From assembly GCA_037447605.1 (NCBI GenBank), contig CM074811.1, positions 2,914,001-2,978,000 on the forward strand: a stretch of 64,000 nt of DNA. Reading direction: 5' to 3'. Position numbers and translations under genes: made by a program. Every line of letters starts with the position of its first letter. Position 1 is the first letter of the stretch. The notes below the pieces were generated by a model. It worked only from the letters and a program-made list of their open reading frames with translations. It made no database searches and was not told where the DNA came from. This document shows, one piece after another, positions 1 to 64,000 of this stretch. Origin of the DNA: Zygnema circumcarinatum SAG 698-1b. Lineage: Eukaryota; Plantae; Zygnematophyceae.

Positions 1-124
1 AGTTTTGTGGGTTTTTTGGGGTGTGAGGAACTTGGCAGAGAGATGGGGTTCTTTTCTTTCTTTTTTGCACTTTTTTTTGGTCCTTTGATTTTGGTTTTTT
101 CTTACGGGATTCGGTTTATTGCAG

Positions 125-796
125 ATGGCGGAAGCTCTGTGCAATTTGGTGATCGCATTCCCGAGCAAGGCGGCGGCTGCCATCGTTGCGCAGGTCAGAT
201 AGAGTTCTCAAATTCAACCTAACATTAGAAGTGAATTAAGAAAGAACAAAAAAAATAATAGTGGGGAGGTTATTCAAATACACTCCCTCTACTTCACCGT
301 TAACATGACACGACAACCACAGAGTATACACTCTCCTGACTCCACTCCCTCTCCCACCACCCTCTCTTCCACCCTCTCCCCCTTTCCCTCTCCCTCCTCT
401 CTCCCTCTCCCTCCTCCTCTCTCTCCCTCTCTCCCTCTCCCTCTCTCTCCCTCCTCTCTCCCTCTCCCTCCTCTCTCTCCCTCCTCTCTCCCTCTCCCTC
501 CTCTCTCCCTCTCCCTCTCCTCTCTCCCTCTCCCTCTCCCTCTCCCTCCTCTCTCTCTCTCCACAGGCGGAAGCCCACCTCCGTCCATGGAGCTCTGCAC
601 CTTCCGAGAGGGCCTTCAACGCGCGCATTGTGAGTCTCCTCGCTGACATTCTGCGACTCCCGCACGTGCGGTCGAGAGAGGCCGTGCGAGCGGTGGCGGG
701 GGCGGGAGAGCTGCTGAGAAGGGCCACGGAGGGGATGGAGGGAGACGGAGAGGCCTGCACTCTCCCGCAGCTCGAGGTAGGGGATCTCTCTCACTC

Positions 797-835
<39 letters not shown>

Positions 836-1538
836 GCACTGTCTCCCTCCCTCCCCCTCCCTCTCCCTCTCGCTTCCACTCTCTCCCTCTCTCTCCCTCT
901 CTCACTCTCTCTCACACACGCTGATTTATATGCCATGCTGTATGCAGCTGTTAGAGGCGGCAGCTGTGGCTGCTCATGCGGCGAGAAGTTGGGCGGCGAA
1001 CGGCGGTCAAGTTACTGCAGTTCTCTTGGAGCTACTCAAGGTGAGTGGGATGTTAGAAAAGAGAAGGAAGAAAGTGGAGTTTGGGTTTGAGTTTACATGC
1101 ACATTGAAATCAATAGATCAGTCAAGCGACGCCCCTTTTTCATACATCACGTCAACTCTCTCACCTTTCTTTCCCTCTCTTCCGCTCCCTTTCCCTCTCC
1201 CCCTCTCTCTCCTTTCTCCTCAGGCCCGGCTTCCCTGCGTCGTCCGCTGCCTCTCCCACAGTTCTGCGCACGTGCGCGTCCTCTCCGTCGCTCTCTTGAG
1301 GGAGATTCTCTGCGAGGAGTCCCTCTCCCTCTCCCCCTCCCACTCCCACTCCCACTCCCCCTCCCTCCCTGAGGGAGAGACCGAGCGGGAGAGCGGAGGC
1401 GTGGTCGCAGCGGAGGAGTGGCGAGCGGCGGTGGAGCAGTGCGTGCTGTGGGAGGCGCAGTGGCGCAGAGCGGGAGGGCTCGCCTGCTCTCTCCTGCAAG
1501 ATGCGGCTTCCTCACTTGGCTGCAGAGTGGCGGTGTGA
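125..1538 (+). CDS. GI: GIGANTEA homolog, last four coding exons (5' part outside window): 125-193, 567-776, 948-1040, 1224-1538
   Basis: All introns GT-AG, phase 0. Spliced protein reads ALCNLVIAFPSKAAAAIVAQAEAHLRPW...ATEGMEGDGEACTLPQLELLEA...LLKARLPCVVRCLSHSSAHVRVLS...WRAAVEQCVLWEAQ...AASSLGCRVAV*. This matches the GI C-terminal motifs I recall from Arabidopsis (ATDGMLVDGEACTLPQLELLEA, RLPATIRCLSHPSAHVRALS). Confidence 0.95.
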
Positions 1539-2738
1539 GGGAGAGCTCTCTCTCTCTCTCTCCCTCTCTCTCACTCGCTCGCTCTCTCACACACACTTTC
1601 TCTTTCACTCTCGCTTTGGGTGTGTCGAAGGTCACATGTGAAGATACGAGGGTAGCACAACCGTTCATGGTTCGGGTTCATTGAACGGCTGTTGAAAGTG
1701 GAAACGCTAGTTTTTGCGTTCCTGACCAGAGGGCAGCTTTTTTCTATTCGTCTCCCTTGGGAGGGCCAATGTTGATTGTTTGAATGCGGAGATCAGAAAT
1801 CGTCCACAATGTCAAACATGTGATCGCTGTTGGGAGGCAACACAATTGCAATGTTAGCTAAAGACATTTTTACGGGATGTAGGTGCTTTACTAGGGTTCG
1901 GAAAGGACCTAAGGCTATTAGGGTTGGGGTTAGAGGGCTAGCATATGTATCTTTAAAAGGGATGCTTTTCAGAACGTGTTTAAGTCGCTTCTTTGTCCAA
2001 CTGTGTCCGTTTATCTCTTGCTAATCTGTGGTGCATTGATTTGGTCTTGTCCTGATAGACCGTTCTGATTGGCCCAAAGGGATATGAGGGTTGCCTTGTG
2101 GCGCGACAAGTGAGCTTTTCTATCGATCGTCATTCATGGTCGATGACATGTACGACCACTTCGGGAGGTCTCATGCTGGTTATGGATAGTTCCGGTTCTG
2201 CGTTCCTTTCGTTCTCATGCTTTTGTTAAGATGGTCGGCCATGCATGGAGGTAAACATGATTGTGTGAAGAAGACAGCAGCCGTGATATCACATCACATC
2301 ACATGACATAACGAACATTTAGAACAATGTCACCTAGCATCGCATCACAACACATGGACATAACAAGCATGTCTGCACACCACATCACATAACAATCTGC
2401 ACATCACATTACATGGTACATGACGATAACAAACGTACACAGAAGGGCACTTCGCTCCTCCGAATTCCATTGCTTTCTCGTCTCCAATTGGAGTTATTCT
2501 CGAGCTTCCGACAAATAATGGTGAGGTCCGAACATCACCACCGTTTGAATATATACATCATCTGCTAATGCACACGAAGCTGACCATTTTTCTCTCTTTT
2601 TTTCTGCTCTACTAACCCTCTCTATCTCGCTACTCGTCTCAAAACTGCGAAGCGCAATGGGGCCGAGTTTGCCCTCTGAAAACTTGATCCGGTGCATCTG
2701 CTCCGCTACTAGGCCTTTTCTACTACTTTTACACCCTC

Positions 2739-4271
2739 TCATTCCTCCCCTTGTAGGAACATTTTCCGAGGTCGAGCTCGGATCACTCGGACCGCCATTT
2801 CTTCAGACGTGGCACTATCCTCTCCCTCTCCCACTCCCTCTCTCATTCTCTCTTCCGCTCCCTCGCCCTCTCCCTCTCCCTCTACTACCCTATCTCTACT
2901 CTCTCCCTTGAGCACTCCCCTCCCTTTACGACTTCTGCGTCGTTTCCTCTCTCCACTGTTGCGACGGACTTCAATTGAAGGGTTTCGCCGAGTTAAAGAA
3001 CCATCCTTACTTCCCCCGTTCTCCTTCTCCTCATTATCTTGAGTCACTTCTGAGACCTCTTCTCGCATAAGCTCATCTTCCTCGTGCTCTCTCTTCAGGT
3101 TTTTCAATATCATTTCCTCCTCCGCCAACTCCTCTGTTTCAGAAGGAGCTCTCTCCACATTCTGCACACTTCCGTCCTCCTGCTTTATTTCCGCCTCCAT
3201 AGAAACCAGTAACTGCCCCTCCATCACTTTTCTGGCTAGTTCTGCTTCTCCACCCACCACTACTTCATCTACCTCTTTACCCCCTGCTATCTCTCCCTCT
3301 ACAAAGTCACCACCCTCTCCAACCTCTCCCTCTTCCACTCTCTTCGCCCTACTCTCTCTCCCCACTTTCTTTACATGATCTCCTTCTGAGTCCACCCCAT
3401 CTTCCGACTCTGACTCCCCCGCCTCCGCTGCACTCTCCTCTCCCTCGCCGTCTCTCTTTCTCCCTCTCACAGCATATCTTGAGAATCTACAATCTGCCTC
3501 CAACAAATCTGAAGAGCGATAATCTTCCACTCCCCCCTCAAGATAGCCCTCCCCATTCAAACCAGCCACCTGCCATACCCCCAACTCCGAAGACCACATA
3601 GTCTGAAACCCAAAAACTTTTTCTTTCTGCCCGGACCGAAAAGACTGGCCCATAACCCCATGCACGTCGGAAAGCGCCGCCGCATTCACAACTTCAACTG
3701 AAAAATGGATCAAGGCATCATCGTCTCTCCTCACTTCCGCGCTCTCCGGCTTTAACTTAATCAAAATCTGAAACCCCCCTCTTGTAGTGAGCTCATATCG
3801 CTCCACCTCTTCGTCCCCCTCCTTTCCCATCGCCTCTAAAAACTCAAAACTGAGCTGCCCATCTCGAGTTCTAAGCTTCCTCCCGCGCGGAATTTTCACC
3901 AAATTTCCATCTATCCCGATAGATTCCATGTACCCATTTGCCCTGACGGCGCTGGGCCCCCCCCTAGCCCTCAATTCAATGCTATGCCCGCCACTCAGCA
4001 CCCCAATAGCGCGGACCCATGTCCTCACTCCCTTCTTCCCTTCAGCTTCATACCCCACCATTTCCATGTTGATGTTCAGTTCTGGATCCGTTAGGAGGCA
4101 GTACGAGGCCCCATGCTCCCCAGTGAAGTCGAAGCGGATGCCATCGAACCCCTCAAAGTGGGGGTCGCCATACATCCTTGCTAGAGGGGTTGGGGTGTCG
4201 CCTCCATGGGCGAGCCCAAAGAAGAAGGCGAGAGAGAGGAGGATAGAGCGAGAGAAAGCAGTACAGAACAT
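2739..4271 (-). CDS. Intronless secreted protein, 510 aa: signal peptide + GDPH-containing root-cap/LEA-related (VWD-like) domain + long acidic low-complexity tail
   Basis: Hydrophobic N-terminus (MFCTAFSRSILLSLAFFFGLAHG). MYGDPHFEGFDGIRFDFTGEHGASYCLLTDPELNINM resembles the plant root-cap protein family start (GDPHF.G.DG..F.F.G.....CL.SD..L.IN). C-terminal half is Glu/Gly-rich. Confidence 0.8.
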   Translation of the reverse strand: MFCTAFSRSILLSLAFFFGLAHGGDTPTPLARMYGDPHFEGFDGIRFDFTGEHGASYCLLTDPELNINMEMVGYEAEGKKGVRTWVRAIGVLSGGHSIELRARGGPSAVRANGYMESIGIDGNLVKIPRGRKLRTRDGQLSFEFLEAMGKEGDEEVERYELTTRGGFQILIKLKPESAEVRRDDDALIHFSVEVVNAAALSDVHGVMGQSFRSGQKEKVFGFQTMWSSELGVWQVAGLNGEGYLEGGVEDYRSSDLLEADCRFSRYAVRGRKRDGEGEESAAEAGESESEDGVDSEGDHVKKVGRESRAKRVEEGEVGEGGDFVEGEIAGGKEVDEVVVGGEAELARKVMEGQLLVSMEAEIKQEDGSVQNVERAPSETEELAEEEMILKNLKREHEEDELMREEVSEVTQDNEEKENGGSKDGSLTRRNPSIEVRRNSGERKRRRSRKGRGVLKGESRDRVVEGEGEGEGAEERMREGVGEGEDSATSEEMAVRVIRARPRKMFLQGEE

Positions 4272-5015
4272 GGTCTCTTTCTACTTCTCTCAGGAGGGTG
4301 AGGGAGGGAGAGAGATAGAGAGAGACGGCAAGTGGGGAGGGGGGGAAACGAGAGAGGACAGAAAGAGAGAGAGGGATGGAGAAGAGAGAGGGCTCAGACC
4401 CTCAGGCAGTCCTTGCGGCCTCCATGGAGCGCACCGGCCGCCATGGACTCGCCTCCCGAAGCTCTCCCTCCTGCGAGAAGTGGCAGGGGAGAACAGCAGA
4501 GGCCTGGCGGGGAGGGGCCCACAATTGATTTTGTTTCTGACCGGGTCAGCATAGGCAAGAAACAGTCTATTTTACACGTGTAACGCGCATAATTGATAGG
4601 CCAAAATGGGCCATTTGTGTGCGGGCAGGTGACAAAATGTTTTTTTCGGGCAGATTGGAAAGGACGGCCGGCCGTTGAGACGAACTTTCGGCGGTTTTCA
4701 GGTGCCCGTACGGACAGGCGGAATCCGGCGGACGTTTTCGGTTGGGTTGGACTGAACCGTACACCCTAGCCTGTTGATGACGTCACCATCAACTGTTTCA
4801 GTTACCTTAATTAAGCCTTGTGCCAAGTTGGGCCTCGTCCAACCGCCATGTGCTGTCACACGTGCGAAAAAATCCAGAAACAAAAACTAAAAATCGGGGA
4901 ACCGTGCGGGGCAGACTTGCTGTTGACGCCAGCCACACGTCATACAATTTTCTAGTTTTCTTGTGGAAGTTGCAAAGTTGCAAACTCAGTTTGCAGATTC
5001 GGAGAGGAACTGGAA

Positions 5016-6940
5016 ACGGAACGGCGGACATGGAAACGTCACTTAAAACTAGAAAAGCACCATTTCTGCTGTCCCTCCCTGTATTCGTACCGTCTAATTC
5101 ATACGGCTCGTACGGGCTACCCCAGGTGTGAACAGCAGAAATCTGGCCAAGCCGGGAGGACCCTGAGCGCCGCCTCTCTTTTTGACCGTCCGATCAGTGT
5201 CCGTACAGATCCAACGAGATCGATCGTCCTTCCGTTAACGCAGTCCCGTGAAGCGTTGAACTGCGAGGGATCGGGGAAATGAGCGTTTCTCAATGGACGG
5301 CTGCGATGGACGCGATCGAGTAGCCCTGACTAGAATTATGACTAAAGTCAGAGCTTCGAGGAAGCTAAAAACCTGACCAAATCTGACTGTTACCACACTG
5401 AAAGCCATGACTACGACTGACTAAACCTCTGGGAATCGAGTCCCACTTGCCCATCCCCCCGGCCAACATCCGCCGTCCGATCCCATCCCCGATCAATCGG
5501 ACGGCCCAAGGCGACCCTTCGGCTCGGTATGGCACCCTGGCGCCAGCTGGCACCCCCAGGCTCCAGGAACAGAACCATGCAGAAGTCACCACGTGGCAGT
5601 CTGAACCGACACATTTAAAACCCTGCACAACAGAAAACTGCTGAAAAGAAACGAACGGAAATTTGGACCCTGCAAAAAACGTACAAAGATGCCACGTGTC
5701 ATCCTTTCACTGGCCCACGTTTTATTTTCCGGGCGGGCAGCCTTCTATTTTCTGCCCCTGTTGCGAACAACTTGCCAAGTATTTTTCACCTGCCCGGATT
5801 TCGTACGGGCACCTGGAACAACCTGGCCACAGCCCGATTACAGAAAGTAACGTTCCCATTCGCCGAACCCGCCAGCTGTCGCCCGCGCATTCCAGGACTC
5901 CCCACCAAATACGATTTTTTCTGCCCGTTGACCGTCCGCCCAGGCGTCCCCCCAGGCCCCTGCCCCTTTCCACGCCTTTCCCAAAACTTCCCCCCCTGCC
6001 CGCCCCTTTCGCACGAGCCATCCCCGCGTCCGTACACCCGTTCGTACGCCCGTCATCCCCCGTCCAGAAAGTCGCCGCTACACGACAATGACCCCTCCAT
6101 TCGCCTGTGCGGGATCTCCGGGTGTCTGGCCACTCAGCGCACGCCACGTAGCCGACCGCCCGGGAGCGCCGCCCGCCTCCCCGGAGCGGCGCGCCCCCTT
6201 GAAAGCGACGGCGCGGGCCCGGCCCCGCCCGGCGCCCTCCCTCCGCCACAGTGAGGAGAGCCGCCAGGAAGGGCCCGCCTCGGAGAGTTAGAGGGAGGGA
6301 GAGAGGGAGAGAGGGACCGTACGGAAGAGGAGAGGGAGCGGGATACAGGGCGGAATAGAGGGAGGGAGAGGGAGGGAGAGGAGGGAAAGGGAGGGGGGAG
6401 GGGAGAGGAGGAGAGGAGGGAGAGGGAGGGAGAGGGAGGGAGAGGGAGGGAGAGGGAGGGAGAGGGGGTGATGAAGGGCGTGCGGGTGCTGGCGCTGGCG
6501 GCGCTGGCGGTGGTGGCGATAGCGTGGCTGGCGATGCCGGCGGAGGGGATACGGAGCTACCAGAGTCGAATAAGCAGGGCGTTGGCGGATGAAGAGTTTG
6601 AGGTGGGGGGTGTGAGGGAGTGGGGACGGGAGTAGGGAAAGGAGAGGGAGTGGAAGAGTGGAGTGAGGGTGGAGGATTGGGAGTGGGGTGGGTTGAGAGC
6701 GGTGGGGAGGCAGTGCGAGTGAGAAGAATGGGAATGGAGGGAGTGAGGGCGGGTGGATGGAGAATCAAGGGCATGGTGCAAAAATGGAAAATTGGGGAGA
6801 GTGGGTAGTGAGAAGTGAGGGAGAGGGAAACTGGTTGGGGTAAGGGGGGGGGGTTGCAGGGGTAGGGAGAGAGGTGCAGTGGAAGAGATCAAAACAAGGC
6901 ACCAGACAAGCGTAAGAGAGAGAAAAGAGTGTCAGGAAAT
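5016..6940. repeat. Copy 1 of a ~1.93-kb direct duplication that ends at the N gap (6941-6950)
   Basis: Sequence from ACGGAACGGCGGACATGG (5016) to GTCAGGAAAT (6940) recurs at 6951-8894. The ORF track shows identical translations at offset 1935. Confidence 0.95.
6471..6602 (+). other. Duplicate of exon 1 of the STIG1-like gene, without its own downstream exons before the gap
   Basis: Same sequence as 8425-8556 (MKGVRVLALAALAVVAIAWLAMPAEGIRSYQSRISRALADEEFE|gt); lies inside the gap-flanking duplication. Confidence 0.8.
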
Positions 6941-6950
6941 NNNNNNNNNN

Positions 6951-8894
6951 ACGGAACGGCGGACATGGAAACGTCACTTAAAACTAGAAAAGCACCATTT
7001 CTGCTGTCCCTCCCTGTATTCGTACCGTCTAATTCATACGGCTCGTACGGGCTACCCCAGGTGTGAACAGCAGAAATCTGGCCAAGCCGGGAGGACCCTG
7101 AGCGCCGCCTCTCTTTTTGACCGTCCGATCAGTGTCCGTACAGATCCAACGAGATCGATCGTCCTTCCGTTAACGCAGTCCCGTGAAGCGTTGAACTGCG
7201 AGGGATCGGGGAAATGAGCGTTTCTCAATGGACGGCTGCGATGGACGCGATCGAGTAGCCCTGACTAGAATTATGACTAAAGTCAGAGCTTCGAGGAAGC
7301 TAAAAACCTGACCAAATCTGACTGTTACCACACTGAAAGCCATGACTACGACTGACTAAACCTCTGGGAATCGAGTCCCACTTGCCCATCCCCCCGGCCA
7401 ACATCCGCCGTCCGATCCCATCCCCGATCAATCGGACGGCCCAAGGCGACCCTTCGGCTCGGTATGGCACCCTGGCGCCAGCTGGCACCCCCAGGCTCCA
7501 GGAACAGAACCATGCAGAAGTCACCACGTGGCAGTCTGAACCGACACATTTAAAACCCTGCACAACAGAAAACTGCTGAAAAGAAACGAACGGAAATTTG
7601 GACCCTGCAAAAAACGTACAAAGATGCCACGTGTCATCCTTTCACTGGCCCACGTTTTATTTTCCGGGCGGGCAGCCTTCTATTTTCTGCCCCTGTTGCG
7701 AACAACTTGCCAAGTATTTTTCACCTGCCCGGATTTCGTACGGGCACCTGGAACAACCTGGCCACAGCCCGATTACAGAAAGTAACGTTCCCATTCGCCG
7801 AACCCGCCAGCTGTCGCCCGCGCATTCCAGGACTCCCCACCAAATACGATTTTTTCTGCCCGTTGACCGTCCGCCCAGGCGTCCCCCCAGGCCCCTGCCC
7901 CTTTCCACGCCTTTCCCAAAACTTCCCCCCCTGCCCGCCCCTTTCGCACGAGCCATCCCCGCGTCCGTACACCCGTTCGTACGCCCGTCATCCCCCGTCC
8001 AGAAAGTCGCCGCTACACGACAATGACCCCTCCATTCGCCTGTGCGGGATCTCCGGGTGTCTGGCCACTCAGCGCACGCCACGTAGCCGACCGCCCGGGA
8101 GCGCCGCCCGCCTCCCCGGAGCGGCGCGCCCCCTTGAAAGCGACGGCGCGGGCCCGGCCCCGCCCGGCGCCCTCCCTCCGCCACAGTGAGGAGAGCCGCC
8201 AGGAAGGGCCCGCCTCGGAGAGTTAGAGGGAGGGAGAGAGGGAGAGAGGGAGAGAGGGAGGGAGAGGAGGGAGAGGGAGGGAGAGGGAGGGAGAGGGAGG
8301 GAGAGAGGGAGGGAGAGGAGGGAGAGGGAGGGAGGGAGAGGGAGGGAGGGAGGGAGAGAGGGAGGGAGAGGAGGGAGAGGGAGGGAGAGGGAGGGAGAGG
8401 AGGGAGAGGGAGGGAGAGGGGGTGATGAAGGGCGTGCGGGTGCTGGCGCTGGCGGCGCTGGCGGTGGTGGCGATAGCGTGGCTGGCGATGCCGGCGGAGG
8501 GGATACGGAGCTACCAGAGTCGAATAAGCAGGGCGTTGGCGGATGAAGAGTTTGAGGTGGGGGGTGTGAGGGAGTGGGGACGGGAGTAGGGAAAGGAGAG
8601 GGAGTGGAAGAGTGGAGTGAGGGTGGAGGATTGGGAGTGGGGTGGGTTGAGAGCGGTGGGGAGGCAGTGCGAGTGAGAAGAATGGGAATGGAGGGAGTGA
8701 GGGCGGGTGGATGGAGAATCAAGGGCATGGTGCAAAAATGGAAAATTGGGGAGAGTGGGTAGTGAGAAGTGAGGGAGAGGGAAACTGGTTGGGGTAAGGG
8801 GGGGGGGTTGCAGGGGTAGGGAGAGAGGTGCAGTGGAAGAGATCAAAACAAGGCACCAGACAAGCGTAAGAGAGAGAAAAGAGTGTCAGGAAAT
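6951..8894. repeat. Copy 2 of the ~1.93-kb direct duplication; apparently differs mainly in the GA tract (19 nt longer)
   Basis: Identical ORFs at offset 1935 before the GA tract and offset 1954 after it. Confidence 0.95.
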
Positions 8895-9643
8895 TTCGGG
8901 TTACAGAGAGGCGATAGAGTTGGATCGAGAGAGAGCGAGAGGTGATAAAGGAGGGAAGTGGGGACAGCGAGGAAATGATGTGAGGCAGAGCAGAGGGCAG
9001 AGACAAAGAGCGAGGGAGCGATTGAGAGAGAGAGAGATGAGCGGTTTTAAACGTTTATAGACGGTCTGGCCTGAATGATCTGGCCTTCGTTGCCATTTAG
9101 AAAGTGGAGATGTACGATGGCCCTCGGTGAGTCAGACGTGATGGGAGGCTGGCAGGGCTGTGGGGGTTGGCTGGCCTTGGCTTGCAGAGATACGCCGTCC
9201 GAGTGAACCGCGCGGCGGAGTCAACGTTCGGAGGGCCGAGCAGGCGCGGCCGCACGGCTCGGGGGCGCATGATGCAGCAGATCGGCTGCGATTCGGGGAA
9301 GACCCTCTGTGGCACGTGAGTGCATGCCGCCGTAAATGAAACATTGTTGAACAAACCAATGCACACCCCATGTGCGTAGTCCAAGCTCATCCCAGCACCC
9401 CTCCTCCTTCCGCTGATCCCTGCGCGCCCTAATCGTGCCCATGCCCATGCGTGCAGGACGTGCACGAACACGACCGAGAACCCCCAGAACTGCGGCGCGT
9501 GCGGGGCGCCGTGCGGCGCGAGCGAGGCGTGCTGCGGCGGCGTGTGTACGGACGTGGCGTTCAGCGCACAGCACTGCGGGCAGTGCTACAGCGCCTGCGC
9601 GGAGGGGGCCTGCGCCGCGGGGCTCTGCGGGTACGGCTCCTAG
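8425..9643 (+). CDS. STIG1-like secreted cysteine-rich protein, 148 aa; exons 8425-8556, 9188-9315, 9457-9643
   Basis: GT-AG introns with consistent phases (0, 2). Signal peptide, basic linker, then CDSGKTLCGTTCTNTTENPQNCGACGAPCGASEACCGGVCTDVAFSAQHCGQCYSACAEGACAAGLCGYGS*. This is the Stig1 pattern (NCG.CG..C....CC.G.C.....D..HCG.C...C....C..G.C.Y). Confidence 0.88.
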
Positions 9644-11276
9644 GGCCCGGGGCTCCTAGGGAGGGCACCGAGGGCACCGAGGGCACCGGATCGTACGGAT
9701 TGTACATCGGCTAGCGTACGGAGGGAACCGTAACGGTACAAACCGTACATGGCGTCGGCGGGCACGGCTTCTAGAAGCTACCGAGCGTTACGGAGGGGAC
9801 CGAAACTGTACGAATGTTCCATGTGCAGGAGGATGTGGGACAAGAAACGGGTAACGGATGTACGGACACGGGAAGTATAGCACACGCAGGGCGAGTACGG
9901 CGTGCATGGAAGCGTTGAACGGGACGGGAACGGAACGGATGCAATCTATGGCGTTGTCGCAGTCTGCGCCCTGCTATGCTTTCTATGGCTCCTCGGCCCG
10001 CCAGCAGTTTCAGTGTCAGTTAAAGTTGGCGGCCGTTTACGGAACTGGGAAGATGTCTGCATCCGTGTGTGTCAGAATAAAAAGTTCTTGAACTGTCTCA
10101 GGAATTTTTCTTTTTGCAGCTTTTTTCTTTTTAAGGAACTACTGTCGATTAGAACTAAAAACTTTTGATCACTTTGCAAAAGACAAAGTGTAACATACGG
10201 CCCTCTGCAGGATGTGTAATTATGTCAATTGTTAGGAAATTAAAGGTACTAAAAGGGGGCGCAGGGTTCAGTCCTTTCTCAGGGCTGTCTGGGGCTCTCG
10301 GGCTTCACAGTTTTACGGCTTTCAGTGGAACTAGGGCAAAACATTCTTTCACATGATAACGCGTTGCCGTTCTGTTGGCGCTTTTGATAAACTGCAACAG
10401 CGACATGGAACGCCCCACCTTTCGAGCGGGTTGTGCGCGTACTGCCGTGTCCTGCCTTGTACATTTCATTGGGGCCAGCGGACAATAAACAATGCTCGAG
10501 AGCTTGCTTGTCTATGGACTGGGAAGAGGCTTGGGGCTCCATGCATGCATGTGGAATGTATGCATGCATGCATGCATGCATGGACCATGATGTGTGTCTT
10601 ATGGAGAATGCAATGCAGTAGTGTGGAGGTAGGAGATGTGATGTTGTTGCATGAGGAAGGTTCTGCTGATATTGATCAATGGTAGTACTGTAATGCATGA
10701 ACATGTCATGTTGCTCAATGCAAGTTGGTTTAGATGCGTGGATTGACCATGTGATGTTCACTGTGTAAGTGCCTAGTGATGCTGGAAACTATGTGAATGA
10801 TTTACGAGCATGGTACATTGCGCTATGTATGTTGGTGTTGCAGCATGTGAAGTATGTGGTATTCAAACTTTGGGCTGTCCCGTTACATCGACCGCCCTCT
10901 CATTTTCCTTCATCGAAAAGGGAGCAGAGGCAGGGGAGGGGAGGGGAGGGGGGAGGAACCAAAGGAAGCAAAAGTCGAGCGAATAATGTGAAGCAAGCCC
11001 ATTACACATCTTCATTAAACATTGGAATCATCACTTGCTATCGCCACAACACTCCTCCCTCCAGTGCCCCGAAACTCTGTCCCTCTCTCTATGTACACTC
11101 GTCCCCTCCCCCCTCACATCACGTGCAAGCACAGCCCAATTTTTTTTTGAGTCTCGTCATCAGAGCCGTTCCCTTCCACAGAGAGCCAATTCGCAATCTG
11201 AGGACAAGGCACGCAGTTGGGGCTCCAACGGAACCTGAACTGCATATAACATGTACATAAATCACGTCACATCACG

Positions 11277-11406
11277 TCACGTTCCTCCACGAGCTTTGTC
11301 CAGACGCTCCCTTAAGGCCGCAAGTTCGGCCTCGTCTCCCTCCCCTTCGCCCTCAGCCACCGCCTGCGCCTGCAAATGCTCCCCTTCCCCCCGTGTGTGA
11401 GAGTGT

Positions 11407-11437
<31 letters not shown>

Positions 11438-13595
11438 GGAAGAGGGAGAGAGAGAGAGAGGGAAGAGGGAGAGAGAGTGAGAGGGAAGGGAGAGGAGAGA
11501 GAGGGAAGAGGGAGAGAGAGTGAGAGGGAAGCGAGAGGAGAGAGAGGGGAAGGAGGGGGAGGGAGCGAGTGGAGATTGGGCGGAGAAGCAAAAAACAGCT
11601 TTCACACCGCCCTTCATACTCTACTCTCAGCTCTTCTTTCCCCAATGCACGAAACCTTGGACAAAAAACATAGTCAGTTCCAGATTCAGATTCATGCAAC
11701 TGAACGTTGCCAGCCCCAATCCAACATTCCATTCACCCCAATCTGACAAGACTGCAACCCTAACTGACATCCCCTGAAAAACCTAACCCTAATTTACCAC
11801 GACTTGGGGCTCTGCAACCCTAATCTGACCCACCTGTGGCTTCTCCTCCTCTTCCTCCTCCTCTGCCTGCTGCACTCTCTGCCTCCTCGCAGCCGATGGC
11901 ATTGCTGTGGTGGTCTCCACAGCAATCTCCGCGAGGACCCGGTCAACCTCCTCCTCCGTCTCATCCTCAATGTCCTCCGAATCGAGAGCATCGTCCAGCG
12001 ACTCATTCACCATCTCCTCCATAATACCAGCCTGCCGCCACATTCACTCAAAACACAAACTTTCCTTCTTAAGTGGGCAACACGGCGCTAGTTTCTCGTG
12101 AGGATTGGCATTTAGAAAGTTGGAAGTTTGAGAATCTTGTAGAGATGTTAAAGAGGAAAGGAGAACACATCGGTTATTTGGGATCTGCAGTTGCTTTACA
12201 TCTATTTCATACCAATGACTTTATAGAAACCAAGGCACTAGAGCTGTTCTAACTCCACATGGCATCAAGGATTGCAGTAAAGATTAGCCCTTACCCTCGC
12301 CAGCTCCTTCTGAAGGTCCTGCATGGTTGCTGCAACTTCGTGCGCTTTCACCAGCCCGTTCACAAGCTTCATCACTTCAGTACTTTTCTGAAGGTGCCCA
12401 ACAACCTTCACCATAGCTGCATGCAAAGTTTTGAACATACGATTCCACATATTGGGACTCGATTAGGGTAAAACAGAGTAGATCAAAGGTAAAAATCCAG
12501 CAGAAAACGAAGCGAAAATCTGCAAAGAAGCAGCATAAGGATGAGCTTTGCCAGCTTTATTTGAAACGATCGTCATAGTCTACGCAAAACTCTGATTATG
12601 GGGAACCCTAATTTTACAAATGAAGTACCCCATGAGAAAAAAGGGATTTTTGAGTGATGTTCGCACCTAACTGCTCCCCAAGATGCATAACAACTGAGTT
12701 CATTTGAGCCTTTTGCTCGTGCATTCGCATAATCGCTTTGCGAGACCTCACAAGCTCCTTAGCCAAATGCTGCAGCAGCAATGGGAAATTTGAAAACAAA
12801 AAAGAAGTTTTTTAATTTTTATTTTCATATGGTCTTTTTAAACTCTCACACACAGAAAAAACAAGGAACCCTAATTCGATACTCAAAACTCGCCTAAGAA
12901 AGAGGAAAAGAAAGAAAGAGAGAGAGGAAAGAAAGAGAAAGAGAGAGAGAAAGAGAAAGAGACGAGCCTTGGCGGACGCAATGTCATTCCGCTTAACCGC
13001 TTCACGAATTCCTTTCTTAACCGACGCCTCTTCGCGTTGAATCTCTGCACCGGCTCACCGCACGTCCTCACCTTTCAGTGTACAAAAAGCCAAACCCTAA
13101 TTAGGGCAGGGGAGCAAGGAGAGGCAGGGGACTCGGGAAGTCCAAACCCTAACTTTGGAGAGCAGACGCAGGCCGCTGGTACGACAAATGCGCATAAATC
13201 CTCGTTATCCTAGTACAAAAGAGAAAGGGAGAAAGCGGGGCGAGCGAAAAAAGACAGGGACAGAGAGGGGGAGAGAGGGGGAGAGGGAGAGGTGGAAGGA
13301 CGGAGGGAGGGACGAGCGATTGGGGAGAGAGAAAGAAAAGGGAAAGAGACGGAAAGGGAGAGGGGGGAGGGTGGCAGGGTGCGAGGACAGAAAGAAAGGG
13401 AGAAAGAGGGGAGAGAGAGGCCAAAGAAAGGGAAGGAGTGAGGCCCGAGAGAGAGAGAGCAGGGGGGGTTGCGAGACCTCTGACAGAGCGCTCGAGGTTG
13501 CGCGTCTCTTGGCGGAGTCGGCGCTGCCATTCGCGCACCTGCTGCTGGGGGGTCAGCCTTGGGGCGCCGCGCAGCATCCCCGCCAGCCGCTCCAT
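11277..13595 (-). CDS. VPS24: ESCRT-III subunit VPS24/CHMP3 (Snf7 family); exons 13595-13478, 13044-12968, 12769-12667, 12416-12295, 12031-11834, 11369-11277
   Basis: Spliced protein: PQQQVREWQRRLRQETRNLERSVREIQREEASVKKGIREAVKRNDIASAKHLAKELVRSRKAIMRMHEQKAQMNSVVMHLGEQL...AGIMEEMVNESLDDALDSEDIEDETEEEVDRVLAEIA...ELAALRERLDKARGGT*. Phases are consistent; intron 2 needs a GC donor. Confidence 0.93.
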
Positions 13596-14829
13596 GGGGG
13601 GGACACAGAGAGAGAGGGAGGGAGGGAGGGAGGGAGGGAGGGAGGGAGGGAGAGAAAGGGAGGGATAGAGAAAGTCTAGGAGACGAGAAAGAGAGAGAGA
13701 CGGGAAGGAGTGAGAGAGAAGAAAGCAAGTAGAGAAGATGGAGAGGGAACGGGGGTGTTGGCGCAGACGAGGACGAGAGAGGGGGGGAAAGAGAGAGGGA
13801 GGGAGAGTGAAAGTTCAGAAGAAGAGAGAGAGAGAGACAGGAATTAGTGAGAGAAAGGAGACAAAACAGCGAGAAGGCAGAGGGAGAGGGAGAGGGAGGG
13901 CCTTTCAAAGGAAAGATCGACTGAGCGAGGGAAGGCCTGGGAGAGGAAGACCCGCTTGAACTGCTCGTTAAAGTCAACTGCTAGCTTGCCCTCGTCAATG
14001 TTATCGTAGAAACTTTTTCGAAATCAGCATTTCTGGCGCTCTCTATGTGCGAAATCGCCGTTCAAAATTTTGGCCTTTCTGCGATCCGCCCTCTAAGCAC
14101 GTCAGCAGTCAGCGAGACCACACGTAACAGAACGCCAAGGTGGACACGTGGACGGCCGGGATTCTCCCACTAAAGAAAAAAAAAAGATGTCTCCGTCGGA
14201 CGGTGGAAGATGTGGCCACGTCAGCTCGTTGTCATTTACCGGCACATTTAACGTTGGGATGCACCGACATTGTGTCACATGCGAGAGGGAGGGCGATCTG
14301 GGGCGGGTCTGTGCGCGCGCGATCAGCGCGAGACTGCGCGGCCTAGTGCCTCCTGCGCACTCAGCACTGCGCACTCAGCACTGCGCACTCGGTTTCCCTT
14401 CATCTCGCGCCCTCACTCTCCCACTCTCCCTCCCTCTCTCCTTCCTTCTCCCTCTCTCCCCCCCATTCCCACTCTCCCTCTCTACCTCCCTCCCTCTCTC
14501 TCCCTCTCTCCCTCCCCCTTCTTTTCCTCTCTCCGCCCCTCTCTCTCTTGCTCTCTTCTCCCCTCTCACTCCCCCTATCGCCCTCCCCCTATCTCTTGCT
14601 CTCCCCCCATCTCTCTCCCCCACTCTCTCCCTCTCCCTCTCCCCCCCTCTCTCTCCTCCCCCCCTCTCTCTCTCCCTAGTTTCCCTCCTTGCCTCCCTCC
14701 ATCCCTCCATCTCTCGTTTGGCATCTCTCCGCCCCTCCTCTCTGTCTTCCTCCCTCCCTGCCCCACTCTCCTCCCCTCTCCTCTCCCCCCCCTCTCACGG
14801 TAGCCCTCTCTCCGCCCCCGCCACCCACC

Positions 14830-15790
14830 ATGTCCCTGGAGGTAGGAGTGCTCCTCCTTCTCGCCACGCCTGTAGCTCTCGCCGTCCATCACCGCCGCCT
14901 CCGCAACCTATGGCAGCGGCGCGGCCCTCTCTACGCTGGTCTCCGCCCTGGATTCAGTCCCTCTCTCTCCGACTCTTACAGGTCAGCCCCTCTCCCACCC
15001 CTCCCGCTCCCACAGTCATGCGCCCCCTCCCAACTCTATATCCCCTTCTATGCTCATTCTGTTCCGTTCCTCTTACGTTGCTGTTCCGTTACCACTGACC
15101 AGCCCTCCCCCACCCTCCGAGGAGCCCGCTATGGAGGTTTGCGTGCTCTCATTGGTTGGCCCTCCCTCCAATCCGCGCTTCCCCTCTCGCGGCATCTTCG
15201 AGCCCTTTCTAGTGCTCCGCTGCGGCTCCTGCCTCGTCCGCACGTCTGCGCTGCAAAGCGCAGGGGAGCCCTCCTTGGAGCCCTTCTCTTTCACCCCCAT
15301 ATTCCAGACATTCTCTTTCCCCCTTCCTTCCGCAGAGGGAGGCGGGGAAGGTAGCAGGAGAGGAGGCGAAGAAGGGAGCGGGGGAGGGGAAGAGGGAGGG
15401 GGAGGTGGAGGGGGAGGTGGGAGAGGTGAGGGAGACGGAGGAGGAGCCATGGATGCACAACTGGAGGTTTTTCTCTACGGTCGGAAGCTTCGGAGGCGGC
15501 CCTGCATGAGTGGTTCTCTTTCAGCCGTGCGACTTCTTGCTGTAGGGAAGGTCCGCATGGGGGAGGGACAGGTGTCGCGTTCTGAGGGGGGGAGGGAGAA
15601 CGTGCTCCATAGTGTGAGGCTTGGTACTCGCGTGGGGAATTTGGGGGGCACTGTGCAGGTGGGAGTGAGGTTTAATTGGGGTGGGAGCGAGGGAGGGAAG
15701 GAGGGAGAGAGGGGGGGGGAGGTGGGAGGAGAGGTTTTCATTGTGCTGTCCGTTGGAGAGGAGCCGAGCATCGCTGTCCGGACGGAGTGA
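14830..15790 (+). CDS. Putative N-terminally membrane-anchored C2-domain-like protein, ~279 aa; exons 14830-14981, 15103-15790
   Basis: A phase-2 GT-AG intron joins a hydrophobic N-terminus (LEVGVLLLLATPVALAV) to MEVCVLSLVG...FEPFLVLRCGSCLVRTS...FQTFSFPL...LEVFLY...LLAVGKVRM...GGTVQVGVRF. The strand pattern is C2-like; family assignment is by eye. Confidence 0.55.
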
Positions 15791-16452
15791 AGGCTCTGAA
15801 GTATCTGAAACCCTAAAATTCGCGACACCCCTGACATCTAGTTAAGGATCCCCAGTATAAATATTGTAAATCGTCCATATGTTGGCACAGGTGTTGTAAA
15901 TATTTTCAAATTAATCCACTATTTAAAGAGTCTTAGGGTTGATGTATGGCATAGTATCAATACTTTGTAAGGCAAATCGTGAATACAGCAAGAAAGAGAG
16001 GTGAGGCATGAGCTGGCCATAATTTATATTTTTAGGGTTAGGAGGTGCAAATAAAGCTTATCCAAATTAAGCTTAAACTTGTACTAGACTTGCAGATGCA
16101 ATAAATTCGCTGAGATCTCCCTCCCTGCCTCCCCCCCCGCCCCCTCTTCCTCCCTTCCTCCCTTCCTCTCTCCCTCCCTTCCCCCCCAACCTCCCCACCC
16201 TCCAACTCTCTGGGGCATACGACGACTAATACAAATCTTGTAGTCTAAATTTCATTCGAAAATCACCGTTTTTCAACGGATATGCCGCACTGCTTCATGA
16301 TAAACAACTCCAATCTCTCGCTATCGACAACCTTAAAAAAATTAGAACATAGAAGAGGACCCTTTTACTCTACTCCACAAGCTCAAATGAACAAAATTCA
16401 GATCCTACCGTCACATCTCCATCCCTTCCAACCCTAATTTTCAACAATCTTC

Positions 16453-19400
16453 TTACTCCGTCTTCTTCGCCCATCCCTTCTTCGCCTTCTGCGTGTAGAT
16501 AACAGCATCATCGCATATGAAGCTCCACCATAAGTGTGTGAGAGGAATTGTGGCCAAGTGCCAAAGCGAGTGAGCATCAACCACTCCCTTCATGGGGGGA
16601 AAATCAAACACTTCAAAAAGCATAGCGAGAGACGTCCCAAGCACAGCTACACAGAGCTTCACTCGGCTCGGGTGCTGCGTGAGCAACGCCCAACCCACCC
16701 ACACGAGAAGCTGGGCAACTCCCATAGTTAAGCAGACCTTCATGTTCAGCCCTGCACAAGGAACGATAGGCAAAAGAGTACTTTAGCGTAGGTTGCGGCC
16801 GGAGGGAGGGAGGAAGGGAGAGTGGGAGGGAGGGAGGGGGAGGAGCGAGCGAGGGAGAGGGTAAAGGGAGGAAGTCGGGGAGGGAGGGAGGGAGGGAGGG
16901 AGGGAGGGGGTAGGGAAGGAGAAACGGAGGGAGGGAGGGTGAGGAGGGAGGGAGCGAGGGGAGCGTAGAGGAAGGGAGGGAGAGAGGGGTCAGGGAGGAA
17001 AAAGGAAGGGAGGGAGGGAGGCGATGGAGAGATGGACGATCGGGGAGGAGGGAGAGGGAGGGAGGAATTGAAGGGGGAGGGAGCAACAGATAGAGAGGTG
17101 AGGAAAAGGCACAGACGTTGATTTGATGACTGATGAATCCTTACCATAATCAAAGTTATAGAAGTTGAGATAAAGGATGTGTGTTGCGGTGAATGCGATT
17201 ATTGGGGCGGAGTACATCACTCGGGGGGCCTCCAGCCGCAAATTAAGCGTTCGAATTAAAGCAAGAATGAGTACTCCGCCGATGAGAGCAATGGCCGAGG
17301 AGTAATCCCACGCTTGAGTGAACGGTGTATCTCTGCAAATATGAGTAAAAACAAAATTGGAGTGAGAGGGGGGGCCTGCCTGAAACAGTGTGAAAAAAAA
17401 AATGAAAAGGGACCCAAGCAAAGAGAGTAGCATGTTGGGCATAAAATCCCTTCATACTTTCTGAACGCTCAACTACTTCAAGGTCTAAGTGAAACCCCAC
17501 CCTTTAGAAAGAAAGCAAAACCTATCACCCCACCAACTTCTCTTCAAAGCAAAACACCCCCCTTCCACCCTTCAAATCACATCCAAACATCTTAGTGCTC
17601 GTGGTCCACCTAACTAACCCTGCCGTTATACGGATCCATTAACTGACAGTTCACAGTACCTCGCATGGAACACCGCGCTCCATAGCCATGCATGGAGGGC
17701 AAGGGCTCCATAAGCGAGCCACAGTCCCGCGTAGTCATATACAGGGAGGCGGCTGCCTGAGGACTTTCGTGGAAGCTTACGGAACACAAGGTGGGAGAAA
17801 CGCAGGATGCCGAGGAGGGTGACGATGAGGTTGAGAACGGAGAACAAAACGGAGGCAGGCTCCTGGACACATGGAAGGGGGGGGGAGGGAGAGGGAGGGG
17901 AAAAGGGATGAGGGGGAGAGGGGAGGGTGAGGGGGGGGGGGCAGGAGGAGGGCGAGGGGGAGAGGGAGGGGGAGCGGGAGGAGGAGGGCGAAGGGCAGAG
18001 GGGGGGAAGGGAGGGAAAAGGCGATGTGGGAAAGGGGAGGGGAGAGTGAGGCGGGAGGGGGCGAGAGAAAGAGGGAGGGCGAGGGCGAGGTGGAGCGAGG
18101 GGGAGGGCGGGGGGGTGAGGGTGGCAAGGGAGATAGTGAGGGGAGGTCAGGGTGAGACGGATGGAGAGAGGGAGGGGGCAGGGGAGGTTGAGGGGGAGCG
18201 GGAGGGGATGAGCCGAGGGGAACGGAATCCGAGGGGAAGGGGGAGGGCGGAGGGAATGGGGAGGCGAGGGGTAGGGGGAGGAGGAGAGGAGGGAGAGGGA
18301 GGGAGGAGAGGAGAGAGAGGGGGAGGGGAGGAAAGAGAAGAGTGAACGAGGAGAGGGGAAGGGGAGGAGGAGAGGGAAGAGAGCGGGAGAAGGAAAGGGA
18401 GGCTAAGCGAAAAGGAAGGTCATGGAGAGGGAGGAAATAGAGAGGCAAACATGGCTGCAATGCAGGGTTGGGGAGAAAAACAGCAAAGAATGCTTCACCA
18501 GCAAATAGTGACAATTGTACTGGAGGGTGGGGCTCGGGATGCCACTACCTCGCAGCCAATTAGCAAGCTTTAAATAAAATCCGACTGAAACGGATTTCAC
18601 GGAGAGCAATTTTTCCTAATTCAATCGACCCATTTTCATTTGATAAAGTTAACCTGAACTCAATTGAACTTAAGAAGCAACTGCAGCGTACACGCTCAAT
18701 TAACTCAAGCAACTTCTGGGTCCACACCCCGCCTTCCAAACTCCTCACCTGCATTCCAAGAACACGAATGAACGGCCATTTTCCGTAATATTTTAGCGGT
18801 TCTAAATTTTGAGACGACCTTTTTTCTTCCTCCGCGCGCATGCATTGGTAGCGGCACTCATCGCTGCAGCTCCACTGGGTGATTTTCAGCACAGGGGGTT
18901 CTGCCACGAGGCCCAATCCCGAGGCGCCACCTGTACACCCCGGAATGCAGGAATTTCGGACACATCCGGTGGAGGCGCATTCAGCGATACATGAACTGCA
19001 TGGAAGGGGAGAGAGGGAGAGGGAAAGAGAGAGGGAGTTGGAGAGGGAGCGGGAGAGAGAATTAAGGCTAAGGGGGTAGGACTTGGATGGTAGTGACTCA
19101 TTAATTATTCTCTCACCTGCTTTTCTCATCTCCCAACTCCCCGGCCCTACTTTTTGTCTATTTTCTGATTGATTTCTGTAACCTGCGACTGAATAATCTA
19201 AGCAGACTTTTCTAAAGCTGACAAAGGAAATATATATGACATGCACACTCGGCCGCATTTAGCGGCTAGACATTCTAAAAATTCGTTTGGCTTCACATAG
19301 AACCATTCCAGTTCCTGTTTCAGTTTCAGTTGAACTTGATGACATGTAACTCCTGAAACAGCGACCCTTCTCTCAAAGCTCTGAAACCACAATCCCCTGA

Positions 19401-19654
19401 ACCCTGAATCTCCCGCATGCATGCACACTGATTTCCTAAACCCCTGAAATTCCAGAAGCCCTAAATAATCTCCGTTCCCATGTGCCCAGTTTCTCAAACC
19501 CTGAGCCTAAAGCACAGAGATCCGTGCTCTCGAAACCCTAAATCTGAACCCTAATGCCGCACCTGAAGGCGACCCCGCGGTCTCCTTCGCTCGCCCAGCT
19601 CGAGTGGACGCAAAAACAGAGGAGCAGCGCCGCCACACGCAGCCCTCTCCCCAT
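16453..19654 (-). CDS. PGAP3: PGAP3/Per1-like GPI-anchor remodelling phospholipase; exons 19654-19563, 18995-18749, 17862-17660, 17332-17145, 16751-16453
   Basis: Per1 motifs: WASEGDR, WSCSDECRYQCM, KYYGKWPFIRVLGMQEPASVLFSVLNL, AWLWSAVFHARDT..TQAWDY, FDFPP...DAHSLWHLATIP. Phases 2,0,2,1 are consistent. Confidence 0.95.
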
Positions 19655-21074
19655 CTCTCCCTCTCCCTCTCTCTCGCTCTCTCTCTCCCCCCAACCCCAA
19701 CCCTCTCCCTCTCCCTCGCTCCCCTCCTCTCCCGCTCCCTCGCTCCCCTCCTCTCCCTCTCCGTTGCTCCCCTCCTCTCCCTCTCCCTCGCTCCCCTCCT
19801 CTCCCTCTCCTTCGCTCCCCTCTCCCTCTCCCTCGCTCACCTCCTCCTCTCCCCCCTCTCCCTCTCCCTCTCCCTCTGTCCTCCCTCTCTTCCGCTCCCC
19901 CTGAGCCCGCCCCTGCCTGCCAGCTGGCGCTCGAAATGGACCGGTGGGGGCACAACGCAACAACAACGGGGTGGAGGGCAGGCTGCGGACCGCGTCACAT
20001 GTGGCCGTTTGGTTCACACCGTTCAACCTCGCCCGAACTGCTTTTGGAACTGTAGCTGAGCCTGCGCGGCGTGAAATTCTGCTCATGGAAAGGGAAGAAG
20101 AGACAAAACAACGACTCGGTCTTGCAGGCATGACGTCAGCGTCCTTGTCGGCTCTGTAATTTTGACCGGTTTCCAGCTATCGTACAGTACGACATTTGGA
20201 ACACCGGGCGGGGATGTTTGTCGTTTTTGAATGACCTGGCGGCGCTGCCTACAACCGCACCGGGACTCTGTTTTGTAGTGTGACTAAATATGACTAGACT
20301 GACCAAACCGCGTGACCAAAAGAAACCGAGTCAAGCCAGGTCACTGGTTAGCCAGCCTGTTCCATTGTTAGCGAAACCATTCTCAGTGTAAGTCATTGGC
20401 CTTTAAAAGTCTTGTAATTGCTTTCAATTCCACACCTAACATACATGGGGTACCATGCTATGTGCATCCACAGATCGCATGTATGCATGCATCCCTCATG
20501 CATGCATGCATGCATGTGTTCAATCTGCACAAGCCTGCACATTCGGTTCAATAAACGGCGCCATTCAAACGCGGCGGCCTGCACACATCATGTAAATCAT
20601 CGCATCATCTCCAATCAATATCGCGCAAATTGCGCGTGCCTGAACGCTGCCAGCAGCTCTCGGCTGAAAATTATCCTCTTTCAAAACGAAGAAATTTGCG
20701 TGTCTGCCTCGGCCGCAATGTACAAGGCCGTACAGGAAAAGCTGCTCTCAGGCTTTTAGTGTTTAGGGCTCAGTGTGTGGGGCCTTACAGAAGTTCAGAT
20801 TCTTTAGCAGAACGCTACCATCCTTCCAAGAAAATCAAAGAGTACATGAACTGCAATGACCTATTTTTTATCATCACGATGTGTAACTAAAGCACTACCC
20901 CACTCCCCCTCTCTTCTTTTCACTTCGTCCCTCTCTCTCTCTCTCTCCGACCCCTCTCTCTCTCAGCTCTTTTTCCTTTGGACATTTACAAGTCCCTTCT
21001 CGAACCTCGAACGTCCTGAGACAATATCCAGATTTCCAACATTTTCCGCATCCTCAAACTCTCCCTCCCTCCCC

Positions 21075-24000
21075 TCAATCCTCCATGGCCTCTCCCTCCT
21101 CTTCCTCCTCTCCTTCCCTCCCCTCCTTCACATTCACACTAAACTCATACTCCTGATCGCACCCAAGGTAGGAGTCACACATGAAGTAGAGCATCAGCTT
21201 CTTCTCTCCCACTGCCTCCTCCTTCCCTATCTTGAAATCCAGCTTCATTCGCGCCCTCCTCTGCAGCGCCACCCTCTTAATAGCCAATAGGACGTTCGTT
21301 TTTGGGTCTCCCACAACCAACCACCATCCCTCCTCCTTCTGCTTGGGGAAGAAGGGAGCATCCACCGGACCCACCTCCTGCCCCTGCTCTACCTCCCTCT
21401 CGAGAGTGACCTGCAAAGTCACATGCTCTCCCGCCGCCACCTCTTGCCCCTCCTGCACCTCGTACAGCAGATCTATGCTGGGAAATCTGTTGCACACTCT
21501 CACCAGATCCCTCAGTTGTCCTTCACTGAACTGCAGCAACTTGGAACGCTCCTCGTCGTCCATGTCCACAAACTCCGCAACGGACTCCACTCCCATCTCC
21601 ACAAACTTCTTGGCAAGGTCCTTTGTCATGTGCGGGAGCTGGAGGAGGTAGGAGTCGCGCTCCCACTGGGCCTGCACATGGAACAGCCACTCTTCAATCA
21701 AGATTTTGCAGAGGGAGTGGGGCAGGGGAGAGGGAGGTGGGGGAGGGGGAGGAGAGAGAAAACGAGTGAGCGAGAGAGAGAGAGAGGGGGGGGGAGAGGA
21801 GAGAGAGAGAGAGAGGGTACCTGCGTGACGCACTGTGACAACTCCATGGCTGCTAGAGCGGGTCTGAGCCACCCCGAGCTGGAGACCACATCCACCATGG
21901 CCTGGAGGAGACGCGGAGCTTCCAACAGCACCACTCTCTGATCCTGTGAGAGAGGCCCCCCCAGAGGGTGGCGGGAGAGGTGGGCCTGCAGGAGAGCATT
22001 GGCCTTAGTGTGGGGTTCATTGAATTTGGGTTTTTCCAGAGCGAACCGTTGGTGGTTCATCATTTTTCTGATAGCCTCCTCCTCGCCCGGCCTCACGGGC
22101 ATCTTTGAAAACTCCGACGCAGAAGTGAGGATCTCAATCAGGCCCTTCAGTTTTGTCTTTTGGGTCAGCGAGGAGGCAAAAAGTTCGATGGTGGTGTAGC
22201 TGATGTAGTAGTAGGCTGCAATCATTCCCAAGTTCAGCGCTTCCAAATCCATGTCTGCTTGAATCAGGAGACACTTGCTTGCTTCCAGATCAGCAATTGT
22301 GCTCTCTACAAGGTCCGACAGATGCTCACTCAAATGTCGATGGGAGACTCCTTGCAGATTGTAATAGTTAGGGTTCTGGGTTAAACGACGGTAGAAGAAT
22401 GTCCAGGTGAGGTAGTCTACCGCATCTTGCTTGCTCTCTATGGTCCTCACTACCACCTCCGCATTCATGTGATCATGGAGGTAGTGATCAAGGTGGGATT
22501 CCACGGGCAGCGGCTCGAACAAAAACTTTTTGTAGTACTCTTTCCGGGGGGCGTGACAGAGGATCACGCATTTTCCAAAGGTATCTACAAGGGGTCTGCT
22601 TGCTCTCCCCATCATTTGAAGCAAATCTGTGATAGGATAATCCGCATGTGCGCTTTCTCGAGCATCAAAATATTGGGTCCCCATAACCACGACTAAGTGC
22701 GCCGGCTGAATCCCCCAGCACATAGGACTGCTCGCTACGCATACCTGAATAGCCCCCGCATAGAACAGCTGTTCCACAACCTCCTTTTCTGCAGAACTGA
22801 GCCCCTCATGGAGATAGCCGACTCCGTAGCTGAGAGCCTGCTTCAGTGCTTTGTCCTTTACTCTCTCCAAGAAGGGTTTAAGGTCTTCTTCTGTACAATG
22901 CAAAAATGGAGATCTATCGACAGCTCCTGCAGGCCCACCTGCATCATTTGCTGCATAAACTGAAAGATCGAGTGCCGTTAAACGGGCGTGTTTCCGTGTT
23001 GGAACGAACACAATGGCTGGTTTACGTTCCCGTGACGCATGCTGAATTATGGCGGTATATGCGGGCTTTGTCATGGCCTGCATTCTGGCATCAAAATTTG
23101 CAATATCCACCCCCTGAATGTGAATTTCCAGCGGTACAGGTCGCACCGCGGGAGAGAAGTTGAAGAGACCGTGGGAGCTCGCTCCGATCCATTCGCCCAA
23201 ATCCTTTGCATTTGCGAGAGAGGTGCTGAGAGCGATAATGCGAATCTTGCTTTCCAATTGAGAGCTCATGTAGCGCATGCGGCTGGTCACAACTTCCACA
23301 ACAGGACCTTCATTCCCGCCAATCAGATGCAGCTCATCCACAATGAAAAGGTCCGTCTGCATCAAAATTAGGGGTACAAGTGGAACGAGAAAATGAATAT
23401 GCTGCCGAATTCATTCTAGTAGAAAACCTCGGTCCTCTCAAATCCCTAGAAACACCCAAAAGTTCCCTGAGAAAATCCCAAACCCTGTCCTCCCCAGAAG
23501 CGGACGAGACCCTGCAATTCCCAATAGAGCATCTTCCTCCCCCTCCCCCTCCCCCTCTCCCTCTCCCTCTCCCTCTCCCTCTCCCTCAGGACAAAAGACC
23601 GAGTCCAGCTACTCTTTGAAGCCTGTCCAATTAAGCACAGCCCTGAGAAAGGATGAAGAGGCCTAGTCCAGATTAAGGTCAAGTTCAAAAATACTTAGGA
23701 ATTCGAATTTTTTAGGGTTCTCACCTGCTGCACAGCCTTCCGCTGCTTCCACCTTCTGGAGAGAGCGTCCCACTGCTCGGGAGTACATATTACAATGTTG
23801 GCCTTATCCAAAGCCTTCAAATCGCTTCCGCTTTCTCCAGTAAGCTCCACCACCCTTGCCCCCAAGCCCTGCCCAAACTTCACCTGCCAATCGCGAAGTC
23901 TCTCCTTTGCGAGTGCTTCAACAGGAGCAACATAGACGCACCTTCCCCCCATGCCTCCGTGTTTCTGAAACATCCGTAGAACGGCAAATTCCGCACATAT

Positions 24001-27000
24001 AGTCTTTCCGCTACCTGTCGGAGCGGCTACCAGAACGTTGTCGTCAGTTGTGTAGAGGACGGTAAAGACCTGCGTCTGAATGGGGTTGAAGTGGCTGAAC
24101 TGGCGAGAATACAAAGCCTCATATTCAGGGTTTCGGAGGGCAGATACGGGGAGGGGCTGGAGATCAAGGAGCTCGGTTGGAGGAGGGTACTTTTCAGGAA
24201 GAATTAGGTGACGGAAAGAGACCGGTAGTACAGCCTCGGAGCCTAACCACTTGTCAGAGATGACTTTTACGAAATACTGGGGAGGGAGAGGCTCGTAGAT
24301 AGGCACTGAAAAGGAGAGGAGATGGTCCTCCTCCGCATATTGCATCTTCAGGAGGAAGTATTCATGATGCAGAATTGCTTCTCCATCATTGTCCTCCACT
24401 ATGACCCAAAAGGGCTCCACAAAGCCGTGCACTTTCTCATCCCACTGAAAGTCAGGAGTGATCGTTAAGTCCACCTTCAGAACGGAACGGGTAATCGGCT
24501 GCACATGTGCTGAAAGCTCCACGCGTGGAAACTGCAGGAGGGAGCGGGAGGAGGAGGAGGTGGGGGTCAGAATGTGACGTAGAGAGCGAGAGAGGTTTGT
24601 ATTTATTCAATGAAATTAACGCGGAGACTGGACATGGAAGTTCAAATTTGTGTAAGTGAAGGGATGTAGCTTTAGGCCTTGAAGAACAAAGGAGATGACA
24701 GCCGTTGGCGAATACTGAGTACAGAACGGGAAAGGAGGAAAGGTAGGAAGAGGAAAAGTAGGACCGTAGGAGAAACGAAAACAGGGAGAATTGTTCGAAC
24801 ATAAACAGCGGGAGAGATACAGTGGGTGGTAGGGAGAGAGAGAGAGAGAGAGCGAGAGAGCGACCATGCACGAGAGAGAGAGGGAGAGCGGTCTGACCTG
24901 GTGCACAAACTTGTGAAGTGTCTTCCCAATCTTCGGAAAGCGCACAAGCTCTCCCAGCTCTTGACTGGAGAGATCATAGCAGCGTTCCCATGCGAGGTCC
25001 TTTCTTTCCAAGCGGCTCAAAATGTCCCCCGGAACGCCTTTGAACTGGCGAAGGGGAGACTGGGAGGCCCACATGCGACGTGACACCGTTTTGCAAAGGG
25101 CGAGGGCCTTCTCTGCCAGCTGCGCCCACCCGCGCTTCAACACGATTTCGAAAAGGGCTCGCATCAGCCGCCCAGCGCTCTGCAAACAAGAGAAGAAGGG
25201 GAGGGAAAGAGTGGAGAGAAACAAAGAAAAGGGTCAGAAAGGTTTCACAGAGAAAACATTTGAACAACGATCTTGACAATGTTTGACGATAAGTGGAAGG
25301 CGATCGCAGATTCTATAACCTGACGGGCGTCTAGCAGCACCCTGTATGTTGTACATGCTTGTCTGTATTGCTGTATGTTACATGGTACACGTGATGTTAC
25401 AAGATACACAATATGGGTTATATTTTATATGCTATAGGTGATATGTTATATGTTATCTTATGTTGAATGTTACATACTACATGTTATGTTCTATAAAACA
25501 TGTTATATGTCGTACATTTGTCTCACCTGCGTGACGAACACCATATCGGAAGTAAGCGACAAGCCCTCCAGCTTGAGCTGACTTATGTATGCTTGCAGAA
25601 GCACATTGATTTTGGCACTCGGTTCTTCGATGCTCTCCTTCACCGGAATGGGCACGCGGTCCAAAAGTTTTGCCAACTCCATTTTCTCCTCCTCCCGAAC
25701 AGTCACATACTTGAACTCTTCGCTGAGCGAGAAAAGACGACAGAGCTCGATATCTCCCATTGTTGGCTTGAGGTGCTCATTATATGTGGCGATAGTTCCG
25801 TGACTAACATAGTAGAACGAGGCAATCCGTCCAAGATCCGTTACTTGGAAGTAGCCACTCTTGCGATCGTATTTGATTAGTGAATTCTTATCCAGCGATA
25901 GTGCGGCAGAATGGATCTGCAGAAGGAGCCCAAAAAAAAGGGTGTGGGTTCAAAAATGTAGACTTACAAGAAAGAACCAAAGGGGGAACAATCTGCAAGT
26001 TCAGGCATTTTTCCGCACCTTCAAACTGTGAGCTGCTTAAACTTCCCCACCCAAACCCAAGGAAACTCACCAAATCTGCTCGCCTCTCCTCCAAAAGCGG
26101 ATCTCTCTCCAACTCCTCCTCCGACACCCCATACAGCGGGTGATTCCGCAGCATCCTAATATACAAATAGGTGTATCCGAGCCACCTCGTTGCCTCTCTC
26201 GCGTTTTGTACCGTGCCCAGCACAATTTCCGCATTCAAATTGTCTGCGAGTTTCGAGATGAATTGCGATTCAATCGGCAATTGTTGATTCAAAAGGGAGA
26301 GGTAGAACTGCAGTTCTGCATGACCTGTAATAATGATTCCTTCTCCATAGGTGTCAAATTGGGGTCTCCCCGCTCGCCCCAACATCTGCATAACATCTAA
26401 GGGAGAGAGTTCCGTCCAGGCTCCCTTTTCAGGATTGTAGATTTGGGTCCCTTTGATTATAACAGTATGGGCCGGAAGGTTGACTCCCCACGCGAGGGTA
26501 GCGGTAGAGACTAACACCTGAGAGAGCACGGTAAGGGGAAAAGTGTAAGGGAAAAAAGCATAAAGCAGAGAGATATAGGACTGAAATTTGCTAGAGAACT
26601 GCAGAAAGTCCAATACACTTTAAGCTTTTCAACGTTTTGAGATAAAGTTCCACGATTTGAAGGAATATTGAGGTTTTGAGTCTTGAAGAAGTCCTTTGGA
26701 TGAGCTAAAGGACTCCATTTTCATACATGTCCCAGACTTCTAGGATATAGAGCTTTTGCTTCCAAGGGAAGAAGGAAATAGCTTGTCCCAAACATATATT
26801 CAAAAGAATTTACAAACCCTAAAATCCTTCCTTCCTTTCACCATTTTCTGCCCCTAAAACAGAGAGATTCATTCCTGGAATCCCTCAAACGACAAATCCT
26901 AACCACACTTCGCCTTCCCCCTCACCCCCTTACATCAAACTCTTGCTCCTTTCCTCCCACTTGATTATGGCTATACTGAAAATCGAGAACGGGGAAAGAG

Positions 27001-29638
27001 AGAGAGAGAGAGGGGAGGGGGAGAGAGAGAGGACCCTATCTTTCTTCCCCTTTACCTGAATGTGGCCGTCTGCAAAGAGGTCCTCCACGAGTGTCCTGTC
27101 TGTCCTCGCCATTCCCGCATGATGAATTGCAAATCCGTACGGCAACAAATCTTTCAGGTCATTGCTCTTGACATTTTCCGCTTCTGTCTGCAGAATTTCG
27201 CGGCTTGCGGAATCCTCCTTCAAAAACCGTCCTAACGTGTCATTTGTGAGCGCAGAATCTCGGATCGATCGTGCCGTTTTCGCCGTTTCTTTTCGAGAAT
27301 GGCAGAAAATCAGTACTTGATGTTTCCCCGCTGATTCAATCACTTTCTCGTAGCAAATATCGTTCATCAGTTGAAACCGCTGCAGAGGTTTCCTCACTGT
27401 GATTCCAATGTACTGCTGAGCGAGGGGACAGGGCCGGAAGGAATTGTCAAAATAGAAGAGCCCCTGCTTCAAATTCACTCGCAGAAAGTGAGCTACATCT
27501 TCATAATTTGGAAGAGTTGCACTCAACCCTACAAGCCGGACCTGCTCCTGCGTACTTTCAATCTGCCGAACCGTTCGAGAAACGATACTTTCAAGGACTG
27601 GCCCTCGGTTATCATGCAGCAGGTGAATCTCATCGATAATCAACAGCTTCACAAGCTGCGTGTACGTTCGATCTCCCGATTTCCGAGTAATAATATCCCA
27701 CTTTTCAGGGGTAGTTACGATTATCTGCGTCTCCTGAATCTGCTGCCTTGTCAGGGTCGCATCTCCTGTAAGCTCCTTCACAGAAACTCCATAATCTTTC
27801 AATCTGTTTGACAAATTTCCCACCAATTCCGCTACAAGCGCCTTCATGGGAGCCACATATACGATCTTAAAAGCCGACAGATCGATGGTTCCATCGGATT
27901 TTCGGTGCAGCCCGAGCTCATGCAAAATGGTAAGCATAGCAACATTTGTCTTTCCGGCCCCAGTGGGAGCGCAAAGAAGCAGATTGTCCGCCTTAAAGAA
28001 TGCGGTTTCATACACCTTCGATTGTACCCGATTTAAAGAAGTCATTTTTGCAAACGCGGGGCGTACCCACTCGGGCATGTCTGAAATTTTCACGAGAACC
28101 TCGCCCTCCTCCAAAGGCTTCGGTTTAAGCGCCGGAACATGGACTTCATCGTACCCTTTCTTCGCTGCCCGATATGAACCTTGCGGAAGCTCACATCTCT
28201 TATTCGCCATTAAAAATCCACCTTGATGGAAGGAAAGAGACTCCAAATCAAGGGCTTTCCTTTGCTGCCCCTTCAGCCACCCGCCGCCTCCTCCCCCTGC
28301 CCCTCCCTCCACTCTCTCTTCCTCCGCCATGGCTACATCCTTCCCCTCTCCCTCTCCCTCTCCCGCTGCCCTCTCTCCTCCGTCTTTCAACCGCCTAGCC
28401 TCTTCTCTGATCTTCCTCTCTAAATTCGTCTGCCTCTCCTTTGCCGAAGCCCTTGTTGCATGTAATTGCTCCAAAATCGCCTTCAACTTTTCGTCGTCTT
28501 TTTCCATCATTTCTGCTTCTAATTTTTTCCGCTGGTCTTCATCGTCCGCCCGAGCGAGCCGCGTGCACCACACGACTTTCATTCTGTTCCTCAGCAGCAT
28601 CTTGATTAAGTCAAATTTATCATAATCCAGCAGCATAACCAGCCGGTCCTCGATTATTCGATCTTCCTCCCCCGACGCCAAAATGTCAAGCACTTCTTCA
28701 GCAAGTTTCTGGCTCTGCTGCGGATCAATTTCTGAATACGCTTGACCTATTTTCCTCTGTAACCAATAAGCATCAATATCCTGCACATTCAGACCCTCAT
28801 CCGCCTCTTCCATGTCATCGTCATCTAACCCTCCCTGCATCTGCATAGCTCTTTCTCCATCATCCTCCTCTCCTTCATCCTCTTCCTCCTCCTCCACCTC
28901 ATCCAGATCATCCTCCTCCTCCTCCTCCTCATCCTCAAACTCCACTGCCACGCCAATATCGTCATCCAGCGCCTCTCCAGCTCCTCCGCCTCCCGCACCC
29001 CCCTCCCCTCCCCCCTCCTGATAATCCGTAATCTTCTTCCCTACCGCCACGTACTCCGCAAACTTCTCATTCGTCAGATTATTCAAAAGCTTCTCGATGT
29101 CACGTTTCTTATCCAAATCCTTCAATTTATCGGTCTTCAACACCGCCAACACTTCATCGGCAGCGCCTCTCAATATATCCTGCGGCTGATCACCAAACTG
29201 CTGCTGTATCATACTCAGCAGAGCCTCATATGCAGCTCGCGTCTCCTTAGTTTTCGGTCTGTAACTTCCATCATCCACCAACCCTAACACCCCGCCATCG
29301 CTCTGAACCCCACCATATCCAACTCTCTGCCTCTTCTGTCTCCCTCCCTCTCCCAGCCCTCCTCGCGCCCCTTCCCCCCCCCCACCCTTCTCACCCTCCC
29401 TCTCCTTCGCCGCCTTCTTCTTCCTCACCCTCTCCTCGAGTTCCGCCGGGCGGCCCTGCGTGGCCCTGTCCCCAAAGCTCCGCGGGTCGATCTTCCCCCA
29501 CAGCGTCTCCGGCTCCCCCGTGGGCTCGTGCGTGTCGCGGGGCCGCGTGTCGGTGGTGAGGACGAGAGAAGAGTTCGCGCGGTACTCGTACTGCTTGAAC
29601 CGAGCGTGCGCTTCTGCGCCTCCTCCGAGCTGCGCCAT
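21075..29638 (-). CDS. BRR2: U5 snRNP 200-kDa DExH helicase BRR2, ~2213 aa; exons 29638-27056, 26517-26071, 25916-25527, 25179-24898, 24531-23725, 23356-21821, 21671-21075
   Basis: N-terminus [20 protein letters not shown]. Two helicase cassettes (CAPTGAGKT...IIDEIH; AAPTGSGKT...IVDELH) and a Sec63 C-terminus ([11 protein letters not shown]...[14 protein letters not shown]). All introns are GT-AG, phase 0. Confidence 0.98.
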
Positions 29639-29642
29639 GGCG

Positions 29643-29830
29643 GAAACCCTAACTCTAACCCTAACCCTAACTTCACCCTAACCCTAACTTAACCCTAACC
29701 CTAATCTGGCCTCAGCGCAGAGTACCAAAACCCTAATCTCGTTCCTGTGCGCAAAAAACCAACAAGAAACGCTTCCCGAGAGTTCTCCAAAACCCTAAAA
29801 AGTTCCTGAACGACACTCCCCTGAACCCTA
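29643..29830. promoter_or_regulatory. Telo-box-like (AAACCCTAA/AACCCTAA) cluster immediately upstream of the BRR2 ATG
   Basis: About ten (A)ACCCTAA units between 29643 and 29830, directly 5' of the start codon at 29638. Confidence 0.55.
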
Positions 29831-30826
29831 ATTCTCGCTCTCTCTCCGCAGTTTACCCCATGACGCGCAGTCTCCCTCTGCGCTGCGTCCTCGACAAAAC
29901 AGAACTGCGGGCCAACGGGGGCCATTATATACTCGCCACTTGAGGTAAACCCAGTTCAGCGAATACCAATGGCGGTCTGCCACGTGTAAACATTTGCATA
30001 CGTGCCACGCTGTTATTGGACGGGACCCGAACCCTTCAATCTTGCGGTCTGCATGAGGAAGGCCCTGAACCCTAAACTGAGCTCGTAGATCTTGATCCGC
30101 TTGCCATCGTCAAGATTAACGCGTTGATCTCGCCAGGGATTGGTGGATCAATAATGGTCGATCACGTTTCACTGCTTTTGTTGATCCGTACAAACCAGTT
30201 GATCTGCAGTTTGACTCTAACCTAACGGCCTAACTAGTACACGTGCCCGTAAAACTGGGAATGGAACTGAATTCAAAACCAGCGAACGGTTCCATGCGAA
30301 AACATCGCGGAAATTTTGCCTCATTGCTCCACCCTCACTTTTTTCCTTTCAATCTACTTCTGAACCCTAATTGTGGTTCTTTCCTGCTCACATGAAATAT
30401 GTTTGCCAATTTTGCCCCTTGCGCTTGTCGATCACTTCACTTACACTTCAAGGCGCTTATGTTAGACATTCAAACTCGGGTAACGTCAAGAAACTCGATA
30501 CCGATGTTAGAACTATTCATCTAAAAAAAAAAATTGGATAAAAGAATAAATAAAAAAGTAACTACATTTGAAACATCATTACAAATGTTTACATTGTGCT
30601 ATGAACGATCACCTCTCTCTTTCCCCCTTCGATATTCCCCAACCTCCTCTCTGTCCCTCCCCTCTGCACTCCCCTATCCCCCTTCCTATCTCACTCTCTT
30701 TCCCCACTCCACTATCTCTCTCCCTCCTCCCCCTTTGCTCTCACTCTCGCCCTCGCCCCCTCCCACTCTCTCTTCCCCTCCCTACTCTACCTCTCTCTCC
30801 CTCCCGCTCCCTCCCCCTCTCCCTCT

Positions 30827-33800
30827 CTACACTCCCTCTCTACTTCCCCCCACTCTCTCTCTCACTGCTACAACAGCCACATTTCGAGGCGAAACCGCGG
30901 GATCGAAAATGGGGATCAATTGGAGGTGGTATTCAAGGGCTGCCTCCTTCCCCTCTCCCTCTCCCTCTCCCTCTCCCTCTCCCTGCTTACTCTCCCTCTC
31001 CCTCTCTGGACGGAGGAACTGTTCGTGCAGGAAGAGCAGCCGGTCGAGCAGGAGGAGCGACTCTAAGGGGCCGGCCGCCACCGCTCTCAGCGTCCAAAAC
31101 GGGCCGATCAGATCCTGCAAATTAAAAATAAAATAAAATAAAATAAATGAGTTGTGAAAGAAGAAATCACAGTCTGAAACCCCTAAAAAGAAGGACCGGG
31201 AGGGGGTGGGGTCCAAACGATATTCCACATATTCCCATACTCAAATTTATGGTTTGCGACGCAATTTTTCTTTGGTGTTTTGAGGTTTCCCACCGTCCAG
31301 GGCTCTCCCTCCCTCCACGCCCCCTCAAGGGCAGCGCTTGGAAGGGGATTCAGATTCAGATTCAGTCGATCGAGAGCCGCTTCCGCATATCTTGTGAAGG
31401 AAGAAAAATTTGCGGAGTTTTTCGGGTCTCCTCCAATGGCGTTTGCGCTCGAAGTCTCGGGCAGCCTTTCAAAGTTTTCGCCCTGCCCGTCTTCAACACT
31501 TGCAGGAGCTTGAAGTTCCTGGAACAGGAAACGAACAGCCCTCGGTTTCTTTTTTGGTTTTTTGAAACTTTGTTCCAATCAAAGCCTTATTAGCCCTAAA
31601 AAGCCCCAACCCCTAAAACTCCTAACCCTACCCTGAACCCTAACTCCCCAAACATCGCTCGCTGGCATTACAAACCTCAAAGAACCGTACATAGTCTTCT
31701 CCCTCCTGCTCAGCGGGAGGCCCTCACCTCCTTCATTCCATGCTTCTTGCGAGAAGTCAACTTTCCGAGTCGGCCGACCGCGGGGCTCAAAGCCGCAGCT
31801 TCCGGGAAATGGCGGAGGAGGACCTGCAAACTTAGAGCTGCCATTGAGTAGGGTCCGGAGGACTGAGCCTAATTCATAAACCCTAAACCCTAGAATCTAA
31901 CCCTAACCTCCATCCTAAACACTAAACAATACACCCTAATCCCTCCACCTGAAACCGTAACCCTAAACTATAACCCTACCCCTAAACCTGAAACCCTAAC
32001 CCCGAAACCCTAAACCTAAACCCTAACCCTGAGTTCTAAACCCGGACTTCTTAGCCCTAAATCTGAACCCTAAACCCTAAAGCCTAACCCCTAACCCCTA
32101 AACCTAAACCCTAACCCTGAATTCTCAACCCTGAATTCTTAGCCCCAATCTGAAACCCTAACCCCTAAACCCTCGACCCTCAACCCTAAACCCTAAACCT
32201 TAAACCCTAAACCCTAATTCCTAAACCCTAGCCCCTAGCCCCTAGCCCCTAGCCCCTAGCCCCTAGCCCCTAGCCCTCCCTCCAGCCAGGGCCTCACACC
32301 AGCTGCAGCATCCCGCGGTACGAGTGCGCCTCAAAATTTTTGCGGGCAGCTTCGGGGTCCATGGCTGCCCATCTCTCCGCGCTCTGTGGGCCACAAAAGG
32401 AATTATTTCAAAAAAGAAATTAATAAATAGATTAAAATGCGGGTGAGAACGGGGGGGAGTACGGGTCGGTCTCGAGAATTACACTATTAATTATTATTAT
32501 TTTTTTTTTCCTGTGGCTCCTGAACCCTAGCCCCACCCTCTAGCACAGAAACCCTAAAAATGGAAACCCTAAACCCCTGTGCTGACCTGGCACGCCAGGT
32601 CCCGACCGGTCCGTCCGACGTGGAGGCGCTGCTCCCTGACGGAGCGGCTCAGGGGAAATCCCGACCGTCCGATCACATGCGCCTCCGTTCCGTGCTGCAG
32701 AAAGGACTCGGTGAGTTCCTCCTGGAGGGGTTCCATGCGGCCCCGCAGTTCCGTTGAGGGCAACGGTCAATGGCAGATCAGTTATGGGGTTTTTTTTTTT
32801 TTGGTGAGAAAAGGAAGGAACAGAAAGTGCAGGAACTGGAACTGGAACTGGAACTGAGAACTGGACAAGTTCTATGCATTTGATGGACTGGACATGCGGC
32901 TCTGTTGGAATCACCTGAGGAGTTTCGGTCAGGAGATTGTAACAGCAGCCGACTGAGACGAGGGCGGCTGCATCGTCCCATTCTACAAATGCTCTGTCCG
33001 GTTTTTTATATATTTAAGGACCACCCGAAAAAGAAAAAAAAAGCAAAAATGATTCGGGGACTGAGAGAATGAAAGATTCAACAGCAGAATGGCAAACAAT
33101 ATAGCATGTTTATATGCATATACTATTTTTAGGGAGAGAGAGAGAGGGAGAGGGAGAGGGAGCGGGAGCGGGAGCGGGAGAGAGAGCGGGAGCGGGAGCA
33201 GGAGAGGGAGCGGGAGCGGGAGCGGGAGAGGGAGAGGGAGAAGGAGAGGGAGAGGGAAAGAGTGAGAGGGAGAGGGGGAGGAGAGGGAGAGGGGGAAAGG
33301 AGAGGGAGCGGAGGGAGAGGGAAAGAGTGAGAGGGAGAGGGAGAGGAGGAGAGGGAGAGGGAAAGAGTGAGAGGGAGACGGAGCGGGAGCGGGAGCGGGA
33401 GCGGGAGCGGGAGAGGGAGAGGGGGAGGGAGAGGAAGAAAAAATAAGCAAAAACCCTAAATTTTCAAACTAGATATCTCTCCTTTATCTCCCTCTTATTT
33501 TCCTTTATCTCCCTCGTACCTCAGCAGGGCGGCCGACAAGTCTCCGCACGCGTGCAGGCCCACGAGCACAACTCGCCTCTTTTTTTTTGACCCCTTTTTT
33601 TTTCGTTTCCCCTCCGCTGCTTCGTCTGCCCGTTCCCTCTCTCCTTTGCACTCAGCTCCTTCTGCTCCTTCACTTCCTTCCGCCCTTTCCCCTCGGGCAG
33701 CAGCAAAAGTATTTCGTTCGGGCAGCACAGAAGAGTCGGATCTTTGGGAGTCGCCACGTGGCGCCAAGTCAGCGTCCAAGTCATCGAGCAAATCTCCAAA

Positions 33801-36405
33801 TGATGATGACGGCATGCGAAGGTCAACGTGCTTTGTCACGGCGACAGGTGGCACCCTCTGAATGGCCGGCTCTGCAGAGTATCCCAAGTCAACACAACCA
33901 CACATGGACACAAGAATGAGAAAGAAGATTTTGAAAAGGAGAACTTCTCTAATCATATCGATACTTTATTCAACTAGTAAAGGTTTACTTTAAATGATCA
34001 TTAATTTGATTTATTATACCTTTGCTTTCTGCAGCTCGCCGAGGGTTGTTGTAGTATTTGGCGACCCGTTGACTGCGGGCGGTCGTAACGGTTCCATGGT
34101 GCGCGCAGTTATCGATGGCCAAAACACGGAGACCGTAACGGAACGCGAGGACCATGGCGAGGTAGCCCTGGGGAGTGGGGAGGGAGGGAGGGAGGGAGAG
34201 AGAGAGAGAGAGAGAGAGGAGGAGAGAGAGAGAGAGAGCGAGAGAGGGGAGAAGAGAGGGGAAGAGAGAGGGGGCAGGGTGGGTCCAAGGTTTCAACTTT
34301 AGTGTTAGCTTTATGGGTTCACGTTAGGGTTGATTAAGGGGGACACTTTAGGGTTAGCATTTAGGGTTAACTGGAGGGTTCAGTTTAGGGTTCATTTTAG
34401 GGTAAGGTAAGGTTAACCTTAGGGTTTACGTAGGGGTTCATTTCAGGGTTTCACTTTAGGGTATTTAAGGTTCTAACGGCTTTTCACGCTTCTTTTTTAG
34501 GGTTTTGAACCTTTCAGGGCTTCAATGACACTAGGATTTGACAAACTGGTTGGACTTATATGCTTATCTGCAGGCATTAGGCTCTTTTACTTTTTTGCGA
34601 GTAACTGTCGATGAGCGTTTCTAGGATTTCAACGTTTCTGAGGAAAGAATCCTGGGAGCTACCGACCCCCTGCGACCCCCCTTTGTGTACCTGACCGGCT
34701 CCAAAGTCCACCACATGCGTCGCTCCAACCTTCTCCGCCAAACTCGCTACCAGAGCTGCTAAGCGCGAGATCTGCCAGGAAGGAAAGGAGAGGAGAGGAG
34801 AGGAGTGGAGAAGGAGAGGGAGAGGAGGCGAGGAGAGGAGTGGAAAAGGAGAAGGAGAGGAGGTGAGGAGGAGAGGAGAGGGGTGGAGAAGGGGAGAGAG
34901 AGGAGAGGAGGAGAAGGAGGAGAAGGAGAGGAGGTGAGGAGGAGAGGAGAGGAGAAGAGTGGAGAAGGAGAGGAGGTGAGGAGGTGAGGAGGGGAGGAGA
35001 GGAGTGGAGAAGGAGAGGAGGTGAAGAGGAGAGGAGAGAAGAGGAGTGGAGATGGAGAGAAGGTGAGGAGGAGAGGAGAGGTGTGGAGAAGGAGAAGGAG
35101 AGGAGGTGAGGAGGAGAAGAAGAGAAGGAGAGGAGGAGAGGAGGAGAGGAGAGGAGTGGAGGAGGAGTAGAATAGAAGGAGAGGAGGAGAGGAGAGGAGT
35201 GGAGAAGGAGAAGACGAGAAGAAGAGGAGGAGAGGAGAGGAAGGAATAGTCTGAACAACATGGGGAGAGTTTTCAGTGTTCGAAATAGTCCAGATTTTCC
35301 CGAGTGTTTGATCTTTCCTCCCTTTCGTTGATGGATTTTTTTTCATGAAACCCACCTCGTGGCGCTTCTTCGGATTCATTCCTTGCGCTGTTACGGAGCA
35401 TATGACAGCTTCCTGAAACAAAAAATGAATAAACATTATTCAAAAAAAGTGAGAGAAGCCTGAACAGAAAACCTCTGCAATGGTTTGCCCTCACAGATTA
35501 TTATGAGTTTCTGTTTGGAGTCTAGGGTTTGAGGTTGTTTGGTTTCTTGTTTACGAGCTTCTGTAGGGTTTAAGAACCCCAGAGTTTCAGGTGTTGAGGG
35601 TTTTGGAATTGTAGGCTGAAGCTTATTTTAAGCTTTAGACTTTTAGATTTAGAAATTTAGGGTTCAAATTTAGGGTTTTGCAGCTTACCTGCGAGGGCGC
35701 GGGGGTCCTCGGCAGGCTCAGCTGGCGAGCTCGCAGCACAAAGTGCCGCAGACTCGCGGGCCACTCCTCCTGCAGGAGACATGGCTCAGGGTTTAGGGTT
35801 TCAGATTTAGGATTTAAGGTTTAGGGTTCAGGGTTCAGGGTTTAAGGATTTAGGTTTAGGGTTTAGAGTTTCAAATTAGGGTGTTTGGTTTAGGGTTTAA
35901 AGGTGTAGAGGGTTTTCGGGCTAGGGTTTAGGGTTAGGTTTTAAGATTGAGGGTGTAGGGTAAGATTTAAGATTTAGGGCGAGGGTTTAGGGTTAAGAGT
36001 AAGGGGTTTACGGTTTAGGGTTTACGGTTTGGGACCTGCGCCATGGCGAGGCCGGAGGGCACTTTGAGGAGCTCCTCCGTTGGAAGGCTCCTCAGCGCCG
36101 CCAGCCACGTGGCGTCCACGTGCTCCCACTGCCGCTTCTGCACCCAAAACAAAACATGAGGAAACAGAAAGAACAGGGATACGCACTGTCATGATGCATT
36201 TCTGCATGCACATATCCACGATAACTTTTAGTGAAGGATGATCACAAGCATATTACAGAACAATAAAATATGACAGAAAAAGACTGCCAGAGCGCACCGA
36301 GAAGAAGTCCACCACGTGGCACGTCCACAGCCAGGACAAGGGCCCCAGAAACTCGGCAATGTCGGCCACGTGGCGGCGCGCGGCCTCCGCAGAGACAGCA
36401 TCCAT
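30827..36405 (-). CDS. METTL25/RRNAD1-family methyltransferase, ~611 aa, 13 exons: 36405-36298, 36137-36036, 35769-35689, 35412-35356, 34771-34691, 34167-34020, 33871-33520, 32993-32915, 32721-32587, 32383-32300, 31823-31728, 31518-31294, 31114-30827
   Basis: Motifs HVVDFFS, WPASL, MNPKKRHEI, VVDFGAGQGYL (SAM-binding), LVGLHACGDLS, SVGCCYNLL, GFPLS, GRDLACQSAERW, PFWTLRA...ESLLLLDRLLFLHEQ, PIFDPAVSPRNVAVVA. GT-AG junctions are phase-consistent; one or two internal acceptors are best guesses. Confidence 0.88.
31866..32276 (+). repeat. Degenerate telomere-like array (CCCTAAA/CCCTAA on +) ending in six perfect CCCCTAG units; intronic
   Basis: Dozens of AACCCTAA/ACCCTGA variants; (CCCCTAG)x6 at 32232-32273. 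A shorter tract lies at ~31590-31650. Confidence 0.85.
34297..34500 (+). repeat. Degenerate TTTAGGG-like tract, intronic, opposite orientation to the 31.9-kb array
   Basis: Repeated TTAGGGTT/TTTAGGG variants. Confidence 0.7.
35785..36030 (+). repeat. Degenerate TTTAGGG-like tract filling an intron
   Basis: Repeated GGGTTTAGGG/TTTAAGG variants between exons 36036 and 35769. Confidence 0.8.
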
Positions 36406-39006
36406 GGCAGCCTGCCTCGCTCTCAACTCTTAAGCTGCAAAGCTCCTTAGAACTGCGAACTGCAAACCCTAAATCTCAGCCTGCAAACCATAATCGCCTG
36501 AAAGAGTGCTGCATTGGAGGAACACATATTTCTGTCGCCCGCTGACTTCGAGGTTGCATTTTAGGGCACTGTTTTTGCGCTTTTTAGGTCAACGCATTCT
36601 TGTATGGATTACAGTACGCTCCCGGACGGGCCACTCGCCTCTCCCACTCACAGGCCCTCCCTCCCTCCCCCCTTCCGTACCTCCCTCTCTGTGCTCTCTC
36701 TTCCCCCCCCTTTCTCTTCCTAGCTTTGCCCCTTACCCTCTCTTCCAAAAGGCGCCAACCTTTCTCCGTATCCATCTCCCTGCTTCCTCCCCTTCCTCTT
36801 CTCCTGTTTTCTGCTCATTGCTCCCCTCGCCATGGCCATGGCCAAACAGAGGAGCACGGATAGCGTCGCAGAGAAGTCTCCGCATGGCGCACTAGAATAT
36901 GTGATCCCTCCCTTCTCACGTGTACAGATATGCTGCTGCCTACTTTGGAGTGCTTATAGGTGCTAATGACCTAATCTAAGGTCTATTCATGATCCCATAT
37001 CAAATGAAGTGAAGGTGAAGCATCATCACATGTCAAGTGACTGTCAAGAGATGTTGACGTAATGAGTATGCGCTGCTGAAGCTCCGGGAAGTGTGCTGCC
37101 TGGATCTTTCTTAGGGTTGCAGGAATACCTGGTTCGTGCCTTCTGAACAACTCACTGTTTAGCAGAGCTCTTGCAAAAACAACAATGGTGAGGCTTCGAG
37201 TTGAGTCCAATGCCTAAGAAAAGGTGCATCAGTTTTGAACTACGTTCCTTTTTAGTTCGGCCATAAGCCGCATAAAGGACATGTGTTCCCGGATGTTGCC
37301 CCGCACTCCAGTTCTTGTTGAGAGGGAAGTAATGCAAGTTCACAGGGGTATCAAATGCTTTCAAAATCTTCCGAACATGTTCAAACATTCTTTCAACTAC
37401 TTTGCCTTCTTGTGTCTTTTGAAAGAGATTAGAATAGAACAGAATAGTCTGTGTAGGTGTTTTCATTCAAGGGGCGTGGTCATATGGGTGGCAGGAAAAT
37501 TGCTCAGTTGAGATTCTCAGCTTATGTTATCGTTATCGATTCTGACACTTTATTTTTAGATAACGGTGTTCCAGACTTGGCTTCCCGGTATGGAATCCGA
37601 ATTTGCTTTCAGATTTCATAACGGGAAGCCAAATTTGGAACGCCGTATTCTAAACTTTTCAAGTGCCGTGAAATTAGCACGTTTCAAGAGGCCTACGACG
37701 ACTTTTTTTGATTCCGTCTCAAGACCGAGACAATGCAATCGAGCACCACCCAATTTGCAGGCGCTATTGAAGGGCCGATGTCAGCTAAATTTACAAGTGT
37801 TTAAAGTTTAGATTTCGAGCTTAGGGCTAGAGTTTCGGGTTAGGGTTATCTGTTTGAAAAATAAAGGTTCAAAGTTCAGGATTTTGAGTTACAGTTTAGA
37901 TCTACGGGTGAAGAATAGGGTTTCAGGATAGAGGTTTATGTTTAGGATTAGGTCTTCAGTTTAGGTCTGGTCTTGGCTTAGAATCAAGGACATTCGAAAT
38001 TTAGGGGTTTTCTCGATTGCAAGCTATAGTCGAGCATCTCCAAAAGGCTTCCCTTCTTTCTCCACGTATACATAACAAGGTTAAGGCTTCAAGTTAAGGG
38101 TTAAGATAAGAGAACTCCGGTGGAGGGAAGGAATTCCAATTGATATCGGAGTGAAGGTGTAAGCATTTGGGGAAATGTGAACTTTTATAGTCAAGTTATC
38201 TGCGACTCCCTCGCCGAATATGCGTTTTTCCCCATTAAAAAATACAGCGGCTGCAGCAGTTCAGTGACGAAACAAATCTCTACGTAATAAGTGTTCGCTA
38301 AAAAAGTGAGAGAGAGTGCGACGGAGAGAGAGAGAGGACGTGAAGGGAGAGCAAAGAGAGCGGGAGATATTTAAACAAGATAGTTCTTTTTAGCTGAAGC
38401 CAAAGATGAGGCAATCAAAAGTAAGGTGAATGTAGACTCGCAGAGCTGAGAGACGTGGTCAAAAGAATAGTCATTCAAGGAAAAAGGTCTCATATTTATA
38501 AAAATAAATAAGCATCTTGATTCTTTTCTCGTCAAAGGAGCTTTTTCTTTTCGAGAGAGAGAATTCTGTTCATCAACTTTTTTTATGAAAGATAAAAAAA
38601 ACTATTCTTTCCAACTAGTGGAGAAACCTAGTCAAGAAACTAAGAAACCTAGTCAAGAAACTGAGCAGCAAATTCCCAGCCAGCCAACTGACCGAACTAT
38701 TTGATTGCCGCCACCGAATATTAGCGGCGCTCTACCCTTAGGCCATGCTTGAACCGCTGCTTTACAGAAAAATTTGAGCCCGTTTGTGAAGGCATTCTCT
38801 CTCTCTTCTCTCTCTCTCTCCGAGCGGATTCGGGCAGGCCGATATTTTTTTCTCTAAAAAAAAGAAATTCAGAAGGGGGTGGATATCCAAAATGGAGGGA
38901 GGGTATCATTTACCTTTCCGTTTAAATTCTGTGTCTATTTTAAAATCTGCCCGACGAAAAAAGAAGTGTATCGATCCAAAAAGGAGTGGATTTGTAAGTT
39001 TCCAAA

Positions 39007-39030
39007 CTCGCCATCGTGAGTTCAATGCCA
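39007..39030 (+). mobile_element. Isolated 3'-end motif of the CRE-like retroelement family
   Basis: CTCGCCATCGTGAGTTCAATG is the same motif as at 40157-40177 and, reverse-complemented and slightly divergent, near 53330-53350. Confidence 0.5.
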
Positions 39031-39654
39031 TTTTCCTCGTCCAACTCTAAATACACGGGGAAAGTAATTACTCCAGTCGTTTGCCGCCACGTGGCTGTAA
39101 CAAGATTCGTCTAGGTGCCACGCTGGCGATGCGGGTGCCACGCTGGCGCGCAGCCACCGACCCGCCGTCATCGCCGGTCGTGGTCGCAACTAGCAGCAGA
39201 TTGCTGGCGACAGCGTCGGGCCACGTGGCGAGCGCTGATTGGTGTCCACACACTATCCGACGTGGCGCGTTCCACGGACGTTCATGGAGCCTCGGCCTCG
39301 GACGGATGAACGGAACGTGACAACTGTCACGTCCAGCCTTGAGTATGGTACAAGACACCCCTAAACCGCGAGGACCTCAGGGCGGGCCCATGGTGTTGTT
39401 GTTGCTGAACATGAACCATATGTTATTGAGCATGGGCCTATGTTGTTGTTCAACATGAAACCTACATTGTTGTTGAACATGAACATACTGCTCCAGTGTA
39501 AATCTCTTTAGATTGGCGCGCTATTGGAATGGAAACCAAAATACGTAGAGGCGAGCATAACATGGGTGTAACAAAAGGGTGTATACTGTACTCGTAAAAC
39601 CAACCAACAGAGATCAACAGAGATAAGCGAGAAAAAAGTGTTGGTGGGTGCGAC

Positions 39655-40354
39655 TATAGCTCCGTTTTATACACTTTGAGGTTCGATACAGTGTATAATA
39701 CAGTATTAATACTGTATTATACACTGTATAATACCTTAACGCAACTGTTAACAGCCGTACAATCGGAACATAGATACGTACGGAAATTATGTACGGAAGG
39801 GGTGTACCAACATGTACGGACCAAGTCACACGTGTTGAGTGTTTGGCAAGTGACGTGACTTGGCAAGTGCTGGAGACAGCGTATTTCCGTCGCCCTTCAG
39901 CGTTGCCTCGCTTCTACGCTTCTTCGGCGTGCTGCGATTGTTGGTGATCGTGTTGGTGGACTTCCGCCGCTCCCTCCTCGCGACGTGCCTCACATCGGTG
40001 ACCTTCGCGGCTGCTTCTAGGGCTGCGTTGTTGTGCCTAGGCGTAGTTTTCCGCTCCTAGCTTCGTTTTATTGTGTTTCGGTCCTTTGTGACCAGTCCTT
40101 CGTGGTTCCACATTTTGCCTTTGTCCATGTACAAAGGCCATCGTGACGGCAAAGGCCTCGCCATCGTGAGTTCAATGAAAGTTTTATACTTCTTCGCTGG
40201 AATTTCAATATTATAATCAATCTTTGTTCAACTAAGCACGAAAATAAAAAAAATACGTTAAATACATTAAAAATATACTGTATTTTAAAAAGTTGTATAA
40301 TACATCGTATTATACAGTGTATTAATCCACGCGGTTCATACATACGGAGCTATA
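39655..40354. mobile_element. 700-bp non-autonomous TIR DNA transposon (hAT-like by its 8-bp TSD) inserted at the 3' end of a 5S rRNA gene
   Basis: Perfect 11-bp TIRs TATAGCTCCGT (39655-39665) and ACGGAGCTATA (40344-40354). Both are flanked by the direct repeat GGTGCGAC (39647-39654 and 40355-40362). Subterminal AT-rich hairpins are related to each other. Confidence 0.85.
39874..40177 (+). mobile_element. 5'-truncated 3' end of an RLE-type (CRE-like) non-LTR retrotransposon, nested in the TIR element
   Basis: Translates RQRISVALQRCLASTLLRRAAIVGDRVGGLPPLPPRDVPHIGDLRGCF* (stop 40018-40020), homologous to the end of ORF 53472-53990. It is followed by the same 3' UTR ending GCCATCGTGAGTTCAATG. 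Confidence 0.8.
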
Positions 40355-40470
40355 GGTGCGACACCGGGACTTCCCGGGAGGTCACCCATCCCAGCACTAT
40401 TCCGGCCCACAGGCGCTTAGCTGCGGAGTTCTGATGGGATTCGGCGTAGCAGCCCAGGTATGATCGCACC
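40355..40470 (-). rRNA. 5S rRNA gene, solitary copy, 116 nt
   Basis: Minus strand GGTGCGATCATACCTGGGCTGCTACGCCGAATCCCATCAGAACTCCGCAGCTAAGCGCCTGTGGGCCGGAATAGTGCTGGGATGGGTGACCTCCCGGGAAGTCCCGGTGTCGCACC. Helix I pairs (GGTGCGAT/GTCGCACC), and the A-box/C-box regions are like plant 5S. Confidence 0.92.
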
Positions 40471-40530
40471 ACGATCACGTAATTTAATTTATATGTACTG
40501 TTTTAATTATCTATTACTTCATAAAGACTA

Positions 40531-41494
40531 CACAGATCGGACCATTAGACAAACCAGTTGACTGGTTGGCAACCAGTGGTTGCGGACCGAAACAACCATT
40601 CGACTGGTTGCCAACCAGTGGATGCCACTGGTTGGCAACCATTCGACTGGTTTGGAACCAGTGGATGCCACTGGTTGGCAACCAGTCGAATGGTTGCCAA
40701 CCAGTGCCGCCGGATCGAAACAACCATTCGACTGGTTTGGAACCAGTGGATGCCACTGGTTGGCAACCAGTCGACTGGTTTGGAACCAGTGGATGCCACT
40801 GGTTGGCAACCAGTCGACTGGTTGCCAACCAGTGGCATCCACTGGTTGGAAACCAGTCGACTGGTTGAAACAACCACCTGGTGGCATCCACTGGTTGGAA
40901 ACCAGTCGACTGGTTGCGAACCAGTGGCGCAGGACTGAAACAACCATTCGACTGGTTCGGAACCTGTGATCCAATGGTTGGCAACCATTGAATTTCTGAA
41001 ATTATGCCTTTTTGCAAAAATGGGTCGTTTGTGTTTTTTGGTTGGTTGCCAACCGTTGACAACTCGTGTAACAAGCCTGATGCGTACAGATGCGTACGGA
41101 TTTGTACAGACGAATCGTACGGTTGTACGGGGATTCTGTACGGCCGAGCCGTAATAGTTTTCTCCGAAACGCCGACGGCATTTTGGTAACTGTAGCGTTC
41201 AGTTCGCTACAACTAGTGATTTAATGGTTGCCAAACATCATCCCCCCTGTTGCCAACCATTTGATTTAATGGATATAACCATTCGACTGGTTGCCAACCA
41301 GTGCCGCCAGATCGAAACAACCATTCGACTGGTTGCCAACCAGTGGCATCCACTGGTTCCAAACCAGTCGACTGGTTGCCAACCAGTGGCATCCACTGGT
41401 TCCAAACCAGTCGACTGATTGCCAACCAGTAGACGTCCAACCATTGCCATCCAATGGTTGTCCAATGGTTGCCGATCCACTGGTCCGAACTGTT
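40531..41494. mobile_element. ~960-bp foldback/MITE-like element built of two arrays of palindromic modules around a spacer
   Basis: Arrays (~40550-40990 and ~41225-41485) of AACCAGTCGACTGGTT and AACCAGTGG(ATG/CAT)CCACTGGTT. Imperfect terminal inverted repeats ACAGATCGGACCA (40532-40544) / TGGTCCGAACTGT (41481-41493). No clear TSD. Confidence 0.6.
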
Positions 41495-41540
41495 TTAGAC
41501 TTTGTTTCAATCCCATCCTCTATTTAGAGGTGCCCTCATC

Positions 41541-41829
41541 CTCGCTTCTGTGCTCCTTCGGCGTGAAGCCGCGGTTGGTTGTTGGTGGCCGTGTCGGTGG
41601 CCTTCCCTCCCTCCCTCCATCCCTCTCTCCGCGAGATGTGCCGCACATCGGCGACCTTGACAACAGCTCCGAGGGTGGGCTGCGATGTGGAGCCTAGGCG
41701 TAGCTTTTCTCTCCTAGCTTTTTTCCATTGTGCTTATGACCAGTTCGTCATGGTTCCCCATGTTGATTTAGTCCATGTACATTTAATGGCATCGCCATCG
41801 TGAGATCAATGCCACATCCTTTGCGTTCA
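41541..41829 (+). mobile_element. Second degenerate 3' fragment of the CRE-like RLE retroelement; a further end motif at ~41911-41932
   Basis: CTCGCTTCTGTGCTCCTTCGGCGTG...CACATCGGCGACCTT...CCTAGGCGTAG...CCATGTAC...GCCATCGTGAGATCAATG is collinear with 39874-40177. Confidence 0.7.
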
Positions 41830-43066
41830 CTAGTTCTTCCATAGCATAGGCTATGTGTGACTGCCTCCCATGCCCTGCCCTTGCCGATGTCGATGTGCCA
41901 TGTCATGGTATCGCCATTGTGAGATCAATGCCCATTTTCACCCCTGGATAATGTCGGAACATAACACACCGAACGGCTGCAGTGACTTGCCACTCACTTT
42001 CTGAGGCAGCCTCAAGATCATGGCCCATTAACAGCGGCACCATTGTCTAACAAGAACGATCATTCACTTCAGTAAGCATGGCTTTGTAAAAACGAAAAAG
42101 GCAGGCTGAGTTCTCAACATTCGTCAACCCAAGCGGCTGGTTCTGTCTCCCCATGTCTCAAGTGCTAAGGGTGCTCTTCTGCCGTGAGGTCAGCCTGGTA
42201 TACCACTGCAGTAAACCGATTCCTACTGCAAAAGGTTCAAAAGGGAACCACGTGGACGAAGGACTCGAGCAAAGACAATGCGAGACCTGCGACTGCATCC
42301 ATGCTTCCTTGGATGTCTACATCATGCTACAAAAAACCGGAGTCAATCAGTGCTATAAAACCTGTTATTTCTCAGAGCACTAAACAAGAAAGCTTCCGAA
42401 GCCGAGATGTCGCTTATTTCGCTTCTGTTTCTACGCCTAGCGCGAGCTATATCTCGGATAAAACTGCAACAAAAAAGGGGAAAGTGATTCTGCAGGCGCA
42501 AGAGCAACGCTAAAATGATGGCAGACACCAACATCCCTCAAGTCTCAAATGTATCGAAGGGAATATACGGTCACAGAATAAATTTTCCATAACAAAAAAT
42601 CTGCACTTTTGGGGTTTCCTGAATGCTCTTGACGTTGAACGACTGGTTCAAAAAGCACGCGCTATTCTTCATGCGTGGCTTCTATGCCTGTGATCACATT
42701 CAGGGTCACGAACTGCCCTCCGCGTCCTGCATTTAATAGAAAAATAAGGAAGGAGATGAAAATGCAAGCAAGCAAAAATTCCATCAGTCAACACGAAGCA
42801 ACAGGTTTCAGAACGCTGGACATCAAATGTCAAGAATCAGCACAGATACAAGCGAGGTATCAAGCAGTGCAACGTAAAGGTTGTGGTGGAGTCTCCATAT
42901 CTAGAACCAAAGGTGACGACGCTTCAATGATGCAGATAATTCTACAAGCTGACCGAAACGCCTGACGTTGTGATAATGTCATAAACAAAGGAGTAAATTG
43001 ATGCAAGCACAGTATGCAGCACACTGGAAAGTAGGCACTCGGTCTCCCATGAAGAAAGAGCCGCAC

Positions 43067-43696
43067 CTTTGACTCTATCCCAGCTGCTGCAACGAAGCTC
43101 TTCCCAATGTCTGATGTTAGAGAACCAGCTAACTTTTCCAGTCTCTCAAGTCGCTCTTCAATCGTGATCTTGTAGCCTTCGGCCTGTGCTTGACATGAGC
43201 CAGAACAAGAAAACATCCTTCCCTTGTTTAATTGTTGGCTGAGTAGCATCCACCAAGTTCACTGTCACTTGGAAAACAATGTAAGCAGGCAAGAACAAGT
43301 CAATGCAGGAAAGCGTCAGAGGACTAAAAAAGGAGAACTGAAAATATCAACAGACATCTATCCACCGGCAGCTTTTGATCGTGCAGCGCAGCCCTCCAGA
43401 CTTATTGGAAAATGCAAAAGGCACCCCTCCCTCAGAAACAGCACCTCGTATCCTTCCTGGCTAAGATACAGTAAGCATCAAAGAGCCACCGGTTAATCAA
43501 AACCAGAGAGGCAGCACGCCTTTATCCCTTCTATGTCCCTTCATTTATCTTGCGCTCCAATAAAACCATTATGCACCTGCTCTGTGAGCACCCTATGGCT
43601 TGCCCACAGGTCCCGCTGCAATAGCACCAACGCTCCCGCAGAAGCCACTGCGAAACCCGCCAAGAAGGCGCTCATGCGCGCTCTGAATAGCGCCAT
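43067..43696 (-). CDS. Small single-TM + coiled-coil protein, exons 43696-43577 and 43183-43067; 3' exon not resolved
   Basis: MALFRARMSAFLAGFAVASAGALVLLQRDLWASHRVLTEQ|AEGYKITIEERLERLEKL..., phase-0 GT-AG. It resembles short conserved plant proteins of the type LR.RL.SF..G...AS..G...L.KDY..AH..ISQQ (from memory). Confidence 0.65.
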
Positions 43697-44855
43697 GGCG
43701 GTTCTCCAACCCTTGCAAGCAGGCGAGAGCGACAGAGGCTCTGAGAGAAGGAGAGGAAAGAGGAAGGGAGGGAGAGAGAAGGGGAGCACTGGATCCGGGG
43801 ATCATCCGATCAGTGGAACAAAAAAAAAAAAAAGCAAACCCCAACCCACAAATCACGGAATATCAACTATGTGGACTCGAGAACTGATTGCTGAGTCGGA
43901 TCCGTTGAGAGCACGTGGCAAAGTAAGGTCCAATCAGGGCTTGCCGCGTCGGCAAGAGTACATACGTGGCAGCCTGGGCCTTCCTTAGATGTTGTGGTTT
44001 AACAGAGAACATGGGCGCATGGTTCACGGTGTTGTGCATGGATGATGGGTACAACATTTTGGGCCTAAAGAGAGCTTGCATTCGCTCAATTCCTTCAAAA
44101 TGCCCACAAGGAGGAACTTGCAACAAATCAAAAAACAGTCAAAGTCACAACAACCTTCATAACAAGAATAAATCTAAGCGATTGAGGGAGTCCAATGTTA
44201 AAAACAATTTCAAATATTTCCCAATTGGATATAAATTAACGAGCCTTAGGAGCACACCAGAGTCCCCATGTACTGTAAACCCTTCAGCACTTCAGTCAGC
44301 CTCCTGGTGGTGGCTACATGTGCTTCCACTGAGCTCTAGTTTCCGAACAAAAACTGAAGAGCCCAGAAGGGCATGTCACCGGGCCTGTTTGCTCAGAGTT
44401 AGGAGCACCAGGAACTGGCTCTGTCGCATCATCTTGATGGCTTGGGAGGTGGGAGGACCCTGCAGTTTCTGCACCGCCCACATGAACCAAACTGCTTTAA
44501 ACCAACATCAAAGGTAACTTCCAGTAGGAAGTTGCAAGTTTTAATGGCAAAGAGAGGGCCTCCAAATGCACGAATAGTATTGCAATCAAACGCAGCATTT
44601 CAGCCCTAGATCTGAACACAAGCTTGCATGCACTTGTAAATGCATGAGATTGAAATCGACACAGAAGAGAGGTGAGAGCGAGGAAGGGGAGGGGGATGAG
44701 GGGGGGGGAAGAGGAAGAGGGGAGAGCGTGGTGGGAGAGAGGGAGGGGGGGAGAAAGAGATGGACGAGAAGGAAGGCCAGCAGAGAGGGGAGAGAAAGAG
44801 AGGGAGAGGCAGAGAGAGAAAATGAGAGGGAGCTTGTACAAAGTACAGAGCCTAC

Positions 44856-47800
44856 CTGCTCCAGGGAAACGCGAGTTAAGTCAAACCCCTCTTCAAGGGC
44901 TAACCTCACCGTCTGTAAATGCCATCCCTCCAACCGAGAGAAGCTTCAATCAATTCATCCGCCTTAAGTTCTTGCTTTCTTAAAAAGGGGGGACTCAGGG
45001 AGGGATGCAGGGAAGACGGGAGGGGGCATAGGGGGGAGCTCTCTTCCTACTCAAATGTCTCCGAACACACACACCCTCACCTTTCAAACAGAAAAAAATT
45101 ACCAAAACATCGACATCTAAAACTCCATCCGGAAAAACGAAGAAATTAGACGAATGCAAGAATCATCACTCCTCACATCCATACTCTACACATCAATCAG
45201 CCTTCAAAGTTCAAACGATGCAACTGAGTTCACGAGTAGAGCTTAGCACAGGTTTCCAATCTCAGAGCCAACAAGACACCACTCTGTTCTGCCCACTCCG
45301 TACCCCTCTGCAGTAATCCCTATCTTGACATCACTCTCTTCTGTTCCTCTCCTTTACCTGCACTACAAAGCCATCCATGGGGTCCTTGGGCCCCGCTCCC
45401 TCCAATGCATCTGGAGCAGAGGGAGATATTCCTCTCTTCATACTGTCAACCTGACAATCGCAACGCCACAAAAGTTATCGGATGCGGGAAGATGGCAGGA
45501 CGATACCTACTTTTCATTCAGGAACTGAAGCATTAGGGCTCTTCTTGTGGGGTGTGGAAATTCAAAATGTGCGCTCTTTGTTTAGAGATCATTCATAGCA
45601 ACACGCGCGATAAGATTTGCTAGTCAAAGGAGTGCAGAATGGAACGGGGATGCAAAATAAGAAGAGTTCAGCTCACCAAATGAAGAGTGGTGTAAACCAA
45701 ACGTATCCATGACATGCGAACTCTGCTCTCCTGCAATCGTGGAGCCCTAATTGCCCATAAACTCAAAGAATTCCAGAAACTTCCTGGCAGCACTACCCGT
45801 CCTTGCCAGCTATTTAAAAGTTACTTGGAAAAATTGATCTTATAATATAAAATATATCTGCGACTAGCATTATCTGCATTAGAATATGCTACAAGAATTG
45901 AGCCTCAGTTGAACCGCGTCCTTGAACTTAGCATCAATAAAAAAAAAGACATTTCCATCAAACCGATGTAGATGTGGCCCTCGGTGATGAAGAAGCTATC
46001 ATTCAGAGCTACTCACTTTTGGAGCAATGCTGCAAGAAACTATTCGCCGAATCCCTGCAAAGAAAAGGCAAACGTACCTCTGCAAGAAAAGGATTTGGCT
46101 CTCGTCCAATTGACCTTATTGAAAACTCCGACGGAAGAGAGCCCTCGGCCAGTATCAGCAGCAACTGCACTTGCGGCAAATCAATGCCTTCCATTCTCGC
46201 CTCCATACACGCATCGACAAAATCCTCCATAGCAAGCTGCAATTTTTTTGGAAAAGGTTTCCCAAGCGGCTCAAGCGAAAAATCAATTGCCAGTAAGCTT
46301 GCCTTTTGGTCCTCAAAGACCCAACAAAGTCAATGCAGCCCGAGAATAGCTGTGCAGACTTGCTGCTGTAAATGTGGCTGCTCCAAGCAATTCGGGTTCC
46401 GGGATATGAGGATCTCCTTTGAACTTTGGATCAACATGTGATGATGTTAATGAACGCTAAGAAGGCATTTGACCGATGGTTCATTAAGACTTTTTTGCAG
46501 CAAAACCTTGGTTACGGATACGGACTATCTTTCTTCATGCAAGAGCTTTTCTTATTGAGAAGGAGGAGGCATCACCTCAAATGGCTTTCCCAATCCTTCA
46601 ACCCTCGCTTGAACAAATGCCTGTTGAAGTCGAAATGCTAACTTATGAGTTCGCCGTTCCGGCAACTCTCCTTCTTCTTCAACCACGTTTGCTGCACCAT
46701 GACAGAACTTGACATAGAAAATGTACAACGCATTTCAGATGACTTGTAAAGGACTAGCCACGCAGTGTGGCTATAAAGCTGCGAATGAGGGCAGCTTCAA
46801 TGATTGCATCTATTAAGTGAGAGCTTCAATTAGATACTCGCAGAGCTGAAAAGTGTGTACATGCTTACAATAGCAAACAATCAGCCAATTCGGAATGCAT
46901 CACAATACACAGTCTACACTACAGCATCCTTTTGATAAATAAGACATTGACATAACCAAGCATAGTTTGGAGCTTTACAATCTTTCAAGAAAACAGGGAA
47001 ATCTCATCTGCTTTTCACCTGAGAAACCTTTAAGACACTTACTCGGATTCCTCAAGGGGCTGGATGACATGCTGGCTGTTATGTTTGTTGCTTTTTCTTC
47101 CAACGACGGAACATCCAGCTCTCCTGAATCTTGAATGGCTTCAGCCACAGCTTGCACAGTCTGAGATACCTCATTAAGAGTCGCAGAAAGACGAGACAAC
47201 GCTTGAGCTAATGTCCTCAAGCCCTTCTTTAGCTTCTCATTCTCAAGCTGAGAACCAGTAGAGCCATTGCTCGATGATGATTCTGAGCTTAAACTCGAAG
47301 CAGAAGTTGAAGGATCAGTAGGGAGTCGTTGGGCCCCTGTTACTGGTTTGAGAGAGGCAGAGATTTTTTCTGAAATTTGTTTTTGCTCTACTTCCGGATG
47401 AACGATTTGGCCTGTAACATTTCGTTCCTCGTCAGAACCACTTCGTTTTTGAGTAAATCCTTGCGTTGTGTTAGAATTCTCCTGGCCTCCAGTAGATTGC
47501 AATCCGCCAGCTGTAGGTTCATGAATTCCAGAGCCATCCAGAGGCTCTTTTTCGTTTGAACTGCTTCCAGATGCCTCAGCTCTCACTACTCCTGACCACT
47601 TCACATTCAACCTTTTGCACAACCGAGCAGTAACGACAGTAAAACCAACAAACGGCAATGACTCGCTTAAATTTCTGCTTGCTATTCTGCAATTGTTTCC
47701 AGTAACTTCTATAACTCTGCAGGGTAAACGCGCTGTTATGAAAGGAGAATGTGAGTGAAAGTTCGGCTGAATTGGTGAGCATGGCGGCATAGAGCCTGCA

Positions 47801-47859
47801 CAGCTGTGCGCAATAGACGATGCTATGGGACATACACGTATGTTCCAGGTCACAGCCAT
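44856..47859 (-). CDS. Uncharacterised, probably plastid-targeted protein; exons 47859-47043, 46691-46576, 46236-46078, 45730-45677, 45450-45358, 44912-44856; final exon(s) toward ~44390 unresolved
   Basis: Ser/Cys/Arg-rich transit-peptide-like N-terminus ending VVRAEASGS. Phase-consistent GT-AG exons give AMEDFVDACMEARMEGIDLPQVQL...ESRVRMSWIRLVYTTLHL...MDGFVVQTVRLALEEGFDLTRVSLEQ. Confidence 0.7.
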
Positions 47860-48322
47860 CGTTTCCACTTGCACCTGCTTCTAATTCTTGCATGTATCAT
47901 CCAAAAGATACATGCCGAAATGAAAAAGGAAAAGTAATTTTGGCTCAATGCAGATACAGAACCAGAACTGTCCGGCGCTTATCCCGATCTCGGAGTGACC
48001 TATTCGCGCTCTGGCGCGGAAGGGCCCAGTAGACCCCTGCCCTCTCAGGAGCTCTGCTTGCTGCAAAAGGAGAGGATGTTGCAGCGACTCCACTTCGGTG
48101 CAGTGAAGGGATACAGTTTCAGTCCAGAATAGAGCTTCAAGGTGACTGTCAGGCTTTATTCGGTTTTGTTTAGCTGAAGTTTTTGACTGCCTCATTGCTG
48201 TGCTTCCTGCATGTTTGCTTCTTTTCTTCATCATTTGAAGACTCTTTCAGCATACTCGTTCGGATTCTGGAATACTTGTGGCTGGAGTATCACAATCCTC
48301 TCATTTCTTTGTTTAAAGAAAT

Positions 48323-50000
48323 GTGAGATCAGTTATTATTATTGCAAGTTTTGGTCATGGCAAGTTATCTTTGCACCGTTCTCGTAGTCCTCGTCAGAGG
48401 TCTTGCCTTGACTTAACTTGTTTCACGATTGCATGGTTGCTCATGGTCGGGGATTTTTTTTACTCTGGCAGGGACAAGATCATGATGTGGCCGTCTGCGA
48501 AGTCCCTCACAAAGGAAACTTCATTTGGAGCGCAGCTTGCCTTCATTAAGAGTGTGGTCGGTGCAATCGATGTCCACTGCTCGTCAAATTTGAACGTGTT
48601 TGTACCATTCCCTTCTCTGCATACTCTCTTTCAGTCTTCTCTGATTCGACCCGGCTATGAGACTCCAATGGGAGAGCTTGCAAAAAAGTTCATAGACTCT
48701 GGCAGTGGCACAGCTCAAGAAAAGGCAGCTGGATTTAGTGTTTTGAAGCCAAGTGAAGAACCTTTGGAAAGGGCAGTGTTCAATCCTTCAACATCTCTCA
48801 TGGAGTCTGTGTTCCCGTTCTTTTCCCAACTGCGGGCCAGCGTTGCCAACATAAGTTCAGCAACAAGTAGAAAACAAGCGTAGTGTAAGCCTTTTTCCTT
48901 GAATTATCCTGTCCGAACCTTCACTTGTGCAACCACAGCCTTGTTAGAGGACGTGAGCTTTTAAAGATGCTGATGCCCGGCCACGTTATGGTGTAATTCT
49001 GTCTTGCCCTTTGCCGATCGAGAACAGAAGTATTTCAAGAGAACAACAGACGGAGGCGGAAAACCTTTTTGAGCTATTTCAGTACCTTGCGATTGTGCTT
49101 CTTCAGGATGCTTGTTTCTTGATGCATTTGCCTATCTTCCAGCGCCAGCGCGGAGGGAGCCTCTTCTAAGGGTGAGAACTGTTGACATTCATATTCTCCC
49201 CAATAGAATTCGACATCAGAAAGAGTTGTTGGCACTTGAGGAGACGCATGTGACATTAGTTCAAGGATTAGGTTTGAAGAGTTTGCATTCTTTTTGATGC
49301 GCAGATGATGAACATCGGAACACAGAGGTTGGTGGATCTTTTGGATAAACGTTATCGTCTCTGTGAGGAATTATGTAAGCACTTCCAGTTGAGATGGCTA
49401 ATGAGATGGCAGCGGAAAATGGGCATATTATCTCATTTTCTATCCAAGGAGTGTTTGTAAAACAGCATGCTGAAATTGCTACATTTGTTGATCCATTAGG
49501 AGGGAGTACTATGAGAAGAGCTTGACCTTGAGCTCACTTTTTTCTTCGTGTGGGTGTGAATGAGTGCAGGGAAGAATACCAATCACTCGCAGAGCAGCTT
49601 CGCGCTGGTAAGGAGCCTTGTCACAGTCAATTATGAGAGGTTGCTGAAGCGTTTACATGCAGTTAAGGGTTAGGAGCTACTCTTTTCCTCCAGTAAGGAT
49701 GGCAGCACTCAAAATTATAATCGTCATTAGCATTACAATCGTTAATGCATAAAAAGGCATGCATAAGCAGATTAGCAAAGCAGACGAGGATAATCACGAG
49801 CTAACTTCCTTTATATTTTCCCGATTCGAATAACAATTTGCTGTTCGTTTCATGAAGGTTTCAATGGTCTGGGACGTTTGATGCTTCACTCCAAAGCTCA
49901 GTACCAAGGAAGTTTAGTTATCGTCAATCTTAACTTCGTCATAGCCATAGTCTCGTTGGGATTCATTGCAGCGGTGAAGAAGAAGTTCGGAAAGTCCTAA
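48323..50000 (+). CDS. Possible multi-exon gene of unknown function (structure unresolved)
   Basis: 186-codon ORF 48323-48883 plus exon-like segments with AG/GT boundaries (MMNIGTQRLVDLLDKRYRLCEEL|gtaagc ~49306-49375; REEYQSLAEQLRA|gtaagg; VSLGFIAAVKKKFGKS* ending 50000). No homology recognised. Confidence 0.3.
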
Positions 50001-50919
50001 CGACTGCAGCGTGATAGAGATCATTGAAGGGGATGAGAAGATGCGGATCAATTTCATCTCCGTTTGAAACACCAATAGAAAGGATGCAGGACTGAGGGTG
50101 CCTTGTCATGTTTCAAAATTGGTGTCTAGTTTTTTTGCAAAGTTGGAAAACCAGGTTAACTCAAAAGAATTGGAGCAGTTTACAGGTGGGGACCAGCTTT
50201 AAGCTGGCTGGGAGGCCAGAGGGTTCTTGAGGATAGTCCATACTCATAGGCTGCTAACATCACACTAGCGCAGTATCTGGCGGTCATCTGCAAGCTTTAG
50301 CCCTTATATTTTTTTTTTTTGCCAAGATTCTGTCATCCACTCGTGACCTGCCGAGCGTTCCCACGCTTTCTAAAACGTTCAGGCATAAAACCATGATTTC
50401 GTGAAGAACGTTGACCAGTGATTGTATGCAACGTTGATACTGCGCCCCATTCGCTGTCGTCTTTTTTGGATTGCGCGGGAGTGGTTCACATCCCCAGAGT
50501 TCCAAACATATGGAAAACAGAAAACCTTACGAAAAGACAATAGGACCCGTGACAATGTGCAAGGGTGGGCCTTGTTGTCTTCGAAAGTATCCCAAAGTCC
50601 CGCCTGCCATATACATCACCTCAAAATAGCCAAAACTGAACCCTTGCACGTAAAATGCGTGCAGATTAAGAAGAATACGACAATTACAGAGTACAAGAAA
50701 AATGTATATACAATGCGGACAGCAATTTTGTTTACAAAGATAGGCGGCTGTACCCATGCGCTAGCCTCCCCCCCCGTACTATAAACAAATCACACAAAAA
50801 AGAATGGCCGCTTGATTGCTCAGCCTGTAAAAAAAACAAAATAACAACCAATCAAACTCTTTTTCGAGCTCTTCTTACTCCCTCCCAAAACCTGCAGAAA
50901 CTCCCGCCTGTAAAACACA

Positions 50920-52628
50920 TTAAGCCAACCAGGAGCTCTCCAGCTGCTTGTGCAGCGCAGGTCCGAAACATTTCGCCTTCATGAGAGAGAAGCTCGTGCA
51001 GTTCCCCGCAACCGATGCAATTTTAGTCGTCTTCAAAATGTAGCACGCGTGCCTCTTACTCCTCCTTTCTTGAATCACGAGTCCCCAAAAATCTGTTGCC
51101 GGCTCCACATCCTCCACAGCCTCTCTGCTATCTAAGCACAATCCCTTATATTCCAGACCATAACGTTTCTCCCCGTCACTCGAATCCAGGCGGTGCACAA
51201 GCACTACAGCTTCCGGAGAGCTTTCCAAGACAGCATCTCTGACAGAAGTCCATGCGGTGGGATCCACAAAAAGCTCCTCAGAAACCGGTTTCCATAATCC
51301 TTTCTGCCCCATTTTGCCATTATCGACGACTAGATGCAAGAAAGGAGCGTCCTTTAATCTGCGCACAATCTGCAGCAGCAAGCGACAGCAGTTGTCAGAT
51401 TTTACGCCAATAGAAACCGCTTTCAATTAACCTAAACGATGTCAAATTCATCAGAAGAGCTCAAGGATCATGGCGAGGAGCAAGGGAAGTTCCTATTTTA
51501 ATCTAATTTTAGGATCAGCGGAAACAGCGACCAGGCTCTGCATACGTTACAAAGTCTTCCCTATTCCAGTACTGACAGTCGTACTAACTTTTCCCAGCAA
51601 AGTGCGAGTCCAGCCTATCCGCGTGATGATGTTCTCCATCATCACACGAAACAGACCACATCAAATATCATCGTTCACCACACCTCAATACTGCCCCCTT
51701 AAACTCCTTTCTAAGGTGTTCCATATGCCCCCACATCCCAGTAGATAAGCTCATCCAAAAAAAAAAAATGGGCTGGGAAGCAGAAACAGTGAGTTTTCCG
51801 TACCTCAACCACGCCCTCGTGAAGCCATCTTTCTATTGTGTTCTCGAAGCGTTTGCTCTCATTTGGTCGCTCCATTGGCGCCGTCTCCCTCACCGCCACC
51901 CCTCTCTCGGCAAGCAATCTGTCAGCTGCTATTGCCTGCCACCTGTACTGAAAGCGCCTCCCGCAGCATCCTGCACGACAGTGGATTGCCAAAGAAGGCG
52001 TCAGATGCAGTTGAAAATAAAACAAAATGCTGCTGAACTGAATCTAGGGTCTTCACCAAACTAAGCAAGAACGGAGGGGCATACATGCCTGAATTTTCTG
52101 ACTGCATGTCATGTAATGAATCACCTGATTTGGATGCTGATATGCGCTGACATTCACTGAGACTGTTTCCTGGAGGAGGTCGTGCTGGCTCCAGTCTGCA
52201 AACGACATGCTCCGCAAAACAAGTTTGAAAAGGTCCCCTTCAGGGCAGACTGCTGACAAACCCTAGTTTGTCAACTACCATCCACAGTAGAAAAATCAAC
52301 ATCGCGATAGTCCTCCGACTTTAGAAGCTGCCCTTTGCCTTGAACGCAACACCGACCTAACAACGAAGCATCAACGAACAAACCTTGACCCTGAAGAGGG
52401 TCTGCGAAAGCGAGTACCAGATTTAGGGCAGACCATCCAAACATACACAACCTTCCCACTCACAGCAGCAGCAACAGCATGCGGTCCTTACCTGCAAATA
52501 CATGGCGTCTGGAAGGCCCTACTCGCGAGATTCTCTCCAAATGAAGCGAACGCGGACGCAGACGGGCAATCCCGCACAGGGAGAGACCCCAACCCTAACG
52601 CGCGAGACGCATCCATGGCTGCTGCCAT
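50920..52628 (-). CDS. Plant-type protein of unknown function, about 5 exons; early junctions approximate
   Basis: The last exon IVRRLKDAPFLHLV...FWGLVIQERRSKRHACYILKTTKIASVAGNCTSFSLMKAKCFGPALHKQLESSWLA* resembles a conserved land-plant DUF-type domain (WG.VIQ...CY.LKT...CT.F.L.K...QL...WL), preceded by IERWLHEGVVE|gt. Confidence 0.7.
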
Positions 52629-52908
52629 TCCTTCCTGCTCTTCCTCTCCTTCTCCTCTCCCGCTCCTACTGCTATACCTCTCCCACTTCTCCTCCTCTCC
52701 CTATCCTTCTGCTCTCTCTCTCCTCTCCCTCTCCTACTCTCCCTTTCCTCTACCTCTCTCCCTCCGTCTCCCTCTCCCTCTCCGCCTCCTGTGTCAGCCG
52801 CTTCTCCACCCTTTCTTCAAGGGCCTCTACTCCCTCTGCCCTAGAGTTGGTGCATTCCAGCGTGGCAAAATACTGCCACCATGGCAGTCATCTCGCTAAT
52901 GCAAAACA

Positions 52909-53147
52909 GCCACGTGGCATCTCTGCCCCCGAGGCACGCGCGCACGGCACGCGCTTTTGACGCGCAGAGCGCCGGCGAGGACGCGCCGCCTGCTGACGTG
53001 GTCATCCGGGAACGACGTGGCGTGGCACATGCAAGGGAGCCGCGCGGCCACGTTGGACACCACGTCACCTCTGTACGGTCAGCAACCGTGGACGGCCGTC
53101 CGCCTCTCGCTGGGCCGGAGGGACGTGCGCGCAACGGAGCCACGTGG
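52909..53147. promoter_or_regulatory. Cluster of ACGTGG (G-box/ABRE-like) cores upstream of the 50920-52628 gene
   Basis: At least six ACGTGG cores on either strand in ~240 bp, including two palindromic GCCACGTGGC (~52909, ~53139). Confidence 0.45.
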
Positions 53148-53181
53148 CGGGACGGGATAGGGCCTTCGATGGCACGGTATA

Positions 53182-54386
53182 CAGTGCACTCACGTTATAG
53201 TGACATTGTTTATAAAAACAGCATGGATATATTGACGTTTTTTCCGGGAACGGAATTGCACCACTGCAGATCCTGCGCCAGTAGTGACGCCATTACGGAT
53301 ATAACGACGTTTGAAATGAACGGGATGATATATTGAACTCACGATGGCAAGGCCATCAAACGTACATGAAGAAAATCAACATCGGGAACCAAAGGGAGCG
53401 GTCACAATGAACTAAAGGTCAAAGAAAAAGTTTCTGAACGAATGTCTACTCCTAGGCTCAACAACACGGCACTAGAAGCAGCCGCAAAGGTCGCCAAGAT
53501 GTGGCGCAACACGCGTAGGAAGGGGTGGGCGACCACCGGGACGAGCACCAACAATCGCCGCACGCCGGAGGATGGTGGAAGCAAGGCAACGCTGCAAAGC
53601 GATAGAAATGCGCTGTCGATAAAAAGTCGCGAGGATTGCTGGGGGAGGGCTTCCGGGGCCGAGCATCTCAAAGGAGCGATGGGCGCACTGGCGAAGGAAG
53701 ACATCCAACCGAGCATCGAGGCAGCCAAAAATCTCGATCGCCAACGGAACAAACTCATCGGCTGAGTCGCGGTGAGCATACGCACGCTCCTTACGGAGGG
53801 CCGCGTCTCGAGTAGCGACGCCCTTGTGGTGTGCAGAACGGGATAATATGGCATGGCGAGTCGGATCAGCCAATACAACGTCCCCAAAAATATGCCGCGC
53901 GCCGTCTAAAAGAGCAAGGTCGGGACGCACGCCGCGCTCGCCAGTCGTAGTCTGCCGAGGTGGGATAACATGGGACGGCTCACATTGCACAAGGTAACCC
54001 GCCTCCTAAGCCACGGCGGCAATAGCGTCACGGACCGTTTGAAAAACCCTAATTGTTACTTTATATTCAAAATCTCGATATTATCCACCCACGTATCGGA
54101 AAATATGTTACAAATAACCGTATACATTATTGACAAATACCGTCAGATATCGAGTCGACCGTACACATCAACTTGACCGTACACATGCTCACTAGGTTCG
54201 TACACACCTACCCCAGTGACGACTCCCCAAAAAGTACAATGTACGGTATCAAAGGTGTACGGATATGCCGCAAAAACATCTGTAACAACATTGTCACTAT
54301 ATATGTTAAATGACAAACGGGTCATTACGGATATAGTGACACAAATATGTGCGGACCGACACGGTCACTATAACGTGAGTACCCCG
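53182..54386. mobile_element. Non-autonomous Tc1/mariner (pogo-like) element with TA target duplication
   Basis: Left TA|CAGTGCACTCACGTTATAGTGAC and right GTCACTATAACGTGAGTACCCCG|TA. The 17-bp core ACTCACGTTATAGTGAC is perfectly inverted (53188-53204 / 54364-54380). Internal ATTACGGATATA repeats. Confidence 0.8.
53317..54035 (-). mobile_element. 5'-truncated RLE-type (CRE-like) non-LTR retrotransposon with a 9-bp TSD, nested in the pogo-like element
   Basis: ORF remnant 53472-53990: VRPDLAL...IFGDVVLADP...AALRKERAY...FVPLAIEIFGCL...FYRQRISIALQR (restriction-like endonuclease RPD..D...K pattern). Flanked by the direct repeat CGTTTGAAA at 53308-53316 and 54036-54044. Confidence 0.85.
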
Positions 54387-55945
54387 TAGAACATTTGTCA
54401 TTTAGCCGACCGATTCTGTTAATCGTACAGAAAACGAAAGGGGCCATGCCTATTTATCTTTCAGGCTCGCAAAGCGATGATAGTGTGACGGTTTATATGC
54501 AACTGAAGAGACGAATTCAATTGCTGTTGAACCATTTCATGAGAGGCTCTCTCTGACACGTAACTACGAAAACTTCCTGCGACAGTTGCTGAAGCACAGC
54601 GACAGTCAATGCAATAACTATAACCTGAAAAAGTACTGTTCACTGTGCTGTCCTCTGCAGCATTCGAGGTATAACACATGCCCTCGTGCTAAGTTGGTCA
54701 GTACACAATGAGTGAGGTTTGGAGGGAGGGAGGGGGAGAGGGAGAGAGGCAGAGGAAGGGTGAGTGGGGGAGGTGGGATAGGAAAGGGAGAAAAATATGT
54801 GGAGCAGAATCTCTACGTGTGTTGCTTCGGTTCGTGATGAAGGGAGAGTGCGATTGAGAGCCCTTGGCCGTTCTATGCCAGTTCTAGTCGACCGGCTAGT
54901 GTCTGGAAGATTATCTTTGGCGAGGTTAGTGTGGTTGGTCGCTGCTTAGTCGACCAACGCTTGTGACGTGACGTGACTGATTCCCCACCCCCCCCTCCCC
55001 CCCCCCCCCCAACCAGTCTCCTTTGAACAAATCGACCCGCCGGACCGCACACCAAAATGACGATGACATTGTTCTGACTTCTGACCAAAGAGCACACAAC
55101 ATTCCTTGGCGTCATTCTCAACTTCTCACATGTCCTCAATAGAGACGCGATCATGGTCTGCTGCCCAACAAAAGAGAGCGATTGACTGTCTGCATGACGC
55201 CGCAATGTCAAAAAGAAACGAAAGCTGAAGACGAACCATCCATCCATCCATCCATCCATCCATCCATCCCTCAAGCGTGCCTTTATGCATCCGCTGTGCA
55301 TGCCATTACCATGGTGCGTCCACTCCCTCATTATGCCATGCATGTGCAGGTACGTGCACTACTATATAGCCATAATAAGTTTGACCGCCTCCACCTCCTC
55401 TGAAAGTGCGAAGGAGGGAGGAGAGGCGTCACGCGCCCCATGGGCCGCCCTCGCATGGGACAAAAGTCGCATGCCTGTTCGCACTCGCTGAGGCCGCGGT
55501 CAGTCGGTGTTGTGTCGTCGCGCAGGCCCTGATCCGCCGCTAAAAGGCACGCTTGCATATGGAGGAGACCGTCAGGAGCAGGACGATGAAGGAAAGTGAA
55601 TCTTGAAAGAGTGGTGGAAAATGACTAGAGGAGCATGAAAAGAATCCGTTATTTGAATGCAACGAATGACCTCCCTAGGAATTTGATGCAATAAGATAAC
55701 TCTTTGTGTCTTGTGAAGAAGATCATAACGGATGTCTTGTAAAAGCAAAGCAAACTTCCCATCAGATAGCCTAATGATAACAAACAAAGTAAATCAATTT
55801 CAACGATTGTGCAAAGTCGAATCTATACATTCCAAAATGATCAGAAGAACGACAGGAAATAGACTGCAAAAGTAAGCAGCAGAAGCCATAGGAGGTGTCA
55901 AGGGACAAGGCGAAGAGTACCAGCATCGGTAACGGGAGGAGGGGC

Positions 55946-58900
55946 TCAAGGAGAACGGCTCGGAGGGGGACGTCGAGGAGGAGGTCGACGGCTGGGAGGA
56001 GGTTTACGTGGAGGGGGACTTTTCGAAGGGGGCCGAGGACGGGGAGGAGGGGATCGTGAAGCTGCAAGAATGCAGGGCATTGTGTTAGTTCACATTCATA
56101 ATTAAAAGTGAACTCACTCCTTCCATAGCTTACATATTCTAATCGAAACACGTCCTTATAAACGTTCTGGGAGGATGCAGAACGAAATGAAAACCCATTC
56201 AAACTGCATTCAGTGTGCTCTAACAGCAACGACAATGTAAAAATTGATAGCAATGCGATAGTTTTCACAAGCTATGCCACCCTTTTACTTTTCCTTTCTT
56301 GCGAGTATCTGCAAGCAGCAGGTTGCAACTCACCGCATGTGCCCGATACCAGCGCATATCCCTTGTCGCATGTACACGTGGCCGTGTCGTACCCGCACGT
56401 GCCGCGGCCCCCGCACGCTCCCTCGGGAGACCCGCTCTGGCAGAAGGCCGCGCACTTTTGCGGAGATTTCTGCTTCTTAGGGGTTTTAGGGGCGCCACAT
56501 CCTGTGATATTACGAAAAATGCAGTTGCTGTTGAGATTGAGTGGGCAATACGATTTCCCAGACGCTGTAAGTTTGATTGGCCCGGAGAAGTAGTTGTATT
56601 GGACCTCCAGGTCCACTTCGTTATCGGTCGTAAGAGTTATGGAGCCAGTCAACTTGTTGTTGTTTAACTGCCTGCTGACATCAACGGTGGTGCGTTAGAG
56701 TGAGAGGGAGGAGGTTTCCCAAAGATCTAAAACCTTAAAGCCTAAACCCTAACCCTAATCCGTAAAATGGAAACACATTCACTCAAGAAAATTACGTCCA
56801 ATCTCTTGCATGCATGACTGAGCATTATTTTTCGTGAAAGAAGCTAGCGCCGTGATAGAAGTGAACAAAGCGAAACAATTTGTTCCTGAATTATGAGATA
56901 AGATCTCATGCAAACGCGAATTTAACGTTATAGTGTCCGAGGTACAAATGCTTTTCGCCAAGAACCAAAAAATTTCAAACTGCAAATATAACGTTATCGA
57001 TGCGGCGGTGCTTACAGGTACTCCAGCCGGGTGAGTTTAGAGATAAAGCCGGACACTCTCCCCTCCAGTTTGTTATTGTCCAGCAACCTACAGACATACA
57101 TAACGACAAAAAACTCAACGAGAAGGATTAGGCTTTTATCTGAACAAAAGTTCGAACCAAAGTACAGCAACTCCACGTTTAAAGTCCGTGAAAACATGCG
57201 GCCTTGAGCATGCATGCGTAAGGCCGCATGTGGGCAGCATGCATGCATGCGCGAAAAACTGCCAGAAATAAAAAAAAAGGCACTGAATAAACTTGCTGAC
57301 TCTACTAGCATTTCTATCACTGCCATTCCTGTCTGGCATAGCTATCTTTTACATTGCAAATTGAAGGGGGAAAACACTCACAAGTAGTGGAGATTCATAA
57401 GGTTGCCGATAGATTTTGGGATAGACCCCGTTAGGGAATTATTAGACAAGACTCTGCCAAAAAATAGGAAAGAAAGGCATCACAAATCTGGCCCCATGTT
57501 TGCAGCAAAAGCAAAAGTGACGTGGAAAGAATCCTCGAGTGAATGCGGATTTTTAGGTTTTCAGATTTATGAGGGAAAACACTTACAAGAAGTACAGATT
57601 TGCAAGGTTGCCGATAGAATCCGGGATAGACCCCGATAGGGCATTCCCATCCAAGAATCTGCCAAAACAAAAAAAAAAAAGGGACGGCATAACGAATTTG
57701 GCCCATGTTTTTAGCAAAAGCAAAAGACACGTGGAAAGAATGCTCAAGTGAATGCGGCGGACTTTTAGTATTTCAGATTAAAGGGGAAAAATACTTACAA
57801 TGCTTGCAGATTCGCAAGGCTGCCGATAGCATGCGGGATAGAACCCGAGAGAAAATTACGTGAGCAGCTTCTGCCAAATTATAAAAAAAATAGGAACTGA
57901 ATAAATATGCTCCCACAGCTCCATGCTCCCAATGCTGTTGACTAGCATTTCTGTCACAGGCATACCTCTGTCTAAAATTTCAATCACTTTCATTTCAGAT
58001 ATATGAAGAAAAATACTTACAAGACGTTCAGATTCTTGGGGAAAAATACTTACAATGTGGACAGTTCCGAAAGGTTGCCGATAGAATCGGGAATAGACCC
58101 CGTAAGTGAATTAGAATCCAAGATTCTGCCAAAAATAAAAAAAAGGCACTGAATAAAATTGCTGCCGCGATTGGCATGTATATCACTGGCATTCCTCTAT
58201 CTGGCATTTCTATCACTTTCATTTCAAATTGAAGGGGAAAAGTACTTACAAGTACTTCAGATTCGCAAGGTTGCCGATAAAATCCGGGAAAGACCCCGTT
58301 AGGGAATTATTAGACAAGTCTCTGCCAAAAAATAGAAAAGAAAGGCGTCACGAATCCGGCCCATGCTTGCAGCAGATGAAACAGTGCCTTTGAAAGAATG
58401 CTCAAGTGAATGCGGCGGATTTTTAGGTTTTCAAATTTATGGGGAAAAATACTTACAATAAATGCAGATTCGCAAGGCTGCCGATAGCATGCGGGATAGA
58501 CCCCGAGAGGATACAACCATAGCAGCTTCTGCCAAAATTAAAAAAAAAAAAATAGGAACTGAATAAACGTGCTGCCATGACTAGCATTTCTGTCACAGGC
58601 ATTCCTCTGTCTGAAATTTCTATCACTTTCATTCCAGATTTCTGGGGAAAATACTTACAAGGCGTTCAGATTCTTGGAGGAAAAATACTTACAATACGGA
58701 CAGATTCGCAAGGTTGCCGATAGAATCCGGAATATACCCTCTTAGAGCATTCCCATCCAAGAATCTGCCAAAAAAAGAAAAAAAAGGGCACTGAATAAAC
58801 ATGCTGCCACGATTAGCATTTCTATCGCTTGAATCCATCTGTCTGACCTTTCTATCTCTATAATATCAGAAAAATACTTACAATTCATGCAAATTTGTAA

Positions 58901-60071
58901 GGTTGCCGATAGAATCTGGAATAGACCCCGAGAGGGAATTTTTACCCAAGTATCTGTAGAAAATAAAACGAAGAGTCATTGAACAGACACGCTGCAAAGA
59001 CTAGCATTCCTCTATCTGGAATTTCTACAACTTTCATTCCAAATTAGTGGGGAAAAGGACTTACAATCCTTGCAGGTTCACAAGGTTGCTGATAGAATCC
59101 GGGATAGACCCCGCGAGGGAATTGTAACCCAAGTTTCTGCCAAAAAGTAGAAAAGAAAGGTATCACAAATTTGGCCCATGTTTGCAGCAAAAGCGAAAGT
59201 GACGTGGAAAGAATGCTCAAGTGAATGCGGGGGAGTCGAGCATCGACAACACGTCCGTGCGCGCGACGTGACACGTGACCAGGACGCAAGCACGCACGCA
59301 TTGGCAGCTCCACTTCTCCGAAAGTTGCAGTGCTCCTACAAATGAAGCACATCCCAACATCTGAGCCCTCCCTACCACAGTGTACACACAACCATGCATC
59401 GGAAGCATCCTGATGGAACTTTATGAAATGGAGCCACTTACAAGGATGTCAGCTTTGTCAGGTTGCCGATGGCAGGTGAAATGCTTCCTCCAATTTCGAA
59501 GTTCTGTAAATAACTGCATAAGGCAGGTTAGCAGTGAGAGCGTCAGAAGAAGAAAGGGCCGCGGGCAGTAGCAGGACTGCTCCGGGCGGCCCTTTTCATT
59601 CCATTTCTGTGGGGTCTTCTTCCCGTAGACCCTCCTCGTAGCCTCGGGCTGCAGTTCAGGAATCACAAACGGTATTCAGTCAAAGTGTAGCTCACATGTC
59701 AAAAACGCGCCCGCTTGCGTCGCATGTGATCCCACTCCATTTGCTGCAAAGGCGGTTACTCGACTTCCAGGAGGATAGGAGATCTTGTCCGTTGGTGAAT
59801 GCCGCTTTGACAGCGAGAAGAGCGTCCCCTGCGCCCAAGCGCAAGCAGATGCAGGATTGGATTGAGGCCGCGGTGCGCTTCAAAAAGCACAAACAGAGGC
59901 CCCGCCGCGGGCAGGCCGCCTCTCCCCTTCTTCCATAGAGGGCGGGCGGGCGGGCCGCGGCGGCTCACTGTCTCGCGGGTCGATGGCCTGAGCGGCGGCT
60001 TCGCGCGGGGCGGCGGCGGCGGCAAAGAGGAGGAGCGCCGCCGCGAGAGAGAGAGACCGCGCGCGCGCCAT
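55946..60071 (-). CDS. LRR gene A: secreted LRR + EGF-like + Arg/Pro-rich-tail protein, ~493 aa. Exons 60071-59969, 59828-59696, eleven 72-nt LRR exons (59513-59442, 59136-59065, 58953-58882, 58764-58693, 58528-58457, 58321-58250, 58125-58054, 57870-57799, 57658-57587, 57453-57382, 57087-57016), 56671-56334, 56061-55946
   Basis: Signal peptide, plant LRR N-cap (ALLAVKAAF...LSSW...CSKWSGITCD), 24-aa plant LRRs (xLxxNSLTGSIPDSIGNLxNLxxL), Cys-rich cap and EGF-like CGGRGTCGYDTATCTCDKGYALVSGTC. The total of 1482 nt is in frame. The last exon choice (SRSPPPRPRPP...SRSP*) is my best guess. Confidence 0.85.
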
Positions 60072-61189
60072 CGCGGCCAAGCGCCCGCCGGAGACACCAG
60101 GGGACGGGACGCGGGGGCGGCCAGAGGCGAGGAGAGGGCGGGGAGGGGCGGGAGGGAGGGGCCTGCGGGGAGGGAGGGCGCCTTCCTCCGCCAAGGCTTG
60201 GGACAGGGACGGACGGCGGCGCGGTTGCGCGGGGTTACTATATACTATGGGACTGCCATACCTCGTACGAATGGCGGTCTCGATGCACCGACACTTATAT
60301 ACGGTCAGGATGCTTCCACCGACATTATTAATAAGGCACGGACATCACAAGAGGAGGCCGCGAGCCAATGCGCGCTGTGGACCAATCAGCATCGGTCAAT
60401 TTCTTTCGCGCCAGCTCGCATACAGTGCGGCGGCTTCCGCCATGGCTTGCGGGGACCGCGGGGCGCATCATGACAAAGCTGCCCACCCAGGATTCCAGCT
60501 GGTGGTCTCACTGCATACGGACGGACAACTGGAGTCATGCCACGTCACATGTCAACCGAGCGCACTGATTGGCTGCGGTGAGATTTGCGGTGTGCATCCA
60601 GAGCGCCCATGATGAATGGGCGGTGAAGGAGACAAAACATTTCCTGAGCTGACTACCGATGTATTTTATTTTTTTGAAAGTTTTTGTTTTTGTGAAGTCA
60701 AATCTTTAATTTCTTTTGGGTACTGAGAAATTCTCACTTTTTTTGGCTAGATACAGAACTTTTTTCGCCGGGCAGATTTTATTTTACAAAAAGGGCAAGT
60801 GATTTCCCGCCCCAATGGATTTATCACTACCCATCTTTTTGAGGATGCCGAAGGAGGCAAACATCTCGCGGCGGACCGCAAATCGAACGGCCGCGAATGA
60901 GACGAATGAGACATGTATCTTTTTCTTCTTGCGAACGAATATGCGGACGGATGGGCCATGCGAATATTATTTCCTCGCTGGCACCTTGCGATTATTTTAC
61001 CGATATGGTCCGTTGAAGAAATTCCGGGCAGCGAATGAGGGAGCGCCGCGTGGCCCCCCGGAAGCCATGGCGGAGGAAGGCGCCCTCCCTCCCCGCAGGC
61101 CCCTCCCTCCCTCCCCTCCGCGCCCTCTCCTCGCCTCTGGCCGCCCCCGCGTCCCGTCCCCTCCTGTCTCCGGCGGGCGCTTGGCCGCG

Positions 61190-64000
61190 ATGGCGCGCGC
61201 GCGGTCTCTCTCTCTCGCGGCGGCGCTCCTCCTCTTTGCCGCCGCCGCCGCCCCGCGCGAAGCCGCCGCTCAGGCCATCGACCCGCGAGACAGTGAGCCG
61301 CCGCGGCCCGCCCGCCCGCCCTCTATGGAAGAAGGGGAGAGGCGGCCTGCCCGCGGCGGGGCCTCTGTTTGTGCTTTTTGAAGCGGACCGCGGCCTCAAT
61401 CCAATCCTGCATCTGCTCGCGCTTGGGCGCAGGGAACACTCTTCTCGCTGTCAAAGCGGCATTCAAATACGTACGAGATGTCACCTCCTGGAAGTGGAGT
61501 AACACCGACTGCAGCAAATGGAGAGGGATCACATGCGACGCAAGCGGTCGCGTTACTTCGCTGTGAGCCACACTTTGACTGACCAATGCTTGTGATTTTG
61601 GAGGGCTCCGCGAATTCCATAGCTGCTGAAATGCAGCCCGAGGCTGCGAGGAGGGTTTTGCGGGAAGAAGCCTCCTCAGAAAGGGAATAAAAAGGGCCGC
61701 CCGGAGCAGTCCTTCTACTGCTCGCGACCCTTCCTCTGACGCTCTCACTGCTAACCTGCCTTATGCAGAAGCTTATGGTTCTCCGACGTTGCAGGAACCA
61801 TTTCACCTACCATCGGCAATCTGACAAAGCTGACATACTTGTAAGTGGCTCCATTCTATAAAGTTCCATAAGGATGCGTTCCATGCATGTTTGCGATTAC
61901 AATGTGCTAGGGAGGGCTCAGATCTTAGGGGTACTAAATTTGTAGAAGCACTGAAGCACAGCAAATTTCCAGGAAGCGGAGATGCCAATTCGTGCGTGCT
62001 CGCGTCCTCGTTAAGTGTCACGTCACGCACACGGACGTGTTGTCGCTGCTCGACTCCGCCGCATTCACTTGAGCATTCTTTCCACGTCACTTTTGCTTGT
62101 GCTGCAAACATGGGCCAGATTTGTGAAGCCTTTCTTTTTCTGATTTTGGCAGAAGCTTGTATGGTAATACCCTAACAGGGTCTATCCCGAATTCTATCGG
62201 AAACCTTGCGAATCTACAAACATTGTAAGTATTTTTCCCCTTAAATCTGAAATGAAAGTGATAGAAATGCCAGACAGAGGAATGACAGTGATAGAAATGC
62301 TATTCGTGGCAGCATGTTTATTCAGTGCCTTATTTTTTTTATTTTTGGCAGATCCTTGGCTTCTAATTCCCTAACTGGATCTATCCCGGATTCTATCGGC
62401 AACCTTGTGAATCTGCAAGGCTTGTAAGTATCTTTCCTCATAAATATGAAATGAAAGTGATAGAAATGTTAGACAATGAAATGCCAGTGATAGAATTGCT
62501 AGTAGTGGAAGCATGTTTATTCAGTGCCTATTTTTTAATTTGGCAGATCCTTGGCTTCTAATTCCCTAACGGGGTCAATCCCGGATTCTATCGGCAACCT
62601 TGCGAATCTGCAAGACTTGTAAGTTTTTTTTGTCAATAAATCTGAAATGAAAGTGATAGAAGTGCTAGTCGTGGCAGCATGTTTATTTAGTACGGGGTCT
62701 TTTTTTTTTTTTTTTGGCAGAGAATTGGTTTTTAATTCCCTAACGGGTCCTATCCCGGATTCTATTGGCAAGCTTGCGAATCTGCAAGGATTGTAAGTAT
62801 ATTTCCTCGTAAATCTGAAATCAAAGTGGTAGAAATGTCAGACAGAGGAATGCCAGTGATAGAAATGCTAGTCGTGGCAGCATGTTTATTGAGTGCCTAC
62901 TTTTTTATTTTTTGGCAGATACTTGTATGGTAATTCCCTAACAGGGTCTATCCCGGATTCTATCGGCATCCTTGTAAATCTGCAAGCATTGTAAGTATTT
63001 TTCCCAATAAATATGAAATGAAAGTGATAGAAATGTTAGACAATGAAATGCCAGTGATAGAATTGCTAGTAGTGGAAGCATGTTTATTCAGTGCCTATTT
63101 TTTAATTTGGCAGAGATCCTTGGCTTCCAATTCCCTAACGGGGTCAATCCCGCATTCTATCGGCAACCTTGTGAATCTGCAGTACTTGTAAGTATTTTTC
63201 CTCATAAATCTGAAATGAAAGTGATAGAAATGCCAGACAAAGGAATGCCAGTGATAGAAATGCTAGTCGTGGCAGCATGTTTATTGAGTGCCTACTTTTT
63301 TATTTTTTGGCAGATACTTGTATGGTAATTCCCTAACAGGGTCTATCCCGGATTCTATCGGCATCCTTGTAAATCTGCAAGCATTGTAAGTATTTTTCCC
63401 AATAAATATGAAATGAAAGTGATAGAAATGTTAGACAATGAAATGCCAGTGATAGAATTGCTAGTAGTGGAAGCATGTTTATTCAGTGCCTATTTTTTAA
63501 TTTGGCAGATCCTTGGCTTCCAATTCCCTAACGGGGTCAATCCCGCATTCTATCGGCAACCTTGTGAATCTGCAGTACTTGTAAGTATTTTTCCTCATAA
63601 ATCTGAAATGAAAGTGATAGAAATGCCAGACAAAGGAATGCCAGTGATAGAAATGCTAGTCGTGGCAGCATGTTTATTGAGTGCCTACTTTTTTATTTTT
63701 TGGCAGATACTTGTATGGTAATTCCCTAACAGGGTCTATCCCGGATTCTATCGGCATCCTTGTAAATCTGCAAGCATTGTAAGTATTTTTCCCAATAAAT
63801 ATGAAATGAAAGTGATAGAAATGTTAGACAATGAAATGCCAGTGATAGAATTGCTAGTAGTGGAAGCATGTTTATTCAGTGCCTATTTTTTAATTTGGCA
63901 GATCCTTGGCTTCCAATTCCCTAACGGGGTCAATCCCGCATTCTATCGGCAACCTTGTGAATCTGCAGTACTTGTAAGTATTTTTCCTCATAAATCTGAA
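61190..64000 (+). CDS. LRR gene B (3' end outside window). Exons 61190-61292, 61433-61562, then 72-nt LRR exons at 61769, 62153, 62352, 62547, 62721, 62919, 63116, 63314, 63509, 63707, 63902
   Basis: Exon 1 has the same sequence as gene A exon 1; N-cap LLAVKAAF...SW...CSKWRGITCD. Each LRR exon is GGCAG|...TT|GTAAGT, phase 2, e.g. SLYGNTLTGSIPNSIGNLANLQTL. The exon at 63116 has an extra AG at its acceptor. Confidence 0.9.
62150..64000 (+). repeat. Tandem array of ~175-200-bp intron+exon cassettes; ~393-bp dimeric higher-order repeat from ~62900
   Basis: Exon starts 62919/63314/63707 (YLYGNSL...LQAL) and 63116/63509/63902 (SLASNSL...LQYL). The intervening introns are near-identical. Confidence 0.95.

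Follow-up and report, generated by a model that had tools for sequence, protein, structure and literature searches.

Introduction

A small number of described systems bear on DNA transposons found in or beside small RNA genes. Members of the Dada superfamily leave a 6-7-bp TSD and have no TIRs, carrying subterminal repeats only (Kojima & Jurka 2013, PMC3706591), and Dada-5S of fish targets the internal 5S sequence ATTCCCAGGCGGTC (Kojima 2022, PMC8869645). For the catfish Rineloricaria, a hAT element is reported within the spacer (NTS) of the 5S genes (review PMC10946416). The first-pass annotation of the locus described here held that no DNA transposon targeting the 5S 3' end was known; as a statement on 5S-targeting DNA transposons in general, this is outdated since the description of Dada-5S in fish in 2022 (PMC8869645).

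Here we analyzed a 64-kb window (the whole stretch of DNA under study), in which a TIR element lies at the extreme 3' end of a 5S rRNA gene. Our analysis indicates that the element, as compared with these systems, is probably an ordinary MITE that reached the 5S gene in a single insertion.

Results

Element structure and insertion point

The sole RNA gene that Rfam detected in the 64 kb is a solitary 5S rRNA gene (40353-40471, minus strand; RF00001, 89.1 bits against a gathering score of 38), whose match spans the full model length (positions 1-120). In the Rfam alignment, the 5' strand of helix I lies at 40470-40463 and its 3' strand, GTCGCACC, at 40362-40355, both on the minus strand, and the two pair as GGUGCGAU/GUCGCACC. 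Sequence inspection, pattern and repeat searches and depth together delimit a composite non-autonomous TIR element of 700 bp at 39655-40354, which consists of a MITE and a nested insertion. Pattern search located the left TIR, TATAGCTCCGT (11 bp, 39655-39665, plus strand), and the right TIR, which reads ACGGAGCTATA on the plus strand (11 bp, 40344-40354, minus orientation). The TIRs match each other perfectly (11/11), and the sole two matches to TATAGCTCCGT and its exact reverse complement in the 64 kb are these ends. The element is flanked by an 8-bp TSD, GGTGCGAC, whose copies at 39647-39654 (sequence, repeat scan) and 40355-40362 (sequence, Rfam) are likewise a perfect match (8/8). The left copy belongs to no 5S according to BLAST, and the right copy comprises, to the base, the helix I 3' strand of the 5S, i.e. 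the last 8 paired bases of the gene. A perfect 11-bp TIR with a perfect 8-bp flanking repeat occurred in 0 of 30 simulated windows, therefore chance is excluded for the TIR+TSD structure. All further window matches in the TIR+TSD scan were palindromic artefacts within long foldback repeats. The scan also recorded, at 59962-61299, a long inverted repeat whose palindromic junctions are GC-rich.

Removal of the element and one repeat rebuilds an empty site that reads ...GGTGTCGCACC CACCAACAC TTTTTT CTCGC, in which the 5S end is CACC-CA-CCAACAC-T6, i.e. 5S-CACC-CACCAACAC-T6. For comparison, a spurious ORF on the sense strand of the 5S was used in a protein-level search, which matched bryophyte-type 5S loci only, including those of Physcomitrium and Sphagnum. 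The nearest match, an ENA metagenome contig of a bryophyte-type organism (L002), contains the 3' end of an LSU rRNA followed by a 5S (102.5 bits), whose last ~40 bases are identical to those of the window 5S and which ends in ...GTCGCACC-CA-TTTT. By this comparison, the rebuilt window site reads as the expected 5S architecture with a slightly longer trailer than that of L002. With the L002 5S as reference, the element entered the gene 1-2 nt before its annotated 3' end, and the tail that follows helix I, formerly CA, is now TA. In L002 itself (positions 1-628), the rRNA genes have a linked arrangement with the 5S ~310 bp downstream of the 26S/LSU rRNA 3' end, and an array of TTTTAGGG-like repeats follows the 5S at ~690-790.

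The first-pass annotation had proposed that a genuine TIR/TSD DNA transposon inserted at the 3' end of a pre-existing 5S gene, that the 8-bp direct repeat around the element is this 3' end, and that removing the element with one repeat restores a 5S gene with its terminator. Our results agree with all three: the ends and the duplication are correct to the base, and the empty site could be reconstructed with its T6. Its claim that the mature 5S was left intact stands for helix I and, strictly, fails for the last overhang base (CA to TA).

Both ends of the element carry subterminal repeats. A palindrome at 39676-39739, identified by repeat search, has 32-nt arms that are 88% complementary and holds 5 of the 8 window matches to TGTATWATAC at three sites (39692-39734), and a motif search placed the right subterminal copies at 40294-40316. 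All 8 matches (0.03 expected) lie within ~40-80 bp of the element's two ends, and we presume that they are transposase-binding repeats. The ORFs of the element reach at most 91 aa and are without database relatives, and the MITE is non-coding. A search for relatives of a 71-aa ORF across the left TIR returned none, and the 91-aa element ORF and a 42-aa ORF of the 5S are absent as genes from protein and contig collections. The TIR contains TAGCTC, the A-box core; a tRNA-like origin of the element ends was considered and rejected after ARAGORN and Rfam found nothing, and the shared string is treated as a coincidence. Within the element, Rfam produced merely below-threshold hairpin matches to miRNA models, which are caused by the palindrome.

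The usual hAT TIR start is (C/T)A(A/G)NG (YARNG). The TIR of this element begins with TATAG, which has T instead of A/G at position 3 and does not match the hAT start, and its length fits. An 8-bp TSD as in hAT elements is present, GGTGCGAC being duplicated. Because an 8-bp TSD, short TIRs and subterminal repeat clusters constitute the hAT architecture, the MITE is probably hAT-like on the basis of architecture alone. No transposase linked to the MITE was found among the element ORFs or in the window.

Nested retrotransposon fragment and copy number

The 700 bp had been described as a single unit. Instead, a MITE of ~379 bp carries a nested fragment of a retrotransposon. The nested insertion is 321 bp long (39875-40195, plus strand), with retrotransposon homology up to ~40177 followed by an 18-bp tail, and it is flanked by copies of the 6-bp duplication GCTGGA at 39869-39874 and 40196-40201. 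Short-form contigs from three runs connect 39868 straight to 40196, with six ambiguous letters at the joint. BLAST, alignment and comparison within the window showed that the nested piece is homologous to 41540-41811, 53332-53617(-) and 39007-39027. All four window copies share the 3' end ...GCCATCGTGAGTTCAATG and then diverge, and they have no common target sequence. The 53-kb copy runs upstream into a 172-aa ORF, whose relatives include proteins of 930-1100 aa and which aligns to their C-terminus, downstream of RVT_1. Because the ORF of this longer copy matches the C-termini of RVT_1 proteins, the nested piece can be read as a 5'-truncated copy of an abundant retrotransposon, of which the 3' end remains. 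The repeat at 53332-53990 (-), 41540-41811 (+) and 39007-39027 (+) is very abundant, with run depth up to ~10^5, and the 172-aa ORF has the motifs RPD...DVVLADP...K. Pfam did not find an N-terminal endonuclease in the 930-1100-aa relatives, and the abundant repeat may be a non-LTR retrotransposon whose restriction-like endonuclease is C-terminal.

Four DNA runs, which belong to three studies, supplied contigs that were aligned to 38900-40545. Over the left flank, depth corresponds to a single copy (~25-200, varying by run), and it rises ~100-fold at the left edge of the element to reach thousands inside, where the left arm is covered by 20-35 distinct contigs (at 39691). In run X1, contigs that resemble Nextera adapters (loose ends AGATGTGTATAAGAGACAG) account for part of the depth at 39670-39779, therefore the copy number was taken from the short-form joint contigs. 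The Nextera adapter AGATGTGTATAAGAGACAG resembles the element motif TGTATAATACAG (39670-39740, X1), which calls for caution with any copy number based on depth. The short-form contigs, which skip 39869-40195, have depths of 686-2769 compared with 24-55 for exact single-copy contigs, i.e. the short-form MITE is present at about 25-55 times single-copy depth. The MITE family therefore has a canonical member of ~379 bp and, by this ratio, roughly 25-55 near-identical copies, i.e. dozens. It is short (<~800 bp) and non-coding, has TIRs and a TSD, and is present in many copies, the three features that define a MITE. BLAST found no other copies of the family in the 64-kb window.

The exact left junction is present in all four DNA runs (contigs 39375-39679/39702, 0-1 mismatch), therefore the insertion is not private to the assembly. 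For the left flank at 39058-39579, the runs contain two or more diverged paralogues, represented by contigs of 1373 and 1072 bp with ~90% identity. Since one paralogue contig also enters 5S-like sequence, the flank and the 5S unit together seem to be a low-copy dispersed duplicate. The 1373-bp contig (~90%; X2, X3, X14) was considered as an empty-site paralogue and rejected: it goes from the left flank up to 39579 to the 5S from 40368, and the number of letters in between could be as high as 395, too ambiguous for this use.

Uniqueness of the element/5S junction

An undescribed family specific for the 5S 3' end had been suggested in the first-pass annotation, and the assembly graph provides a test of this idea. 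Run X1, the sole run with all right-junction words, is the probable source sample, and one of its contigs spans 40246-40382 with 0 mismatches at a depth of 49.4, crossing the junction between element and 5S. In a de Bruijn assembly with k = 31, a contig ends where the next k-mer is common to another locus, and here the first k-mer common to other loci is 40353-40383, which consists of two element bases and 5S. The majority 5S of the genome equals the window 5S over 40355-40394, the majority variant being reported at none of these positions. If another copy occupied this 5S site with an identical 11-bp end, whichever its orientation, the contig would therefore have stopped at or before 40373, the decisive shared k-mer being 11 TIR bases plus 20 5S bases. 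By the same contig logic, no other locus in X1 has ATA adjoining the canonical 5S 3' end. Because the X1 contig runs past this point at single-copy depth, there is good but not conclusive evidence that the junction is unique in X1 though the family has dozens of copies; the test uses one contig, one run and assembler conventions, and is blind to copies with a variant third-from-last base or located in 5S variants.

A contig of another MITE copy in run X2 begins exactly at TIR base 1, which is a weak hint that the flanks differ just outside the TIR. In a metagenome scan, the right-end 18-mer matched only by chance, in an unrelated contig (L001) that looks bacterial and has no 5S, and a literature search with the TIR string returned unrelated primer and guide matches only. 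With the junction single-copy in X1 despite dozens of family copies, the suggestion of a 5S-specific family is not borne out, and the evidence does not support site specificity of the MITE family for 5S.

State of the 5S gene and its surroundings

The original Pol III terminator is the T6 of the 5S strand (A6 on the plus strand, 39632-39637), which follows helix I at a distance of 9 nt once the empty site is rebuilt. Its displacement, which had been noted before, amounts to 708 bp. The first T-run on the 5S strand is now a T5 at 40287-40291 (-), inside the element and 63 nt past the gene. This T5 may possibly act as a substitute terminator, and a 5S read-through transcript that stops there is plausible. 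A run search with the right-junction words gave no RNA run among the matches listed. Upstream of the gene, TATAAAT at 40487-40493 (-), ~17-23 nt from the 5S start, appears from its sequence to be a plant-type TATA-like element. Because this TATA-like box lies ~20 nt upstream, we conclude that the 5S at 40353-40471 began as a normal gene unit.

The run contigs place the 5S total of the genome at roughly 2000-7000 times single-copy depth, therefore almost all 5S genes lie elsewhere. Compared with the majority 5S in these contigs, the window 5S has two differences, at 40395 and 40441. At 5S position 31 (40441) it has A and the majority has G, and in the Rfam alignment the resulting A-C mismatch breaks a helix III pair. 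At position 77 (40395) it has G and the majority has A, which turns the conserved loop E AGUA into AGUG. Since two conserved positions differ from the majority 5S, the window copy is probably a decaying, drifting orphan that may have lost its function.

From ~60 bp upstream of the 5S, a ~1-kb foldback extends over 40530-41495, built of 43-bp units (AACCAGTCGACTGGTTGCCAACCAGTGG...) in opposed arrays at 40551-40927 and 41277-41484, and CAGATCGGACC / GGTCCGAACTG appear to be its ends. A clean TSD could not be identified for this foldback, the best candidate being the 9-bp repeat ACTGTTTTA at 40497-40505 / 41489-41497. Three ARAGORN 'tRNAs' within it were discarded as hairpin artefacts. Elsewhere in the window, a gene for the spliceosomal helicase BRR2/SNRNP200 (Helicase_PWI, DEAD, Sec63 and BRR2 plug domains) has large exons at 21000-29640 (-).

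Discussion

Our results are probably best explained by a non-autonomous MITE, most likely mobilized by a hAT transposase, that inserted once into a dispersed solitary 5S, in a single event and not through a habit of homing to 5S. In the proposed mechanism, a hAT-type transposase would cleave the helix I 3' strand sequence, GTCGCACC, with an 8-bp stagger, and repair would copy the 8 bases, by which the 5S would keep its full helix I and lose the adjoining T6 terminator. Later, in the order of events that we infer, a 5'-truncated retrotransposon copy would have inserted midway along the MITE and produced a 6-bp duplication, and the element would thereby have grown to 700 bp. The landing at the 5S end would be due to chance, or at most to a general liking for open, Pol III-bound DNA. 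One point against this explanation is the precise match between the TSD and the 3' strand of helix I, a striking position to reach by chance alone.

This position, in which the TSD of the sole copy equals the last 8 paired 5S bases, would also fit a MITE family that is truly site-specific for the 5S 3' end and whose transposase recognizes the helix I/terminator region and inserts there repeatedly. DNA transposons that target small RNA genes do exist, as Dada and Dada-5S demonstrate (PMC3706591, PMC8869645), and 5S genes in thousands of copies would be a safe target. However, the TIR/5S junction is single-copy in X1 in a family of dozens, and the X2 contig that starts at TIR base 1 hints weakly at differing flanks, and we regard such specificity as very improbable. 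It is also improbable, in our view, that the family or its transposase prefers the 3' boundary of Pol III genes (5S, tRNA) in this bryophyte-like plant genome and that the other copies have slightly different ends or variant targets, to which the test on one contig is blind. hAT elements generally favor open chromatin, and the family might have no sequence specificity and favor Pol III-transcribed or nucleosome-free DNA, with landings near 5S and tRNA genes enriched but at no exact site. The second repeat, a mobile-looking foldback from ~60 bp upstream that leaves the 5S hemmed in by insertions, and the hAT element in the catfish 5S spacer (review PMC10946416) are consistent with such a regional preference. 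Yet the foldback upstream may be no more than the ordinary spacer of 5S genes in this genome, and n = 1 for the MITE family, which leaves the regional preference unlikely, with a small but real chance of being correct.

The locus might also have arisen with no transposition at all, the 8-bp and 11-bp repeats being coincidental or the product of recombination or repair between 5S-related sequences, since helix I puts GGTGCGAC-like strings at both ends of any 5S gene. However, the left GGTGCGAC lies outside any 5S, the TIR+TSD structure never arose in the simulations, the interior is a multi-copy family with depth changes at the TIR, and excising the element restores a normal gene with its terminator. 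Together these observations reduce the chance of an origin by coincidence or recombination to almost nothing.

If the family were 5S-specific after all, target-specific DNA transposition would be extended to TIR elements and to plants, with a possible safe-harbor integration tool. If it preferred the 3' boundary of Pol III genes, it would be the first TIR-type, hAT-like DNA transposon that targets small RNA genes, and the first in the plant lineage. As found, what is probably a single insertion of a hAT-like MITE gives a clean example of nested transposition beside a Pol III gene, shows a way in which a dispersed 5S copy can become separated from its terminator, and illustrates the use of assembly-graph logic as a test of junction uniqueness. 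The MITE is useful for repeat annotation of the genome; mechanistically it is ordinary and would not surprise a specialist.

Among known systems, Dada and Dada-5S resemble the window element in being DNA transposons inside a multicopy small RNA gene, including 5S, and some Dada elements target the A-box core TAGCTC, the same string that occurs within the window TIR. In contrast to Dada, the window element has an extreme 3' site and a probably unique junction; the specificity of Dada shows in most of its copies, whereas the junction described here is single-copy by contig logic in one run. Because its 8-bp TSD and its perfect terminal 11-bp TIRs differ from the Dada definition, the window MITE is not a Dada element. 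Mutsu and other non-LTR retrotransposons that target 5S or snRNA genes likewise exploit multicopy Pol III genes, but they are retrotransposons with an RLE endonuclease, a mechanism unlike that of a TIR element. The nested retrotransposon fragment is also unlike the Mutsu type, as its four window copies are without a common target. Pokey, a piggyBac element of Daphnia 28S rDNA, is likewise a TIR DNA transposon with MITE derivatives at an rRNA gene; Pokey repeatedly uses TTAA at a specific 28S site, whereas the window element is without sign of repeated use. The hAT element in the 5S spacer of Rineloricaria is another ordinary TE beside 5S for which targeting is unproven, but it lies in the spacer, whereas the window element cuts the last bases of the gene and parts the gene from its terminator. 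In comparison with hAT elements, the window TSD fits just half of their weak nTnnnnAn preference. The element is otherwise like hAT MITEs and Ds-like elements in its 8-bp TSD, its 11-bp TIRs, the subterminal repeats at both ends, the non-coding interior and the presence of dozens of copies.

What the first reader, a model, noticed from the sequence alone, without database searches (positions are those of the whole stretch)
55946..64000. One-LRR-per-exon cassette system: two genes built from tandemly amplified 72-nt exon + intron modules
At least 22 LRR exons (11 per gene) are 72 nt, phase 2-2. In the amplified arrays the introns are copies of only two templates: type X ...GAAAGTGATAGAAATGCCAGACAGAGGAATG...GCATGTTTATTCAGTGCC...GGCAG, and type Y ...CCGCATTCACTTGAGCATTCTTTCCACGTCAC...GGCAG. 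Symmetric phase means any cassette can be duplicated, deleted, swapped or skipped without frameshift. Conserved intron sequence supplies the homology for unequal crossover. This resembles LRR exon shuffling described for brown-algal ROCO/NB-ARC genes, but here in extracellular plant-type LRR proteins. It is a candidate diversity-generating recognition system (immunity or mating); the function is inference.
Basis: partly seen in the sequence, partly recalled or inferred. Interest (0 to 1): 0.88.

Follow-up and report, generated by a model that had tools for sequence, protein, structure and literature searches.

The report
Paired secreted LRR genes, one repeat per exon
Two back-to-back algal genes for secreted leucine-rich-repeat proteins are built from 72-base exons, one repeat each, that multiplied together with their introns; this is a real and tidy case of a known way for binding proteins to grow and diversify, not a new diversity-making machine.

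Summary
Two head-to-head paralogous genes each carry eleven 72-nt, phase 2-2 exons encoding one plant-type LRR. Gene A is on the minus strand (55946-60071, 493 aa). Gene B is on the plus strand (61190 onward, cut by the window end). The introns between the amplified exons belong to two families, X (15 copies) and Y (5 copies). RNA contigs from two runs confirm 10 gene A splice junctions exactly, plus one more through a loose end.

The arrays grew by tandem duplication of exon+intron units. Three array boundaries lie inside introns. One deletion footprint is present in two copies. A two-exon, 393-bp unit in gene B is triplicated with identical sequence, and read depth of about 2.6x single copy supports it.

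Five ligand-face codons differ about 5-fold more than the introns (0.417 against 0.087 per nt). Scaffold codons match the intron rate.

Nothing shows a regulated or somatic diversity generator. No exon-skipping joint attributable to gene A was among those listed, there are no spare or inverted cassettes, and two DNA data sets agree where contigs were listed.

Fixed-length LRR exon arrays are already described in Ectocarpus and Tetrahymena, and SERK genes have the same layout. The scan has noted the same array type at several other loci of this genome, and one follow-up reached a similar verdict. Verdict: new member of a known kind, moderate interest.

The parts
55946..60071 (-). Gene A, complete coding region: 15 exons, 493 aa. 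Signal peptide, LRRNT, 11 one-LRR exons, terminal LRRs with a Cys-rich/EGF-like module, and a short SPPP-type proline-rich tail.
   Evidence: Exon joining gives one open frame with its stop ending at 55946. Ten introns are confirmed by RNA joints with GT..AG ends, and one more by a loose end. Introns 13 and 14 and the last two exons are predicted only.
59969..60071 (-). Gene A exon 1 (103 nt): start codon and predicted signal peptide.
   Evidence: Translation starts MARARSLSLAAALLLFAAAAAP. The RNA joint 59827/8 to 59968/9 confirms the donor. Signal-peptide status is inferred from the sequence pattern.
59696..59828 (-). Gene A exon 2 (133 nt): plant-type LRR N-terminal cap.
   Evidence: Pfam LRRNT_2 at E 6.8e-10, 39.5 bits against a cut-off of 20.7.
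59442..59513 (-). Gene A cassette A1: 72 nt, phase 2-2, outside the amplified family.
   Evidence: 78% identical to B1 and 43-50% to the other gene A cassettes. RNA joints on both sides.
57382..59136 (-). Gene A amplified array. Nine 72-nt exons: 59065-59136, 58882-58953, 58693-58764, 58457-58528, 58250-58321, 58054-58125, 57799-57870, 57587-57658 and 57382-57453. They are separated by X introns (i4, i5, i6, i8, i9) and Y introns (i7, i10, i11).
   Evidence: RNA joints at 57453>57587, 57658>57799, 57870>58054, 58125>58250, 58321>58457, 58764>58882 and 58953>59065.
57016..57087 (-). Gene A cassette A11: 72 nt, phase 2-2, divergent, outside the amplified family.
   Evidence: An RNA contig runs from exon A10 into this exon's sequence, seen as a loose end at 57380.
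57088..57381 (-). Intron A_i12. An X-type copy (57259-57381) is followed by 171 nt of unique sequence. This is the 3' boundary of the amplified array, and it lies inside an intron.
   Evidence: Alignment; nhmmer X hit at 57381-57259.
58659..58692 (-). Deletion footprint at the 5' end of intron A_i6: about 14 nt of an intron start, the last 19 nt of an LRR exon, and a second GTAAGT donor.
   Evidence: Alignment. The X homology starts only at 58658.
58021..58053 (-). A copy of the same footprint in intron A_i9. This shows that a multi-exon block was duplicated after the deletion.
   Evidence: RNA uses the first donor, joint 57870>58054 skipping 183 nt.
56334..56671 (-). Gene A exon 14 (338 nt): last irregular LRRs, a Cys pair, and an EGF-like six-Cys module.
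   Evidence: Translation. Pfam EGF_2 and EGF_Teneurin hits are below cut-off, at E about 0.01. Best database relatives are a Mesotaenium LRR-kinase and a Closterium LRR protein.
55946..56061 (-). Gene A last exon: 37-aa proline-rich tail with four SPPP motifs, then the stop codon.
   Evidence: No Pfam hit. Splicing was not checked with RNA.
61190..64000 (+). Gene B, cut by the window end. Exon 1 is 61190-61292 and exon 2 (LRRNT) is 61433-61562. The eleven 72-nt exons are 61769-61840, 62153-62224, 62352-62423, 62547-62618, 62721-62792, 62919-62990, 63116-63187, 63314-63385, 63509-63580, 63707-63778 and 63902-63973.
   Evidence: Open frame through all 13 exons. LRRNT_2 at E 2.7e-5. Low RNA depth on its unique exons in run X16 (13-33) and none in X25.
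62846..64000 (+). The newest amplification: a 393-bp unit (two exons and two X introns) present 2.9 times with identical sequence. Its left boundary lies inside X intron B_i7.
   Evidence: Copies 2 and 3 show 0 mismatches over the 294 nt compared up to the window end, within a 494-nt exact run at offset 393. Copy 1 differs only by a 2-bp insertion. All 6 differences between B_i7 and B_i9 lie in the first 53 nt. A DNA contig has depth 211, against a median of 80 (range 34-97) for single-copy contigs.
63114..63115 (+). Extra AG before exon 63116-63187, probably an assembly indel.
   Evidence: The only X1 DNA contig laid there lacks the two letters, 211.4 of 211.4 depth.
59829..60191 (-). Near-identical 5' block of gene A: about 120 nt upstream, exon 1 and intron 1. 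It is the inverted-repeat partner of 61070-61432.
   Evidence: Exon 1 is 100% and intron 1 is 98.6% identical, with 4 mismatches in the 120 nt upstream. Further in, identity falls to 78-89%.
61070..61432 (+). Near-identical 5' block of gene B, partner of 59829-60191.
60192..61069 (.). Spacer between the two divergently oriented genes, presumed to hold a shared or paired promoter region.
   Evidence: Near zero RNA depth at 60101-61100 in both RNA runs. Promoter function is inferred.

Best explanation
This is a pair of recently duplicated, divergently oriented genes from a large lineage-specific family of secreted plant-type LRR proteins. The organism is probably a zygnematophycean streptophyte alga.

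Each protein has a signal peptide, an LRRNT cap and a solenoid of 24-residue LRRs. Gene A ends in a Cys-rich/EGF-like module and a short SPPP tail, which suggests association with the cell wall.

The gene layout has one 72-nt phase-2 exon per repeat, and it is older than the arrays. The arrays then grew and shrank in the germline by unequal crossing-over or replication slippage between homologous exon+intron units. That is why the introns are copies of two templates.

After each duplication, the five codons that face the ligand on the beta-strand (two at the end of one exon, three at the start of the next) changed several-fold faster than the introns. The scaffold codons kept pace with the introns. 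This fits diversifying selection on binding specificity.

Shown here: gene structure, splicing of gene A, intron families, duplication boundaries, and the rate contrast. Inferred: secretion, wall association, ligand binding, selection as the cause, and any role in immunity or mating.
For: Exon and phase structure and open frames.

RNA joints with GT..AG ends for 10 gene A introns in runs X16 and X25, plus a loose end for A_i12.

Protein family:
- LRRNT_2 on exon 2 of both genes.
- Gene A aligns over its length with Closterium P0004 (34%, residues 27-453) and with P0018 (35%, residues 9-469).
- P0018 matches plant LRR-RLK ectodomains in the PDB at up to E 1e-119.

Layout older than the amplification: A1, B1 and A11 share size and phase but not sequence, and their outer introns are not X or Y.

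Unit duplication:
- X and Y alignments.
- Array boundaries inside introns i3 and A_i12.
- The boundary of the newest 393-bp unit lies inside B_i7.
- A deletion footprint is shared by A_i6 and A_i9.
- The arrays differ in X/Y order between A and B although the flanking introns are 85-99% identical.

Rate contrast:
- In four nearest-intron pairs, introns differ 47/540 (0.087), scaffold 51/456 (0.113, not significant), and the five exposed codons 50/120 (0.417, Fisher p 1e-16).
- Exposed codons have pN 0.61 against scaffold pS 0.26.
- For LRR1 between A and B, dN is 0.31 and dS is 0.125.
- Between A and B, exons differ more than introns (20.8% against 13.3%, p 0.007).
Against: Selection is inferred from few sites. 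Short-tract gene conversion from the many paralogs could import the differences instead.

The last two exons of gene A, including the EGF-like module and the Pro tail, have no RNA check here. The EGF hit is below Pfam's cut-off.

Gene B's 3' end lies outside the window, and its expression is weak.

The full-length spliced proteins could not be given to Pfam or to structure prediction, because they have no reference. Domain calls therefore rest on single exons and on local BLAST.

The Closterium homolog is intronless, so the age of the one-repeat-per-exon layout in this family is not settled.
Confidence: 0.78

Rival explanations
1. A programmed diversity-generating system. Cassettes are combined by regulated exon skipping, or by somatic or very frequent recombination, giving many receptor isoforms from one locus.
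For: Every central cassette can join any other in frame and restores a Leu codon. Long identical intron and exon tracts exist in gene B. In-frame skipping of an LRR exon is documented for MtSERK3 (PMC3061892), and alternative splicing for brown-algal ROCO genes (PMC11378527).
Against: RNA contigs of two runs give gene A's cassettes joined in genomic order at the ten listed junctions plus one loose end (A_i6 was not listed). The odd joints listed carry different letters at the junction codons, so they come from paralogs, not from skipping. There are no spare, inverted or inactivated cassettes in introns. DNA contigs of two studies match the assembly. Caveats: contigs drop rare isoforms, and 18 joints were not shown.
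Confidence: 0.07
2. The excess difference at the five exposed codons comes mainly from short-tract gene conversion, or from mosaic recombination with the many paralogous cassettes. It does not come from point mutation under positive selection.
For: For a given unit, the best-matching partner differs between the exon, the upstream 60 nt and the downstream 60 nt. B6 looks like a B2-type 5' end on a B3-type 3' end. 37% of informative site pairs fail the four-gamete test. Hundreds of DNA contigs from elsewhere in the genome match these exons at 95% or more. The 5' blocks of A and B look homogenised.
Against: The PHI-type test shows no distance dependence of incompatibility (p 0.17). The exposed codons sit at both exon ends, directly next to well-conserved intron sequence, so many tiny and precisely placed tracts would be needed. 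Exposed-codon pN also exceeds scaffold pS and the intron rate in the closest pairs.
Confidence: 0.2
3. The identical 393-bp triplication in gene B is an assembly artefact, as was reported for a three-fold exon repeat at another locus of this genome.
For: Copies are 100% identical. The one difference, a 2-bp AG, is absent from the short-read contig, which shows the assembly is imperfect here.
Against: The X1 DNA contig covering the unit has word depth 211, against a median of 80 (range 34-97) for seven single-copy contigs of the same stretch. That is about 2.6x, matching about 3 copies. The tool warns that depth is not a strict copy number, and related units share some words.
Confidence: 0.1
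4. X and Y are mobile introner-like elements that inserted independently between LRR codons.
For: There are only two intron templates, each highly similar among its copies.
Against: In 64 kb, X and Y occur only between LRR exons of these two genes, and always in sense orientation. The flanking exons are homologous too, and the units form higher-order repeats. There is no stable fold and no Rfam match. I saw no terminal inverted repeats by eye.
Confidence: 0.02

Closest known systems
Ectocarpus ROCO / 'type I LRR exon' genes (Zambounis et al. 2012, PMC3341825; brown-algal ROCO, PMC11378527)
   Same: Each LRR is encoded by one 72-nt (24-aa) exon. The motif is plant-like (GxIP). Recently duplicated loci differ in their exon arrays. 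Positively selected sites lie on the LRR surface. That paper also reports type I exons in 46 non-ROCO, non-kinase LRR loci.
   Different: The ROCO proteins carry a GTPase (ROC-COR) core. These proteins instead have a signal peptide, an LRRNT cap and an EGF-like end. The exon register differs: the Ectocarpus exon starts at the G of GxxP, whereas here the intron splits the Leu codon inside the beta-strand. Ectocarpus introns hold spare, inactivated and inverted LRR exons. None is found here by nhmmer, only two short footprints.
Tetrahymena LRR genes with 90-bp exon arrays (PMC6564038)
   Same: [quoted passage not shown] The authors explain them by clonal expansion of exon/intron units through unequal crossing-over. 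The family is large, young and species-specific.
   Different: The exons are 90 bp (30 aa), not 72. The organism is a ciliate. The LRR type differs and there is no LRRNT/EGF frame. A retrotransposon is implicated there, and none is seen here.
Land-plant LRR-RLK subfamily II genes (SERK/NIK) (PMC7496461, PMC3061892)
   Same: The order of exons matches: a signal-peptide exon, then an N-cap exon with the Cys pair, then 24-aa LRRs on roughly one exon each. The last LRR and cap of gene A find SERK1 as the best solved structure, though weakly (E 0.018). An in-frame LRR-exon-skipped isoform is known for MtSERK3.
   Different: SERKs have a fixed five LRRs, a transmembrane helix and a kinase, and are conserved rather than amplified. 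Whether the intron sits in the same codon and phase was not tested here. From memory, SERK exon sizes are 133/72/144/72/72; this is unverified.
Plant LRR receptor-like proteins and LRR-extensins (Cf-9/EIX-type RLPs, LRX)
   Same: They share the extracellular plant-specific LRR solenoid with LRRNT_2. In RLPs, diversifying change falls on the xxLxLxx face and repeat number varies through unequal crossing-over. LRX proteins share the order LRR, Cys-rich hinge, Pro-rich extensin-like tail. Family homologs match LRX and RLK ectodomains.
   Different: By general knowledge, most RLP and LRX LRR domains sit in one large exon, so repeat gain and loss there happens within coding sequence. Gene A's Pro-rich tail is only 37 aa. 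No membrane anchor is seen.

Membership tests
Plant-specific (24-residue) extracellular LRR proteins | Repeats of 24 residues fitting LxxLxLxxNxLxGxIPxxLxxLxx | tested here: met
   In 15 distinct central cassettes, L7, G9, P12, I15, L18 and L21 are invariant, N5 is present in 14 of 15, and I11 in 14 of 15.
Plant-specific (24-residue) extracellular LRR proteins | N-terminal cap of the LRRNT_2 type after a signal peptide | tested here: met
   Pfam LRRNT_2 scores 39.5 bits (gene A) and 24.8 bits (gene B) against a cut-off of 20.7. The signal peptide is judged from the sequence only.
LRR receptor-like kinases | Transmembrane helix and cytoplasmic protein kinase domain after the LRRs | tested here: not met
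   The gene A frame stops after the Pro-rich tail at 55946. By eye, no kinase-like ORF appears in the 9 kb downstream on either strand (ORFs not scanned against Pfam). Gene B cannot be judged because it is cut by the window. The related Mesotaenium protein P0001 does carry a kinase.
EGF-like domain proteins | Six-Cys EGF module recognised by a curated profile | tested here: inconclusive
   EGF_2 scores 16.4 bits (cut-off 22.1) and EGF_Teneurin 16.5 bits (cut-off 24.3). The CxCxxGYx6C spacing is present.
Ectocarpus-type LRR exon shuffling loci | One 72-nt exon per LRR | tested here: met
   splicing confirmed.
Ectocarpus-type LRR exon shuffling loci | Intact or inactivated LRR exons inside introns, often on the opposite strand | tested here: not met
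   An nhmmer profile of the cassettes finds only the 19 amplified coding exons and weak hits to A1 and B1. It finds nothing in introns or antisense. Only two 19-nt exon-end relics were seen.
Ectocarpus-type LRR exon shuffling loci | Recently duplicated loci differ in cassette content | tested here: met
   Gene A's intron order from i3 to i12 is Y, X, X, X, Y, X, X, Y, Y, X. Gene B's from i3 onward is Y followed by X only. Their flanking introns are 85-99% identical.
Somatic LRR-cassette assembly (lamprey VLR type) | An incomplete germline gene flanked by banks of non-coding donor cassettes, with somatic variants | tested here: not met
   Both genes are complete in-frame exon arrays. No donor cassettes occur elsewhere in the 64-kb window. 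RNA matches the germline order. Somatic variation itself is not testable with contigs.
LRR-extensin (LRX) proteins | A long extensin domain with many SP3-5 repeats after the LRR and Cys-rich hinge | tested here: inconclusive
   Only four SPPP motifs occur in a 37-aa tail. There is no Pfam hit, and the exon is not confirmed by RNA.
SERK/LRR-RLK II gene layout | Introns at the same codon and phase of the LRR as in SERK genes | not tested
   The exon order agrees with the description in PMC7496461. No SERK genomic sequence could be brought in. The search returned only long RLP/RLK proteins.

The most novel reading that the evidence does not exclude
This alga, from the lineage nearest to land plants, keeps a genome-wide repertoire of secreted LRR(-EGF) proteins built from freely interchangeable 72-nt cassettes. 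Homologous introns guide frequent gain, loss and exchange of those cassettes. Strains would then differ in cassette number and order, and some loci would also emit exon-skipped isoforms. That would make it an evolvable extracellular recognition repertoire (immunity or mating) predating land-plant receptor families.
Probability: 0.12. Interest if true: 0.7.

Novelty: new member of a known kind. Interest (0 to 1): 0.38.

Why it matters
The locus is a clean natural experiment. Two gene copies share near-identical 5' ends but have rebuilt their LRR arrays differently since they split. Duplication boundaries, a deletion footprint and a brand-new triplication are all still readable.

It shows, in a probable close algal relative of land plants, that extracellular plant-type LRR domains can grow by exon+intron unit duplication while their ligand face diversifies.

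This bears on how plant receptor ectodomains expanded. It does not reveal a new mechanism.

Tried and rejected
- **Spare or inverted cassettes, as in Ectocarpus.** An nhmmer profile over the whole window found none.
- **Mobile introner origin of X and Y.** Their copies are confined to these two genes in this window. Rejected.
- **Functional RNA inside the conserved introns.** No Rfam family was found, and fold z-scores of -0.05, 0.42, 1.07 and -1.40 are unremarkable. Rejected.
- **Formal recombination signal.** A PHI-type permutation on 29 informative sites gave p 0.17. Inconclusive.
- **Block structure of gene A by self-BLAST.** This gave only long 65-75% alignments in several registers. The full history was not resolved.
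- **Mesotaenium homolog gene structure.** It is not on record. The P0018 locus is a short contig without visible introns.
- **Bringing in a SERK gene to compare intron register.** The search with P0001 residues 1-240 returned only long angiosperm RLP/RLK proteins, and paper searches for SERK exon sizes found nothing.
- **Kinase exons downstream of gene A.** None seen among the ORFs.
- **Full-length spliced proteins.** No 3D model was made.
- **Read evidence.** The single read-laying run covered 57301-63300. Gene A's last two introns and the far end of gene B's array therefore have no read evidence.

Full report
**What is there**

Reading 55.5-64.0 kb shows eukaryotic genes with GTAAGT...GGCAG introns.

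A scan of the whole 64-kb window, both strands, looked for AG + 72 nt + GT with an open LRR-like frame. All hits fell between 57.3 and 64.0 kb. A looser scan gives eleven 72-nt exons on each strand.

Joining them to the upstream exons gives two open reading frames:
- Gene A is on the minus strand, with 15 exons from 60071 down to a stop ending at 55946, 493 aa.
- Gene B is on the plus strand from 61190. It stays open through 13 exons until the window cuts it at 64000.

Every 72-nt exon starts with the third base of a codon and ends with two bases of the next one (phase 2-2).

**The proteins**

- Exon 1 of both genes encodes a typical signal-peptide-like start. This is inferred from the pattern.
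- Exon 2 scores above Pfam's cut-off for LRRNT_2 in both genes.
- The cassettes fit the plant-specific 24-residue LRR consensus, with invariant L, G, P, I, L and L positions.
- Gene A continues with a 338-nt exon holding the last irregular repeats, a Cys pair and an EGF-like six-Cys module. The Pfam EGF hits are below cut-off.
- Gene A ends with a 37-aa tail carrying four SPPP motifs.
- By eye, no kinase ORF lies downstream.

A search of 1.8 billion representatives with the 112-aa C-terminal exon found only 16 weak relatives. The best came from Mesotaenium (an LRR-EGF-kinase) and Closterium.

Local BLAST aligns gene A over nearly its full length with the Closterium protein (34%) and with a Logan-derived protein, P0018 (35%). 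P0018 in turn matches plant LRR-RLK ectodomains in the PDB at up to E 1e-119.

I therefore read the organism as a zygnematophycean or other streptophyte alga.

**Transcription**

RNA contigs of two runs from different studies were laid on 57301-63300. They give joints with GT..AG ends at exactly the predicted borders of gene A introns 1-5 and 7-11. A loose end reads into exon A11 across intron 12. Intron 6 was not among the joints listed. Introns 13 and 14 lay outside the stretch.

Gene A word depth is 360-590 in X16. Gene B's unique exons reach only 13-33 in X16 and 0 in X25.

The unusual joints listed (for example 58123>58701 and 63180>62932) have exactly exon-to-exon geometry. They carry 10-20 other letters at the junction codons, so they come from expressed paralogs, not from skipping in these genes.

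About 700 DNA contigs of run X1 match parts of the stretch at 95% or more. The cassette family is therefore large in this genome.

**The introns**

Alignment confirms two templates.
- X occurs in A_i4 (diverged), i5, i6, i8, i9 and i12, and in B_i4 to B_i12.
- Y occurs in A_i7, i10 and i11, and as the 3' part of the long intron 3 of both genes.
- X and Y share their first 28 nt or so and their last 12 nt or so.
- Profiles of X and Y hit nothing else in the window.
- Neither matches an Rfam family or folds better than shuffles.

**How the arrays were made**

- A1, B1 and A11 have the same size and phase as the other cassettes but only 32-53% identity to them. Their outer introns are unrelated to X and Y. 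The one-repeat-per-exon layout is therefore older than the amplification.
- The amplified part of gene A begins inside intron 3 (about 170 unique nt, then Y). It ends inside intron 12 (X, then 171 unique nt).
- Gene B carries a 393-bp unit of two exons and two introns. From 62846 to the window end it is present 2.9 times with identical sequence, apart from a 2-bp AG.
- All six differences between B_i7 and B_i9 lie in the first 53 nt, so that boundary too is inside an intron.
- An X1 short-read DNA contig lacks the AG. Its depth is 211, against a median of 80 (range 34-97) for single-copy contigs, which fits about three real copies and an assembly indel. Here the repeat looks real, but depth is only a rough guide.
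- Introns A_i6 and A_i9 both start with a 33-34-nt footprint: an intron start, the last 19 nt of an LRR exon, and a second donor. This is the scar of a cassette deletion that was later copied with a multi-exon block. RNA for A_i9 shows that the first donor is used; the A_i6 junction was not among the joints listed.
- The two genes share 98-100% identity over about 360 nt at their 5' ends, but 78-89% further in. Their X/Y order differs. The arrays were therefore remodelled after the inverted gene duplication.
- Every central cassette ends in TT and begins with A, so any join restores Leu.

**Rate contrast**

Amino-acid variation concentrates at cassette codons 1, 3, 4, 22 and 23. These are the x positions of xxLxLxx, which by established LRR structural knowledge line the concave face. 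The intron splits this strand.

In the four pairs of units with the most similar introns:
- introns differ at 0.087 per nt;
- scaffold codons differ at 0.113 (not significant against introns);
- the five exposed codons differ at 0.417 (p 1e-16).

Over all pairs, exposed-codon pN is 0.61 against scaffold pS of 0.26. For LRR1 between A and B, dN is 0.31 and dS is 0.125. Between A and B, exons differ more than the introns beside them (p 0.007).

This fits diversifying selection. Import by short conversion tracts from paralogs is not excluded. Best partners differ between an exon and its flanks, although a PHI-type test was not significant.

**Comparison with what is known**

- One 72-nt exon per LRR, with arrays remodelled between recent duplicates, is described for Ectocarpus ROCO and other LRR loci (PMC3341825). 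Those loci have spare and inverted exons in their introns, which are absent here, and the exon register differs.
- Tetrahymena has tens of thousands of 90-bp LRR exons separated by phase-2 introns, explained by clonal expansion and unequal crossing-over (PMC6564038).
- Land-plant SERK/LRR-RLK II genes have the same order: a signal-peptide exon, an N-cap exon, then about one LRR per exon (PMC7496461). MtSERK3 has an in-frame LRR-exon-skipped isoform (PMC3061892). Whether the intron register is the same could not be tested.
- The Closterium homolog is intronless.
- No paper in the library combines streptophyte algae, LRR and exon shuffling.

The scan has already noted the same kind of array at several other loci of this genome. 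One follow-up reached a similar verdict.

**Verdict**

It is unsupported as a dedicated diversity-generating system.

This is a new member of a known kind and a good teaching example. Its relevance to the origin of plant receptor ectodomains is moderate.

Noticed in passing
window 63114-63115: The assembly has an extra AG in front of exon 63116-63187. The only short-read DNA contig of run X1 laid there lacks it. This is probably an assembly indel, and all three 393-bp units would then be identical.
   Followed up: partly
window 59829-60191 and 61070-61432: The two genes are 98-100% identical over about 120 nt upstream, exon 1 and intron 1, but only 78-89% identical beyond that. This looks like gene conversion between the arms of the inverted duplication.
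   Followed up: partly
window 61205-61434: Very abundant RNA contigs (depth 1,500-3,000) cover exon 1 and run on through 'intron 1'. They carry three variant letters (at 61319, 61359, 61396) and then diverge into unrelated sequence. This suggests a third, highly expressed copy of this 5' module elsewhere in the genome.
   Followed up: no
window 61288-61439: A DNA contig of run X1 (depth 84) joins exon 1 to exon 2 without intron 1, with CC at the junction. This may be a paralog lacking that intron, or a retrocopy.
   Followed up: no
window 56741-56767: A short telomere-like run (CCTAAACCCTAACCCTAA on the plus strand) sits inside gene A intron 13. Other notes on this genome mention telomere-like arrays around exons.
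   Followed up: no
window 62352-63187 (joints): RNA contigs from paralogs match gene B exons at 95% or more on both sides of an exon-exon junction. They carry entirely different letters in the 10-20 nt of junction (exposed) codons. Across the family, scaffolds are conserved and only the binding-face codons differ.
   Followed up: partly
L001 3001-4671 (Closterium sp. NIES-68): The Closterium relative of gene A (556 aa, with LRRNT, LRRs and the same C-terminal module) is encoded by 1,671 uninterrupted bases. It has no introns.
   Followed up: partly
window 62376: Both DNA runs, and about half of the RNA depth, read A where the assembly has T, inside exon B3. This is either an assembly error or cross-laid paralog contigs.
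   Followed up: no
window 53472-53990 (minus strand): A 172-aa ORF downstream of gene A resembles a fragment of a transposable-element protein. It was not scanned against any library.
   Followed up: no
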